DNA of 64,000 bases, taken from the NCBI RefSeq assembly GCF_028368995.1, contig NZ_JAQNDL010000005.1, positions 224,001 through 288,000 on the forward strand, read 5' to 3'. Made by a program: the position numbers and the translations under genes. The notes beneath the pieces were generated by a model, which saw only the letters and a program-made list of their open reading frames with translations, did no database searches and had not been told where the DNA came from. Positions 1 to 64,000 of this stretch are shown here, in pieces. Position 1 is the first letter of the stretch; each line of letters starts with the position of its first letter. Source of the DNA: Nannocystis bainbridge. GTDB taxonomy: Bacteria > Myxococcota_A > Polyangia > Nannocystales > Nannocystaceae.

Positions 1-572
1 TCGAACCCGCGGTACAGCGCCGGCCCCAACGCCGTGCCGCCGCGGGTGTCGAGTCCCAGCACCACCGCGCGCGCCGTCTTGAGGCCGGCCTCGTCGACCA
101 GCATGCGGTCGGTCATCACCTCGACGTCGCTGTCGTAGGCGATGAGCGACAGCCGATCCTGCGGCTTCAGCTCCTTCAGCAGATCGAGGGTCGCCTGTTT
201 GACCGCGAGCAACTTCTCGCCGGCCATGCTGCCCGAGCGATCGAGCACCACCGCGAGGTCGAGCGGCGGCCGCTCGCCGGTGACCTCGCCCATGCCGCGC
301 AGCCGCAACAACAGCTGGAGGTCGAGCGTGCCGGTGCGGCGGTCGAGCACCTCGAATTGTGGCAACACCTCGAGCTGCACCGAGCCCGAGGTCGTCACCC
401 AGCCGAGCCCGCCCGGCACCGGCGCCTCGGCCTGGATCGGCTGCTCCGCCGCTTCGCTCGCCGGCACCTCGCGCCTGGGCTCGACCAGTCCCTTGCCTGT
501 ACATCCGCCCGTGACGAACAACGCGAGCATCGTGAACACGGGGACCAGCGAGGACGGGCGCGGCGAGGGCAT
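1..572 (-). CDS. VWA (von Willebrand factor A) domain lipoprotein, 3' end outside window
   Basis: Manual minus-strand translation from ATG 572: MPSPRPSSLVPVFTMLALFVTGGC (lipobox-like), then RPPLDLAVVLDRSGSMAGEKL (MIDAS DxSxS), LSLIAYDS, GGTALGPAL; open to the window edge. Confidence 0.85.
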   Translation of the reverse strand, partial: MPSPRPSSLVPVFTMLALFVTGGCTGKGLVEPRREVPASEAAEQPIQAEAPVPGGLGWVTTSGSVQLEVLPQFEVLDRRTGTLDLQLLLRLRGMGEVTGERPPLDLAVVLDRSGSMAGEKLLAVKQATLDLLKELKPQDRLSLIAYDSDVEVMTDRMLVDEAGLKTARAVVLGLDTRGGTALGPALYRGF

Positions 573-791
573 CGTCGCCTGCAACGCCGCCGCGGCTCGC
601 CGGTTCTGATCGACGATCGAAGCGCGACGATCCGCGGCTTCGATCTCTCCGATCCCCACGCTTCACGCCGCGATCGCTCGTCCTCACGAACGACGCTGCG
701 CGGCTCGAATTCGCGCCACCGCGCGACGTATGACAGGCTGTCCCTTCGGACATCTGATTCGCGAGCCCACGAACCACGCTACCCTCCGCGC

Positions 792-1259
792 GTGCCGGTC
801 CGACTCGTCGCCCTCCTCGCCCTGCTGGTCCTCGGATGCGCTCACAGCCCGCCCCCACCCGCGGGACCGCGCGTGCTGGCCGGCAGCGCGCAGATTCAGC
901 GGGCCGAGGCGACCGTCGAGCTGACGCTGCGCTACCAGGTGCGCGAGGGTTCGGCGCTCGAGATCTCGGGCGAGCTGCGCGGCGGCGGCAGCGGCAGCGT
1001 CGGCGCCGTCGCCGTCGAGCTCCGCCCCGAAGGCTTCGAGCTCGCCGACCCGCCGATCTGGACCGCCGAGGTCGCCGCTGGCGAGGCCGCGAGCCACACC
1101 TGGAAGCTGCGCCCGCTGGCCGAGGGCATCGCCCGCATCGAGGTCCGCCACGGCCTCGCCGGCGGCGACCTCGACGGCAGCACCACCGCCGCCTTCCGCG
1201 TCGACGCCGACGCGATCCGCCTGTGCGCCACCGCCGACTGCGCCGGCGAGGCGCCCTGA
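792..1259 (+). CDS. hypothetical lipoprotein
   Basis: GTG start, signal peptide RLVALLALLVLGC with lipobox, beta-rich body; 3' half of ORF 357..1259. Confidence 0.65.
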   Translation: MPVRLVALLALLVLGCAHSPPPPAGPRVLAGSAQIQRAEATVELTLRYQVREGSALEISGELRGGGSGSVGAVAVELRPEGFELADPPIWTAEVAAGEAASHTWKLRPLAEGIARIEVRHGLAGGDLDGSTTAAFRVDADAIRLCATADCAGEAP

Positions 1260-1353
1260 GCGGGCCCCGGCCGCGAGTTCACGAAGCGAGATCGCGCAGG
1301 GAGTTTTCCCGGGGCCGGTCTGTTATCCTGTCGGAGTCGGGGACCCCAGAGTC

Positions 1354-2070
1354 ATGACTGAACAACGCGAGTACGCCGCCCGAACCAATCTTCACGCGTT
1401 TTATTCTCACAGTCAGCTCTTGATCGTCGCCGAGGGCGAGCTGCCGTCGACCGAGTACGAGATCGACATCGGCCACCAGGCCGGCGAGTCCATCCCGACC
1501 TTCGCCCTCACGCATCGCGCTCGCCCGACCGCCGTCGATGCGCCGCCCAAGGCCACGCCGTTCCGCTACGGCGAGATCTTCAGCATCGGTCGCCCGCCGG
1601 ACGTCATCCGCGTGCGCCACAAAGAGGGCCTCGACGACGTCAACGTCGAGTTCACCCGCGACGACCTCGTCGACATCGTCCTCAGCCTCAGCGGCGGCGA
1701 CGTCGAGGTCACCCTGCCCGACGCCGACGCCGACACCGGCGCATCGATCCCCCCGCCCCCGCCGTCGGGCTTCGACACGCACCCGCCCCCGCGCGAGAGC
1801 TCGGCCCCGGTCGAGTCGCGGCCGCTGACCGCCAGCGAGAAGGCCGGCATCCTCGGCGACATCGCCGTCCGCTACCGCGAGTCGATCGGCTACTCGAACA
1901 AGCTCTCGTTCGACGAGGCCTTCGCCGACGCGCTCAAGAAGCTGCCGCCGCCGTCGGTCAAGTTCCCCGACATGCTCGAGACGGTCGAGGTCGTGCAGAT
2001 CGGCGCGAGCTTCGGCGGCATCGCCGGCTTCCGCCGCCTCGAGGTCCGGATCCGCGCCTACCCGGATTGA
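1354..2070 (+). CDS. hypothetical two-domain protein, Pro-rich linker, C-terminal dodecin-like segment
   Basis: Coding-like GC3 bias; C-terminal ESIGYSNKLSFDEAFADALKKL resembles the dodecin GxSxxSxxxA pattern (weak). Confidence 0.7.
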   Translation: MTEQREYAARTNLHAFYSHSQLLIVAEGELPSTEYEIDIGHQAGESIPTFALTHRARPTAVDAPPKATPFRYGEIFSIGRPPDVIRVRHKEGLDDVNVEFTRDDLVDIVLSLSGGDVEVTLPDADADTGASIPPPPPSGFDTHPPPRESSAPVESRPLTASEKAGILGDIAVRYRESIGYSNKLSFDEAFADALKKLPPPSVKFPDMLETVEVVQIGASFGGIAGFRRLEVRIRAYPD

Positions 2071-2145
2071 CCTGCTTGCATCTGCACCCGCCGCGCGAAA
2101 AGGGGTGCTTCCCAAGCTCCGCGGCCCTGTGGTAGGAACCAGTTC

Positions 2146-2422
2146 GTGCCTTGTGATTCCGTGACAGGAGGGCAGGTCTAGCTCGCTGCTCTGCAGCGGG
2201 GCGGCGTTGCGCCGCCCGAGCGTCTTCCCCACCATCCATCACAAGGAAGGCTATTCCAGAACGTCGCTGATCGTCCGTAGCCCATACGGGCCGCGACGGG
2301 CTGGTTCAACCTCGCCGATCGTGGTTCCGTGCGCGGCCCGTATGGGCTACGGACGGCGAGTTCAGTGAGCCTTCCATGTCCCAGGTCTTGAGGTAGATCC
2401 TCCTTCACAAATCACGATGCAC
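2146..2422 (+). ncRNA. retron-type msr-msd non-coding RNA, copy 1
   Basis: Imperfect terminal inverted repeats (2146-2180 vs 2394-2422) ending in TCTA followed by candidate branch G2181; msr hairpins GCTGC-TCT-GCAGC and GGGCGGCG-TTG-CGCCGCCC; msd hairpin closed by GGAAGGCT/AGCCTTCC with a perfect 24-bp stem 2272-2295/2332-2355; resembles msDNA-Mx162 ends as recalled. Confidence 0.8.
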
Positions 2423-2423
2423 G

Positions 2424-2462
2424 GATGGCCGAGGCGCGACAGCTCCTCGGCCATCGCTTTTT
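2424..2462 (+). terminator. intrinsic terminator after ncRNA copy 1
   Basis: GATGGCCGAGG / CCTCGGCCATC 11-bp stem followed by GCTTTTT. Confidence 0.75.
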
Positions 2463-2479
2463 CTGGTACTGTCCTCTTC

Positions 2480-2750
2480 GTGCTGCGCGTGTGCGAAGGA
2501 GGTCAGGTCTAGCTCGGTGCTCTGCACCGGGGCGGCGTTGCGCCGCCCGAGCGTTCTGCACGTCATTCGTCACAAGGAAGGCTGTTCCAGGATTCACTGA
2601 TCGCCGAGGTACCGGTCGCATCGCGACGGGCTGGTCCAACCTCGCCGATCGAGGTTCCGTGCGCGATGCGACCGGTACCTCGGCGGTGAATCCAGTGAGC
2701 CTTCCATGTCCCAGGTCATGAGGTAGAAAGCTCCTCGCCGCGCACGGCAC
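2480..2750 (+). ncRNA. retron-type msr-msd non-coding RNA, copy 2
   Basis: Same architecture about 330 bp downstream; candidate branch G2512; perfect 24-bp stem 2602-2625/2662-2685 of different sequence from copy 1; compensatory changes in the other stems. Confidence 0.8.
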
Positions 2751-2752
2751 AT

Positions 2753-2807
2753 GCGGCCCCGACGACCTCCCCGCCGCTCGCGGGAGGCCCTCGGGGCCGC
2801 GGCTTTT
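2753..2807 (+). terminator. probable intrinsic terminator after ncRNA copy 2
   Basis: GCGGCCCCGA ... TCGGGGCCGC stem followed by GGCTTTT. Confidence 0.55.
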
Positions 2808-2874
2808 GGGTCGCTGCGTGCGCCCCTGCCCGCGTTCGCTTGACATCCCGGCGCATCGGTCCGATGCCAGATCC

Positions 2875-3840
2875 ATGGGTACCGCCACCCACTCGCGGCC
2901 TCCGCGAGAACGCGCCCGACGCGCTCTACGCGTCGCTCTCGTCCTCAACCTCGCGTTCCTCGGGCTCGAGACGGTCTTCGCGTTCCTCAGCGGCTCCCTG
3001 GCCCTGCTGTCCGACGCGGCGCACATGGTCAGCGACGTCGCGGCCCTCGGGCTGGCCCTGCTCGCCGCCGAGTTCGCCCTGCGCCCGGCCGTCCAGGGCC
3101 GCACCTACGGGTTCGCCCGCGCCGAGGCCCTCGGCGCCTTCGCCAACGCCCTGTTCCTCGCGTTCGCCTGCGCCCTCATCGTCCACAGCGCGATCGGCCG
3201 CCTCAGCACCGGCGACACTCACTTCGAGCCCGAGCCCGTGCTGGTGGTCGGCACCGCCGGCCTCGTCGTCAACCTCGCCTCGGCCTGGTACCTCGCGCGC
3301 AGCGGCGGCGACAACCTCAACATCCGCGGCGCGCTCATCCACATGCTGGCCGACGCGCTCGGCTCGCTCGGGGCGATCGTCGCCGCCGTGCTCGCCTCGA
3401 CCTGGGCGATCCACGCCGCCGACTCGATCCTCAGCCTGGGCATCGCCGTCCTGGTCCTCTTCAGCGCCTGGGGCGTGCTGCGCGACGCGACCCGGGCCCT
3501 CCTCGATTTCGCCCCGACCCACCTCCCGCAGGAGCGCGTCGAGGCCGAGCTGCGCGCCGTGGCCGGGCTGTCGGAGATCCACGAGCTCCACCTGTGGAGC
3601 ATCGGCGGCTCGCCGGTGCTCACCGCCCACCTGGTCCCGCAGCCCGGGGTGGCCCCCGGCGACCTGCTGGCCCGCGCCGAGCACGTCCTGCGCGAGCACC
3701 TCGGCGTCGTCCACACGACCCTGCAGATCGACGACCCCGGCCCGTGCGCGCAGCGGCGCTGCCCGCTGTTCGACGAGCAGCTGGCGAAGATCCACACCCA
3801 CGGTCACGCGCACGGTCACGGTCACGGCCACGCGCACTGA
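2875..3840 (+). CDS. cation diffusion facilitator (CzcD/ZitB-like Zn/Co/Cd exporter)
   Basis: SLALLSDAAHMVSD, RTYGFARAE, NLNIRGALIHMLADALGS, IHELHLW, HTTLQ motifs; His-rich C-terminal tail. Confidence 0.92.
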   Translation: MGTATHSRPPRERARRALRVALVLNLAFLGLETVFAFLSGSLALLSDAAHMVSDVAALGLALLAAEFALRPAVQGRTYGFARAEALGAFANALFLAFACALIVHSAIGRLSTGDTHFEPEPVLVVGTAGLVVNLASAWYLARSGGDNLNIRGALIHMLADALGSLGAIVAAVLASTWAIHAADSILSLGIAVLVLFSAWGVLRDATRALLDFAPTHLPQERVEAELRAVAGLSEIHELHLWSIGGSPVLTAHLVPQPGVAPGDLLARAEHVLREHLGVVHTTLQIDDPGPCAQRRCPLFDEQLAKIHTHGHAHGHGHGHAH

Positions 3841-3887
3841 CGGGCCTGCCGAGCGGGGCACGACACCGCGAGAGGTGCCCGACCGTC

Positions 3888-4065
3888 GCCTGTCCCGCAG
3901 GACACATTGAGAACATGTCCTGAGGGACAGGCCACGACTTCGCGCCGCGGTCACCGGCCTCAGAGGACGTGGGACATCATCACCTGTCCCGCAGGACAGG
4001 CTATCGTCATGTCCTCCGGGACAGGCCCGCGGCGTCGCGCCGCCACCTGTCCCGAAGGTCACGCC
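3888..4065. repeat. cluster of TGTCC-N4-GGACA palindromes between convergent genes
   Basis: cctgtcc-cgca-ggacac, acatgtcc-tgag-ggacagg, acctgtcc-cgca-ggacagg, catgtcc-tccg-ggacagg, acctgtcc-cgaa-ggtcac. Confidence 0.85.
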
Positions 4066-4069
4066 CTGC

Positions 4070-4972
4070 CTAGAACCCGATCTGCTTGCACGTGCAGCCG
4101 GCCACGTCCGGCCCGCACTGCGTCGGCGGGGCCGGGTTGTCGGCGCTGACCGACAGCGGGATGTAGCGGTCGGGCGACTGCGCGTGGCCGTCGATGCGCG
4201 TCCACACGTCTGCCGACGGCTCGAGCGCGTTGACGGCGGTCGCGTCCGCGTTGGTGATGAAGGGGACCACCAGCTTGTCGTCGGGGTAGCCGAAGCTCTT
4301 GAGGCCCTCGCTGAGGCCGTAGTGCGGGCCGATGTACTTGCAGCCGGCCTGGTCGAACTTGGCGAACACGTCGCTCGGGCAGTTGCTGCCGGTCGCCTCG
4401 CGGTAGTACTGCAGGAACGCGATCTCGCAGCCGACGCCGCCCGAGCAGCGGACCAGGTAGCGCCACCCGGTCTTCTTCGGATCGATGCAAGGATGGACGC
4501 ACGGGTTCCAGCTGATCGGCAGGCCGTCGCCCGGGCGCAGCTTGTCGGCGTAGCAGACCTCGCCGCGGAAGAACGGCAGCACGAAGGTCGGGAGGTCGCC
4601 CTCGCCCATCCCCGTGCAGTCCTCGGGCGCCTCGCAGGTCGCGGGCGGCCCGGTGGTCGCCGTCGGGTCCCAGCCCGTCGTCTCGGTCGTCGGCCCGCTC
4701 GTCGAGGTCGTCGCGTCGGTCCCGCCCGAGTTGCTGTCGCTCATGCTGCCCTCGGAGCTGGTGGTCGGCGCCGCCGTGGTCGTCGGCACGTCGGCCGTCG
4801 TCGATTCGGTGCCCGTCGCGCCGGTCGCGTCGGTCTCGGTCCCCGTGATCGAGGCTGACTCCGACGCCGTGTTGAGGGCGGCGGTCACCATCTCGTAGTT
4901 GTCCTGGCAGCCGGCCGCGAACGCGAGCGCGGAGAGCCAGGCCGTACGCAGCCAAAGCTGAGACATGGGCAT
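4070..4972 (-). CDS. Thr-rich, Cys-containing lipoprotein
   Basis: MPMSQLWLRTAWLSALAFAAGC lipobox, Thr/Ser-rich linker, Cys-rich C-terminal domain. Confidence 0.8.
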   Translation of the reverse strand: MPMSQLWLRTAWLSALAFAAGCQDNYEMVTAALNTASESASITGTETDATGATGTESTTADVPTTTAAPTTSSEGSMSDSNSGGTDATTSTSGPTTETTGWDPTATTGPPATCEAPEDCTGMGEGDLPTFVLPFFRGEVCYADKLRPGDGLPISWNPCVHPCIDPKKTGWRYLVRCSGGVGCEIAFLQYYREATGSNCPSDVFAKFDQAGCKYIGPHYGLSEGLKSFGYPDDKLVVPFITNADATAVNALEPSADVWTRIDGHAQSPDRYIPLSVSADNPAPPTQCGPDVAGCTCKQIGF

Positions 4973-5128
4973 GCCGAGCAGTGTAGAGGCTCGCCGGGCC
5001 GCGGGCGACATCTCGGCCGCGCGGCCTGCGCCGCTGCAGGGGGGCACGTGGCCCCGCGCACGGGCATCGCGCCCGCGGCGCCCGCATCGCCGCTCGCGCC
5101 CGGCCCGCGGGTTCGGCAAGCTTCGCGC

Positions 5129-6121
5129 ATGTTCGACCTGCGCATGTGGTTTCGAGCGCTGCAGATCATCCCGCGGCTCGGCAAAGACGAGTGGGACCGC
5201 CTCGACGTCGTAAGTCGCTGGCTCATCGCCACCCGCGCCGCCGTGTTCGTCATGACCATCGTGTCCGCCGGCATCGGCGGGATCCTGGCCGCGCGGGACG
5301 GTCAATTCTCCGGCCTCAACTTCCTCGCCTGCCTGATCGGCCTGGTGTTCGCCCACGCCACCAACAACCTCGTCAACGACCTCACCGATCACCTGCAGGG
5401 CGTCGACAAGGGCAACTACTTCCGCGCCCAGTACGGCCCGCAGCCGCTCGAGCACGGCCTCATGAGCGTGCGCGACGTGCTCCGCTACACCGCCATCACC
5501 GGCGCGATCGCCCTCGCCGCCGGCGTGTGGCTGATCGCCGCCACCGGCACCACCGCGCTCGGTCTCATGCTCGCCGGCGTCTTCTTCGTGCTGTTCTACA
5601 CCTGGCCCTTGAAACACATCGGCCTCGGCGAGCCGACCGTGCTGCTGGTGTGGGGCCCCTTGATGGTCGGCGGCACGTACCTGTGCACCGCCGGGCAGTG
5701 GAGCTGGGACGCCGCGCTGATCGGCACCGCCTACGCGCTCGGGCCGACCGCGGTGCTGTTCGGCAAGCACACCGACAAGCTCCCGGCCGACCGCGCCAAG
5801 GGCATCTTCACCTTGCCGGTGCTGCTCGGCGAGCCGCTCGCGCGCCGCTGCGTCACCGTCATGCTGGCCGCGCAGCTGGTCGCCGTGCTCGCCCTCGTAT
5901 GGCGCGGCGCGCTCGGCTGGCCGCTGCTGATCGTGCTCGCCGCCGTGCCGATGCTGCGCGACACCGCCGCCGTGTTCGCGCGCCCGCGGCCCGACACCTG
6001 CCCGCCCGAGTTCCCCAAGCACATCTGGCCGACCTACCTGGTCGCCTATGCCTTCCGCTACAACCGCCGCTTCGGCCTGCTGTTCCTGCTCGGCCTGCTG
6101 ATCGAGCTGGCGCTGTCTTAA
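5129..6121 (+). CDS. menA: UbiA-family prenyltransferase, MenA (DHNA octaprenyltransferase)-like
   Basis: WLIATR, NNLVNDLTDHLQGVD, FYTWPLKHIGLGE, DRAKGIFTLPVLLG; multiple TM helices. Confidence 0.8.
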   Translation: MFDLRMWFRALQIIPRLGKDEWDRLDVVSRWLIATRAAVFVMTIVSAGIGGILAARDGQFSGLNFLACLIGLVFAHATNNLVNDLTDHLQGVDKGNYFRAQYGPQPLEHGLMSVRDVLRYTAITGAIALAAGVWLIAATGTTALGLMLAGVFFVLFYTWPLKHIGLGEPTVLLVWGPLMVGGTYLCTAGQWSWDAALIGTAYALGPTAVLFGKHTDKLPADRAKGIFTLPVLLGEPLARRCVTVMLAAQLVAVLALVWRGALGWPLLIVLAAVPMLRDTAAVFARPRPDTCPPEFPKHIWPTYLVAYAFRYNRRFGLLFLLGLLIELALS

Positions 6122-6226
6122 GTAAAAAGACGCCCGCCGAAAGCACGAAGGGCCGAAGCCATCGCGGAGGATGGCTTCAGCCCTTTGGGAAGCGCGGTGA
6201 CCGGTAGCACCCGGTCGCGCGGCGGC

Positions 6227-6694
6227 TCACTTCGGAGCGGGCTCGGCGGGCGCGGCGGCAGCGGGCGCAGCGGGCGCCGCAGAGCCGGTCGACGGCGTGC
6301 AGATCGGCGCCTCGGTCCCGTTCTCCGTGACCTTGTTGGCGACCCCGTAGCAGCCCCACACCACCTCGAGCTCGCGGCACGAGCCCGGGTTGAGCTCGAT
6401 GAACTTCGCGGCCCGCTGGCGCGCCTCGGGCGACTGGCCGATGTTGGGGCCCACCCACTGGAGCTGCAGCCGACCGAGGATCTCCTTCGTCAGGCCGACA
6501 TTGATGCTCTCGCGCGCGGCCGCGTTGGTGACGCATTGGTTGTAGTCGACGATGTTCTGCAGCACGCAGACATTCCCCTCCGACAACACGTAGCCCGACT
6601 CACAACCTCCCGGGCTCTTCGTTTTGTCGCCCTTGCAGGCGACGGCGGACAGGGCGGCAGAGCTCAGGGCGAGGACGGCGAGGATACGGAGCAT
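6227..6694 (-). CDS. hypothetical lipoprotein
   Basis: MLRILAVLALSSAALSAVAC lipobox; Cys pairs; Ala/Pro-rich tail. Confidence 0.75.
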   Translation of the reverse strand: MLRILAVLALSSAALSAVACKGDKTKSPGGCESGYVLSEGNVCVLQNIVDYNQCVTNAAARESINVGLTKEILGRLQLQWVGPNIGQSPEARQRAAKFIELNPGSCRELEVVWGCYGVANKVTENGTEAPICTPSTGSAAPAAPAAAAPAEPAPK

Positions 6695-6821
6695 GGGGGG
6701 AGCCTCTTCGTTGCGGCCGATTGTATGCCACAGGGGTCCGCGCGCCGCACGAAATTCGCCGGACCGGGGAAAAATGCCACCGCGATCGCGTATAACCGCG
6801 TCCCGGGCTATCTTTGCGGCC

Positions 6822-7511
6822 ATGAGCGAGCCTTCCGACCTGTACTTCCGTCAAGTGCCGATCGGGCCGATGGGCAACTTCATCTACTTCATCGGCAGCC
6901 GCGCCACGCGGACCTGCGTGGTCGTCGACCCGGCCTGGGACACCGACGCGCTGATCCGGCTGGCCGAGGCCGACGACATGAAGATCGTCGGGGCGCTCGT
7001 CACTCACTATCACCCGGACCATTGCGGCGGCGGGATGATGGGGTTCAACGTCCCCGGCGGCGTCGCCGAGCTCATCGGTCGCGTCGACGCCCGCATCCAC
7101 GTGCACAAGCTCGAGGCCGACGGGCTCAAGCAGGTCACCGGCGTCAGCGAGGCCGACCTCGTGCGCCGCGAGGGCGGCGATCGGCTCGCGCTCGGCGACG
7201 TCGAGCTCACGTTCATTCACACACCTGGCCACACCCCGGGCAGTCAGTGCTTCTTCGTCCGCGATCGCCTGGTCGCCGGCGACACTCTGTTCGTCGACGG
7301 CTGCGGGCGCGTCGACCTCCCGGGCGGCGACGCCCAGCAGATGTACGAGAGCCTCACCGGGCCGCTGGCCGCGCTGAGCGACGACGTCGTCCTTTACCCC
7401 GGCCACAACTACGGCCCGACCCCCACCAGCCCGCTGGGTACGCAACGGAAGACCAACCGCTACTTGCGGATCCGCTCGCGCGACGACTGGCGGCGGCTGA
7501 TGGGTCGCTGA
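6822..7511 (+). CDS. MBL-fold metallo-hydrolase (glyoxalase II-like)
   Basis: THYHPDH, TPGHTPGS, AGDTLF..GCGR, YPGHNY motifs. Confidence 0.92.
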   Translation: MSEPSDLYFRQVPIGPMGNFIYFIGSRATRTCVVVDPAWDTDALIRLAEADDMKIVGALVTHYHPDHCGGGMMGFNVPGGVAELIGRVDARIHVHKLEADGLKQVTGVSEADLVRREGGDRLALGDVELTFIHTPGHTPGSQCFFVRDRLVAGDTLFVDGCGRVDLPGGDAQQMYESLTGPLAALSDDVVLYPGHNYGPTPTSPLGTQRKTNRYLRIRSRDDWRRLMGR

Positions 7512-7607
7512 CGCGAGCGACGGCGCGCGATGGCCGACGCGGCGCCTCGTTGTACGATCCCCGTCCGCGGCCTCGGGTTGTCGCGTCGGCTTGGGTAGGA
7601 TGGGCGC

Positions 7608-10600
7608 GTGAACGTACAACCTTACGGCCGACCCGGAGATCGCCGCGTCTACCCTCGGGTGGCGTGCACGCTCGTGTGCACCGTCGCCAACGTCGGCAAC
7701 GGTCGCGTCCTCAACGTCTCCGACGGTGGGGCCTTCGTCGCCCTGCCCGACCAGCACGCGCACTTGCCGAGCCCGTTGCACCTGTCGGTGCCGCTGCTCG
7801 GCAGCGACCAGGTCGTCGACGTCGTAGCACGTGTCGTCCGCGTGGCCGCACTGTCGCCCCATGGCCTCGGGATCGGCCTGCAGTTCCAGGACCTCAGCGA
7901 GGGCGCGGCCGAGCAGATCCACCGGTACGTCCTCGGTCGTCTGCTCGCGGAGATCGCGGAGATCATGGAGGAGCAGCCGCGTCACATCGACCCGCGCAAC
8001 GTGCAGGTCGTGAGCGGCGTCGCCTCGGTCGCCGGCACCTTGCGCGACATGATCGCCGAGGGTCCCGTGCCCGGCATGTTGTTTCAGCGCGACGTCGGCG
8101 AGCTCGTCGACCTGCAGCTGTTCCAGGTCAGCAGCGCCGCGATCCTCGTCCAGCTGCGCGACCCCGCGGCGCGCCTGCCGGCCGTCGGCGATCACGTCCA
8201 CCTCACCTTGACGCGCGGCACATTCAACGCCCACGCGCACTCGCAGGTGCTCGACCGCAGCGGCGCCCGCGTCACGCTCGAGGTGCCGGCCAACCTCACC
8301 CGCTTCGAGCTGCGGCGCTCGCAGCGGCGCTCGCCCGGCCCGCAGGAGATGTTCGTCTCGATCCCGCTGCCGTATCCCCCGGGCAGGAAGCTGCGGCGCG
8401 AGGTGCTCGACATCTCCGCCACCGGCCTCGCCTTTCGCATGCGGCCCGACGAGGCGCTGCTGCTGCCCGGCACCCCGCTGCGCGAGGTCGTCGTCAGCGG
8501 CGCCAACGGCGACGGCGAGACCCGCAAGACCGGCCAGGTCATGCACGTCACCCCGGTCGAGGGCGACGCCGGCGCCATCGAGTTCCTGCGCATCGGCCTC
8601 GACTTCGGCATCGCCGACGAGGCCTTCACCAAGGGCGTGCGCCCGCGCGGCGCCGCCGAGAAGAAGTCGCTCGGCTTCGTCGAGAAGATGGGCCTCTTGA
8701 TCGGCCGGCTCATCCCGCGCAAGGCTCCGCCGCCGAGCGGGCCCGGGGCCAGCGGCGTCGAGGTCGTGCGCTACCCCAACCGCCGGCGCGAGGACATCGT
8801 CGCCATCCTCAACACCACCCCGCGCGGTGACGGGCGCAAGCTGCTCGCGCCGGTGATCATCATCCCGCCCGCCCACTCGAAGCGCAAGGAGTCGACCTCG
8901 GGCCTCGCGCTCACCCTGCTCGAGAACTTCGCCCGCCGCCGCCAGGACGTGGTCGTGCTGCGCTTCGACGGCGTGCGCAACCTCGGCGAGAGCTACAAGG
9001 ATCCCGACTGTCGCGAGCACGGGCGCGAGGCCATGCGCATGTCGCTGTCGCAGGCCGTCGACGACATCCAGGCCACCCTCGACTACGTCTACGACAACCC
9101 GATCTTCTCGCCGACCCAGGTCGTGCTGGTCTCGTTCAGCCTGCAGGGCGTCGTCGGTCGCCGCGCCGTGTGGAACGACCGGGGCAAGCGCATCCACTAC
9201 TGGCTCGGCATCAACGGCGCGCCTGCGGCTCAGGAGGTCATCCGCAACGCCTCCGGCGGCGTCGACTACGTGTCGCAGCACGCCAGCGGCAAGCTCAGCG
9301 GCGTCGCCAACATCCTCGGCGTCACCGGCGACATCGACCACTTCTGCGCCGACCTGTTGCGCGAGGGCCTCGCCTTCATGGCCGACGCCAAGCGCGAGAT
9401 CGCCGAGATCCCGGTCCCCGTGACCTGGTTGCTCGGGCGCTACGACGCGTGGATCGATCCTTCCACGATCCGGGAGTTCATGGCCGTCGACGCCCCCGGC
9501 GCGCGCGAGCTGGTCGAGCTCGACTGCGGTCACATGCCGCTGTCGAGCGTCGAGGCGCTGACCCTGTTCCACACCGCCGTGAAGCAGATCTGGCGGTTCC
9601 TGTTCCGCGAGGAGATCGACCCGATCACCCCCGACCCGCGCGAGCTGGTGCGCGCCCGCAACGCCGAGTGGCGGCGCGTGCCGAAGAGCCCGCTGCCCGA
9701 CCGGCGCCGCTACTGGCACGAGTACCTGCTCGGCGACAGCAGCTCCAAGCTCGCCTACGACGTCCTCAACGCCTGCGACGAGTACAACGAGTTCATCGAG
9801 CGCGAGCTCGAGCTGCTCGACGTGCGCGCCGACCACGTCGTCTGCGACCTCGGCTGCGGCACCGGCAACCTCTCCGCCCGGCTGCTGCGGCGTCGCGGGG
9901 CGCGCGGCCGGCCGCCGTGCGCGCGCTTGAACCTCGTCGATTTCGTGCCCGGCGCGCTCGACGAGGCCGAGCGCAAGCTCCGCGCCCTGGCCGAAGAGCG
10001 CGGGCTCGCGCTGCCCGAGGTCGCGCGGCACTGCGTCAACATCGACATCAGCCCGGTGCGGACGCTCCGGCGCTTCCTCGCCGGCGAGCTCTACGGCTAC
10101 GACGCGCTCCGGGGCATCATCAAGGGCCTCACGGGCTACTCGATCGACATGTGGAAGGCAGCGGAGGACTGGCGGCTGCACGACGTCTTGCGCGGGCGGG
10201 AGCTCGACAAGCAGGACCTCGCGTACCTCGCCGCCGCCTTGCCGGCCGACGAGCAGGACGTCGTCCTCGACTTCAACCGCATGACCCGCTGGCTGCGCGG
10301 CCGGCTCGGCCCGCAGGACCTGCTGCGCGACGCCCGGGCCCGGTTCGAGCGCGGCCAGGCCCCGGCGATCGACGAGCTGCAGCTCGCCCGCCTGTCCATT
10401 CGGCCAGGTGACCAGGTCGAGCGCCTGCCGTTCGCCGACGCCACCTTCGACCGCGTCGCCTGCAGCCTGGTGCTCAGCTACCTCAGCAATCCGATCGAGG
10501 TGCTGCGCGAGCTCCACCGCGTCGTCAAGCCGGGCGGGCGGATCGTCGTGTCGACGATGCAGCCCGACTTCGACATGAGCCGGATCTATCAAAACCTGCT

Positions 10601-10850
10601 GCACCGGCTGCAGAGCGACCCGAGCATGCCGCTGCCGCCGGGCGTCGACCGCGGGACCTTCCTGCGCGACGTGCGGGCCTTCCTCAGCAGCGCCGCCTTC
10701 CTCTCGATCCTCGCCGAGGAGGGCCAGTTCGCCTTCTTCTCGCGCGAGGAGCTGACCATGATGGTCGAGCGCGCCGGCTTCCGCCGCGTCGAGACCGTCA
10801 CCGCCTTCGGCGACCCGCCGCAGGCGATCATCGCCGTGGGCCATCGATGA
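7608..10850 (+). CDS. PilZ-PilZ / LuxD-like alpha/beta-hydrolase / class I SAM methyltransferase fusion
   Basis: PilZ motifs RRVYPR..NVSDGG and RRSQRR..DISATG; hydrolase LRFDGVRNLGES, SFSLQG, GRYDAW, CGHMP; methyltransferase DLGCGTG ... LPFADATFDRV, RVVKPGG. Confidence 0.85.
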   Translation: MNVQPYGRPGDRRVYPRVACTLVCTVANVGNGRVLNVSDGGAFVALPDQHAHLPSPLHLSVPLLGSDQVVDVVARVVRVAALSPHGLGIGLQFQDLSEGAAEQIHRYVLGRLLAEIAEIMEEQPRHIDPRNVQVVSGVASVAGTLRDMIAEGPVPGMLFQRDVGELVDLQLFQVSSAAILVQLRDPAARLPAVGDHVHLTLTRGTFNAHAHSQVLDRSGARVTLEVPANLTRFELRRSQRRSPGPQEMFVSIPLPYPPGRKLRREVLDISATGLAFRMRPDEALLLPGTPLREVVVSGANGDGETRKTGQVMHVTPVEGDAGAIEFLRIGLDFGIADEAFTKGVRPRGAAEKKSLGFVEKMGLLIGRLIPRKAPPPSGPGASGVEVVRYPNRRREDIVAILNTTPRGDGRKLLAPVIIIPPAHSKRKESTSGLALTLLENFARRRQDVVVLRFDGVRNLGESYKDPDCREHGREAMRMSLSQAVDDIQATLDYVYDNPIFSPTQVVLVSFSLQGVVGRRAVWNDRGKRIHYWLGINGAPAAQEVIRNASGGVDYVSQHASGKLSGVANILGVTGDIDHFCADLLREGLAFMADAKREIAEIPVPVTWLLGRYDAWIDPSTIREFMAVDAPGARELVELDCGHMPLSSVEALTLFHTAVKQIWRFLFREEIDPITPDPRELVRARNAEWRRVPKSPLPDRRRYWHEYLLGDSSSKLAYDVLNACDEYNEFIERELELLDVRADHVVCDLGCGTGNLSARLLRRRGARGRPPCARLNLVDFVPGALDEAERKLRALAEERGLALPEVARHCVNIDISPVRTLRRFLAGELYGYDALRGIIKGLTGYSIDMWKAAEDWRLHDVLRGRELDKQDLAYLAAALPADEQDVVLDFNRMTRWLRGRLGPQDLLRDARARFERGQAPAIDELQLARLSIRPGDQVERLPFADATFDRVACSLVLSYLSNPIEVLRELHRVVKPGGRIVVSTMQPDFDMSRIYQNLLHRLQSDPSMPLPPGVDRGTFLRDVRAFLSSAAFLSILAEEGQFAFFSREELTMMVERAGFRRVETVTAFGDPPQAIIAVGHR

Positions 10851-13579
10851 ACTCGAGCGACCTCTCCACCGCCAGCGAGAGCGCCGCGTCGCGCGACGAC
10901 GGCTTCGCCGCGCGCTTGCGGGAGGACATCGCGGCCGGCTACCGCCGCGTCACCTACCTCGGCATCGCCTTGATGCTGGGCTTCGGCGTGCTCGACATCA
11001 TCAGCCTCGACGACCCGCGCCTGGTCGCCAAGTTCTTCGCCATGCGCTTGGCGCTCGCGCTGGTGATGATCGGCCTGCTCAACTTCAGCCAGCGGCCGCG
11101 GTTCCAGCGGTGGGTCGAGAGCGTGTGCGCCCTGGCGATGTACCTCATCGGCTCCTTCATGGGCCTGATGAGCGCGCTCAACCTCGGCCACCAGAGCCAC
11201 TACTACGCCGGCATCACCCTCACGCTGGTCGCCGTCGGCGTATTCGTCCCGATCGGCCCGCTGCACGTCCTCGTCACCTCCAGCGCCGTCTACGTAACCT
11301 TCGTCGGCCTGCTGATCGCGCTCGACCCGGTGCCGCTCGCGCGGTGGGACTGGTCGGTGTTCGCCGCCAACAGCATCTTCCTGATCTCGACCGCCACCAC
11401 CGTCACCGTCGGCGCCTACTTCAACCGCCGCCTGCGCCGGCGCCTGTTCGAGGCCGCGTTCGCCCAGCAGCAGACCAACGAGGAGCTGCGCAGCGTCTAC
11501 GAGCGCATCACCCACAGCTACCAGGAAGTCTCGGAGAAGAACCGCGAGATCGAGGAGGCCTACCGGGCCAAGAGTCAGTTCCTCGACAACATGTCGCACG
11601 AGCTGCGGACCCCGCTGACCTGCATCCTCACCCCGCTCGAGGGCCTGCTCGCCGGCAACGCCCGCGGCGAGGTCCGGCAGGTGTTCGAGGACATGCACAC
11701 GGCCACCCGGCAGCTCTACGACCTCATCAACGACCTGCTCGACTACTCCAAGTACGGCGCGCGCGACCAGCCGCTCGCGCGCGACCCGGTCGACGTGCGC
11801 GCGATCGTCGACGAGCAGGTCAAGGCGTTCGGCAGCACCGCGCGCCAGCGCAAGCTCGGCCTGCAGTGGGACCCGCCGCCCGAGCCGGTGGTCGTGCTGG
11901 GCAGCGCGCGCGAGCTCGGCAAGGTCGCGCGCAACCTGATCAGCAACGCCATCAAGTTCACCTCCGCGGGCGGCCGCGTCACCGTCGCCGTCGCCGTCGT
12001 CGGCGAGCGCGTGCGCCTGTCGGTCCGCGACACCGGCATCGGCATGAGCGAGGCCGTCCAGGCCAAGCTGTTCACCCCGTTCTTCCAGGGCGACGCCACC
12101 TCGACGCGCGCCTTCGAGGGCACCGGCATCGGCCTCGCGCTGGTCAAGACGATCGTCAATCGCCACGACGGCGAGGTCGTGGTCGACAGCAGCCCCGGGC
12201 GCGGCACCACCATGACCGTCGAGCTGCCGAGCCAGCCGCTCGACCCGACCGAGCTGGTCGGCATGGCCCCGGCGCAGCCGGCCCCCGGCGAGTCGATGCT
12301 CGCCATCCCTGTCCCCGAGGACATCCTCGGCACGCCGGCGATGAGCATGACCCGCATCGAGCGCCTGCCGGGGTTCGATCGCGTCGAGCTGCTCGACCCG
12401 GCCGCGCCGACCCCCGATTTGTCGTTCCCGGGCGCCGCCCCGCTGCTCGGCGAGCACCTCATGGCCGCCCAGGGCGAGCGCAGCCGGATCCTCGTCATCG
12501 ACGACCACCCCGAGATCGTCCGCGTCATCGAGCGCCTGCTCGCCCCGCAACACGACGTCTACACCGCCAGCAACGGCGAGGAGGGCCTGGAGAAGGTCCG
12601 CGAGGTCCGGCCCGCGCTCGTCATCTCCGACGTCATGATGCCCAAGCTCTCGGGCTTCCAGCTGGTCGAGCAGCTGCGCAAGGACCCCGAGTTCGAGCGC
12701 CTGCCCGTGTTGCTGCTGACCGCCCGCGCCGACGGCCGCGACCGCGTGCGCGGCCTCCGGCGCGGCGCCAGCGACTACCTCGTCAAGCCGTTCTTGCCCG
12801 AGGAGCTCAAGGCGCGGGTCGGCAACCTGCTGCGGGCCCAGCACTACGAGTCGTACCTGACCCGCCTCAACGAGGAGCTGGCGACCAAGAGCAGCTCGCT
12901 CGAGGGCCGCGTCCACGGCTTCTTCATCGACACCGTGCGCACTCTGGTCGCCGCCATCGACGCCAAGGACTTCTACACCGGCGGTCACTCCGAGCGCGTC
13001 AGCCACTTCGCCGTCCGCATCGCCGAGCACATGAAGGTCGCGCGGCCGCTGCTCCGCACCATCGAGCTCGGGGCCCTGCTGCACGACGTCGGCAAGATCG
13101 GCATCCCCGACAAGGTCCTCAACAAGCCCGGCGCCCTGACCCTCGAGGAGATCGAGGTCATTCGTCAGCACACCGTGCTCGGCGGCAAGATCCTCGAGAA
13201 GTCGCCCGAGCTGGCCGAGCTGCGGCGGTTCGCGCTCCACCACCACGAGCGCTGGGACGGCACCGGCTACCCTGACCGCCTGCGCGGCGACGACATCCCG
13301 CCGAGCGTGCGCGTCGTCAGCGTCGCCGACTGCTGGGACGCGATGGTGTCCGACCGCATCTACCGCAGCGGCATGGAGCCGCGGATCGCCGCCGAAAAGG
13401 TCAGCAAACTCGGCGGCACGCAGTTCGACCCGATGGTCGTCGAGGCCATGATGGAGATCTGGCCCGAGCTCGAGCTGCCGCCCAACCTGCGCCCGCTCAA
13501 GCCGCGCACCAGCCCGGCGGAGAATCGGCAGGGCCCGCGCGTCAGCGAGTGCGGCGAGGTCTACGAGGTCCACAACTGA
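10847..13579 (+). CDS. membrane hybrid histidine kinase with receiver and HD-GYP phosphodiesterase domains
   Basis: About 5 TM helices; H-box NMSHELRTPL, N-box NLISNAIKF, DTGIG, GTGIGL; REC VIDD..SDVMMP..KPF; HD-GYP HSERV, LHDVGK, HHERWDGTGYP; 4-bp overlap with upstream gene. Confidence 0.95.
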   Translation: MNSSDLSTASESAASRDDGFAARLREDIAAGYRRVTYLGIALMLGFGVLDIISLDDPRLVAKFFAMRLALALVMIGLLNFSQRPRFQRWVESVCALAMYLIGSFMGLMSALNLGHQSHYYAGITLTLVAVGVFVPIGPLHVLVTSSAVYVTFVGLLIALDPVPLARWDWSVFAANSIFLISTATTVTVGAYFNRRLRRRLFEAAFAQQQTNEELRSVYERITHSYQEVSEKNREIEEAYRAKSQFLDNMSHELRTPLTCILTPLEGLLAGNARGEVRQVFEDMHTATRQLYDLINDLLDYSKYGARDQPLARDPVDVRAIVDEQVKAFGSTARQRKLGLQWDPPPEPVVVLGSARELGKVARNLISNAIKFTSAGGRVTVAVAVVGERVRLSVRDTGIGMSEAVQAKLFTPFFQGDATSTRAFEGTGIGLALVKTIVNRHDGEVVVDSSPGRGTTMTVELPSQPLDPTELVGMAPAQPAPGESMLAIPVPEDILGTPAMSMTRIERLPGFDRVELLDPAAPTPDLSFPGAAPLLGEHLMAAQGERSRILVIDDHPEIVRVIERLLAPQHDVYTASNGEEGLEKVREVRPALVISDVMMPKLSGFQLVEQLRKDPEFERLPVLLLTARADGRDRVRGLRRGASDYLVKPFLPEELKARVGNLLRAQHYESYLTRLNEELATKSSSLEGRVHGFFIDTVRTLVAAIDAKDFYTGGHSERVSHFAVRIAEHMKVARPLLRTIELGALLHDVGKIGIPDKVLNKPGALTLEEIEVIRQHTVLGGKILEKSPELAELRRFALHHHERWDGTGYPDRLRGDDIPPSVRVVSVADCWDAMVSDRIYRSGMEPRIAAEKVSKLGGTQFDPMVVEAMMEIWPELELPPNLRPLKPRTSPAENRQGPRVSECGEVYEVHN

Positions 13580-13692
13580 AGCGTCGTCGCCGCCGGGGAT
13601 CGGGGACCGCATGCGTACGCGGCTGCGCAGGCTGCTGCGCGCGACCGGCCTCGTCGTGACAAACGGCTGCGGCCGGTTACAATCCCGGCCCT

Positions 13693-14349
13693 GTGACGAC
13701 CTCGATCGATCGGATGCGAGCCGCGTGGCGCTTCTTCCTCAACGGCTGGCGTGACTGGGACCAGACCGCCTCCTTCGTGCCCAGCTCGCGGTTCCTGGTC
13801 GACGCGCTCGTCGAGGGCGCCGAGCTCGGCCGGGCTCGCAGCGTGGTCGAGCTCGGCACCGGCACCGGCACCGTCACCGAGAAATTGCTCGAGGCCATGC
13901 GCCCGGACGCCCGGCTCTTTGGCTTCGAGATCGACGGTCCGCTGCTCGAGGCCACTGCCCGGCGCTTGCCCGATCCGCGGCTCGTCGCCATCCACGGCAG
14001 CGCCGCCGACATCGGCACGCACCTCGCCGCCGCGGGTCAAGACGGCCCGGTCGACGCCATCATCTCGTGCCTCGGCATGAGCCTGCTGCCGCCCGAGCTG
14101 CGCGACGCGATCCTCGACAGCGCCGCGCGGGTGCTCGCGCCCGGCGGCGTGTTCGTGCAGTACGGCTACCTGCACGCGCACGTGCTCGTCTACAGCACCA
14201 CGCGCGGCTTCTCGCAGTTCCACCTCGGCCGCACCCTCGGCCGCTACTTCGAGGAGCAGCGGCGCCAGATCGTCGTGCCCAACCTGCCGCCGGCCGAGGT
14301 GTTGGTGTGCCGCGGCTCGCTGCGGCGCGACATCTCCGCTGCCGCCTGA
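13693..14349 (+). CDS. SAM-dependent methyltransferase, phospholipid N-methyltransferase (PmtA)-like
   Basis: PSSRFL, VVELGTGTG, VDAIISCL, LAPGGVFVQYGY, NLPPA motifs. Confidence 0.8.
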   Translation: MTTSIDRMRAAWRFFLNGWRDWDQTASFVPSSRFLVDALVEGAELGRARSVVELGTGTGTVTEKLLEAMRPDARLFGFEIDGPLLEATARRLPDPRLVAIHGSAADIGTHLAAAGQDGPVDAIISCLGMSLLPPELRDAILDSAARVLAPGGVFVQYGYLHAHVLVYSTTRGFSQFHLGRTLGRYFEEQRRQIVVPNLPPAEVLVCRGSLRRDISAAA

Positions 14350-14538
14350 GGCACGGGCTCGCCCGCCCCGCGCGTCGCAGTTCTGTCGCCGTTTGTTTTA
14401 GTTCTGTCGCGGCCGGCAGGGGCTCCGCAGGGGCGAGTGCGCGAACCGTTGCGCACCTGCACAGAGCTTCAGGATCCGGCCCTGCACAGCGTCCACGAAC
14501 GTTGCACGGGGGTCGGCTTCGGTGTATCGCTGCGGCGC

Positions 14539-15351
14539 GTGCAGAGCCTCGATCATTACTACCAGTCGACGTACGACCGCGTCGCCGAGTTTTACGACGA
14601 CCTCTGGAGCCCCAACGTCAAGACGCCCAACGACCGGCTCACGCGCGACCTGCACCTCCGTCGCGGCGAGCGCCTGGTCGACCTCGCGTGTGGCAGCGGC
14701 GCCGCCACCCTGCCGATGATGCACCTCATCGCGCCCGGCGAGACCGTCGCCGTCGACCCCTCGGAGAACATGCTGGCCCTGGCCGTCCAGCGCGCCGAGC
14801 AAGAGGGCCTGCACCTCTTGCCCGTCAACTCCAAGGCCGAGGACTTCATCGCCGACGCCCCCGCGCACTCGTTCGACGTCGTGTCGATGCGGTTCGCGCT
14901 CGCCTACCTCGACTGGCCGCGCGTGCTGCCGGCGATGGGTCGCCTGGTCCGCCCCGGCGGCCGCGTCGGCATCCTGACCAGCCTCGCCACCAGCGCCCCG
15001 CAGGCGATGGCGACCTACCAGAAGTTCGCCGAGCACCTCGAGCTCGACACCGTCGCCGAGCCGCCGACGCCCCGCGAGATCGACCCCGTGCTCGAGCTGC
15101 TCGGCCGCGGCGGCCTCGTCATCGACACCTGCTGGCAGCACAACTTCCGCCTGTGGTTCAAGACCGGCGTCGACGCCACCCGCTGGCTGCTCGACACCGG
15201 CTACATCACCCACCCGGCCCTGTCGGCGCTCGAGGGCGAGATCCGCGACGCCATGATCGAGCTGTTCGGCTCGCACCTCGAAGAGGGCTTCCGCGAGGAG
15301 GAGGGCGTGCCGCTCGACTTCTTCTTCGCCGGCGTGATCGCCCGCCGCTGA
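14539..15351 (+). CDS. class I SAM-dependent methyltransferase
   Basis: VDLACGSG, AVDPSENML, SFDVV, VRPGGRV; GTG start inferred. Confidence 0.85.
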   Translation: MQSLDHYYQSTYDRVAEFYDDLWSPNVKTPNDRLTRDLHLRRGERLVDLACGSGAATLPMMHLIAPGETVAVDPSENMLALAVQRAEQEGLHLLPVNSKAEDFIADAPAHSFDVVSMRFALAYLDWPRVLPAMGRLVRPGGRVGILTSLATSAPQAMATYQKFAEHLELDTVAEPPTPREIDPVLELLGRGGLVIDTCWQHNFRLWFKTGVDATRWLLDTGYITHPALSALEGEIRDAMIELFGSHLEEGFREEEGVPLDFFFAGVIARR

Positions 15352-15532
15352 CCTGTCCTCGCGGGCAGGTTCACGACCTGTCCCTTCGGCCAGGCTAACC
15401 GCGACGCCCGCCCCGCCCCGCTCCGCCCCGCCCGAGCCCGCCAGCCTCTCCACCGAGGCGCGCGGGCTCGCTCGCGCGATCGCTCCGCCGCCCGCTTCGC
15501 CTCGCCCGGCGCCTCGCGGTACCATCGCGCCC

Positions 15533-16300
15533 ATGGCCCTCTCCGCGCGCGCCCAGCAGGTCCTCGGCACCCTCGCCGTCGTCTTCGTCGGCGCGTTCCT
15601 GCTGCTCGCCGGCCTCGACCACACCGAGCTCCGCTGCGACCGCGCGCGCGGCAGCTGCACGTACACGGCCGGGCTCCTCGGCTTCGAGCGCACCAAGGAG
15701 ATCCCGCTCGCCGCGATCGCCGACCACCGGTTCGACACCCGCGAGGGCCGGGCCGGCACGCGCGGCGTCACCGTGCTGATCGACGCCAGCGGCCGCGAGC
15801 AAGGGCTCGGCCTCACCGACGAGGCCTCCGCCCGCGCCGACTACGACGCCCTGCACGCCTTCTTCCAGGGCCAGCGGGACGCCGTCGCCGTCGCCGTCGG
15901 CCCCGGCTGGTGGCTGGTCGGCTTCGGCGTGCTCTGCCTCGTCTTCGGCCCCTTCGTCGTGCGCGCCAGCGGGCCCACGCGCGCCCGCGCGCCCGTCGGC
16001 GAGCAGCCCCGACGCGGCGCCGGCCCGTGGCGCCTCGTGCTCGCCGTCGGGGTCCTCGCGCTGCTCGGGCTGGCGGCCTCGACCTTCATGGCCCGGACCC
16101 AGGGCACCCTCGCCCTGACCTGCACCCAGCGCTGCGACATCGGCGGCGGCAGCTGCATGCCCGGCGCGCAGTTGCAGCTCAACCTCGCGCCCGGCGAGTA
16201 CGAGGTGCGCGTCTTCAACCCCGACGATCCCGCGCAGCCGATCGTCCACCGCGTCGCCGTCGCGCGCGGCGAGGTCACCCACTTCGAGTGCGCGCGCTGA
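15533..16300 (+). CDS. hypothetical membrane protein (3 TM)
   Basis: Three hydrophobic segments, Cys pairs, C-terminal PGEYEV beta domain. Confidence 0.7.
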   Translation: MALSARAQQVLGTLAVVFVGAFLLLAGLDHTELRCDRARGSCTYTAGLLGFERTKEIPLAAIADHRFDTREGRAGTRGVTVLIDASGREQGLGLTDEASARADYDALHAFFQGQRDAVAVAVGPGWWLVGFGVLCLVFGPFVVRASGPTRARAPVGEQPRRGAGPWRLVLAVGVLALLGLAASTFMARTQGTLALTCTQRCDIGGGSCMPGAQLQLNLAPGEYEVRVFNPDDPAQPIVHRVAVARGEVTHFECAR

Positions 16301-16373
16301 CGAGCGCCCGCGCGCGCCTGCGGCCCTCGCTGCGCCGCCGCCCCCGCGGCCGTTTCTGTGGAAGCATCACCGC

Positions 16374-16778
16374 ATGCCCGAGGACCGCGACGCGCCGACC
16401 ACCGCCCTCGAACTCGTCGGACAGCACCGCGTCGAGCTGCGCCGCGACCCCGCGCTCGACACCCTCGAGCTCATCGGTCGCGACGGCAAGGTCGTCCTCG
16501 CCATCGAGGTCCGCGAGACCGGCCCGGTGCTGCGCTTCGAGGGCGCCGGCCTCACCCTCAAGACCGCGGGCGAGCTGGTGCTCGACGCCAAGAAGCTGAC
16601 CCTTCGCTCCGAAGAGGCGCTGTCGCTGACGACCGGCGGTGACCTCGATCTCGTCGCCGCCGGCGACCTCCGCAGCACCGCCCGCGTGCAGACGATCACC
16701 GCCGAGCTCGGCGACGTCCGGCTCGAGGCCAACGACGACGTCCGGATCGACGGCGAGCGCGTGCTCGTCAACTGCTGA
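16374..16778 (+). CDS. small beta-helix-like protein (VgrG/gp5 C-terminal-like), spike-cluster associated
   Basis: Repetitive alternating hydrophobic strands ending ANDDVRIDGERVLVNC; directly upstream of a DUF2169 gene. Confidence 0.6.
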   Translation: MPEDRDAPTTALELVGQHRVELRRDPALDTLELIGRDGKVVLAIEVRETGPVLRFEGAGLTLKTAGELVLDAKKLTLRSEEALSLTTGGDLDLVAAGDLRSTARVQTITAELGDVRLEANDDVRIDGERVLVNC

Positions 16779-16789
16779 AGGCGCGCGCC

Positions 16790-17749
16790 GTGAAGCTCGA
16801 CAACCGCTCGCCGTACCACGCCCACCTGTTCCGCGGCGGCATCGACGAGCGGCGGCTGTTCGGCTCGGTCGCCGTCCGCGTCACCTACGACATCGTCGGC
16901 GACCGCCTGCGCGTCGCGGACGACCAGGCGTGGCAGGTCTCACCTGCCCCTTGGGACAGCCCGCAGGGGCCGCTGCCCGGCGACGAGCTGTTCTACCGCG
17001 GCGGCGTCGACCTGCTCGTGTTCGGCTCGGCGCGCGCCGCCCGGCCCGTCCCGCGCATCGACGTCGACCTGCGGGTCGGCAGCGGCTTCCGCGGCCGCGT
17101 GGCCGTGTTCGGCGACCGCGTGTGGAAGCGAGGCCCGCGCGGCCTGGCCGCGAGCGCCCCGGTCCCGTTCCGCGCCATGCCGCTGACGCTCGACCGCAGC
17201 TTCGGCGGCAGCTTCGAGTGGGACGGCCTCGCCGCCGGTTTCCCCGACAACCCGGCCGGCCGCGGCTACTACCCCGACGAGCGGACCGCCGAGGGCCAGC
17301 CGCTGGCCAACATCGAGGACCCCGCGGCCCTGTGCGCGCGCTGGGACGACCGCCCCGAGCCGGTCGGCACCGGCTGCCCCGGCCAGGGCTTCGGCCCGCG
17401 GTTGCGCCGCAGCGTCGAGTTCGACCCAGACAGCGGCATGCTCGAGGTCCTGCGCCCGACCTTCTACAACGCCGCCTTCCCGCAGCTGATCGTCCCCGCC
17501 GCCCGGCCCGGCGATCGCGTCTCGATCACCGGCGTGCGCGAGGACGGCCCGCTCGTGTTCCACCTGCCCGACAACCTCCTGCGCGTGCGCCTCGCGTTCG
17601 GCGAAGAGACCGCCGAGAAGACCCCCGCGATCGACCAGATCGGCGTCGAGCCCGACCTGCTGCGCGTGTTCGTGTCCTACCGCTACCCGTTCCGCTACGT
17701 CCTGCACCCGCTGGAGAAGCGCGTCTGCGAGCTCGTCGCCCTGCGCTGA
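16790..17749 (+). CDS. DUF2169-family type VI secretion accessory protein
   Basis: DLLVFGSA, VFGDRVW, PFRAMPLTLDRSFGG, NPAGRGY, LANIEDP, FYNAA motifs. Confidence 0.85.
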   Translation: MKLDNRSPYHAHLFRGGIDERRLFGSVAVRVTYDIVGDRLRVADDQAWQVSPAPWDSPQGPLPGDELFYRGGVDLLVFGSARAARPVPRIDVDLRVGSGFRGRVAVFGDRVWKRGPRGLAASAPVPFRAMPLTLDRSFGGSFEWDGLAAGFPDNPAGRGYYPDERTAEGQPLANIEDPAALCARWDDRPEPVGTGCPGQGFGPRLRRSVEFDPDSGMLEVLRPTFYNAAFPQLIVPAARPGDRVSITGVREDGPLVFHLPDNLLRVRLAFGEETAEKTPAIDQIGVEPDLLRVFVSYRYPFRYVLHPLEKRVCELVALR

Positions 17750-17773
17750 AGGACATGTTCGAAAGGACATCTC

Positions 17774-18736
17774 GTGCCGTTCGCCGTCCTCAAAGATTTC
17801 CACCCGATGTTCGGCTACGACCTGCACATCCCGTGGCCGCTGCCCTCGCCCGCGCCGTCGCCCGCGCCCGTCCCCTACTACTGCTTCCACCTGCTGTGCG
17901 GCTGGAAGGGCACCTATCAGCGCGCCATCAGCCACAGCACCAGCTGGGGCGCCCTGGTCCAGAAGGGCAGCGACATCGGCCCCGGCATCCCGCACATCGG
18001 CGTGCCCTCCTACCTGCTGCCGCTCGACATCCTGTTCAGCGCCTCCAAGTCGTACTGGGGCACCAGCGAGTACAAGGCCGAGGGCAAGCCCGCAGCGGTG
18101 TGCATCATCCCGTGGGCCTGCATCAACATCAACCTCAACTGCGGCACCCCCTTCCCCAAGCGGCCCGGCATCGTCATCGCCTTCAACACCCACTACGCGG
18201 GCATGACCTGGGGCGACTTCTTCCACGGCCTCCTCAGCTTCGCCATCGACTGGGCGCTGCAGTGGCTGTTCAACAAGCTGCTCGGCAAGTTCAGCGACAA
18301 GATCGCCAACCGCTTCCTCAACACCGCGCTGACCAAGAGCGCCGCCAAGGCGGCCCTGAACGGCACCGTCAAGCGCAGGGTGATCAACCAGATGGCGCGT
18401 GAGCTGGCCGCGGCCAACCGCGCCCGCGCCGACGCCTTTCTCAAGCTCTTCCCCGCCTTCATCCGCCCCAGCCGCGAGGCCGCCAACCCGATCCTCAACA
18501 ACGCCGTCGGCGCCGTCGCGGGCTTCCTGTTCGGCGGCCCGCTCGGCATGGACGCCAACGGCGCGTTCGGCTGGTGGACCCCCGGCGGCAGCGCCACCAA
18601 CGGCGCCCAGGACTACCTCAACAACAACGTCGTCGACGAGTTCGGCAACACCCCCGAGCGGCCCCCGCCTCCGCCTCCGCCCCCGCGCCGGCCGCCGAGC
18701 ATCGGCCCGGCCCCGCCGCCCCTGTGCCGGCCCTGA
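17774..18736 (+). CDS. putative PAAR-like spike-tip protein with hydrophobic/helical C-terminal extension
   Basis: N-terminal DFHPMFGYDLH resembles the DPxxGxDxH start of PAAR-like/RHS proteins; His/Cys ligand candidates; flanked by two DUF2169 genes. Confidence 0.55.
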   Translation: MPFAVLKDFHPMFGYDLHIPWPLPSPAPSPAPVPYYCFHLLCGWKGTYQRAISHSTSWGALVQKGSDIGPGIPHIGVPSYLLPLDILFSASKSYWGTSEYKAEGKPAAVCIIPWACININLNCGTPFPKRPGIVIAFNTHYAGMTWGDFFHGLLSFAIDWALQWLFNKLLGKFSDKIANRFLNTALTKSAAKAALNGTVKRRVINQMARELAAANRARADAFLKLFPAFIRPSREAANPILNNAVGAVAGFLFGGPLGMDANGAFGWWTPGGSATNGAQDYLNNNVVDEFGNTPERPPPPPPPPRRPPSIGPAPPPLCRP

Positions 18737-18797
18737 TCTACCTGTCCTCCGGGCCAGGTCGCTCCTCCCCCTCTCGCGCCGCCGAATCAACTGTCCC

Positions 18798-19961
18798 ATG
18801 CGCCAGGTCGAAACCCGCCCGAGCCCCACCGTCCAGCAGGTCTCCGACATGCTCCCGTCGGGCGAGCCGATGCTCGCCGTGCTGGCCAAGCGCACCTACG
18901 ACGTCGGCGCCGACGGCCGCTGCAGCCTCGCCGACGAGCAGGCCCCGCTGCTGGCCGCCCCGCTCGACGACCCCGACGTCCCCGACCTCCTGCTCGCCGA
19001 CTCCGACCTCCACCCCTACAAGCCGCGCACCGACCTCGTCCTGCTCGGCCACGCCCACGGGCGCCAGCGCGTGCGCCGGCTCGAAGTGCTCGTCCGCGTC
19101 CCTGGCCACGAGCACCGGATCGCCGTCATCGGCGCGCGCACCTGTTCGATCGAGCAGGGCAAGCTCCGCTTCTCCGACCCGCTGCCGATCGACAAGGTCC
19201 CGCTGTCGCCGCTGTACGCCTACGGCGGGCGCGATCGCGGCGCAGAGGCCCGCCACGGCAACCCGCTCGCCAGCCCCGAGTGGAGCCGGGCCCTCGCCGG
19301 CGCCGATCCAGACGCCCTCTCGCCCTACCGTTACCCGCGCAACCCCGTCGGCCGCGGCTACCTGCTCGAGGTCGATCCGGGCCACGACGACGCCTTCGAG
19401 CTGCCGCAGCTCGAAGATCCCACCGACCTCCTCACGCCGACCCGGATCGTCGGCGACTGGCTCGACAACTGGCACCGCCTGCCCCTGCCGCACGCCGGCG
19501 GGTGGGTCCACTACGACTGGTACCCGCGGATCGCCTTTGCGGGCATGGTCCCGATCGTCGAGCATTTCGACGAGCCGCCGCTCGAGGTCGAGCGCGAGCT
19601 CGTCCCCGATCTGCTGGCCGACGGCACCGGCCGCACCGTCCTCGATTTCCGCTACGAGATCGCCTGCGGCGCCCCGCTCGGCCTCCAGGTGCCACATCTC
19701 CGCGGCGGCGAGCCCGTCGAGCTGCACGGCGTCCACCCGACCCGGCCCCGCTGGGGCTTCACCGTCCCGCCGGCCCCGCGCCTGCACACCGACGGCCGCG
19801 ACGGCCGCCTGAACCCCGCCGAGCCCGTGCTCCACACCGTCGTGATCGAGCCCGACCTCGATCGCATCACCCTCGTGTGGCGCGGCGCGGCCCCGGCCCG
19901 CCGCCAGTATCACCCGCAGGAGCTCGAGAGCATGCCGCTGCGGGTCGACTGGCGCGAGTGA
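18798..19961 (+). CDS. DUF2169-family type VI secretion accessory protein (second copy)
   Basis: SDLHPYKPRTDLVLLGHAH, AYGG, YPRNPVGRGY, LPQLEDP, LRGGEPVELHG, LHTVVIEPD..LVWR. Confidence 0.88.
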   Translation: MRQVETRPSPTVQQVSDMLPSGEPMLAVLAKRTYDVGADGRCSLADEQAPLLAAPLDDPDVPDLLLADSDLHPYKPRTDLVLLGHAHGRQRVRRLEVLVRVPGHEHRIAVIGARTCSIEQGKLRFSDPLPIDKVPLSPLYAYGGRDRGAEARHGNPLASPEWSRALAGADPDALSPYRYPRNPVGRGYLLEVDPGHDDAFELPQLEDPTDLLTPTRIVGDWLDNWHRLPLPHAGGWVHYDWYPRIAFAGMVPIVEHFDEPPLEVERELVPDLLADGTGRTVLDFRYEIACGAPLGLQVPHLRGGEPVELHGVHPTRPRWGFTVPPAPRLHTDGRDGRLNPAEPVLHTVVIEPDLDRITLVWRGAAPARRQYHPQELESMPLRVDWRE

Positions 19962-20055
19962 CATGTTCCAATGGACATGTCCTCTGCGACATGTCTCCGG
20001 AAACATGCTCGATGTCACGAGCCCCCGCCTCTCAGGGTCGAAGGGGCATGTCCCC
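19960..20055. repeat. 14-bp-phased GGACATGTCC-like array
   Basis: gacatgtt-ccaatg-gacatgtc-ctctgc-gacatgtc-tccgga-aacatgct plus ggggcatgtcccc. Confidence 0.8.
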
Positions 20056-20069
20056 CATCGACCACGGGC

Positions 20070-21581
20070 TCAGGCTCGCCCGAGCCCGGCGAGCACGGGC
20101 AGCCGCGAGGCCACCAGCGCCACCGGGCCGCTGGCCAGCGCGCAGATGATCAGCGCCGCCCCTGCGGGCCCCGCCAGATCGATCCACGACAGCGCGAACG
20201 GCAGGTGGTCGACCGGATAGACCTCCGGGTCGAGCGGATAACGGAACACCGCCACCATCCAGCCGAACGCCAGCCCGAGGCCGACCCCGATCAGCGTGCC
20301 GAGCAGCCCGGCGAACACCCCGACCGCCTCGAACACGGCGAAGATCGTCCGCGAGTCGGCGCCGAGGCTCATCAGCGCCGCGATCTCCTCGCGCTTGCGG
20401 CGGACCAGCAGCAGCAGGCTCGCCAGCAGGGCCGTGGCCGCCACCACCTCGAGCAGGCCGAGCACCAGCGACACCGCCGCGCGGATCTGCCGCAGCCCGG
20501 CGAGCACGTCCTCGCCCTGCTGCTCCCACGTGGTCGCGCGGAAGCCGTCGCCCATCGCCGCCACCACCTCGCCGGCGAACGCCTTCGCCGAGTCCGGGTC
20601 GCGCAGCGCGAACTCCACCCCGCTGACCCGGCGCTCGGCGAAGAACAGCGCCTGCGCGGCCGACAGGTGGACCAGCGCCAGCGACGCGTCGTAGTCGCCG
20701 ACCCCGGTGTCGAGCAGGTCGACCACCTCGTACTCGCCGTGGCGCGGCGGGCGGGCCATCGCCGCCGCCGTCCCGTCGAGCTCCGCCGGCACCACCAGCC
20801 GCACCGCGTCGCCGACCTTCACCTCGAGGCGCTCGGCCAGGCGCGAGCCGAGCGCGATCGCCGGGACGTGGCGGACGTCGCCCGGGCGCACCTTCATCAG
20901 GTCGCCGCCGCGCAGCATCGCCGCCGTACCCGGCAGCCCGGCCGCCAGCTCCGGCTCGACCCCCTTGATCAGCGCGATCACCGGCGCGTTGCGGTCGATC
21001 GGCCGGGTGTGTGTCTCCTGGGACATGTCCTCGGGCGCATGTCCTTTTGGACCTGGCGCCACGGACCTGTCCTCCTGGACATCCTTGTGCAGCGGCACCA
21101 CCGCCGCGGTCGAGAACGCGAACGGCGAGGCCGCCAGGACCCGCGGGTCGCCGCCCCAGCGGGCCACCACCTGCGGGTACTCGTCGAAGTCGAGCCCGTA
21201 CTCGGTGAGCGTCACGTGGCCGCCGACCTTGCTGAGGCGGCCGATCAGCTCGCGCTCGAAGCCCGAGGTCACCCCGAGCACCGTGATCAGCGCCGCGCAG
21301 CCGAGGCCCGTGCCGAACACCGCCACCGCCACCGCGGGCATCAGGTAGCGCGCGCACAGCAGGCCCACGGTGACCAGCGCCGCCAGCCCGGCGACCAGCG
21401 GCGGCGCGACCGCGCGGACCCCGAGCAGCGTCGTCGCCGCGCCCGCGATCGTCAGCAGCGCCGCGACGATCAGCACCGCGCGCACGCCTTTGCCGGCCCC
21501 GCGCCGCCCCTCGCGGAGGAGCATGCGGCGGGCCACCAGCGCGATCAGGGCCCAGCGGCGGCGGGAGCTGCGGGCGGCCAC
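20070..21581 (-). CDS. ABC transporter permease, LolC/LolE (FtsX/MacB) family
   Basis: LGVTSGFERELIGRL, TTWEQ, KREEIAALMSLGA, LDPEVYPVDHLP. Confidence 0.88.
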   Translation of the reverse strand: MAARSSRRRWALIALVARRMLLREGRRGAGKGVRAVLIVAALLTIAGAATTLLGVRAVAPPLVAGLAALVTVGLLCARYLMPAVAVAVFGTGLGCAALITVLGVTSGFERELIGRLSKVGGHVTLTEYGLDFDEYPQVVARWGGDPRVLAASPFAFSTAAVVPLHKDVQEDRSVAPGPKGHAPEDMSQETHTRPIDRNAPVIALIKGVEPELAAGLPGTAAMLRGGDLMKVRPGDVRHVPAIALGSRLAERLEVKVGDAVRLVVPAELDGTAAAMARPPRHGEYEVVDLLDTGVGDYDASLALVHLSAAQALFFAERRVSGVEFALRDPDSAKAFAGEVVAAMGDGFRATTWEQQGEDVLAGLRQIRAAVSLVLGLLEVVAATALLASLLLLVRRKREEIAALMSLGADSRTIFAVFEAVGVFAGLLGTLIGVGLGLAFGWMVAVFRYPLDPEVYPVDHLPFALSWIDLAGPAGAALIICALASGPVALVASRLPVLAGLGRA

Positions 21582-21585
21582 GGCG

Positions 21586-23658
21586 TCACTCGTAGCGCAG
21601 GCCCTCGACGGGGCGCAGTTTGGCCGCGCGCAGCGACGGCGGCAGCGTGGCGACGAAGCAGATCGCCAGCGTCATCGCCAGGATCCAGCCGATCTGGGCC
21701 AGGCTGAACTCGACCGGCAATTCTTCGATGAAGTAGACCTCGGGGTCGAGCGTGTAGCCGTAGAGCGACACCAGCCAGCACAGCACCAGGCCGAACAGCA
21801 CCCCCGCGGCCGCCCCGGACAGCCCGATCGCCATCCCGGTGACCTGGAAGATCCGCGCCACCTGCGGCCCGGTCGCGCCCATCGACATCAGGATCGCCAC
21901 GTCGTTGGTGCGGCGGACCACCATCGTCCACAGCGCCGACAGCACGTTGAACGTGGCCACCGTGATCACCAGGCTGAGGATCACCGTGATGATGTTCTTC
22001 TGCAGGCGGATGCTCTTGAACAGGTTCTCGTTCAAGTTCTGCCACTCGAGCACCTGGTACTCGCGGCCTGGCAGCGCCGCGCGGATCGTCGCGCCGACCT
22101 GGGCCGACAGGTCCGGGTTCTGCAGCCGGAGGTCGATGCCCGACACCTGGTCGCGGCCGCGGTACTTGAAGCGCTGCAGCTCCTTGATGTGCACGTACAC
22201 CAGGCGGCTGTCGTACTCCTGGAAGCCGGCCTGGAAGATCCCGGCGACCCGGTAGTACTGGAATTCGGGCTCGCTCGAGGCGTCGAACGACGAGCCCGGG
22301 TCGACCACCATCACCAGCGAGTCCTCGTGCAGGCCGAGGTCGCGAGCCAGCGACGCGCCGACGAAGATCGTCGGCAGCGCGCTGGCGTCGAAGCGGGCCG
22401 CGGGTTCGCCGGTGGCCGACTCTTCGGGCCACGCGTCGTCGTCGAGGAGATCGCCGCGGATCTCGCCGGGGATACGCTTACGGACCGCGGGGACCTGGGC
22501 GTAGTGGTTCATCGCCCGCTCGTACCAGCCTGCGCCGCGCGGATCGGGCGTGACCGCGATCGCCGGCGGCAATTCCTCCGGCTCGCGATCGGGCACCGGC
22601 ATCAGCTCGAAGTCGGAGCGCAGAACCGGGAGCGGGATCGCCCGCCCGCTGCCGCGTTGAAGGTGAGCCGGCAGGTCGATCACCTCCGCCGCCGTCTCGG
22701 GCTCGATCCCCTTCACCAGCACGCTCGCGAGCCGGAGATCGTCGGTGCGGCCGCCCTCCGGATCGTAGGGCGCCAGCATCATCGCGTAGTAGACGAACGG
22801 GCTCGCGCCGGTGACGCCGGGGCGCGTGCGCAGGTACGCCTCGAAGCGGCGGTACTCGGCCATGCCCGAGCTGCGGGTCACGTTGATGTGCGCGTACACG
22901 CCGAGCACGCGGCGTTCGAACTCGTGCTGAAAGCCCGTGGCGACCGACTGGACCACGATCAGCGCCGCGACCCCCAGGACCACCCCGATGATGCTGGTGG
23001 TGCCGAAGATCGACGAGTACTGCACGAGCAGCAGCAGCAGCCCGAGGAAGCTGGCGGCCGCGGTGGCGATCACCAGCGCGAGGCTGTGGTAGCCGAGGTT
23101 GAGCAGCAGCAGCGCGACGCCGGCGATCGCCCAGCACACCGCGCACAGCAGGCGAGCCCCGCGCGGCACTCGCTCGGCGCGGATGATCCGCAGCCCGAGC
23201 GATCGCTCGTAGCCGAGGGCGCCCGACAGCAGCCAGAACAGCACCAGCAGGCCCAGGGCCGCGGCGCCCGCGTAGCCGACGGCCGGCGCCCACTCCGGCA
23301 GCGCGTCGGCGAAGCCGAGCGGACCGGCGAGCGCGAGCGGCGTGGCCCACGAGAGCACGAACAGGCTCAGCAGTCCGGCGCGTCGGGGCGACGCGGGACC
23401 GGGCGTCCGCGCCCCGAACCGATCTCCCGCCCGATGAGGCCCGGAACGGGCGAGCGGAGGGCCTTGTACGTGCGGCGGCTTCAGGCCGGGCACGCTAGCA
23501 GCCGGCCTTTGCGCGGTCAACGAGCGCGGGGCCACGGGTGCGCCGCAAAGCGTGATTCGGCGGCGTGCACCTGGGCCTGCAGCGCCTGTGACGTCGACGG
23601 CGGGGCGCTCGGCATCCTTAGTTGAGTCAGCACGGGCTTGCCGCGGCGACACACACAA
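21586..23658 (-). CDS. ABC transporter permease, LolC/LolE family (true start probably downstream of 23658)
   Basis: GVAALIVVQSVATGFQ, HINV, WQNLNENLFKSIRLQK, VATFNVLSAL, AILMSMGA, AAKLRPVEGLRYE. Confidence 0.88.
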   Translation of the reverse strand: MCVSPRQARADSTKDAERPAVDVTGAAGPGARRRITLCGAPVAPRSLTAQRPAASVPGLKPPHVQGPPLARSGPHRAGDRFGARTPGPASPRRAGLLSLFVLSWATPLALAGPLGFADALPEWAPAVGYAGAAALGLLVLFWLLSGALGYERSLGLRIIRAERVPRGARLLCAVCWAIAGVALLLLNLGYHSLALVIATAAASFLGLLLLLVQYSSIFGTTSIIGVVLGVAALIVVQSVATGFQHEFERRVLGVYAHINVTRSSGMAEYRRFEAYLRTRPGVTGASPFVYYAMMLAPYDPEGGRTDDLRLASVLVKGIEPETAAEVIDLPAHLQRGSGRAIPLPVLRSDFELMPVPDREPEELPPAIAVTPDPRGAGWYERAMNHYAQVPAVRKRIPGEIRGDLLDDDAWPEESATGEPAARFDASALPTIFVGASLARDLGLHEDSLVMVVDPGSSFDASSEPEFQYYRVAGIFQAGFQEYDSRLVYVHIKELQRFKYRGRDQVSGIDLRLQNPDLSAQVGATIRAALPGREYQVLEWQNLNENLFKSIRLQKNIITVILSLVITVATFNVLSALWTMVVRRTNDVAILMSMGATGPQVARIFQVTGMAIGLSGAAAGVLFGLVLCWLVSLYGYTLDPEVYFIEELPVEFSLAQIGWILAMTLAICFVATLPPSLRAAKLRPVEGLRYE

Positions 23659-23779
23659 GTTGCCCGCGACACCTTACAATCGGGCGAATTCTTCGGCCCA
23701 GCACGGCCTGGCGCGAACCTTGACACACCTCGCTGGCGCAAGTTACGCTGCGCCGACCGCTGAATCTCGGAGCTCCCGC

Positions 23780-24685
23780 ATGCCCAGACGGTTCCTTTCT
23801 TCGTTTGCCCTAGCGGCGTTCGGCCTGAGTTTGCTTCTCGGCTCTTCAGAGGCTTGGGCGGGACCCTACGACCTGCGGCTCAGCCAGCTTGGCACGATGG
23901 CCAATGGCGTGGTCACGGGCAACGACGGTGACTTCCGCAGCCTCGCCTCGGAGCTCGGCGTCCTCATGGCGCCCAAGCCCGTCGACCCCGCCGACTCGCT
24001 CGGTCTCTCGGGCTTCGCGGTCTCGGCCGACATCAGCCTGAACACGATCAGCAACGGCGAGAATTTCTGGAAGAACGCCACGCGCGGCGATCCGGGCAAG
24101 GTCGCGCCGACCTTGCAGCTCATGGGTCGCAAGGGTCTGTGGCCTGGCATCGAGGTCGGCGCCGGCGCGACGCACCTGTTCGGCAGCCGGCTGTGGACGA
24201 TCAGCGGCTACGGCAAGGTGGCGATCCACGAAGGCTTCCACCACTTGCCGATCCCCTCGATCGCGCTGCGCGGCATGTTCTCGCGCCTGGTCGGCGCCGA
24301 GGACATGAACATGACCACGGGCGCGTTCGACATCTCGATCTCGCACGTGTTCGGGGTCGGCAAGACCGTCAACCTGACGCCGTACGCCGGCTATCAGGGC
24401 TTGATGATCTTCGCGCGCTCCGGCGTGCTCGACGCCACGCCGACCACTGACGAGTACCTCGACAAGTCGCCGGTGTTGAGCGAGTTCGTCTTCAAGGATG
24501 CGGGTATGATCTACCGGCACCGCCCGTTCGTCGGCTTCCGATTCATCTTCAGCGTCTTGCGCGTCGGCGTCGAGGCGATGATCGTCCCTGGCGGCAAGCG
24601 CGAGGGAGAGATCGAAGGCAACAAGGTCGCCGACAAATCCGGGCTGCAACAGCAGTACACTCTCTCCCTGGGTCTGGACTTCTAA
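23780..24685 (+). CDS. secreted protein, probable outer-membrane beta-barrel
   Basis: Signal peptide ending AWA; alternating amphipathic strands; C-terminal YTLSLGLDF (BAM-type terminal Phe). Confidence 0.7.
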   Translation: MPRRFLSSFALAAFGLSLLLGSSEAWAGPYDLRLSQLGTMANGVVTGNDGDFRSLASELGVLMAPKPVDPADSLGLSGFAVSADISLNTISNGENFWKNATRGDPGKVAPTLQLMGRKGLWPGIEVGAGATHLFGSRLWTISGYGKVAIHEGFHHLPIPSIALRGMFSRLVGAEDMNMTTGAFDISISHVFGVGKTVNLTPYAGYQGLMIFARSGVLDATPTTDEYLDKSPVLSEFVFKDAGMIYRHRPFVGFRFIFSVLRVGVEAMIVPGGKREGEIEGNKVADKSGLQQQYTLSLGLDF

Positions 24686-25530
24686 TGTTCGTCCTCTGTC
24701 CGTCCTGCGCCGGTCCCTTCCGCATCCCTGCCGACCAGATCGCCCCGCTGGTCCAGATCGCGTGCCCGCACTGCGAGTTCCGCATGATCCTGGACTTCGA
24801 GGCGGCCAACGAGCCGTCGCTCGCCGATCCCGGGCAGCTGTTCGCTCAGGGCTTCGAGAGCGCCGAGGCGTACTTCAGCGTCTACAGCCACGTCGGTCCG
24901 CAGTCCGACATCACCCCGCGCAAGGTCGAGGCTCCGCCGGCGCGTCCGGTCGAGGTCGAGGCTCCGGCCGCCAAGGCTCCGCCGACCTCGCCTGCTGCCA
25001 CGCCGCCGGTCTCGGCGCACACGCCTGCGACCGCGCCGGTGTCCTCGCCGCCCCCGCTCGCCGCTGCCGAGCCGCCGTTCCGCGCCGGCAACAAGACGAT
25101 CATCCAGGCGCCCAAGCGCCCGGCCAGCATGGACCCGCGGGCCGGCGAGGTCGCTTCGGCGCCGAGTGGTTCGTCGATGCGGGCCGGCAACAAGGGCATC
25201 GAGGCCGAGCCGGTCGCCGAGGCCAAGGTCAGCGCCGTGCAGCCCGAGCCGCGGATTCCGCCGCACACGCCGCCGGCCCAGACCGCGACCAGCAACCCGC
25301 CGGCGCCCACCGAGCCGGCCGTCGTCGCCAAGGTCGAGGACGCTGCGACGCAGTCCAACGCCAACTTGCCGACGCAGAAGCAAGAGGCGACCAGCCGGCC
25401 GTCCGAGCCGGAGAAGCCGATCGCCACCACGCCGCCGCCGACCGGCAGCTCCAACGTCGTCTACATCGCGCTGGTGGTGGTGGTGATCATCGCCGTCGTC
25501 GTGGTCATCGTCCTCAACTCCAAGGGTTGA
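24685..25530 (+). CDS. zinc-ribbon protein with Pro/Ala-rich linker and C-terminal TM anchor
   Basis: CPSC...CPHC; low-complexity linker; hydrophobic C-terminus; 1-bp overlap with upstream gene. Confidence 0.8.
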   Translation: MFVLCPSCAGPFRIPADQIAPLVQIACPHCEFRMILDFEAANEPSLADPGQLFAQGFESAEAYFSVYSHVGPQSDITPRKVEAPPARPVEVEAPAAKAPPTSPAATPPVSAHTPATAPVSSPPPLAAAEPPFRAGNKTIIQAPKRPASMDPRAGEVASAPSGSSMRAGNKGIEAEPVAEAKVSAVQPEPRIPPHTPPAQTATSNPPAPTEPAVVAKVEDAATQSNANLPTQKQEATSRPSEPEKPIATTPPPTGSSNVVYIALVVVVIIAVVVVIVLNSKG

Positions 25531-25638
25531 GGACCCGCCGACGCCCTCGCGGCGTCGACGGCGAAGCCCGCTCCTTCCGGCTGGAAGGGCGGGCTTCGTG
25601 ATTCGGGCTTCGTGATCTTGGCGGCCTCAGGCGCGCGG

Positions 25639-25869
25639 TCAGCCCGGGCGGCCGTGCTTCGGCTCGTCCTTCGGCGTGACGTCGATCTCGCCGCGGCGAT
25701 CGGCCTCTTGTTGCTTGTCGTGTTCGATCGCCTTCATCTCCTTGCGGAACCCTCGCAGCATCTGACCGATGCTCGATCCCAGCGCGGGCAGCTTGGACGG
25801 GCCGAGCACGAGCAAGATGACCGCGACGATGATGACGATCTCGAGGGGACTGAGGACACCCAGGAGCAT
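25639..25869 (-). CDS. tatA: twin-arginine translocase TatA/TatE subunit
   Basis: EIVIIVAVILLVLGPSKLPALGSSIGQMLRGFRKEM. Confidence 0.9.
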   Translation of the reverse strand: MLLGVLSPLEIVIIVAVILLVLGPSKLPALGSSIGQMLRGFRKEMKAIEHDKQQEADRRGEIDVTPKDEPKHGRPG

Positions 25870-25898
25870 GGCCGAAAGGTAGTCCTTCGAGCCTCGCT

Positions 25899-27989
25899 TT
25901 GCTAGCGTGGGCGGCGATGCGAATGCGACCCGGTCCGGATCTGCGCGGAGGCCGCCAAACCGCTCATAACCCCTCCTGGGTGGGGATTGGCGGGCTTCTA
26001 ACGGCCCTGTGGCTGGGCGTTGCAGGTGTGGCTCACGGCGCACCGGCCGAGGAGCGCGAACGGATCGGGCCCCTCGAGGTCGCCGGCGGCGGTCGCGACC
26101 AGGTGCGAGGAGGGCGGCCGGATGGTGCCACGATCCACGAGACGCACGCGGGGCGGGCGGTCGACGCGGACGCGGCCGCGCGTGAGGACCTCGCCAGCTT
26201 CGAGCGCGGGGTGCTGGCGAACCCGCCGCGCGCCACGATCGAGAAGACCGCGCCCGAAAAGTGGATCGCCGCGCTCGCCCTGCCCGAGCTGCCGATCCGC
26301 TACGGCGCCAAGCTCGTCGAATATTTGCGCTTCTTCAAGGACGACGCCAAGGGCCAGGCGCTGATGCGCGGCTGGCTGCGGCGCATGAACCGCTACGAGC
26401 ACCTCCTGCGCCCGATCCTCAAGGAGGTCGGCGTGCCCGAGGATCTCGTGTTCGTCGCCATGGCGGAGAGCGGATTTCAGCCGCATCGGCGCTCGCGCGT
26501 GGGCGCCGCCGGCCTGTGGCAGTTCATGGAGCCGACCGGCAAGGTCTACGGGCTCGAGCAGAACTACTGGGTCGACGAGCGCCACGACATCGAGCGCTCG
26601 ACCTACGCCGCCGCCGCCTACCTCAAGGACCTGCGGGTCCGCTTCGGCTCGTGGGAGATGGCGCTGGCGGCCTTCAACGGCGGCTACGGCCTGGCGATGA
26701 CCGCGATCGCGCGCGCCAACAGCAACAACTTCTGGGCCCTGTGCGAGATCGAGAGCGGTCTGCCGCACGCGACCACCCTCTACGTGCCGAAGATCCTGGC
26801 CGCCGCGCTGGTCGGTCGCAACCGGGCCGCGTTCAAGCTCGGACCTGACCTTTCGGACAGCCTGCCCCCGATCCAGTTCGTCAAGGTCGACGTCCCGCCG
26901 GGCACCGCCCTCTCGACCGTGGCCAAGGCGATCGACGAGGACCCGGCGCTGATCGAGGAGCTCAACGCCCAGCTGATCCGCAAGCGGACCCCGCCCGGGC
27001 GCAGCTACCCGGTGCGGATCCCCAAGGCCAAGCTGGCCGCCTGGGACCGCGGCGGCGTGCGCGACGGCGCCGGCGCCGATCACATCCAGCACGTCGTCGC
27101 CTACGGCGAGACCGTCGTCGCCATCGCCGGGCGTTACGGCGCCACCGAGGCCCAGCTGCGCAAGCTCAACGGCCTCGAGGACAACGCCGAGCTCGAGCGC
27201 GGCGTCGTCCTGTTGGTCCCGCGCGGCTCGGCCGCCGCCGCACCTGCCTCTTCGGACAGGTTGCTCGTGCCCGCGCCCAAGGTCGCCGTGGGCCCCGACC
27301 AGCGGCTGGTGTTCTTCGCCGTCACCCGCTCGACCACTCCGCGCGGCCTGGCCGACGCCTTCGCGGTCCCGTGGGACAGCATCGTCGCCTGGAACGACCT
27401 CGACCCGCAGGCCCGGCTGCAGCCTGGCCAGGTGCTGCAGGTCGTCGTCCCGCGGGGCTTCGACGCCAGGGCCGCCAAGATCGTCGTGCTCGAGCAGAGC
27501 GCCGTCGACCTCGTGATCCGCGGCTCGCGGGAGCACCTCGAGGCCGGCCTCAAGCAGCGCGGCCTGCTGCGGCGCGGCTACAAGGCCAAGAAGGGCGACA
27601 CCCTCGAGAAGATCGGCAAGCGCTTCGACCTCACCGACGGCGACCTCGCGCGCATCAACGGCATCGACCGCAGCCACACCCCCGCGAACGGCGAGCTGCT
27701 GGTCGTCTACGTCAAGTCGGGCGACACCCGCGGCACCGTCGACGCTCCCGCCCCGCGCGGCAAGGTCGGCCCCGCCCCCGATGATTTGCGGGCCGACGAC
27801 GCCGCCGAGGATCTGAGCACCACCCGCTACGCCGCCACCGCCGACGACCCGAGCGCCGCCTCCGCCGTCGACAACCCGGTGCCCTCGACCGACGAGACCA
27901 ACTCCTTGCCTGGCAAGCGCGGCTGGTCCAAGCGCGGCAAGCACAAGACCACCCCGCCCAAGAAGACCAGCAAGAAGAAGTCCGGATGA
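25899..27989 (+). CDS. mltD: lytic transglycosylase (MltD-like) with LysM domains
   Basis: AMAESGF, GAAGLWQFM, VDERHD, LAAFNGG, YVPKILA; LysM repeats (GETVVAIAGRYG, GDTLEKIGKRF). Confidence 0.88.
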   Translation: MLAWAAMRMRPGPDLRGGRQTAHNPSWVGIGGLLTALWLGVAGVAHGAPAEERERIGPLEVAGGGRDQVRGGRPDGATIHETHAGRAVDADAAAREDLASFERGVLANPPRATIEKTAPEKWIAALALPELPIRYGAKLVEYLRFFKDDAKGQALMRGWLRRMNRYEHLLRPILKEVGVPEDLVFVAMAESGFQPHRRSRVGAAGLWQFMEPTGKVYGLEQNYWVDERHDIERSTYAAAAYLKDLRVRFGSWEMALAAFNGGYGLAMTAIARANSNNFWALCEIESGLPHATTLYVPKILAAALVGRNRAAFKLGPDLSDSLPPIQFVKVDVPPGTALSTVAKAIDEDPALIEELNAQLIRKRTPPGRSYPVRIPKAKLAAWDRGGVRDGAGADHIQHVVAYGETVVAIAGRYGATEAQLRKLNGLEDNAELERGVVLLVPRGSAAAAPASSDRLLVPAPKVAVGPDQRLVFFAVTRSTTPRGLADAFAVPWDSIVAWNDLDPQARLQPGQVLQVVVPRGFDARAAKIVVLEQSAVDLVIRGSREHLEAGLKQRGLLRRGYKAKKGDTLEKIGKRFDLTDGDLARINGIDRSHTPANGELLVVYVKSGDTRGTVDAPAPRGKVGPAPDDLRADDAAEDLSTTRYAATADDPSAASAVDNPVPSTDETNSLPGKRGWSKRGKHKTTPPKKTSKKKSG

Positions 27990-29257
27990 TCCCCGACGAC
28001 CTCGATCCCGCCGACGCCCTCGCGCACGTCCTGGCCGCCTGCGCCCCGCTGCCGGGCGAGCGGCGGGCCCTCCACGCCGCCCGCGGCCTCGTGCTCGCCG
28101 AGACCCTGCGCGCCCGCTGGGCCATGCCCGGGGCCGACGTCAGCACCATGGACGGCTGGGCCGTGCGCGCCGCGGACCTGTCCCCCGGGAAAGCCGATGC
28201 CGCGCCGCCCGTCGCCACCGACCTGTCCGCAGGGACAGCCGAGGTCGAGCTCGCGGTCATCGGCGAGAGCGCCGCCGGTCACCCCTCGCCGGCCGCCGTC
28301 GGCCCCGGCCAGGCCGCGCGGATCTCCACCGGCGCCGTCCTCCCGCCCGGGGCCGACGCCGTGGTCGCCCAGGAGGACGTGAAGCGCCACGGCGAGCGCC
28401 TGTGGATCGACCTCGCCCGCGCCGGACGGATCGGGCCTGGCCACTTCGTCCGCCGCGCCGGCAGCGACCTCGCGGCCGGGGTCGAGATCCTGTCCCCGGG
28501 GACAGCCCTGCGCGCCGGCGACCTCGCCCTCGCCGCCGGGGCCGGCCACGCCGACGTGCTTGTCCACCGGCCGCCGCGCGTCGCCGTCTTGTGCACCGGC
28601 GACGAGCTGGTCGACATCGGCTGTCCTCCGGGACATGGCCAGGTGGTCAGCAGCAACGGCCTCATGCTCGCCTGTCAGGCCGAGGCCGCCGGCGCCGAAG
28701 TGCGCGACCTCGGGCGCGTCGGCGACGAGCCCGAGGCGCTGCGCCGGGCCCTCGCCGACGCCGCCGCCAGCAGCGACGTCTTGCTCGTCAGCGGCGGGAT
28801 CTCCGTCGGCGACCACGACCTCGTCTGGCCGGCCCTGCTCGCTCTCGGCGCCCAGCCGATCTTCCGCCGCGTCCGCCTGCGCCCCGGCCGGCCGCTGGCG
28901 TTCGCGCGCCTCGGCGACACCCTCGTGTTCGCCTTGCCCGGCAACCCCGCCAGCACCTACGTCGGCTTCGAGCTGTTCACTCGCCCGGCCCTGCGCCGCC
29001 TCGGCGGCCACCTGCAGGTCGAGCGACCGCGCCGGCGGGTCATCCTCGCCGGCCCGGCCGAGGGCGCCGGCAAGCGCACCCACTGCGTCCGCGCCCGCCT
29101 GGTCGACGGCCGCGCCGAGCCGCTGCCGAGCCAGGTCTCCGGGGCCCTCACCTCTCTGCGCGCCTGCGACCTCCTGGTCCTCGTGCCCCCGGGCCCCGCG
29201 CTGCCGGCCGGCGCCGAGGCCGAGGCGCTGGTCCTCGCCGATCCAGGATCGACGTGA
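27986..29257 (+). CDS. moeA: molybdopterin molybdotransferase
   Basis: STMDGWAV, RISTGAVLPPGADAVVAQE, TGDEL, SGGISVGDHD, LPGNPAS. Confidence 0.93.
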   Translation: MIPDDLDPADALAHVLAACAPLPGERRALHAARGLVLAETLRARWAMPGADVSTMDGWAVRAADLSPGKADAAPPVATDLSAGTAEVELAVIGESAAGHPSPAAVGPGQAARISTGAVLPPGADAVVAQEDVKRHGERLWIDLARAGRIGPGHFVRRAGSDLAAGVEILSPGTALRAGDLALAAGAGHADVLVHRPPRVAVLCTGDELVDIGCPPGHGQVVSSNGLMLACQAEAAGAEVRDLGRVGDEPEALRRALADAAASSDVLLVSGGISVGDHDLVWPALLALGAQPIFRRVRLRPGRPLAFARLGDTLVFALPGNPASTYVGFELFTRPALRRLGGHLQVERPRRRVILAGPAEGAGKRTHCVRARLVDGRAEPLPSQVSGALTSLRACDLLVLVPPGPALPAGAEAEALVLADPGST

Positions 29258-30396
29258 CGCGCCGCCGGACAGGTCCCGAAGGGCATGCTCATGGGGACAT
29301 GCCCGAGAGGCCATGTCCTCCCGAGCCTGCTCCAAAGAGCATGCCCAATCAGTCATGTCCCCACGGGCAGGTCCGCCCGGCCGGCGGCGCCAGCGAGTCC
29401 GCCGCGTCTGGGCCCGCCCTCGCCTCTTTCGCTACCGCCACCCCTGCAGTTCCTCCTGCTGCGCCCCCGCGCCCCACCGCGGCCTCGAGCCTCGTCTGCA
29501 CCGCCGAGCCCGACGACGATGGCGAGCGCGCCGACGTCGTCCTCGGTCGACGCCTCCCTGGCCTGTCGCGGCGGATCGCCCGGGAGCTCGCGCTGGCTGG
29601 CCGGCTCACCGTCGACGGCCAGCGGGCCCCGCCGTCGCACCGCGTTCGCGCCGGCGAGCGCCTCGAACTCGCGGCCCCTGCCGCGCCCGCGCCCCGCGTC
29701 GACGCCCCCGATCTGCTCGCGGTCACCGACGCCTTCGTCTACGTCGTCAAGCCGGCCGGCCTGCACACCCACCGGCTCCGGCCCGGCGATCCGCCCGCCC
29801 TGGCCGATCGGGTCGCCCTCGCCTTCCCCGAGTGCGCCGCCGCCGGCCTCGACCCGCGCGAGGGCGGCGCGGTCCACCGCCTCGACCGCGGCACCTCCGG
29901 CGTCGTCGCCTTCGCCCGCACCCGTGACGCCTTCTTCGCCGCCCGCGACGCTTTTGCCGCCGCCCGCGTCGGCAAGCGCTACATGGCCGTCACGACATGT
30001 CCTATGGGCCATGTCTGGCCGCCCGCCCCGGCCCCATGGATCGCGTCGCTCGGCCCCGCCCTCGTCGAGGTCGACGCCCCGCTCGGCCCCGGCTCCGGCC
30101 GCGACCGCATGGCCGTGCGCTCCACCGGCCAGCCCGCCCGCACCCGCGTCGAGCCCCACGGCCCGCCGGGCCCGCGCAGGCTTTGGTCGCTCGAGCTGCT
30201 GACCGGCCGCCGCCACCAGGCGCGCGTCCACCTCGCCTGGCTCGGCCTGCCGATCGTCGGCGACGCGCTCTACGGCGGCGAACCTGCCGACCGCCTCTAC
30301 CTGCACGCCCTGCGCCTCGATCTCTCGGCCGCGATCGCCAGCGAATCGCCGATCACCGCCCCTCTGCCGCCCGAGTTCACGGCCGCGCTCGGCTGA
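29254..30396 (+). CDS. RluA-family pseudouridine synthase with S4 domain (start uncertain)
   Basis: KPAGL, VHRLDRGTSG, TGRRHQARVHLA..PIVGDALYG, LYLHA. Confidence 0.9.
   Translation: MTRRRTGPEGHAHGDMPERPCPPEPAPKSMPNQSCPHGQVRPAGGASESAASGPALASFATATPAVPPAAPPRPTAASSLVCTAEPDDDGERADVVLGRRLPGLSRRIARELALAGRLTVDGQRAPPSHRVRAGERLELAAPAAPAPRVDAPDLLAVTDAFVYVVKPAGLHTHRLRPGDPPALADRVALAFPECAAAGLDPREGGAVHRLDRGTSGVVAFARTRDAFFAARDAFAAARVGKRYMAVTTCPMGHVWPPAPAPWIASLGPALVEVDAPLGPGSGRDRMAVRSTGQPARTRVEPHGPPGPRRLWSLELLTGRRHQARVHLAWLGLPIVGDALYGGEPADRLYLHALRLDLSAAIASESPITAPLPPEFTAALG
29267..29373. repeat. eight-unit 14-bp-phased palindrome array at the moeA/RluA-family gene junction
   Basis: Cores acaggt, gcatgc, acatgc, ccatgt, gcctgc, gcatgc, tcatgt, gcaggt, each separated by exactly 8 nt. 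Confidence 0.8.
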
Positions 30397-30409
30397 GCCA
30401 CGCTGCCCT

Positions 30410-30663
30410 CTATCCCTCGTGGGATTGGGTCGCTAACAGCACGTAGCCGGCGACCGTGAGCAGCACGAACCCCCCGAGCGCGAACACTGCACGCCGGACG
30501 TGGAGGTCGTCGTCCGACCGGGCTGTCTGCCAGGTAGACCAGCATCGTGTGCGCGTAGGGCACCAGGTTGGCGTGCTGCCACGACAGCACGGCGAGCGCC
30601 CCGACCCAGGCCAGGAAGCCGAGGCCGATCGGCGCCAGGAAGTTGGCGAAGCGCAGGCTCATC
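30410..30663 (-). pseudogene. possible frameshifted small membrane-protein gene
   Basis: MSLRFANFLAPIGLGFLAWVGALAVL..YLADS continues in another frame as DDDLHVRRAVFALGGFVLLTVAGYVLLATQSHEG*; frameshift near 30520. Confidence 0.35.
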
Positions 30664-30901
30664 AAAGACTGGGCGGCGACATCGGCAGGCAGTCGACGAA
30701 GCAATCCGCCGTATCTGCCGCGAACGTGCCGAGCGGCAGCGACGCCCGCGCTGCATCGAGTGCGGGCAGATCTCGGAAGTCTGCGCCCGCCTACTCGCTT
30801 GCCCAACCGATTAGCGCCCGTGTCTGGGCCTGGGATGAATTCGATTTTGCAGGGCTCTCGATCATCTTGCTCGCTCGCCCAGGCGGGCCTCTTCTCTGCC
30901 T

Positions 30902-31447
30902 TCTACGCTCTTGCTCCGACACCTCGCCCCCGAGCGCTCTACTTCCTTGCTGCAACCATCTCGCACCGCGCTCGCCTACTCGCTTGCCCAGGCGGACCTC
31001 TTCTGCGCTCTTGCTGCAAGGCCTCACACGCCGAGCGCTCTACCTACTTGCTGCATCACCGTGCGCTGCCCTCGCCCCCGCCTTCGCCTCCTCGCTTGCC
31101 CCGAGGCGGACCTCTTCTACTTCTACGCTCTTGCTTCCACCCCTCGCACGCCGAGCGCTCTACTTCCTTGCTGCATCGACGCGCCGCGCTCGCTACTCGC
31201 GTGGCCAACTACGCTTCCTCTACGCTCTTGCTTTGATGTCGCACGCCGAGTGCTCGACTTCCTCGCTGCACCGACCATGCTCTCGCTACCGCCCTCGCTG
31301 CCCCAAGCTCTTCTACGAGCTTGCTTCGATGCCTCGCAAACCGAGCGCTCTACTTCCTTGCTGCACCGACGCGCCGCACTTGGCCCGCTGCGCCTCGTCT
31401 ACGCTCTTGCTTCAACACCCCGCACGCCGAGCGCTCTACTCCCTCGC
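30902..31447. repeat. six-unit degenerate repeat array (about 53-bp core, variable linkers)
   Basis: Core TCTACGCTCTTGCT-N~8-CGCACGCCGAGCGCTCTACTTCCTTGCTGCA at about 30902, 31002, 31122, 31219, 31312, 31398. Confidence 0.85.
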
Positions 31448-31486
31448 CCCAGGCCCTCGCAACCCGAATTCCAACCCATCCCCGCG

Positions 31487-32098
31487 TCACCCCGCCAGCA
31501 CCGGCGCCCGATAGGGCCCATGCCTGTAGTATTTCGGCCGCGCGTCGAGCCGCACGTGCAGCCACGGCACCGCGCCCCCTGACGTGCTCAGCCACAGCCC
31601 CGCCGGACTGCGGGCCCACGCCGCCTTCAGCGCCGCCCCGACCGCCTGCCACAGCGCATCCACCTGCCGCTCCGGGCCACTCCGCAAGAACGCCGCCAGG
31701 TGGCCGTACGCCGCGTAATCCGTTCGCGCGCGTGGCACCACCAGCACCGCGTCGCCGCCGAGGTTGGCGAACGTGCACACCTCCTCTTCTTCGTCGCGCT
31801 CGAGGTGCTCCGCGAACGCCACGGGCGACGGCTCGGCGCGCGACAGCTGAGGCGCCGACACCACCACCATCTCGAACGGCGACGCCGTCGACCTCGCCGA
31901 CACCGCCGGCGTCTCCCAGACGAACGCCGCGAACGGGCTCGCTGCCAGCGTCTCGGTGAGCACCGATCGCAGCGCCCGATCGGCCTGCAGACCGGCCGCC
32001 AGCGCCGCCCAGGACACCGCCGTATCGCCTGATAGCAGCCGATGACGGCGCGACTCGCCAGCCACGGGCTCGCACGTGAACCTGAACGGAGCGGTCAC
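31487..32098 (-). CDS. conserved hypothetical protein (DUF6940-like)
   Basis: FVWETP, FANLGGDAVLVVP, YGHLAAFLR, WLSTSGGAVPWLHVRLDARPKYY. Confidence 0.75.
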   Translation of the reverse strand: MTAPFRFTCEPVAGESRRHRLLSGDTAVSWAALAAGLQADRALRSVLTETLAASPFAAFVWETPAVSARSTASPFEMVVVSAPQLSRAEPSPVAFAEHLERDEEEEVCTFANLGGDAVLVVPRARTDYAAYGHLAAFLRSGPERQVDALWQAVGAALKAAWARSPAGLWLSTSGGAVPWLHVRLDARPKYYRHGPYRAPVLAG

Positions 32099-32221
32099 GC
32101 CGCGACTCTAGCACGCACCGCCAGCCTGACCGATCGGACAGGCGCTGCGCGACGACCGGACGCGCCGCGCTGCGGCATCAGAAAGTTCGGAGCGCGCCTC
32201 TGCGGCGTGTATGCTTCACGA

Positions 32222-33049
32222 ATGCGAACCCGGCACTTCGGCGCGACCGACCCTGGTTTGCGGCGGGAGCACAACGAGGACGCCTTCCTCGCCGACGAGC
32301 AGCTCGGGCTCTTCATCGTCTGCGACGGCGTCGGCGGGCGGGCCTTCGGCGAGGTCGCGGCCCAGGAGACCGTCGAAATCATCTGGGAGTGGGTCAAGCG
32401 CGACGCCGCCACGGTCGCCGTCGCCACCGACGAGGTCCGGGTCGCGCGGCGCATGGTCGTGCACGCGCGGCCGCTGCCCGGCCCGCAGGTGTGGCTCTCG
32501 CCCGCCTCCGTCGCCCGGCTCGGCGCGCTGATCCGCGGCGCGTTGCAGAACGCCTGCTACCTGGTCCACGGCATGGCCGAGGTCGACGCCAACTACTCGG
32601 GCATGAGCACCACCGCCTCCGTCGTGCTCATCGCCGGCGAGCTGGCGATCGTCGGCCAGGTCGGCGACTCGCGCGTCTACCTCGCGCGCGGCGACGACGT
32701 CCGCCAGCTCACCGAGGATCACACCCTGCTCAACATGCAGGTCAAGCAGGGCCTCGTCAGCCCCGAGCAGGCGCGCGGGCGCAAGAGCCAGATCACCCGC
32801 GCGATCGGCCTCCACGACTTCGTCGAGGTCGACATCCTGGCCTTCCCGCTGCAGATCGGCGACCGCCTGCTGCTGTGCTCCGACGGCCTCCACGAGTACC
32901 TCGACAGCGCCGACACCTTGACCGATCTGTTCCAGCGCGACGCCCGCGACGCCGCCCCGGCCGCCATCGCCCACGCCAACACGTGCGGCGGCAAGGACAA
33001 CATCACCGCCCTGTTCGTCGAGATCCTGGACAGCGCCCGCGGCCCCTGA
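32222..33049 (+). CDS. PP2C-family Ser/Thr protein phosphatase
   Basis: GLRREHNED, VCDGVGG, MSTT, VGDSRVY, TEDH, LCSDGL, GGKDNIT. Confidence 0.93.
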   Translation: MRTRHFGATDPGLRREHNEDAFLADEQLGLFIVCDGVGGRAFGEVAAQETVEIIWEWVKRDAATVAVATDEVRVARRMVVHARPLPGPQVWLSPASVARLGALIRGALQNACYLVHGMAEVDANYSGMSTTASVVLIAGELAIVGQVGDSRVYLARGDDVRQLTEDHTLLNMQVKQGLVSPEQARGRKSQITRAIGLHDFVEVDILAFPLQIGDRLLLCSDGLHEYLDSADTLTDLFQRDARDAAPAAIAHANTCGGKDNITALFVEILDSARGP

Positions 33050-33337
33050 CCGCCCGCGTGAAGAGGTCGTCGACCCGCAAGCACCGCACAGCCACGGTCG
33101 AGGTCGCTCTGGAACCGACCTGTCCCTTCCGCCAGCCCCACGCCCGCGCCGAACGAGGGTCCGCGCGCGCCCGGGCCGAATCGCCTCGCTCGGCAATGTA
33201 CACACCTGTCCCACAGGACACATGATCCTCGCGCGGCCGCGCGCCACCGCCGAGCCCGGCCCGTCCTCCGCCGCCGCCGTGTGCAGCCGTTTACGCGTCT
33301 TCTCAGCGCCCGCGGATGCGGCTGAAATGACCGGACT

Positions 33338-35062
33338 ATGCGCCTCGCCGCCCCTGCCTCCGCCCTGGCCTTGCTCGGACTCGTCCTCCTGCCCGCGTGC
33401 GGCGACGACCAGCCGGCGACGACCGAGAGCACCAGCGACACCGCCGGCACCAGCGAGACGACCACCGAAGACGCGACCGCGACCGCGCCGACCACTGAAG
33501 GGCCGACCTCGACCACCGTCGCGCCGACTACCACCACCCCCGGCACGACCACCGAGGCGGTGACCAGCACCACCGACGGCACCGCGACGGACGGCACCGA
33601 CACCGACACCACCACCGGTGAGCCCGTCGCGCTGTGCGAGCGGCTCGGCGGCGAGGCCGGCGTCGGCGAGCTCGTCGACGCCGCGCTGGCCGTCGTGCTG
33701 AGCGACGACAAGGTCAACGGCTACTTCCTTAACAGCGACGTCGACGGCGGCAACCTCCGCACCTGTCTGATCAAGCAGCTCGGTCAGGTCGCCGGCTGTC
33801 CCGGCGTCGAGTACGACTGCCTCGACATGAAGACCGCTCATGCCGGCATGGGCATCTCGGCCGCCGACTTCATGGACTTCGCGCTCGACTTCTCGACCGC
33901 GCTCGACACCCACCAGGCCGCCCACCCCGACCTCGGCGACGCCGACAAGACCGCCATCCTCGACGTCCTCGGCGGCCTCGCGCCCGACATCGTCGAGGAC
34001 GCCAGCAACGACGCCACCGTCTACCAGCGCGTCGGTCGCAAGCCGGCGATCGAGACCCTCGTCGGCGCGCCCGGCCAGGCCGGCTCGTTCGTCGACAACG
34101 TCGCCAACGACGCCGTCATCAACGGCTTCTTCGGCGGCACCGACTTCGAGCGCCTCAACACCTGTCTCACGCGCCAGGTCGGCGGCATCGACGGGCCCAC
34201 CAAGTACGGCCTCGAGGTCGACGCCCCTGACGGCGTCGATCCGGGCGTCGGCGTCGGCAACGAGTGTCAGACCATGGCCGTCAGCCACGCCGGCCTGGTC
34301 GACGCCGACGACAACGTCGGCATCGACATCAACGACTTCGGGGCCCTCGTCACCGATCTCGTCACCGCCATGGAGGCCGCCGGCGTCGCCCAGACCGACC
34401 AGGAGGCGATCCTCGCCGTGCTCGGGCCGATGTGCGAGGACATCCTCGCGCCCGAGTTCAAGAACCAGTGCCCCGGCGCCAACAAGGTCGAGACGCTCGA
34501 GGCCGTGAACCTCGCCATGCCGATCCCCGACGACGGCTACGACGGCTCGCTCGCCAGCATGGCCTGCGCGATGTTCGAAGCGCCCGACGACGGCATCAAC
34601 TTCATCGCCGGGGTGGAGGTCAGCATCGCCGCCGATCACACCTACGTCGGCGACCTCATCATCAAGCTCCAGGGCCCCGACGGCACCGTCACCACCATCC
34701 TCAGCCGCCCCGGCCTCGCCGAGCCGCTCGACGGTCAGGGCGCCTGCTGCGGCGACAACTCCAACATCGTCCAGTCGTCGCCGCTGCTGTTCAAGAACGG
34801 CGGGCTCACCGACGCCGAGCTGCTCGGCGCCGGCGTGCCCGACACCAACGACGTCGTGTGCGTCGACGAGCCCCAGCCCATCACCTGCGAGTTCCACCCC
34901 AACCCCGGCGCCGGCCCCGGCATGGACCTCGACGATTTCCTCGGCCTGGCCGCGAAGGGCTCGTGGCGCGTGTGTGTGGGCGACGCCGGCGGCGGGGACA
35001 CGGGCACCCTGCACGGCGTCACCCTCGTGATCGAGAAGGTCAAGTTCGACCCGACGCCCTGA
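33338..35062 (+). CDS. lipoprotein with two group-I truncated-haemoglobin domains and a proprotein-convertase P-domain
   Basis: LLPAC lipobox, Thr linker; LCERLGG..MKTAHAGMGI..DF; VYQRVG..MAVSHAGL..DFGALV; P-domain IADHTYVGDLIIKL..GSWRVCVGD..DTGTL. Confidence 0.85.
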   Translation: MRLAAPASALALLGLVLLPACGDDQPATTESTSDTAGTSETTTEDATATAPTTEGPTSTTVAPTTTTPGTTTEAVTSTTDGTATDGTDTDTTTGEPVALCERLGGEAGVGELVDAALAVVLSDDKVNGYFLNSDVDGGNLRTCLIKQLGQVAGCPGVEYDCLDMKTAHAGMGISAADFMDFALDFSTALDTHQAAHPDLGDADKTAILDVLGGLAPDIVEDASNDATVYQRVGRKPAIETLVGAPGQAGSFVDNVANDAVINGFFGGTDFERLNTCLTRQVGGIDGPTKYGLEVDAPDGVDPGVGVGNECQTMAVSHAGLVDADDNVGIDINDFGALVTDLVTAMEAAGVAQTDQEAILAVLGPMCEDILAPEFKNQCPGANKVETLEAVNLAMPIPDDGYDGSLASMACAMFEAPDDGINFIAGVEVSIAADHTYVGDLIIKLQGPDGTVTTILSRPGLAEPLDGQGACCGDNSNIVQSSPLLFKNGGLTDAELLGAGVPDTNDVVCVDEPQPITCEFHPNPGAGPGMDLDDFLGLAAKGSWRVCVGDAGGGDTGTLHGVTLVIEKVKFDPTP

Positions 35063-35183
35063 GCCGCGCCACCATGCACGGCGCTGGCGAAGCCGCGCGC
35101 GACCGCTCGCCGCGAACGCCCGCGCTCGCAAAGGCACCGCCCGCGGGCTTGACGACCGCCGCGCAGCCCGCTGTCCTGGGCGA

Positions 35184-48718: not shown

Positions 48719-50089
48719 ATGGAGAGCGGTTCACGCGCGGCCGGCAGCGGGCGTGGGCGCGGATTCATGGCAGCGGCGTGCGCTTGCCTCATCGGCTGCC
48801 CGGCGACGCCCGAGGCTCCCGCTCCGGCGCCCGCTCCGACGCCGACCGTCGCCGTCGAACCCGCGCCCGCTCCCACGCCCGACGCCGTCGAGCCCGCGCC
48901 CGCGATCGTCAGCGTGAGCGTGTGGCAGCACGCGCAGGGCGCCCGCGCCGTGTTCGAGCTGCCCGCCCCCGCGCGCCAGGTGCAGCTGCGGCGCTCGGAC
49001 GCCGTCCGCCGTGACACCTGGCGCAGCGTCACGCCCGGCGTCGAGTTGGTCGACGGGCTCGTGACCAGCGCCGAGCCGCTCACCCGCTTCGAGCTGACGC
49101 TCGCGCCCGACCCCGTCGAGATCGATCGCATCTATCCGTCGCTGCACCGCGTCGGCCGCGGCGTGGCGCTCTACGGGCCGGCCCTGCTCGTCGAGGGCGT
49201 CGAGACGCACGTGGTGCTGCGCCCGGACGCGGGCAGCGTGGCGATCCCCGAGCACGCGGCCGAGGCGGGCTACGCCTACCTCGGGCCGGCCGAAGAGGTG
49301 ACCCAGGCCGACGGGCTGCGCATCGTCGCCGGCGACGACATCACGCCGGCGCTCCTGGCGACGATCCGCCGCGAGGCCGAGGTCTCGCTCCGATATTATC
49401 GTGACCAGCTGGAGCGGCCCGGGCGCGAGCCGACGATCCTCGTCGCCACCAGCCCGGGGCCGTTCGAGTACCGCGGCGACGCCAGCCAGTCGGCGGTCAT
49501 CTCGCTGCGCTTCATGGCCGCGCACATGCACGAGGCCGACGTGACGGCGCCCCAGTTCGTGGCCAAGTTCGTGCGCCACGAGGCGTTTCACCTGTGGAAC
49601 GCGCCCACCACCGAGGGCGTGCCGGACTGGCTGCACGAGGGCGGGGCCGAGTACGCCGCGATCGTGTCGGCCGTGGCCAACGGCGCGCTGACCCAGGAGG
49701 AGGGCGTCGCCCAGCTGTCGCGCAACCTCGGCCGCTGCAGCGAGGCCCTCGGCGAGCGCTCGCTGGTGACGGCGGAGCTCTCGGGCTGGCAGATCTACGC
49801 GTGCGGCGTGACGCTGCAGTGGGTGGCCGACGTCGAGGCGCGCGGCGGTTCGCAGGGCCGGCGCGACACCTTTGCGATCTGGCGCGACCTGTTGCGCGCC
49901 GGTGATGCCGGCGGCTACACGCTCGCCGACCTGCGCGCGGCGACCGGCCCGACGACGGCGCTGCTGCTCGACGCCGCGGGCCCGCGACGCTGGCCCGACC
50001 TCGCGCGCGCCGTCGCCGGACACGGCGCCAAGATCAGCGACGGCGCCGACGCGGTGCTCGAGGCGCCCGCGCTCGCGCCCTCACGCTGA
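48719..50089 (+). CDS. lipoprotein gluzincin metallopeptidase (M61/M1-like)
   Basis: LIGC lipobox; RHEAFHLWN followed by WLHEGGAEY. Confidence 0.75.
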   Translation: MESGSRAAGSGRGRGFMAAACACLIGCPATPEAPAPAPAPTPTVAVEPAPAPTPDAVEPAPAIVSVSVWQHAQGARAVFELPAPARQVQLRRSDAVRRDTWRSVTPGVELVDGLVTSAEPLTRFELTLAPDPVEIDRIYPSLHRVGRGVALYGPALLVEGVETHVVLRPDAGSVAIPEHAAEAGYAYLGPAEEVTQADGLRIVAGDDITPALLATIRREAEVSLRYYRDQLERPGREPTILVATSPGPFEYRGDASQSAVISLRFMAAHMHEADVTAPQFVAKFVRHEAFHLWNAPTTEGVPDWLHEGGAEYAAIVSAVANGALTQEEGVAQLSRNLGRCSEALGERSLVTAELSGWQIYACGVTLQWVADVEARGGSQGRRDTFAIWRDLLRAGDAGGYTLADLRAATGPTTALLLDAAGPRRWPDLARAVAGHGAKISDGADAVLEAPALAPSR

Positions 50090-50260
50090 TCGACCCCGGC
50101 GACAGCGCTCGCACGCGAGGCCCCCGCGCTTCCATCATCCTCGATGATTCATGCCCGCCCTCGCACTCACAGCAGGTTTTCACGCGACTTGGGGCGTGCT
50201 GACGCCACAGGGGGTGAACCTGATGAGCGGCGGCCCGCCGAGAATGTCGAAGTCGACGTG

Positions 50261-50719
50261 CTAGCCCGCGTTGAAGCGGCGGAGCAGGGCCGTGAAGGCC
50301 TGCAGGTCCTCTTCGGACCAGCCCCGCAGGCGAGCCGAGAAGGCGGCGCCGCGGAGGTCGAGTGCGGCGAGCACCTGCGCTTCGCCCGTCGGGCTGAGTG
50401 AGAGGAGCACGGCACGGCGGTCGGACGGGTCGGGGCGACTCTCGACGAGTCCGAGGCGCTTCATCCAGCCCATCAGGTGACTGGTCGAGCTCCGATCCAT
50501 CCCCACCGCCTCGGCCACGGCGCTCGGCTTCGCGGGCCCGTAGGCGTACAGCCAGCGGGCGATGTGAAAGGCGGCAGGCTGCAACTCCGGGTGGAATGCG
50601 GCGGCCGAGCGCTCGGTGAGCGCCCGTGACGCACTCAAGAGCGCATTCAGCTCGACGCCGAGCTCGAGCTCCAGCGCGCTGCGGGGAGAGGGGTCGGGGT
50701 CGGGTAATTTAGTTGACAT
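50261..50719 (-). CDS. MarR-family transcriptional regulator
   Basis: AEAVGMDRSSTS, GLVESRPDPSDRRAVLLSLSPTG. Confidence 0.9.
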   Translation of the reverse strand: MSTKLPDPDPSPRSALELELGVELNALLSASRALTERSAAAFHPELQPAAFHIARWLYAYGPAKPSAVAEAVGMDRSSTSHLMGWMKRLGLVESRPDPSDRRAVLLSLSPTGEAQVLAALDLRGAAFSARLRGWSEEDLQAFTALLRRFNAG

Positions 50720-50756
50720 ATACCCATCACTCCGAAGACGGTTGAGTTATCCCCAT
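50712..50756. promoter_or_regulatory. candidate MarR operator pair in divergent promoter
   Basis: GTTGACATATACCCAT (50712-50727) and GTTGAGTTATCCCCAT (50741-50756) in an AT-rich region between the MarR and SDR genes. Confidence 0.45.
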
Positions 50757-50774
50757 TATACCGGAGGCTCACCC

Positions 50775-51647
50775 ATGCTCCCAGCTCCTCTGATCGTCCT
50801 CACCGGCGCCACGAACGGTCTTGGCCGCGTCGCCGCGGGCGAACTCGCGCGTCGCGGCGCGCGTCTCGCCATCATCGCCCGCGACCGGGAGAAGGCCGAG
50901 CGCACCCGAGCCGAGCTGCGCGCGGCCGTGACCGGTGCCTCCGTCGACCTCTTCTTCGCCGACCTGACCCGGCTGGCGGAGGTCCGTCGCGCCGGGGAGG
51001 AGATCGCCGCGCAGTACGGTCGCGTCGACGTGCTCATCAACAACGCCGGCGTTCACGCCTTCGAGCAGCGCGTGACGCCTGACGGCTTGCCCGAGATGAT
51101 CGCCGTCAACTACCTGGCGCCGTGGCTGCTCACGCGGATCCTCGTGCCCGCGCTCACCGCCGCAGGTCGGGCGCGTGTCGTGACCGTCGCCTCCGAGGCC
51201 TCGCGCCGGCACGGCACGCTCTCGCTGCCGGAGGACCTCACCGACACCCGGCCGTTCACCGCCCGCGGCTCCTCTGCGATCTACGGGAAGAGCAAGCTGC
51301 TCAACATCATGTTCTCCCTCGAGCTCGCGCGGCGCCTCGAGGGGACCGGGGTGGAGGCGGTGTGCCTCGACCCGGGGTTCAATGTCACGGGGCTCGGCCG
51401 CGACCTGTGGTTCGCGGCGCCGCTCGAGCGGGTCCTGCAGTGGCTGCGAATCGGCGAGCCCGCCCGCGGCGCAGGGCTCATCGTCGAGCTCGCGATCGGC
51501 TCGAGCATCGCCAAGCGCGATGGTCGCTACATCACCGTGAAGGGGCCGCGAGCGATCACGCCGGCGCCCCCCGGGGGCGAACCGGCGCTCCAGCGCCGCC
51601 TGTGGGACGAGACCGAGGCGCTGCTCGTGTGGCTCAGCGCCCTGTGA
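50775..51647 (+). CDS. short-chain dehydrogenase/reductase (retinol dehydrogenase-like)
   Basis: TGATNGLG, DVLINNAG, VASEA, YGKSK; GGAGG RBS. Confidence 0.93.
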   Translation: MLPAPLIVLTGATNGLGRVAAGELARRGARLAIIARDREKAERTRAELRAAVTGASVDLFFADLTRLAEVRRAGEEIAAQYGRVDVLINNAGVHAFEQRVTPDGLPEMIAVNYLAPWLLTRILVPALTAAGRARVVTVASEASRRHGTLSLPEDLTDTRPFTARGSSAIYGKSKLLNIMFSLELARRLEGTGVEAVCLDPGFNVTGLGRDLWFAAPLERVLQWLRIGEPARGAGLIVELAIGSSIAKRDGRYITVKGPRAITPAPPGGEPALQRRLWDETEALLVWLSAL

Positions 51648-51665
51648 CGAGGTGAAGGTCCGCCC

Positions 51666-51800
51666 ATGCTCACTCCCCTTGAGATCGTCGTCATCGTCGC
51701 GGTCATCGTGTTGGTGTTCGGCCCGTCCCGGTTACCGCGCTGGGTTCGAGCATCGGCCAGATGCTGCGAGGGTTCCGCAAAGAGATGAAGGCGATCGGGG
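51666..51800 (+). pseudogene. frameshifted, truncated tatA paralogue
   Basis: MLTPLEIVVIVAVIVLVFGPSRL, 1-nt deletion, then ALGSSIGQMLRGFRKEMKAI, near-identical to tatA at 25639-25869. Confidence 0.75.
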
Positions 51801-52363
51801 GCCGTGCGGTGATGCAGCCGATCGTTACTTGTGCCTCAAACACTGAGCTTTGGGGCCGGCGCTTGAAGTTTGCGATGATTCCATGCAGTACTCCGATCTC
51901 TGATCGGGTCTCCGAAATCAGGCGGCTGTCCGGCGAAGTGCTTTCCGGTTGAGGGGTTCGGTTACACCTCGCTCGTAGGCTTTCCGAGCGACACGCGGCG
52001 GAAGAAGTTGGTGGCGAGCCGCCGCTGAATGTCCTCCTCCTTCAGAGTCTCCTGCCAGAAGGCCGGGGCGCGAGTTCGAGGACGCGGCGCGGGGCCACGA
52101 CGGGAGCAGGCATAGGAGGTCGCGGATGTAGGCACAGCGCTCGATCCGGTGGAGCTGGCAGCCCTCGCACGCGCTCGAGGCCCCCGCGCTTCCATCATCC
52201 TCGATGATTCGTGCCCGTCCTCGCGCGCGCCCTCGCCGGGCACGGCGCCAGGATCAGCGACGGCGCCGACGCGGTGCTCGAGGCGCCCGCGCTCGCGCCC
52301 GCACGATGATTCGCCGGGCCCTCGCATGAGGCGCAGCGCCTCGCAGGGGCCAGGGCCCCGCGA

Positions 52364-53020
52364 TCACGGCTCGTCGCTGGCCCCGCCGAGTTCGCGCCCG
52401 CAGCGGGCCGCCCAGTCCTCGAGCCGCGTCAGCGTGCTCTCGAGCACCTCGCGCGAGCGGGCCAGGCGGTCCATCGCGGCCTGCAGCGCGTCGCGGGCGC
52501 GCTGCAGGCGGCTGCGCACCGTGGCCGGCGGCACCCCCAGCACCTCCGCGATCCGATCGGTCCGCATGTCCTCCCAGTAGTGCAGCTCGAGCACCACCTG
52601 GTAGTTGACGGGGATCGCCCGCAGGCCCTCGAGCAAGAGCCGCTGCTCCTGCGTGCGGGCGATGACCGAGACGGCCCCCGGATCGAGCTGCTCGACCGAG
52701 ACCGCGTCGAGGTCGGCCTCGGGCGCCTCACGCGGGCGCCGGCGCAGGTGGCGACAGAACACGTGGTACGCGATGCGCAGCAGGTACCCGCGGAACCGGC
52801 TGGCGTCGGTCACCCGCTCGCGGCTCTCGACGCTGGCGACGAACGTCTCCTGCATCAGATCGGCGATGTGTTCGGCGCGGACCTTGTTGCGGAAGTATCG
52901 CTTGAGCAGGCGATAGTGGCGGGCGAACAGCAGCTCGCCTGCCGCGGCGTCGCCGGCCCGCCACGCCTCCAGCAGATCGGCGTCGCTGGGCTCGTCGGGG
53001 GGTGATGGAGGCGAGGTCAT
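52364..53020 (-). CDS. ECF RNA polymerase sigma factor
   Basis: SDADLLEAWRAGD, DLMQETF, FRGYLLRIA, IAEVLGVPPATVRSRLQRAR. Confidence 0.92.
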   Translation of the reverse strand: MTSPPSPPDEPSDADLLEAWRAGDAAAGELLFARHYRLLKRYFRNKVRAEHIADLMQETFVASVESRERVTDASRFRGYLLRIAYHVFCRHLRRRPREAPEADLDAVSVEQLDPGAVSVIARTQEQRLLLEGLRAIPVNYQVVLELHYWEDMRTDRIAEVLGVPPATVRSRLQRARDALQAAMDRLARSREVLESTLTRLEDWAARCGRELGGASDEP

Positions 53021-53054
53021 GCGCGCACGGCTGGCGAGGGTGATGCGGCCCGTA

Positions 53055-53414
53055 TCACACCGAGCTCGGCGGGCACGAGCTCAGTGGCTTGAATTTCGGC
53101 GTCTTCGTCGGGGTCTCGAGCGGCGGCACCACCCGCGATTCGCTGGTCGGCGGATCGACGTAGGTGATCGTCACCGTGTACTCGACCTGGGGATCGTTGA
53201 CGCTGAACTCGACCCAATTGGTGCCATACGAGGGCCCGCTGGGGCTCACGCTCACGCCGCTGATCGAGCCGCTCCCGGCGGCGTTGGCCGCCGAGTCGAA
53301 GGTGACCCGGATCGTCGAATGCGTGGCGTCGACCACCACGATGTAGACGAAGTCGGACCCGACCTCGAGCGTGGCGACGTTGAGCCGGGTGCTGGCGGTG
53401 ATGCATTGATGCAT
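53055..53414 (-). CDS. hypothetical beta-rich protein
   Basis: GGAG RBS upstream, coding-like bias, lies between kinase and ECF genes. Confidence 0.6.
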   Translation of the reverse strand: MHQCITASTRLNVATLEVGSDFVYIVVVDATHSTIRVTFDSAANAAGSGSISGVSVSPSGPSYGTNWVEFSVNDPQVEYTVTITYVDPPTSESRVVPPLETPTKTPKFKPLSSCPPSSV

Positions 53415-53465
53415 GAAGGATGCTCCTGGTGCGTGGTTGAGGATCGATGGGAGTTCGCGCGAGCC

Positions 53466-56400
53466 TCACCCGCCGGCCAGGCGGCGCTCGTCGGTGGTGG
53501 CGTGCACGCTGTCGAACAGCACGGCCAGCATCGCCTCGCCGCCGGCGACCGCCCGGGCGTCCTCGCGGGCGCGACCCATGGCCGCCGCCCCGTCGGCGCT
53601 GGCCGGATCGCGGCGCACCGCCAGCAGCCCCGAGAGCAGCGCGAAGGTCACGCGATCGAGCTCGCCGACCGGCGCGTGATCGAACTCGGCCAGGCGCGCG
53701 GCCGCTCGCGCGTGCTCGCCGGCGATCAGATCGACCGCCGTCAGCCCCAGGCGCGCGTCGGTGCTGTCCTCGCAGCCGACCCCGCCCGCGGCCTCGATCG
53801 CGGCGCGCCCCGCCTCGAGCTCCACGCGCGCCTCGGCCAGCTCGCCGGTCGCCAGCAGCGCCCAGCCGAGCGCCACCCGGAACGACGCCGTGTACACGTC
53901 GCGCGCTCCGTGGGCCGCCGCGTGGCCCGCCACCGCCCGGCGCAACGCCGCCACCGCCGCCTGCGACCGGCCGAGGAAGTAGTTGCCCGTCCCGAGCAGC
54001 GCCGCCACCTCCGCGTGCTCGATGCGGTCCGGCCCCAGCACCGCGGCGAACACCGCCTCCGCGGCCTCCGCGTGCTTCACCGCGCGCTCGAACCGGCCGG
54101 CGTCGAGCTCGAGCTGGGCCAGCACGAAGCCCGCCCGCCCGGCCTCGAGCGTCATCGCCTCGTCGGTCCCCTGCCAGATGTCGACCGCCCGCCGCAACAG
54201 CACGCTCGCCTGCGCCTCGTGGTCGGCCCCGGCGCGGGCCGAGGCGCGCAGCACCTGGGCCAGGTTGTAGGCCGCGCGGGCGACCTCGGGGTGGCGCGGG
54301 CCGTACACCCGCCCCCGCTGGTCCAGCGCGCGCTCGAACTCCACCCGCGCCGCCTCCGGCTCGCCGCGCTCCAGCAGCGCCGTGCCGAGGCTCGAGGCCG
54401 CGTGCGACGCGTAGAGCAGATCGTCCTGCTCGACCAGCGCGGCCGCGGCGACGCGCAGCCGATCGACCGCCGGCTCGAGCTCGTCGGCCAGCAGCGCCAG
54501 GTTGCCGCGCACGAACCCCAGGCGCGCCTCGGTCGCCGGATCGAGCCCGATCCGGGCGCTCGCCGCCTCGGCCCGCCGCAGATAACGCCGCCCCGCCGCC
54601 AGGTCAGGCGTCTCGGTCACCGCCGACATCGCCAGCAAGCGCCAGCTGTCGGCGACCACCCGATCGTGGCCCGCCGCCTCGCCCGCGTCCGCCGCCTGCT
54701 CGAGCCGCTCGAAGCCCTCCGCCCCGCGACCGCGCACCAGCGCCACCCGCCCCAGCGTCAGCGCCACCTCGGCCGTCAGCGGCGCGTGCCCCAGCGCCTC
54801 GGCCTCCGTCGCCAGCGGCAGCGCCTTCGTCCACGCCGCCTCGGTCCGCCCGGTGAACAGCTCCGCCTCGGCGATCGCCAGCTGCCGGCGCACCTGCTGC
54901 ACCGCGTCCGCCTGGGCCGGCGGCGGCTCGGGCGGGCCGCCTTGCCGGGCCTCGCGCGCGCACGCCTGCGGGTCCTCGAGCCGCTGCACCGCCGCCGGCG
55001 CCGCTCGCAGCACCTCCGGCTCGCCGCCCAGCAGCGCCGCCACCACCGCCCCGGCGCCGTCGCGGTGGCGCTCGAGGCAGCGCCCGAGCCGATCGAGCAC
55101 CACCGGATCGCCGCCCGCTCGCGCCTCGCACAGCGCCTCGCGGGCCGTCAGCCAGCGCCCGCGCCAGCGGTCGAGGCCCGCCACCACCGACGCCTCGCTG
55201 TCGGCCAGCCAGCCCCGCCCGGCGCCCGTCGCCGCCGCCGCGAACCGCTCGCCCAGCCGCGCCCGGCTCTCGGCCGCCCACGTGTCGTCGAGCTCGCGCG
55301 CCACCGCCACGCACGCCTCGACCTCCGGCGCCGCGCTCCACCACGCCGCCGCGACCCCGCCGAGCAGCCCCGTCCCGAGCGCCACCGCGCCGGCCAGCGC
55401 CACCCTTCGCCGCCGCCGCCCGCGGGCCAGCCCGGCCTCGATCGCCGCCAGCAGCGCGTCGACGTCGGCCCAGCGCCGGCCCGGATCGGCCTCCAGCCCG
55501 CGCCGCACGATCGGCCACAGCCAACCCGCCAGGGCGTCGCGCGGCGGCTCGGCCGGGGTCCAGTCGACGCGCCCGCGCAGCACCTCGGCCAGCGTGCGCC
55601 GCGGGAACGGCCGCCGCCCCCACAGCCCCTCGTAGATCGACACGCACAGCGCGAACTGATCGGCGCGCGCGTCGGCCTGGCCGCGAAATTGTTCGGGTGG
55701 CATGTACGCCGGCGTGCCCGCGACCTCGCTCGAGCGGTCCTGCGTCGGCAACCCGCCCGGCCACGCGCCGCTCTCGTCCGTCGGCCCCGGTGCGCTGGGC
55801 CCCCCCTCGCCGGACTCGAGCGCCGCCAACCCGAAATCGACCACCGCCACCCGCCCGTCGACCCCGCGCAGCACGTTGTCCGGCTTGAAGTCGCGGTGGA
55901 TGATGCCCGCCCGGTGGGCCGCCGCCAGCCCGCGCCCGGCCGCCAGATACGCCGCCAGCACCTCGGCCTGCGGCGGCCCCGGCTCGCTGCCCAGCCACTC
56001 GCGCAGGCTGCCGCCCTCGATCCGCTCCATCGCCAGGTACGTGCGCCCGTCGTGCTCGCCGACCTCGTACACGTGCACCACGTGGGGATGGGCCAGCCGC
56101 GCCAGCGCCCGCGCCTCGACCCGCAGCCGCGCCGTCGATCGCGGATCGGCGAGGTGGGCGTGGACCAGCTTGATGGCGATCGGCCGCTCGAGCGCGTCGT
56201 CGAAGGCGAGGTGGACCTCGCCCATCGCCCCGGCGCCGAGGCGATGCATCAGCCGGTAGCGGCCGATCCGGGTCGCCTCGCCGCGCGCGAACAGCCGCGT
56301 CCGCAGCTCGCTGAACAGCCGCTCGTCGTCGACGCCGCTGAACACCTGCCCGTCGGTGCGCGCGTCGGACCGCTGCCCCTCGCGCGAGCGCAGCGTCTGC

Positions 56401-56474
56401 GCGTCGCCCCTCGATCCGAGGGACCCGAACGACGACGCATCGTCTCGCGCGCGCTGCAGCCTCGCCTCGCCCAT
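53466..56474 (-). CDS. Ser/Thr protein kinase with TM helix and TPR repeats
   Basis: GAGAMGEV, IAIKL, HRDFKPDN, DFGLA, GTPAYMPPEQ; TPR-like GPRHPEVARAAYNLA. Confidence 0.93.
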   Translation of the reverse strand: MGEARLQRARDDASSFGSLGSRGDAQTLRSREGQRSDARTDGQVFSGVDDERLFSELRTRLFARGEATRIGRYRLMHRLGAGAMGEVHLAFDDALERPIAIKLVHAHLADPRSTARLRVEARALARLAHPHVVHVYEVGEHDGRTYLAMERIEGGSLREWLGSEPGPPQAEVLAAYLAAGRGLAAAHRAGIIHRDFKPDNVLRGVDGRVAVVDFGLAALESGEGGPSAPGPTDESGAWPGGLPTQDRSSEVAGTPAYMPPEQFRGQADARADQFALCVSIYEGLWGRRPFPRRTLAEVLRGRVDWTPAEPPRDALAGWLWPIVRRGLEADPGRRWADVDALLAAIEAGLARGRRRRRVALAGAVALGTGLLGGVAAAWWSAAPEVEACVAVARELDDTWAAESRARLGERFAAAATGAGRGWLADSEASVVAGLDRWRGRWLTAREALCEARAGGDPVVLDRLGRCLERHRDGAGAVVAALLGGEPEVLRAAPAAVQRLEDPQACAREARQGGPPEPPPAQADAVQQVRRQLAIAEAELFTGRTEAAWTKALPLATEAEALGHAPLTAEVALTLGRVALVRGRGAEGFERLEQAADAGEAAGHDRVVADSWRLLAMSAVTETPDLAAGRRYLRRAEAASARIGLDPATEARLGFVRGNLALLADELEPAVDRLRVAAAALVEQDDLLYASHAASSLGTALLERGEPEAARVEFERALDQRGRVYGPRHPEVARAAYNLAQVLRASARAGADHEAQASVLLRRAVDIWQGTDEAMTLEAGRAGFVLAQLELDAGRFERAVKHAEAAEAVFAAVLGPDRIEHAEVAALLGTGNYFLGRSQAAVAALRRAVAGHAAAHGARDVYTASFRVALGWALLATGELAEARVELEAGRAAIEAAGGVGCEDSTDARLGLTAVDLIAGEHARAAARLAEFDHAPVGELDRVTFALLSGLLAVRRDPASADGAAAMGRAREDARAVAGGEAMLAVLFDSVHATTDERRLAGG

Positions 56475-56867
56475 CCCGCCCTGGTCTCTCTCTAGTCCCC
56501 CGCCGACGCGAGCGTCAAGCCGTGGCGACCTCGCGCGCGCGCGCCCTGGGCCGCCGCGCGCCCCTGGGCCGCCCTGCACGCGTCGCTGCGCGAGTGAGGA
56601 GCCTCGCCCCCTGCGCCCCTCCGAGCCGCCCCCCACGGTCGTCGCAATTCCGCCCCGCCGAGCTCTGCTTCACGCGACTCGGCGGGGCCGCGCAGGTTCG
56701 GTTTCGAACAGCGCATTTCCCCGGCGAAAACCGCAGGCGCAGCCACGATCCCGCCGATCTCCCGCCGCCTGCCGGCGCGAGCCGAGAGCGCTTCAGCGCG
56801 GAGGAACCCGCCGTCGCGTCCGGGCGCTGAGCCGATGGCCCTGCGCGGGCTCGCCTCGCGTGAGCCC

Positions 56868-56960
56868 GCATGCCCCTTCGGTCATGCCTTCAAGAACATG
56901 ACCGTGAGAACATGTCCCCGAGAACATTACTACAAGAACATGTCCTCACGGACATGTCTT
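56868..56960. repeat. seven-unit 14-bp-phased palindrome array overlapping the 3' end of the kinase-like gene
   Basis: gcatgc, tcatgc, acatga, acatgt, acatta, acatgt, acatgt cores, each 14 bp apart. Confidence 0.8.
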
Positions 56961-59900
56961 CACATACAGCCGGTCGCCGAAGTCGTGCGCCCACTCGGCC
57001 GGCGTCAGGTCGCGACCTGCCCGCGCGCAGGCCTCGGCCAGGCGGCCTGCCAGCGTCGCCGGGAACACCCGCGCCAGCCCGTCGGCGCCCGCCGTCACCA
57101 CCAGCGCCCCGTCGCTCGAGAACCCTCCCGACCACAGCCTGCGATCGTGCTCGCCGGGCCCTGCCGCTGGCGTATGCGGCAGTCGCAGCGCCACCAGCCC
57201 CTCCGGGCGGCGCGACCACAGGCGCGCCGAGCCATCGGCCGACGCCGTCAGGATCGCCGCGCCGTCGGGGCTGTACGCCGCGATCCACACCGCGTCCGTG
57301 TGCCCGCGCAGCGTCACCGGCTCCCCGCCGTCGAGCGGCCACTCGCAGGCCGTCCCGTCCGTCGAGGCCGTCAGCGCCGCCAGCCCGTCGGGCCGCAGCT
57401 GGACCTGACCTATCGACCCCGCGTGGCCGCGCAGCACGATCGGCGCCGCCTCGGGCCGGGCCAGCGACCACACCCGCGCCACCGCGTCGTCGCCCGCGCT
57501 GGCCAGCAGCTCGCCGTCGACCGCCAGCGCCCGCACCGGGCCCGCGTGGCCTTGCAGGCTGGCCTTGCGGACCGTCGCCCCGGCCAGCGGCGTCACCCGC
57601 ACCGGCCCGTCGTCGCCGGCGCTGGCGACGGCTGTCCCATCGGACATGAACTGAAGCACCCGCACCGCCCCCGCGTGGGCGGCCACCTCGTCGAGGCTGG
57701 GCGGCCCGACCGGCGGGAAGCGGACCACGTGGACCCGGCCGTCCTCGCCGGCGACCGCCGCCAGCTCGCCCGCGGGGCTCCAGCGGGCGTCGAGGAGCGC
57801 CGCCCCGCGCGGCGCCGTGAGGCTGGCCAAAAGGACAGGTTCGGCCCCGCTCAGCGACCACAGGCGCAGCCGCCCGTCGCTGCCCACCGTCAGCAGCCGC
57901 GCGCCGTCGGGGCTGGCCGCCAGCGCCGTCGAGGCCCCCTCGCGGTGGCCGCCCAGCCGCGTCGAAGCCCGGCCGTCGCGCGGCCACACCCGCGCCGCGC
58001 CGTCGAGCCCGGCGGTCACCACCGTGCGCCCGTCGGCCAGGAACGCGGCCTGCTCGATCGCCGCCGCGTGCCCGCGCAACAGCCACGGATCGTCCGCGAT
58101 CCGCCAGCGGCGCGCGCTGCCGTCGACCGACGCCGTCAGCACCCGGGCGCCGTCGCGCGAGAAGCTGGCCGCCACCACGCTGCCGGCGTGGCCGCGCAGG
58201 CGCAGCGGCGGGCCGCGCACGCCCGGCTGCCACAGCCACGCCTCGCCGCCCGCGGGGGTCCCGAGCAGCAGATCGCCCGCCGGCCCGACCTGGACCCCCA
58301 GCAGCGCCTCCTCGTGGCCCTGCAGCTCGATCCGCGCGCTGCTGCCGTCGCGCTGCCACACCCGCGCGCTGCCGTCCCGCGACACCGTCACCACCTGCTG
58401 CCCGCCGGGCCGGTACGCCGCCGCGTAGACCTCGTCGGTGTGCCCCACCAGCCGCTGCGGCGGCCCGCCGTCGACCGGCACCAGCGCCGCCGTGTGATCG
58501 GCGCGCGCGACCACGATCTCCTGCCCGTCCCCGCGCCACGTCGCCGCCAGCAGCCCCGTCGCCCCGCGAGCGGCCGGCGGCGGCAGCTTGAGCGCGCGCG
58601 CCGGACCGGCCGCCGCGGGCCACAGCCGCGCCGTCCCGTCGCCGCTCAGCGTCAGCAGCGTCGCCCCGTCGGGGCTCCACAGCGCCCGCCGCAGCGGGTC
58701 GCTCGCCTCGCCCAGCGGCTGCGGCGGCTGCCCCGGGCGCAGCACGTGCACCCGCGGCCCGTCGCGCACGACCAGCGCCTCACCTGTCCCCCAGGCCAGG
58801 TCGCGCGGATCGGTCGTCGGCAGCTCCCAGCACGTCGGCGCCCCCAGCCCGCCGACCGGCGTCAGCGCGTGCACGCACGGCCGATCGCCGGCGCGCGCGA
58901 TCGCCAGCGCCGCCCCGCCCGGCGCGAACGCCAGGGCCCGCGCGCTGCCTGTCCCCAAGGCCACGTCGAGCGGGGCCCGCGGCGCCGCCGTCGACCACAG
59001 CGCCACCGCCCCCTCGCGCTCCCCGGTGGCCAGCCAGCGCCCGTCGTCGCTCTCGGCCAGAGCGTCGACCACCCCCCCGCCCGGGCGGGCGAACCGGTCG
59101 CTGCGCGGCCCGTCGAGCGCGTCGAGCAGCGCCTGCTCCACCTCGAGCGGCGGCGCCTCCCCGCGCGCCTGCGCCGTCGCCACCGCCGCCACCGCCAGCA
59201 GCTGCCGCAGCGCCGGATCGGCGCCCGCCTGTTGACCCGCCGCCGCCGCCAGCCGCCGCGCCTCCCCGGCCGCCTGCGTGCGCGCGTCCTCGGCCGCGAT
59301 CGCGGCCGCCCGCACCTCCTCCGCCGCCGCGTCGGCCGCGTGGCGCTCCGCGAGCTGCTGCCAGGTCACCAGCGCCCCGCCGAACAGCGCCGCCAGGGTC
59401 ACCAGCCACAGCCCCAGCCGCCGGCGCAGCCGGCTCGGGTCGCGGCCGAGCGCCTCCAGCAGCGCGTCCATGCTCGGCCAGCGCGCGGCCGGATCGGCCT
59501 GCAGCCCGCGCTCGACCGCCCGCTGCAGCCAGCCCGGCACCTCGCGTGCGCCGCGGACGATCGCCCCGGCCACGATCGCCGCCTGCACCTCCTCGCGCCG
59601 CTCGCCCGCGAACGGCCGCACCCCGTGCAGCGCCTCCTGCAGCGCCGCGCAGAACCCGAACACGTCGCTGCGCGCGTCGCCCTCGCCGCCCGCGTGCTGC
59701 TCCGGCGCCACCGCCGTCGGCGCCGCGACCGCGTCGCCCGGCCGATCGGTCTTGATCGACATGCCCATACGGACATGTTCTTTGGGACCTTCCCCTTCGG
59801 GCATGCTCTGCGGGACAGACGCAGCGCGGACCCGGGCCAGCCCGAAGTCGACCACCCGCGCCCGGCCGTCGTCGCCGACCAGCACGCTCTCGGGCTTGAA

Positions 59901-60401
59901 CTCGCCGTGGGTCTGCCCGCTCGCGTGGGCGGCCGCCAGCCCGCTCCCGGCCTGCACGTACATCGCCAGCACCTCGCGCCAGCCCCGCGGCTCGCGCTCC
60001 TGCCAGGCCCGCAGCGTCTCGCCCTGGACGAACTCCATCGCCACGTAGACGTGCCCGCGGGCCTCGCCGACCTCGTAGACCTGGACCACGTGCGGGTGCG
60101 CCACCCGGGCCTGCGCCTGCGCCTCGCGCTTGCAGCGGGCCGCCGCCGCCGGGTCGTGGTGGCCGGCGTGAATCAGCTTGAGCGCGATCCGGCGGTCGAG
60201 CTGCTCATCGTAGGCCGCGAACACCACCCCCATCGAGCCGGCCCCGAGCCGACGCAGCACCGCGAACCGGCCGACCCGCTCCGACTCGCTCGGCGGCCCC
60301 AGCAACTTGGCCTTGAGGTCCGCCCGCGCCAGCGCGTGCGCCAGCCGCTCCGGATCGATCCGGGGCGGCGTGGTGCTGACGAACCGCAGGTCGTCGGACA
60401 T
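56946..60401 (-). CDS. Ser/Thr kinase-like (probable pseudokinase) protein with WD40 repeats
   Basis: GAGSMGVV, IALKL and DFG present, but catalytic loop is HGEFKPES and activation segment PTAVAPEQ; many GH..W repeats. Confidence 0.9.
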   Translation of the reverse strand: MSDDLRFVSTTPPRIDPERLAHALARADLKAKLLGPPSESERVGRFAVLRRLGAGSMGVVFAAYDEQLDRRIALKLIHAGHHDPAAAARCKREAQAQARVAHPHVVQVYEVGEARGHVYVAMEFVQGETLRAWQEREPRGWREVLAMYVQAGSGLAAAHASGQTHGEFKPESVLVGDDGRARVVDFGLARVRAASVPQSMPEGEGPKEHVRMGMSIKTDRPGDAVAAPTAVAPEQHAGGEGDARSDVFGFCAALQEALHGVRPFAGERREEVQAAIVAGAIVRGAREVPGWLQRAVERGLQADPAARWPSMDALLEALGRDPSRLRRRLGLWLVTLAALFGGALVTWQQLAERHAADAAAEEVRAAAIAAEDARTQAAGEARRLAAAAGQQAGADPALRQLLAVAAVATAQARGEAPPLEVEQALLDALDGPRSDRFARPGGGVVDALAESDDGRWLATGEREGAVALWSTAAPRAPLDVALGTGSARALAFAPGGAALAIARAGDRPCVHALTPVGGLGAPTCWELPTTDPRDLAWGTGEALVVRDGPRVHVLRPGQPPQPLGEASDPLRRALWSPDGATLLTLSGDGTARLWPAAAGPARALKLPPPAARGATGLLAATWRGDGQEIVVARADHTAALVPVDGGPPQRLVGHTDEVYAAAYRPGGQQVVTVSRDGSARVWQRDGSSARIELQGHEEALLGVQVGPAGDLLLGTPAGGEAWLWQPGVRGPPLRLRGHAGSVVAASFSRDGARVLTASVDGSARRWRIADDPWLLRGHAAAIEQAAFLADGRTVVTAGLDGAARVWPRDGRASTRLGGHREGASTALAASPDGARLLTVGSDGRLRLWSLSGAEPVLLASLTAPRGAALLDARWSPAGELAAVAGEDGRVHVVRFPPVGPPSLDEVAAHAGAVRVLQFMSDGTAVASAGDDGPVRVTPLAGATVRKASLQGHAGPVRALAVDGELLASAGDDAVARVWSLARPEAAPIVLRGHAGSIGQVQLRPDGLAALTASTDGTACEWPLDGGEPVTLRGHTDAVWIAAYSPDGAAILTASADGSARLWSRRPEGLVALRLPHTPAAGPGEHDRRLWSGGFSSDGALVVTAGADGLARVFPATLAGRLAEACARAGRDLTPAEWAHDFGDRLYVKTCP

Positions 60402-60739
60402 CCGGCCGCGAGTCTACCCCGCGACGGCGCCGCCCGGCGCGCGCGTCCCCGCGCGCGCGCGCGCGCAGGGCCTCGATGCGCCGCTCGAACGCCTCGCGCA
60501 AGTTTGGCGGATCGGCCGCGTCGCCGGAGCGAAGCGCAGCCGGCCGTCCTGGTCCAAGAACCAGGTGGCCAAGGGAAGCTCGCTACGCCGACCCGCGCGC
60601 CATACCCGTCGTCCATCACCACCTCGTAGCCGATCCCGCGACCTCGCGCGCGCGGTGCCGCCGCGACCTCGCGCGCGTTGTGCCGTCGAAATGTGGCTCT
60701 CACGACCGCGACGTCGGGCGAGTCGGCGCGCGCAGCCGC

Positions 60740-61060
60740 GAACTCGGCGAAAGGCCGGCAGCTCGAGCAGGCAGCCCTCGCAGGCGCAGAAGAAGGCGCT
60801 CGACCAGAAACAGGCCGCCGTCCGCGAGGCGATGTACCAGACCTTCCCGCCGCTCCAGACCGCCGACAGCGTCACGGACAGCGGCCTCGTGCAGAACCAG
60901 TTTGTGGGCGATCCTCGTCACCCAGGACTGGACCCCTGTGTTCCTGCCGCGCTTCCAGGGTGAGTGGGTCGGCATCGAGCGGGACAAGGGCTTCGCGTTC
61001 GCGCCGGGCAAGAAGACCAAGTGGAGCGACGAATTCGGCGGCGACCAGGCGGGCGGAACG
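60740..61060 (+). pseudogene. frameshifted gene fragment truncated at island boundary
   Basis: High-GC3 coding-like stretch AQKKALDQKQAAVREAMYQTFPP..QNQF shifts frame to WAILVTQDWTPVFLPRFQGEW..GGDQAGG, then composition changes abruptly. Confidence 0.4.
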
Positions 61061-61096
61061 TGCTATTCTGATTCGGAATGCTCGAGCATCGAGGAC

Positions 61097-62206
61097 TCAT
61101 TCTATCCGCAACCGCTCGAAACCCATATCGCCGGACCCTTCGCCTATGTCAGCGACATCCAAGCGGTAGCGTTCTATCCTATGTCGGAGGACCTTCTGAC
61201 TCACACCCATGTGCTGAGCCAATTGAATCCAAGTCCAGCGTTCCAGCCTTTTCAATTCCATACTCCAGCGATAGAGTTCACGCTCGAGGTGCCCTAGGTG
61301 GATAGTGTGCGCCCTCAAGCGGAGATGTGGCATGCTTAGGTGCTCGAACAGGCCCACTTCGCTAAGAAAGAATTCGGGCGAATGCCTAAACGTGTCGGCG
61401 TTCCATTCAGGAACGGAAATGCCGTATGTCCTCGTCGCTTTCAGGAGCGCCTTCGGTTGTAGCCCAAGCATCAATGATGCCTCTGTCATCCCGCCTGCAC
61501 TCGCCAGCGCAACCTTTATAGCTTGCTCCATTACGGCTTTGACGATGTCATCACTCTCATCGAAGAAAACGGGATCGCATCGAACAGGTAGAAAAAACGC
61601 CGCCGCCCTATGTGACTTTCGCGTCGTGATGTCTAGAACGTCAAAACCACCCAACCGCCCGAACTTGCGATTCGCGTAATTCGCAGCCAAGTTTATAGCT
61701 TGCTCAGTGTCCAGTGAGACAACAATCACCACGCTGCCTGAAAGTATGAACTCGACGACAATCTCAGATCCCTCACAGCGGCGGGCCAAATCAGCCACTA
61801 TTGAGGTAAGAGCATCTTGATCAAATGCGCCAAGTCTGCCTCTTAGTTTTATGATGATCTGCGTCTTGTGTCCGAAAGAGCTTGTTTCGGCATTTCTTCC
61901 AATGCGGTACCCAAACAGGGAGGCGAGGCGTTCAACCTCCGCAATTCTCCGTGGAAAACGGCCTCGTAGCCGCAAGAAGAAAACTTCATCAAGCAAACGA
62001 CGCCGCTTCAATGATTGAATACCAGCGGTTACGACATCTGTCGGAGTAGCTCCGACTGGGATTCCGGCATACACGCTGTCACCTTCAGGCCCCAAGACCA
62101 AGAATGAGATCAGCTCAGGCACGCTGAACGCACTCAAGAGAAAAGAGTAGAGTTCCTCATCAGGAGAGTCAGCTCTAAGTTCAACGGTATGGGTCTGCAG
62201 GTCCAT
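61097..62206 (-). CDS. low-GC protein: effector-associated-domain-like N-terminus, central alpha/beta domain, Fis-type HTH segments
   Basis: LYSFLLSAFSVPELISFL..LLDEVFFLRL..FPRR; SGSVVIVV; ALASAGGMTEASLMLGL and LAQHMGVSQKVLRHRI. Confidence 0.65.
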   Translation of the reverse strand: MDLQTHTVELRADSPDEELYSFLLSAFSVPELISFLVLGPEGDSVYAGIPVGATPTDVVTAGIQSLKRRRLLDEVFFLRLRGRFPRRIAEVERLASLFGYRIGRNAETSSFGHKTQIIIKLRGRLGAFDQDALTSIVADLARRCEGSEIVVEFILSGSVVIVVSLDTEQAINLAANYANRKFGRLGGFDVLDITTRKSHRAAAFFLPVRCDPVFFDESDDIVKAVMEQAIKVALASAGGMTEASLMLGLQPKALLKATRTYGISVPEWNADTFRHSPEFFLSEVGLFEHLSMPHLRLRAHTIHLGHLERELYRWSMELKRLERWTWIQLAQHMGVSQKVLRHRIERYRLDVADIGEGSGDMGFERLRIE

Positions 62207-62361
62207 GGAGGGATGCCGCCAAATTTTCAACCCGCTGTCAAGTAAGTAAAATTCCTGATGTCCAGATAAGACCAGGAATGCAGTTCTGCCATGGCGAAAG
62301 ATTTGCGCCGGTCGTCGGTGTAAGCTTGACGGGCGAACGATGGAAGGCCCTATTATAGGGT

Positions 62362-62808
62362 ATGAGCATGAAGAGCCCCTACGAGGCGCCCAAGGAGAAC
62401 GAATTTCGCCCAGTTTTGATGAGCATTCTGCGAGCGGCGCTCAGTCAAACAATCCCAGGCTTAGGTGCCCACGGAGAGATGCCTCGAAGGCAATCAATTG
62501 ACGATAGACTGAGTCGTTTGGCAAAAATTCTGCAGGACCTAGAGGACGCGGCAGCGGCCACGAGGGAATTACGCGATGAGGCCGAACAAACAAAAGAGGA
62601 AGCCGAAAAACTGAAAGCTCAGGTTCTTGAGTTGCAGATTGACAAACAGGCTGCTGAAAAACTCGCCAACGTTGAAGTTGAGCCATTCCTGCGTATCCTG
62701 GACAAATCAAGAGATCAAGGATTACGCCGTGCTCGGCTTGAAGGTCTTGCTCTGGGGTTCCTTTCTGGGTTCGCTTCTAGCATAGCGGTCTGGTACATCA
62801 CGAGTTGA
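62362..62808 (+). CDS. low-GC coiled-coil protein with C-terminal TM helix
   Basis: Heptad-rich middle region, GFLSGFASSIAVWYI tail. Confidence 0.65.
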   Translation: MSMKSPYEAPKENEFRPVLMSILRAALSQTIPGLGAHGEMPRRQSIDDRLSRLAKILQDLEDAAAATRELRDEAEQTKEEAEKLKAQVLELQIDKQAAEKLANVEVEPFLRILDKSRDQGLRRARLEGLALGFLSGFASSIAVWYITS

Positions 62809-62849
62809 GAGTACAACCTCAACTCGGACGCGCCGCATGCGTCGACGAG

Positions 62850-63171
62850 CCTCCCCCCGCCTAGGGAGCTGCCGAGCGCAGCAACCCGGGCTTGTCGGGG
62901 GAGAACTTCGCACCAGCGTCTCGCCGTCGACCTCACCGCGGACCCGCACCAGCGCATCGCTAGCTCGACCTCGATCACCCTCCATCGCCAGCGCGGCCGC
63001 GACTTGCTCCGTCACGTCGACGAGGCCAGCGACCGGCGCCCCAGTCCTCGTCGATGCCGTTGCATCTGTCTGCCGCCGCAGTTTCGCCGCGTACTCCTTG
63101 CACGTCAGGCCGCTCCGGGCCCATCCCTCGACCCGCTCCCGCCACGCGGAGCCCGTCTCGACGACCTTCAC
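62850..63171 (-). mobile_element. degenerate IS66-family TnpA (orfA) remnant
   Basis: AWRERVEGWARSGLTCKEYAAK and VRVRGEVDGETL resemble the IS66 accessory TnpA; internal deletion/frameshift; no TnpB or TnpC seen. Confidence 0.6.
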
Positions 63172-63516
63172 CCTTCGCCTCGCTCCCGGATCCGCTTCAC
63201 GATGACTCCGCCGTCGCAAATCCGAAAGCCCAGCCGGATCCCGCCGGCCACGGGGTGCTCCTCCCACACCATGTTGGGGGGCAGCAGCAACGAGAAGCTT
63301 CCTCGAGGCGGTGTTCTGGGCTGCACCACGACCGCACCGCGAAGTACTGCTCCTGGCTGAACCAAATGTATCCGTCCGACGTAGTGCCTCCGCCGAGGCT
63401 CTACAAGGGCTCGCGGAGGAGCGATGACCTCGAAGCAGAACGACGACTCGGACACGCGGCGTGTAGACGAATCGGATCCGATGCCAGGGGGCACATCTAA
63501 CCGAGGGGACCAGGCC

Positions 63517-64000
63517 TTACCCCCACGGACCACCACGATACTGGCCATTCCGCCCTCGCCAGCGTCCATCTCCATCCTTTGAATTCATTGTCGCCAGTGC
63601 GATCCCCCCCAATAACAGGAGACCCAAGCTGTCGCTCAGTCGCTTCATGGAAGTCACACCGGAATAGCCCCGGGGCCGCTGGAGTTGAGCGCGCGCTGGC
63701 GCTGCCTGCCCCGCCTGGGGACGTGGCTGTCCCGCCGGGGGATGTGCTGGCGCCGTCCGTTCCGCGTGCGTTCGCGCTGGCGCTGCCTGTCCCGCCTGCG
63801 GCCGCGCTTGCGCTGCTTCAGGACGCGGCTGTGCGGCCTCGGAAACCTTACGGCGATTAAACTCTTCTTCCCCCGCGCTGGCGAGGATCTGCAGGCAATG
63901 ACCAATCGATGGACGCCTAGCGGGGTTCACGTGCACCATTGCGAGCAACATGTCCTTCACCTGCTGGGGAAGGCCCGCACGGGTTGCGAGTGCTGACGGA
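63517..64000 (-). CDS. C-terminal part of a probable Ser/Thr kinase (5' end outside window)
   Basis: Frame open to the window edge; LLAMVHVNPARRPSI resembles kinase subdomain XI; duplicated RPQAGQAAPAR linker; TM helix near the end. Confidence 0.6.
   Translation of the reverse strand, partial: PSALATRAGLPQQVKDMLLAMVHVNPARRPSIGHCLQILASAGEEEFNRRKVSEAAQPRPEAAQARPQAGQAAPARTHAERTAPAHPPAGQPRPQAGQAAPARAQLQRPRGYSGVTSMKRLSDSLGLLLLGGIALATMNSKDGDGRWRGRNGQYRGGPWG

What the first reader, a model, noticed from the sequence alone, without database searches (positions are those of the whole stretch)
2128..2807. Tandem pair of orphan retron msr-msd units with completely covarying msd stems and no reverse transcriptase
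Seen: two units of about 275 nt, about 330 bp apart. Each has terminal inverted repeats (a1/a2-like) whose pairing ends at TCTA just before an unpaired G (2181, 2512), two short msr-like hairpins including GGGCGGCGTTGCGCCGCCC, and a long hairpin closed by GGAAGGCT/AGCCTTCC. The central 24-bp stem is perfect in both copies but differs in sequence (CGTCCGTAGCCCATACGGGCCGCG vs CGCCGAGGTACCGGTCGCATCGCG). The 36-nt apex differs at only 2 positions. Other stems also covary (GCTGC/GCAGC to GGTGC/GCACC; GAACGTCGC/GCGAGTTC to GGATTCAC/GTGAATCC), which indicates selection on structure. Established: retron ncRNAs have this layout. The reverse strand (ACCTGGGACATGGAAGGCTCAC...GAATAGCCTTCCTTG) resembles my recollection of Myxococcus msDNA-Mx162 ends (ACCTGGGGCACGGTAGCCTCAC...GAACAGGCTACCTTG), and I recall msDNA-like chromosomal repeats being reported in Nannocystis exedens. 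Inference: the flanking genes are a hypothetical protein and a CDF exporter, with no RT or effector nearby. These look like stand-alone templates reverse-transcribed in trans, a diversified msDNA repertoire from one RT (e.g. several phage-sensing decoys or antitoxins).
Basis: partly seen in the sequence, partly recalled or inferred. Interest (0 to 1): 0.92.

Follow-up and report, generated by a model that had tools for sequence, protein, structure and literature searches.

The report
Unlinked tandem retron template RNA genes
Two side-by-side genes for retron template RNAs sit millions of bases away from the reverse transcriptase operon they most likely serve, an arrangement first glimpsed in Nannocystis in 1997 and here tied to its probable partner genes.

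Summary
Window 2150-2415 and 2480-2745 hold two ~265-nt units, 330/331 bp apart. Each has the full retron msr-msd layout: a1/a2 flanking repeats, an invariant G in TCTA-G-C opposed by an invariant G, two small hairpins, and a long hairpin whose 24-bp core is perfect in both copies but different in sequence.

No RT lies nearby. The genome does hold a complete type XIII retron operon (HEAT-ARM, HEAT-ARM, SWIM, 433-aa RT) on another contig, with no template RNA of its own.

The same element occurs in three arrangements:
- at the head of that operon in Planctomycetota, Verrucomicrobia and Bradymonadales records;
- between SWIM and RT (the classic position) in three myxobacterial relatives;
- unlinked in Nannocystis and its kin.

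In a 151-genome phylum sample, the element and the operon's 2,000-aa protein occur in exactly the same 11 genomes. Soil metatranscriptome contigs of ~185-204 nt cover each unit and not the flanks.

Best reading (0.8): relocated, duplicated msr-msd genes used in trans by the 433-aa RT. This most likely corresponds to the published Retron-Nex1 (Ne160) locus. msDNA synthesis itself is not shown here. The orphan tandem arrangement is already known; the operon link and the cross-phylum family appear to be additions.

The parts
1354..2070 (+). 238-aa ORF of no known family; conserved immediate upstream neighbour of the unlinked elements
   Evidence: ORF list. No Pfam, PADLOC or NCBIfam hit. Found directly upstream of the element in Nannocystis and in more distant loci at 50-94% aa identity. 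Found in 13 of 41 relatives: the 12 that hold the element by BLAST, plus a weak partial hit in G023.
2130..2134 (+). TGGTA motif about 47 nt before the priming G; the same motif lies at 2464-2468 before unit 2. Possible -10-like promoter element (inference only).
   Evidence: Conserved at the left end of the 23-unit alignment. The consensus promoter scan called nothing.
2154..2180 (+). Unit 1 a2 arm, which pairs with a1 at 2394-2415 and ends in TCTA
   Evidence: Duplex -37.2 kcal/mol against -24.4 +/- 4.1 for shuffles. Pairs 44-49/281-288 and 54-57/277-280 in the consensus fold.
2181..2181 (+). Unit 1 candidate priming (branching) G in TCTA-G-C, opposed by G2393
   Evidence: CAGGTCTAGCT is invariant in 23 of 23 units, and GTAG at the a1 side is invariant. 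The G-to-G span is 211-213 nt in 43 of 55 family members.
2185..2217 (+). Unit 1 msr hairpins: GCTGC-TCT-GCAGC (2185-2197) and GGGCGGCG-TTG-CGCCGCCC (2199-2217)
   Evidence: Hairpin 1 covaries (GC:15, CG:7 at pair 63/74) and hairpin 2 covaries at pairs 79/95 and 81/93.
2236..2393 (+). Unit 1 msd, the template of a predicted msDNA of about 155-160 nt read from the minus strand. Closing stem 2245-2252/2368-2375, perfect 24-bp core 2272-2295/2332-2355, 36-nt apex 2296-2331.
   Evidence: The minus strand folds as a DNA hairpin at -57.7 kcal/mol, z -10.0. Model R1 scores 166.3 bits.
2394..2415 (+). Unit 1 a1 arm (starts TAGA)
2424..2462 (+). Terminator-like hairpin (arms 2424-2437/2442-2455, 93%) followed by TTTTT, after unit 1
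   Evidence: I6. Not called by the consensus terminator scan.
2480..2511 (+). Unit 2 a2 arm, which pairs with a1 at 2724-2745
   Evidence: Duplex -34.4 kcal/mol against -29.3 +/- 4.3 for shuffles, which is weak in this copy. Orthologues reach -38.8 and -40.7.
2512..2512 (+). Unit 2 candidate priming G, opposed by G2723
2516..2548 (+). Unit 2 msr hairpins: GGTGC-TCT-GCACC (2516-2528) and GGGCGGCG-TTG-CGCCGCCC (2530-2548)
2567..2723 (+). Unit 2 msd: perfect 24-bp core 2602-2625/2662-2685 of a different sequence, 36-nt apex
   Evidence: DNA fold of the minus strand -62.6 kcal/mol, z -12.2. R1 scores 157.8 bits.
2724..2745 (+). Unit 2 a1 arm
2753..2807 (+). Terminator-like hairpin (arms 2753-2771/2782-2800, 89%) followed by CTTTTG, after unit 2
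   Evidence: I4. Not called by the scan.
2875..3840 (+). CDF cation exporter gene; an unrelated downstream neighbour
   Evidence: Cation_efflux E 9.8e-37, ZT_dimer E 2.6e-8

Best explanation
The two units are independently transcribed genes for retron template RNAs (msr-msd) of the type XIII, Mx162-like kind. They have been moved away from their operon and duplicated in tandem.

Proposed mechanism:
- Each transcript folds through its a1/a2 ends.
- The 433-aa type XIII RT, encoded on contig C1 in the operon HEAT-ARM (1120 aa), HEAT-ARM (2230 aa), SWIM (636 aa), RT, binds the msr part.
- It primes on the 2'-OH of G2181 or G2512 and copies the msd from about 2393 (2723) leftwards.
- This yields two hairpin msDNAs of about 155-160 nt with the same ends and apex but different 24-bp stems.

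Status of each step:
- Shown here: the anatomy, the covariation, the homology to operon-linked elements, the co-occurrence with the operon, and the presence of discrete RNA-library contigs.
- Inferred: priming, msDNA synthesis, which RT does it, and whatever the msDNA-protein complex then does. The function of type XIII systems is unknown.

The locus most likely corresponds to the published Retron-Nex1 (Ne160).
For: 1. Anatomy.
- a1/a2 arms differ in sequence between units yet pair. All 24 units gave a duplex, most 2-4 sd below shuffles. Of the 55 usable family members, 45 have z < -2.
- The TCTA-G-C motif and the opposing G are invariant in 23 of 23 units.
- The G-to-G span is 211-213 nt in 43 of 55.

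2. Covariation.
- 36 of 77 pairs and 32 of 48 pairs show double changes.
- In the variable helix, 22 of 23 pairs covary and almost none are G-U. That is what a stem needed in both RNA and cDNA would show.
- Both minus strands fold as DNA hairpins, z -10 and -12.

3. A partner without a template.
- The genome has two RT_XIII genes (E 4.6e-186 and 3.1e-159).
- The 517-aa RT has its own adjacent msr-msd (21-nt a1/a2 at 95%).
- The 433-aa RT overlaps the SWIM gene, and its operon has no element upstream or inside.

4. Linkage elsewhere.
- The same element lies 150-300 nt upstream of the first HEAT-ARM gene of the same four-gene operon in 4 fetched operons from other phyla. It lies directly upstream of that gene in 9 of 52 motif loci.
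- It lies between SWIM and RT in 3 relatives.
- RT433 is 62-68% identical over its full length to the operon-head RTs, against 46% to the 517-aa RT.

5. Co-occurrence.
- In 151 genomes of the phylum, model R1 hits 11. The 2,000-aa HEAT-ARM family hits at E = 0 in the same 11 and in no other.
- Among 41 relatives, three operon-positive genomes that BLAST had missed were predicted to hold the element, and they do. An operon-negative control does not.

6. Expression.
- Two RNA runs from two studies hold stand-alone contigs of 204/203 nt (2197-2397, 2525-2727) and 185/190 nt (2199-2383, 2525-2714).
- The flanks have zero cover in these runs, while two DNA runs cover everything.

7. Literature.
- A review (passages read) says Retron-Nex1 (Ne160) has duplicated msr-msd repeats without an RT within a kilobase.
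- The named N. exedens DSM 71 record holds the same pair.
Against: - No msDNA, branch point or RT dependence was observed. Contigs cannot give strand or true ends, and RNA libraries can carry DNA.
- A contiguous RT, part of the usual definition of a retron, is absent here.
- Unit 2's a1/a2 duplex in this genome is only about 1 sd better than shuffles, and 10 of 55 family members fail z < -2.
- The promoter and terminator scans called nothing.
- One same-genus genome (G002, 88% complete, 790 contigs) has operon fragments but no element.
- Co-occurrence among kin is not independent evidence.
- The 517-aa RT cannot be excluded as a user of these templates.
- The equation with Ne160 rests on one review sentence and a predicted length. 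The 1997 paper was not held.
Confidence: 0.8

Rival explanations
1. The units are structured small RNAs that work with the HEAT-ARM/SWIM/RT system, or with the neighbouring 238-aa protein, as RNA only: a scaffold or regulator that is never reverse-transcribed.
For: - Only RNA-library contigs were seen, and no DNA product.
- The element keeps a conserved protein-coding neighbour in the unlinked lineages.
- A type VI retron that makes little msDNA is described in a preprint, seen in a search listing only.
Against: - Every sequence-level retron feature is present, including the opposed G residues and a fixed G-to-G span.
- The variable stem avoids G-U pairs, which an RNA-only stem would tolerate.
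- Homologues sit in the classic msr-msd position before an RT.
- Dispersed half-hairpin copies whose right ends stop before a1 fit a DNA product.
Confidence: 0.08
2. The templates are used by the other retron RT of the genome (517 aa, C1:2369633-2370271 region), or by both RTs, and not specifically by the 433-aa RT.
For: - Both RTs are type XIII.
- With filters off, model R1 finds its best hit in the two RT loci exactly on the msd of the 517-aa RT's own retron (19.4 bits, E 0.002). The two template families are therefore distantly alike.
Against: - The 517-aa RT has its own adjacent template.
- The element co-occurs with the four-gene operon of the 433-aa RT.
- The 433-aa RT, not the 517-aa one, is the close relative of the RTs physically linked to this element.
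Confidence: 0.1
3. The pair is a decaying relic: retrotransposed or duplicated copies of a former retron template that no longer function.
For: - Partial solo copies of the hairpin are scattered in this genome at 6 places and in relatives.
- The 1997 title, seen as a reference entry, speaks of possible retrotransposition.
Against: - The full-length pair is kept at the same locus in 9 of 10 genomes of the genus.
- Every stem change is compensated.
- Core motifs are invariant across phyla.
- RNA-library contigs cover both units.
- The operon has no other template.
Confidence: 0.04

Closest known systems
Retron-Nex1 (msDNA-Ne160) of Nannocystis exedens (Lampson & Rice 1997, as summarised in Simon et al. 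2019, PMC6868368)
   Same: - Duplicated msr-msd repeats with no RT within a kilobase, in the same genus.
- The named N. exedens DSM 71 record carries the same tandem pair with the same two stems.
- The predicted msDNA of about 155-160 nt fits the name.
- Dispersed msDNA-like fragments are present.
   Different: - The original paper and its sequence could not be read, so identity is inferred.
- The window comes from another species of the genus.
- In the text I could read, there is no link to the HEAT-ARM/HEAT-ARM/SWIM/RT operon and no mention of the cross-phylum family.
Type XIII retron systems (Mx162, Mx65, Sa163, Ne144; Mestre et al. 2020, PMC7736814)
   Same: - RT_XIII, SWIM_XIII and HEAT-ARM_XIII proteins are present in the genome.
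- The template has a1/a2 arms, a priming G and a long msd hairpin.
- Homologues of the element sit directly before a type XIII RT in three relatives.
   Different: - Retrons are described there as an RT with a contiguous ncRNA gene (abstract). Here the ncRNA genes are unlinked: 3.2-8.9 Mb from the operon in four relatives where both lie on one contig.
- There are two ncRNA genes.
- In other phyla the element sits about 12 kb from the RT, at the operon head.
The genome's own canonical retron (517-aa RT with adjacent msr-msd, L034 2783-3014, Ne144-like in size)
   Same: - Same RT type.
- Same overall template layout.
- Weak but correctly placed match of model R1.
   Different: - The template is contiguous with its RT.
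- The G-to-a1 span is 189 nt against 212.
- The msd stem is 15 bp.
- There is no BLAST-level similarity to the orphan units.
Engineered retron arrays and trans-supplied ncRNAs used in genome editing
   Same: One RT serving several separately encoded templates.
   Different: Those are laboratory constructs (search listing only). This would be a natural, conserved case.

Membership tests
Retron msr-msd ncRNA | Inverted repeats a1/a2 at the two ends of the transcript that pair with each other | tested here: met
   Sequence-different but pairing arms in 24 units. Consensus pairs 44-49/281-288 and 54-57/277-280. 45 of 55 usable family members have z < -2. Unit 2 of this window is weak, about 1 sd.
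Retron msr-msd ncRNA | Conserved priming G at the inner end of a2 (commonly in TAGC), opposed by a G at the inner end of a1 | tested here: met
   TCTA-G-C and G-TAG are invariant in 23 of 23 units. The TAGC context is named in the review. [quoted passage not shown] 2 legend. Branch formation itself was not tested.
Retron msr-msd ncRNA | msr stem-loops followed by a long msd hairpin | tested here: met
Retron msr-msd ncRNA | RT gene contiguous with the ncRNA gene | tested here: not met
   There is no RT in the flanks here or in any same-genus locus. It is met by homologues in G023, G024 and G039, and loosely (about 12 kb away, same operon) in four other-phylum genomes.
Retron msr-msd ncRNA | RT-dependent synthesis of branched msDNA | not testable with these tools
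   Only contigs of public runs were available.
Type XIII retron system | Clade-10/RT_XIII reverse transcriptase with SWIM and HEAT/ARM partners in the genome | tested here: met
   RT_XIII E 3.1e-159; SWIM_XIII E 9.1e-194; HEAT-ARM_XIII E 0 for both large proteins.
Type XIII retron system | The element is physically or phyletically tied to that system | tested here: met
   Operon-head or SWIM-RT position in other genomes. Same 11 of 151 genomes. Prediction test in relatives.
Retron-Nex1 (Ne160) | Duplicated msr-msd repeats without an RT within 1 kb, in Nannocystis | tested here: met
   Review passage
Retron-Nex1 (Ne160) | Sequence identity to the published msDNA-Ne160 and a 160-nt product | tested here: inconclusive
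The predicted product is about 155-160 nt, from G2393 to about 2234-2239 (inference).
Any Rfam family (6S RNA, msr, others) | Match at or above the family's gathering score | tested here: not met
   15 matches at E up to 10, all far below gathering, mostly miRNA hairpin models. Control: RT-adjacent type XIII templates also get no Rfam match, so this says nothing against a retron.

The most novel reading that the evidence does not exclude
A natural split, multi-template retron. One type XIII operon (two giant HEAT-ARM proteins, a SWIM protein and an RT) is served in trans by two or three separately transcribed template genes.
- Their msd stems are free to change in sequence but are held strictly Watson-Crick, so one cell makes several distinct msDNAs.
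- The template gene behaves as a movable module found in three positions: before the RT, at the operon head, or unlinked.
- The family spans Myxococcota, Planctomycetota and Verrucomicrobia.
Probability: 0.5. Interest if true: 0.6.

Novelty: already known. Interest (0 to 1): 0.45.

Why it matters
Retrons are usually defined and searched for as an RT with a neighbouring template RNA gene. This locus shows that rule failing in nature. The template genes lie megabases from the operon in a whole genus and about 12 kb from the RT in other phyla. Surveys that scan a few hundred bases around the RT would therefore call such systems template-less.

It also offers a natural example of one RT apparently serving several templates with different stems. 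That is of practical interest for multiplexed retron tools.

Finally, it gives a concrete handle on the still unknown function of type XIII systems: two defined msDNAs, one RT and three partner proteins. The basic observation in Nannocystis dates from 1997, so the value lies in these additions, not in the finding itself.

Tried and rejected
Rfam:
- The search at permissive thresholds gave only sub-threshold miRNA-type hairpin hits. A control on RT-adjacent type XIII templates was equally silent. Rfam therefore cannot decide membership.

Promoter and terminator scan:
- The consensus scan found nothing. The terminator-like hairpins and the TGGTA motif are read by eye only.

Literature:
- The two primary papers (PubMed 9157251 and 12459273) and Rice & Lampson 1995 (PMC176553) are not held.
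- A search for 'Ne160' returned only unrelated papers among the 15 listed of 21.
- 'Nannocystis' + 'msDNA' returned only the 2019 review.
- I found no statement in Mestre et al. 2020 about distal or unlinked templates. Its supplementary figures and tables, which are closed, may bear on this.
- The hypervariable-domain idea for myxobacterial msd, and the idea that mismatched msDNA titrates mismatch repair, are recalled and come from no call.

The 238-aa upstream ORF as a system component:
- It is unrelated to the ORFs upstream of operon-head elements.
- It is absent from genomes with the SWIM-RT arrangement.
- I treat it as a syntenic neighbour of unknown meaning.

DNA runs X2 and X9:
- They gave no clear excess depth over the msd, so they offer no support for or against msDNA.

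RNA contig ends:
- The 5' ends at 2197/2199 and 2525/2525 in two studies could reflect a stop at the branch or a break in the assembly graph. This is a weak hint only.

A remnant element in the RT433 operon:
- A 13.8-bit R1 hit inside the SWIM gene of the RT433 operon (L132 2583-2662, E 0.05) is taken as noise.

Script error:
- My script mis-anchored 7 of 62 rows (negative or 172-nt spans). These were dropped before the count.

Tools not used:
- Structure prediction, complex prediction, the protein atlas and the large protein searches were not used. No claim here needs them.
Full report
**What is there.** The region 2128-2807 lies between a 238-aa ORF (1354-2070) and a CDF exporter gene (2875-3840; Cation_efflux E 1e-36). 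It holds two units in direct repeat, 331/330 bp apart. Each unit reads, 5' to 3' on the plus strand:
- an arm ending in TCTA;
- a G (2181; 2512);
- a 5-bp hairpin that differs by a compensated change between the units;
- the shared hairpin GGGCGGCG-TTG-CGCCGCCC;
- a spacer;
- a long hairpin closed by GGAAGGCT/AGCCTTCC, whose 24-bp core is 100% complementary in both units but different in sequence, around a 36-nt apex that differs at two positions;
- the motif CCCAGGTC;
- a G (2393; 2723);
- an arm starting TAGA that pairs back to the first arm.

A hairpin followed by a T-run comes after each unit, although the consensus scan does not call either one. Both units fold far better than shuffles (z -6.8 and -10.2).

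**Selection on structure.** The pair is present in 9 of 10 genomes of the same genus. Two copies, further apart, are present in two sister genera.
- On 23 units, RNAalifold predicts 77 pairs, 36 of them with compensatory changes.
- The central helix has at least ten different sequences, every one fully paired.
- On 46 msd parts from many lineages, 94.8% of cells are paired, against 72.4% in shuffles and 32-44% when the partner is slid.
- In that set, 22 of 23 pairs of the variable helix covary, and G-U pairs are almost absent there.
- G-U pairs do occur, and are conserved, in other helices.

Strict Watson-Crick pairing in the variable part is what one expects if the complementary DNA strand must fold too. 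The predicted msDNA strands do fold as DNA hairpins (z -10.0 and -12.2). A mutational route, in which imperfect palindromes are corrected by template switching, could also keep the arms perfect. I cannot separate that from selection.

**Retron features.**
- The a1/a2 arms differ in sequence from unit to unit and still pair.
- The G after TCTA and the G before TAG are invariant in 23 of 23 units.
- The distance between the two G residues is 211-213 nt in 43 of 55 usable family members (7 of 62 rows were mis-anchored by my script and dropped).
- The review by Simon et al. (passages read) gives TAGC as the commonest context of the priming G.

**No RT here, but a template-less RT operon elsewhere.** The genome has five RVT_1 matches. 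Three are identical 636-666-aa frames that I did not study. The other two are retron RTs of PADLOC type XIII.
- The 517-aa RT has a classic msr-msd just upstream: 21-nt a1/a2 at 95% and a 15-bp msd stem.
- The 433-aa RT overlaps the end of a 636-aa SWIM_XIII gene. That gene follows two HEAT-ARM_XIII genes of 2230 and 1120 aa.
- Nothing like the element lies upstream of, or within, this operon, even when every position is scored with the covariance model.

The pair (contig C5) and the operon (contig C1) are on different contigs. In four relatives where both lie on one contig, they are 3.2 to 8.9 Mb apart.

**The link.** An exact-pattern scan of one genome per species, using a 21-nt motif from the 3' side of the msd, found 52 loci.
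- The records are named as Nannocystis exedens DSM 71, N. pusilla, N. punicea, N. radixulma, other Nannocystaceae, Polyangia and 'Myxococcales' MAGs, and Bradymonadales.
- They also include Planctomycetota (Gemmataceae, Pirellulaceae, Planctomycetaceae) and Verrucomicrobia, plus some MAGs labelled Enterobacterales whose labels I doubt.
- Nearly all show the whole architecture with new stem sequences.

An RT lies within the 8-kb locus in only 1 of the 52. Even so, all five non-Nannocystis genomes that I tested hold a strong RT_XIII. In four of the five it is on the same contig and strand, about 12 kb downstream. The DNA between is the same operon: element, a protein of about 1,085-1,106 aa, one of about 2,094-2,153 aa, a SWIM protein of about 620-653 aa, and an RT of about 431-454 aa. 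The element sits directly before the first gene in 9 of the 52 loci.

In three relatives (G023, G024, G039), a covariance model of the msd part (R1) finds more divergent copies exactly between SWIM and RT, the textbook msr-msd position. G023 has two further copies after the RT. These RT-adjacent copies carry the GGTAGGCT/AGCCTACC version of the closing stem.

RT433 is 62-68% identical over its full length to the operon-head RTs, 49-52% to the SWIM-RT ones, and 46% to the genome's 517-aa RT.

**Co-occurrence.** In a sample of 151 genomes of the phylum, R1 hits 11. The 2,000-aa HEAT-ARM family hits at E = 0 in the same 11. Six other genomes give only weak partial hits (E 1e-21 to 1e-28) and have no element.

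Among 41 relatives, the operon protein is found in 16. Of the four operon-positive genomes without a full element by BLAST, three turned out to hold it when searched with R1. The fourth is a fragmented 6.6-Mb assembly. An operon-negative control had none. Kin are not independent, so this is a consistent pattern and not a statistic.

**Expression.** Of 24 public runs listed, 20 hold part of the stretch, six of them RNA runs. I laid four of these runs.
- Two soil or rhizosphere RNA runs from different studies each give one short stand-alone contig per unit: 204 and 203 nt at 2197-2397 and 2525-2727, and 185 and 190 nt at 2199-2383 and 2525-2714, with 0-4 differences.
- In both RNA runs the flanking stretches 2000-2185, 2403-2495 and 2744-2900 have no cover.
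- Two DNA runs cover the whole stretch.

Contigs cannot show strand, true ends or level, and DNA can contaminate RNA libraries. This shows presence of both units as discrete, enriched molecules in RNA libraries, and no more than that.

**Literature.** Simon et al. [quoted passage not shown] Mestre et al. 2020 (PMC7736814, passages read) place Mx162, Mx65, Sa163 and Ne144 in type XIII with SWIM and HEAT/ARM partners, including a variant with two HEAT/ARM genes. They say type XIII tracks the 16S tree. They looked for structured RNAs upstream and downstream of the RT start. I could not see whether distal templates were noted, because figures and supplements are not available.

From the G-to-G span I estimate msDNAs of about 155-160 nt for the pair and about 140 nt for the 517-aa RT's retron. 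These fit the names Ne160 and Ne144. This is inference.

**Dispersed fragments.** Six partial copies of the hairpin lie elsewhere in this genome, and many more in relatives.
- Right-half copies run through the 3' arm and stop between positions corresponding to 2382 and 2392, never entering a1.
- Two left-half copies start at the equivalent of 2237-2239.

These limits are close to the predicted msDNA ends. They fit the retrotransposition idea in the 1997 title, but I did not analyse their insertion sites.

**Verdict.**
- The units are type XIII retron template genes, relocated and duplicated. Most probably they are used in trans by the 433-aa RT.
- The core phenomenon is already in print for this genus.
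- I could not find three things in the searchable literature: the identification of the partner operon, the three alternative positions of the template gene, and the spread of this nearly invariant element with free-running, perfectly paired stems across three phyla.
- The function of the system remains unknown.

Noticed in passing
window 1354-2070: A 238-aa ORF of no known family lies directly upstream of the unlinked element in Nannocystis and in more distant Nannocystaceae-like records (50-94% aa identity). It was found in 13 of 41 relatives: the 12 that carry the element by BLAST, plus a weak partial hit in G023. It was not found beside operon-head or SWIM-RT elements.
   Followed up: partly
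G000 C1:725766-725827, C1:1154788-1154847, C1:1547849-1547925, C1:3879045-3879120, C2:867074-867134, C2:1810524-1810559: Solo half-hairpin fragments of the msd are dispersed in the genome, and many more occur in relatives. Two right-half copies begin with letters that match the reverse complement of the left side of the apex, as if strands had been switched within the stem.
   Followed up: partly
L034 2783-3014 (G000 C1:2370915-2371146, minus strand): A second, canonical type XIII retron: SWIM gene, msr-msd with 21-nt a1/a2 arms and a 15-bp msd stem, then a 517-aa RT. The predicted msDNA is about 140 nt, Ne144-like in size.
   Followed up: partly
L132 781-1005 (G000 C1:3253280-3253504): A tandem array of 5.9 copies of a 38-nt unit (84% matches) lies just downstream of the 433-aa RT gene.
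   Followed up: no
G000 C1:3394425-3395066, C2:1697652-1698293, C3:907422-908063: Three RVT_1 matches with identical scores in open frames of 636-666 aa. They are probably copies of one mobile element, such as a group II intron.
   Followed up: no
L128-L131 against L132: The 433-aa RT is 62-68% identical to RTs of Planctomycetota, Verrucomicrobia and Bradymonadales records, and a 21-nt stretch of the element is letter-identical across these phyla. This suggests horizontal spread of the whole system, which contrasts with the vertical inheritance reported for type XIII.
   Followed up: partly
L155 2448-2906 and 4697-4842; G183 C234:9362-10153; L096 3783-4300; L083: Several copies of the template per genome are common in the family. 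G023 has three with three different stems, one before and two after the RT. G183 has three in tandem. L096 and L083 have two in tandem with identical stems.
   Followed up: partly
L100 1-105, L109 1-87, L110 1-72: Three metagenome contigs begin inside the element, with G/C-rich low-complexity sequence where the stem should be. This looks like assembly breakdown in the long hairpin.
   Followed up: no
run X7 laid on window 2233-2268 and 2346-2376: In one soil RNA run, contigs that match only the conserved shoulders of the msd and skip the variable stem have depths of 466-750, against 16-29 for the exact units. Relatives with other stems therefore seem abundant in that RNA library.
   Followed up: no
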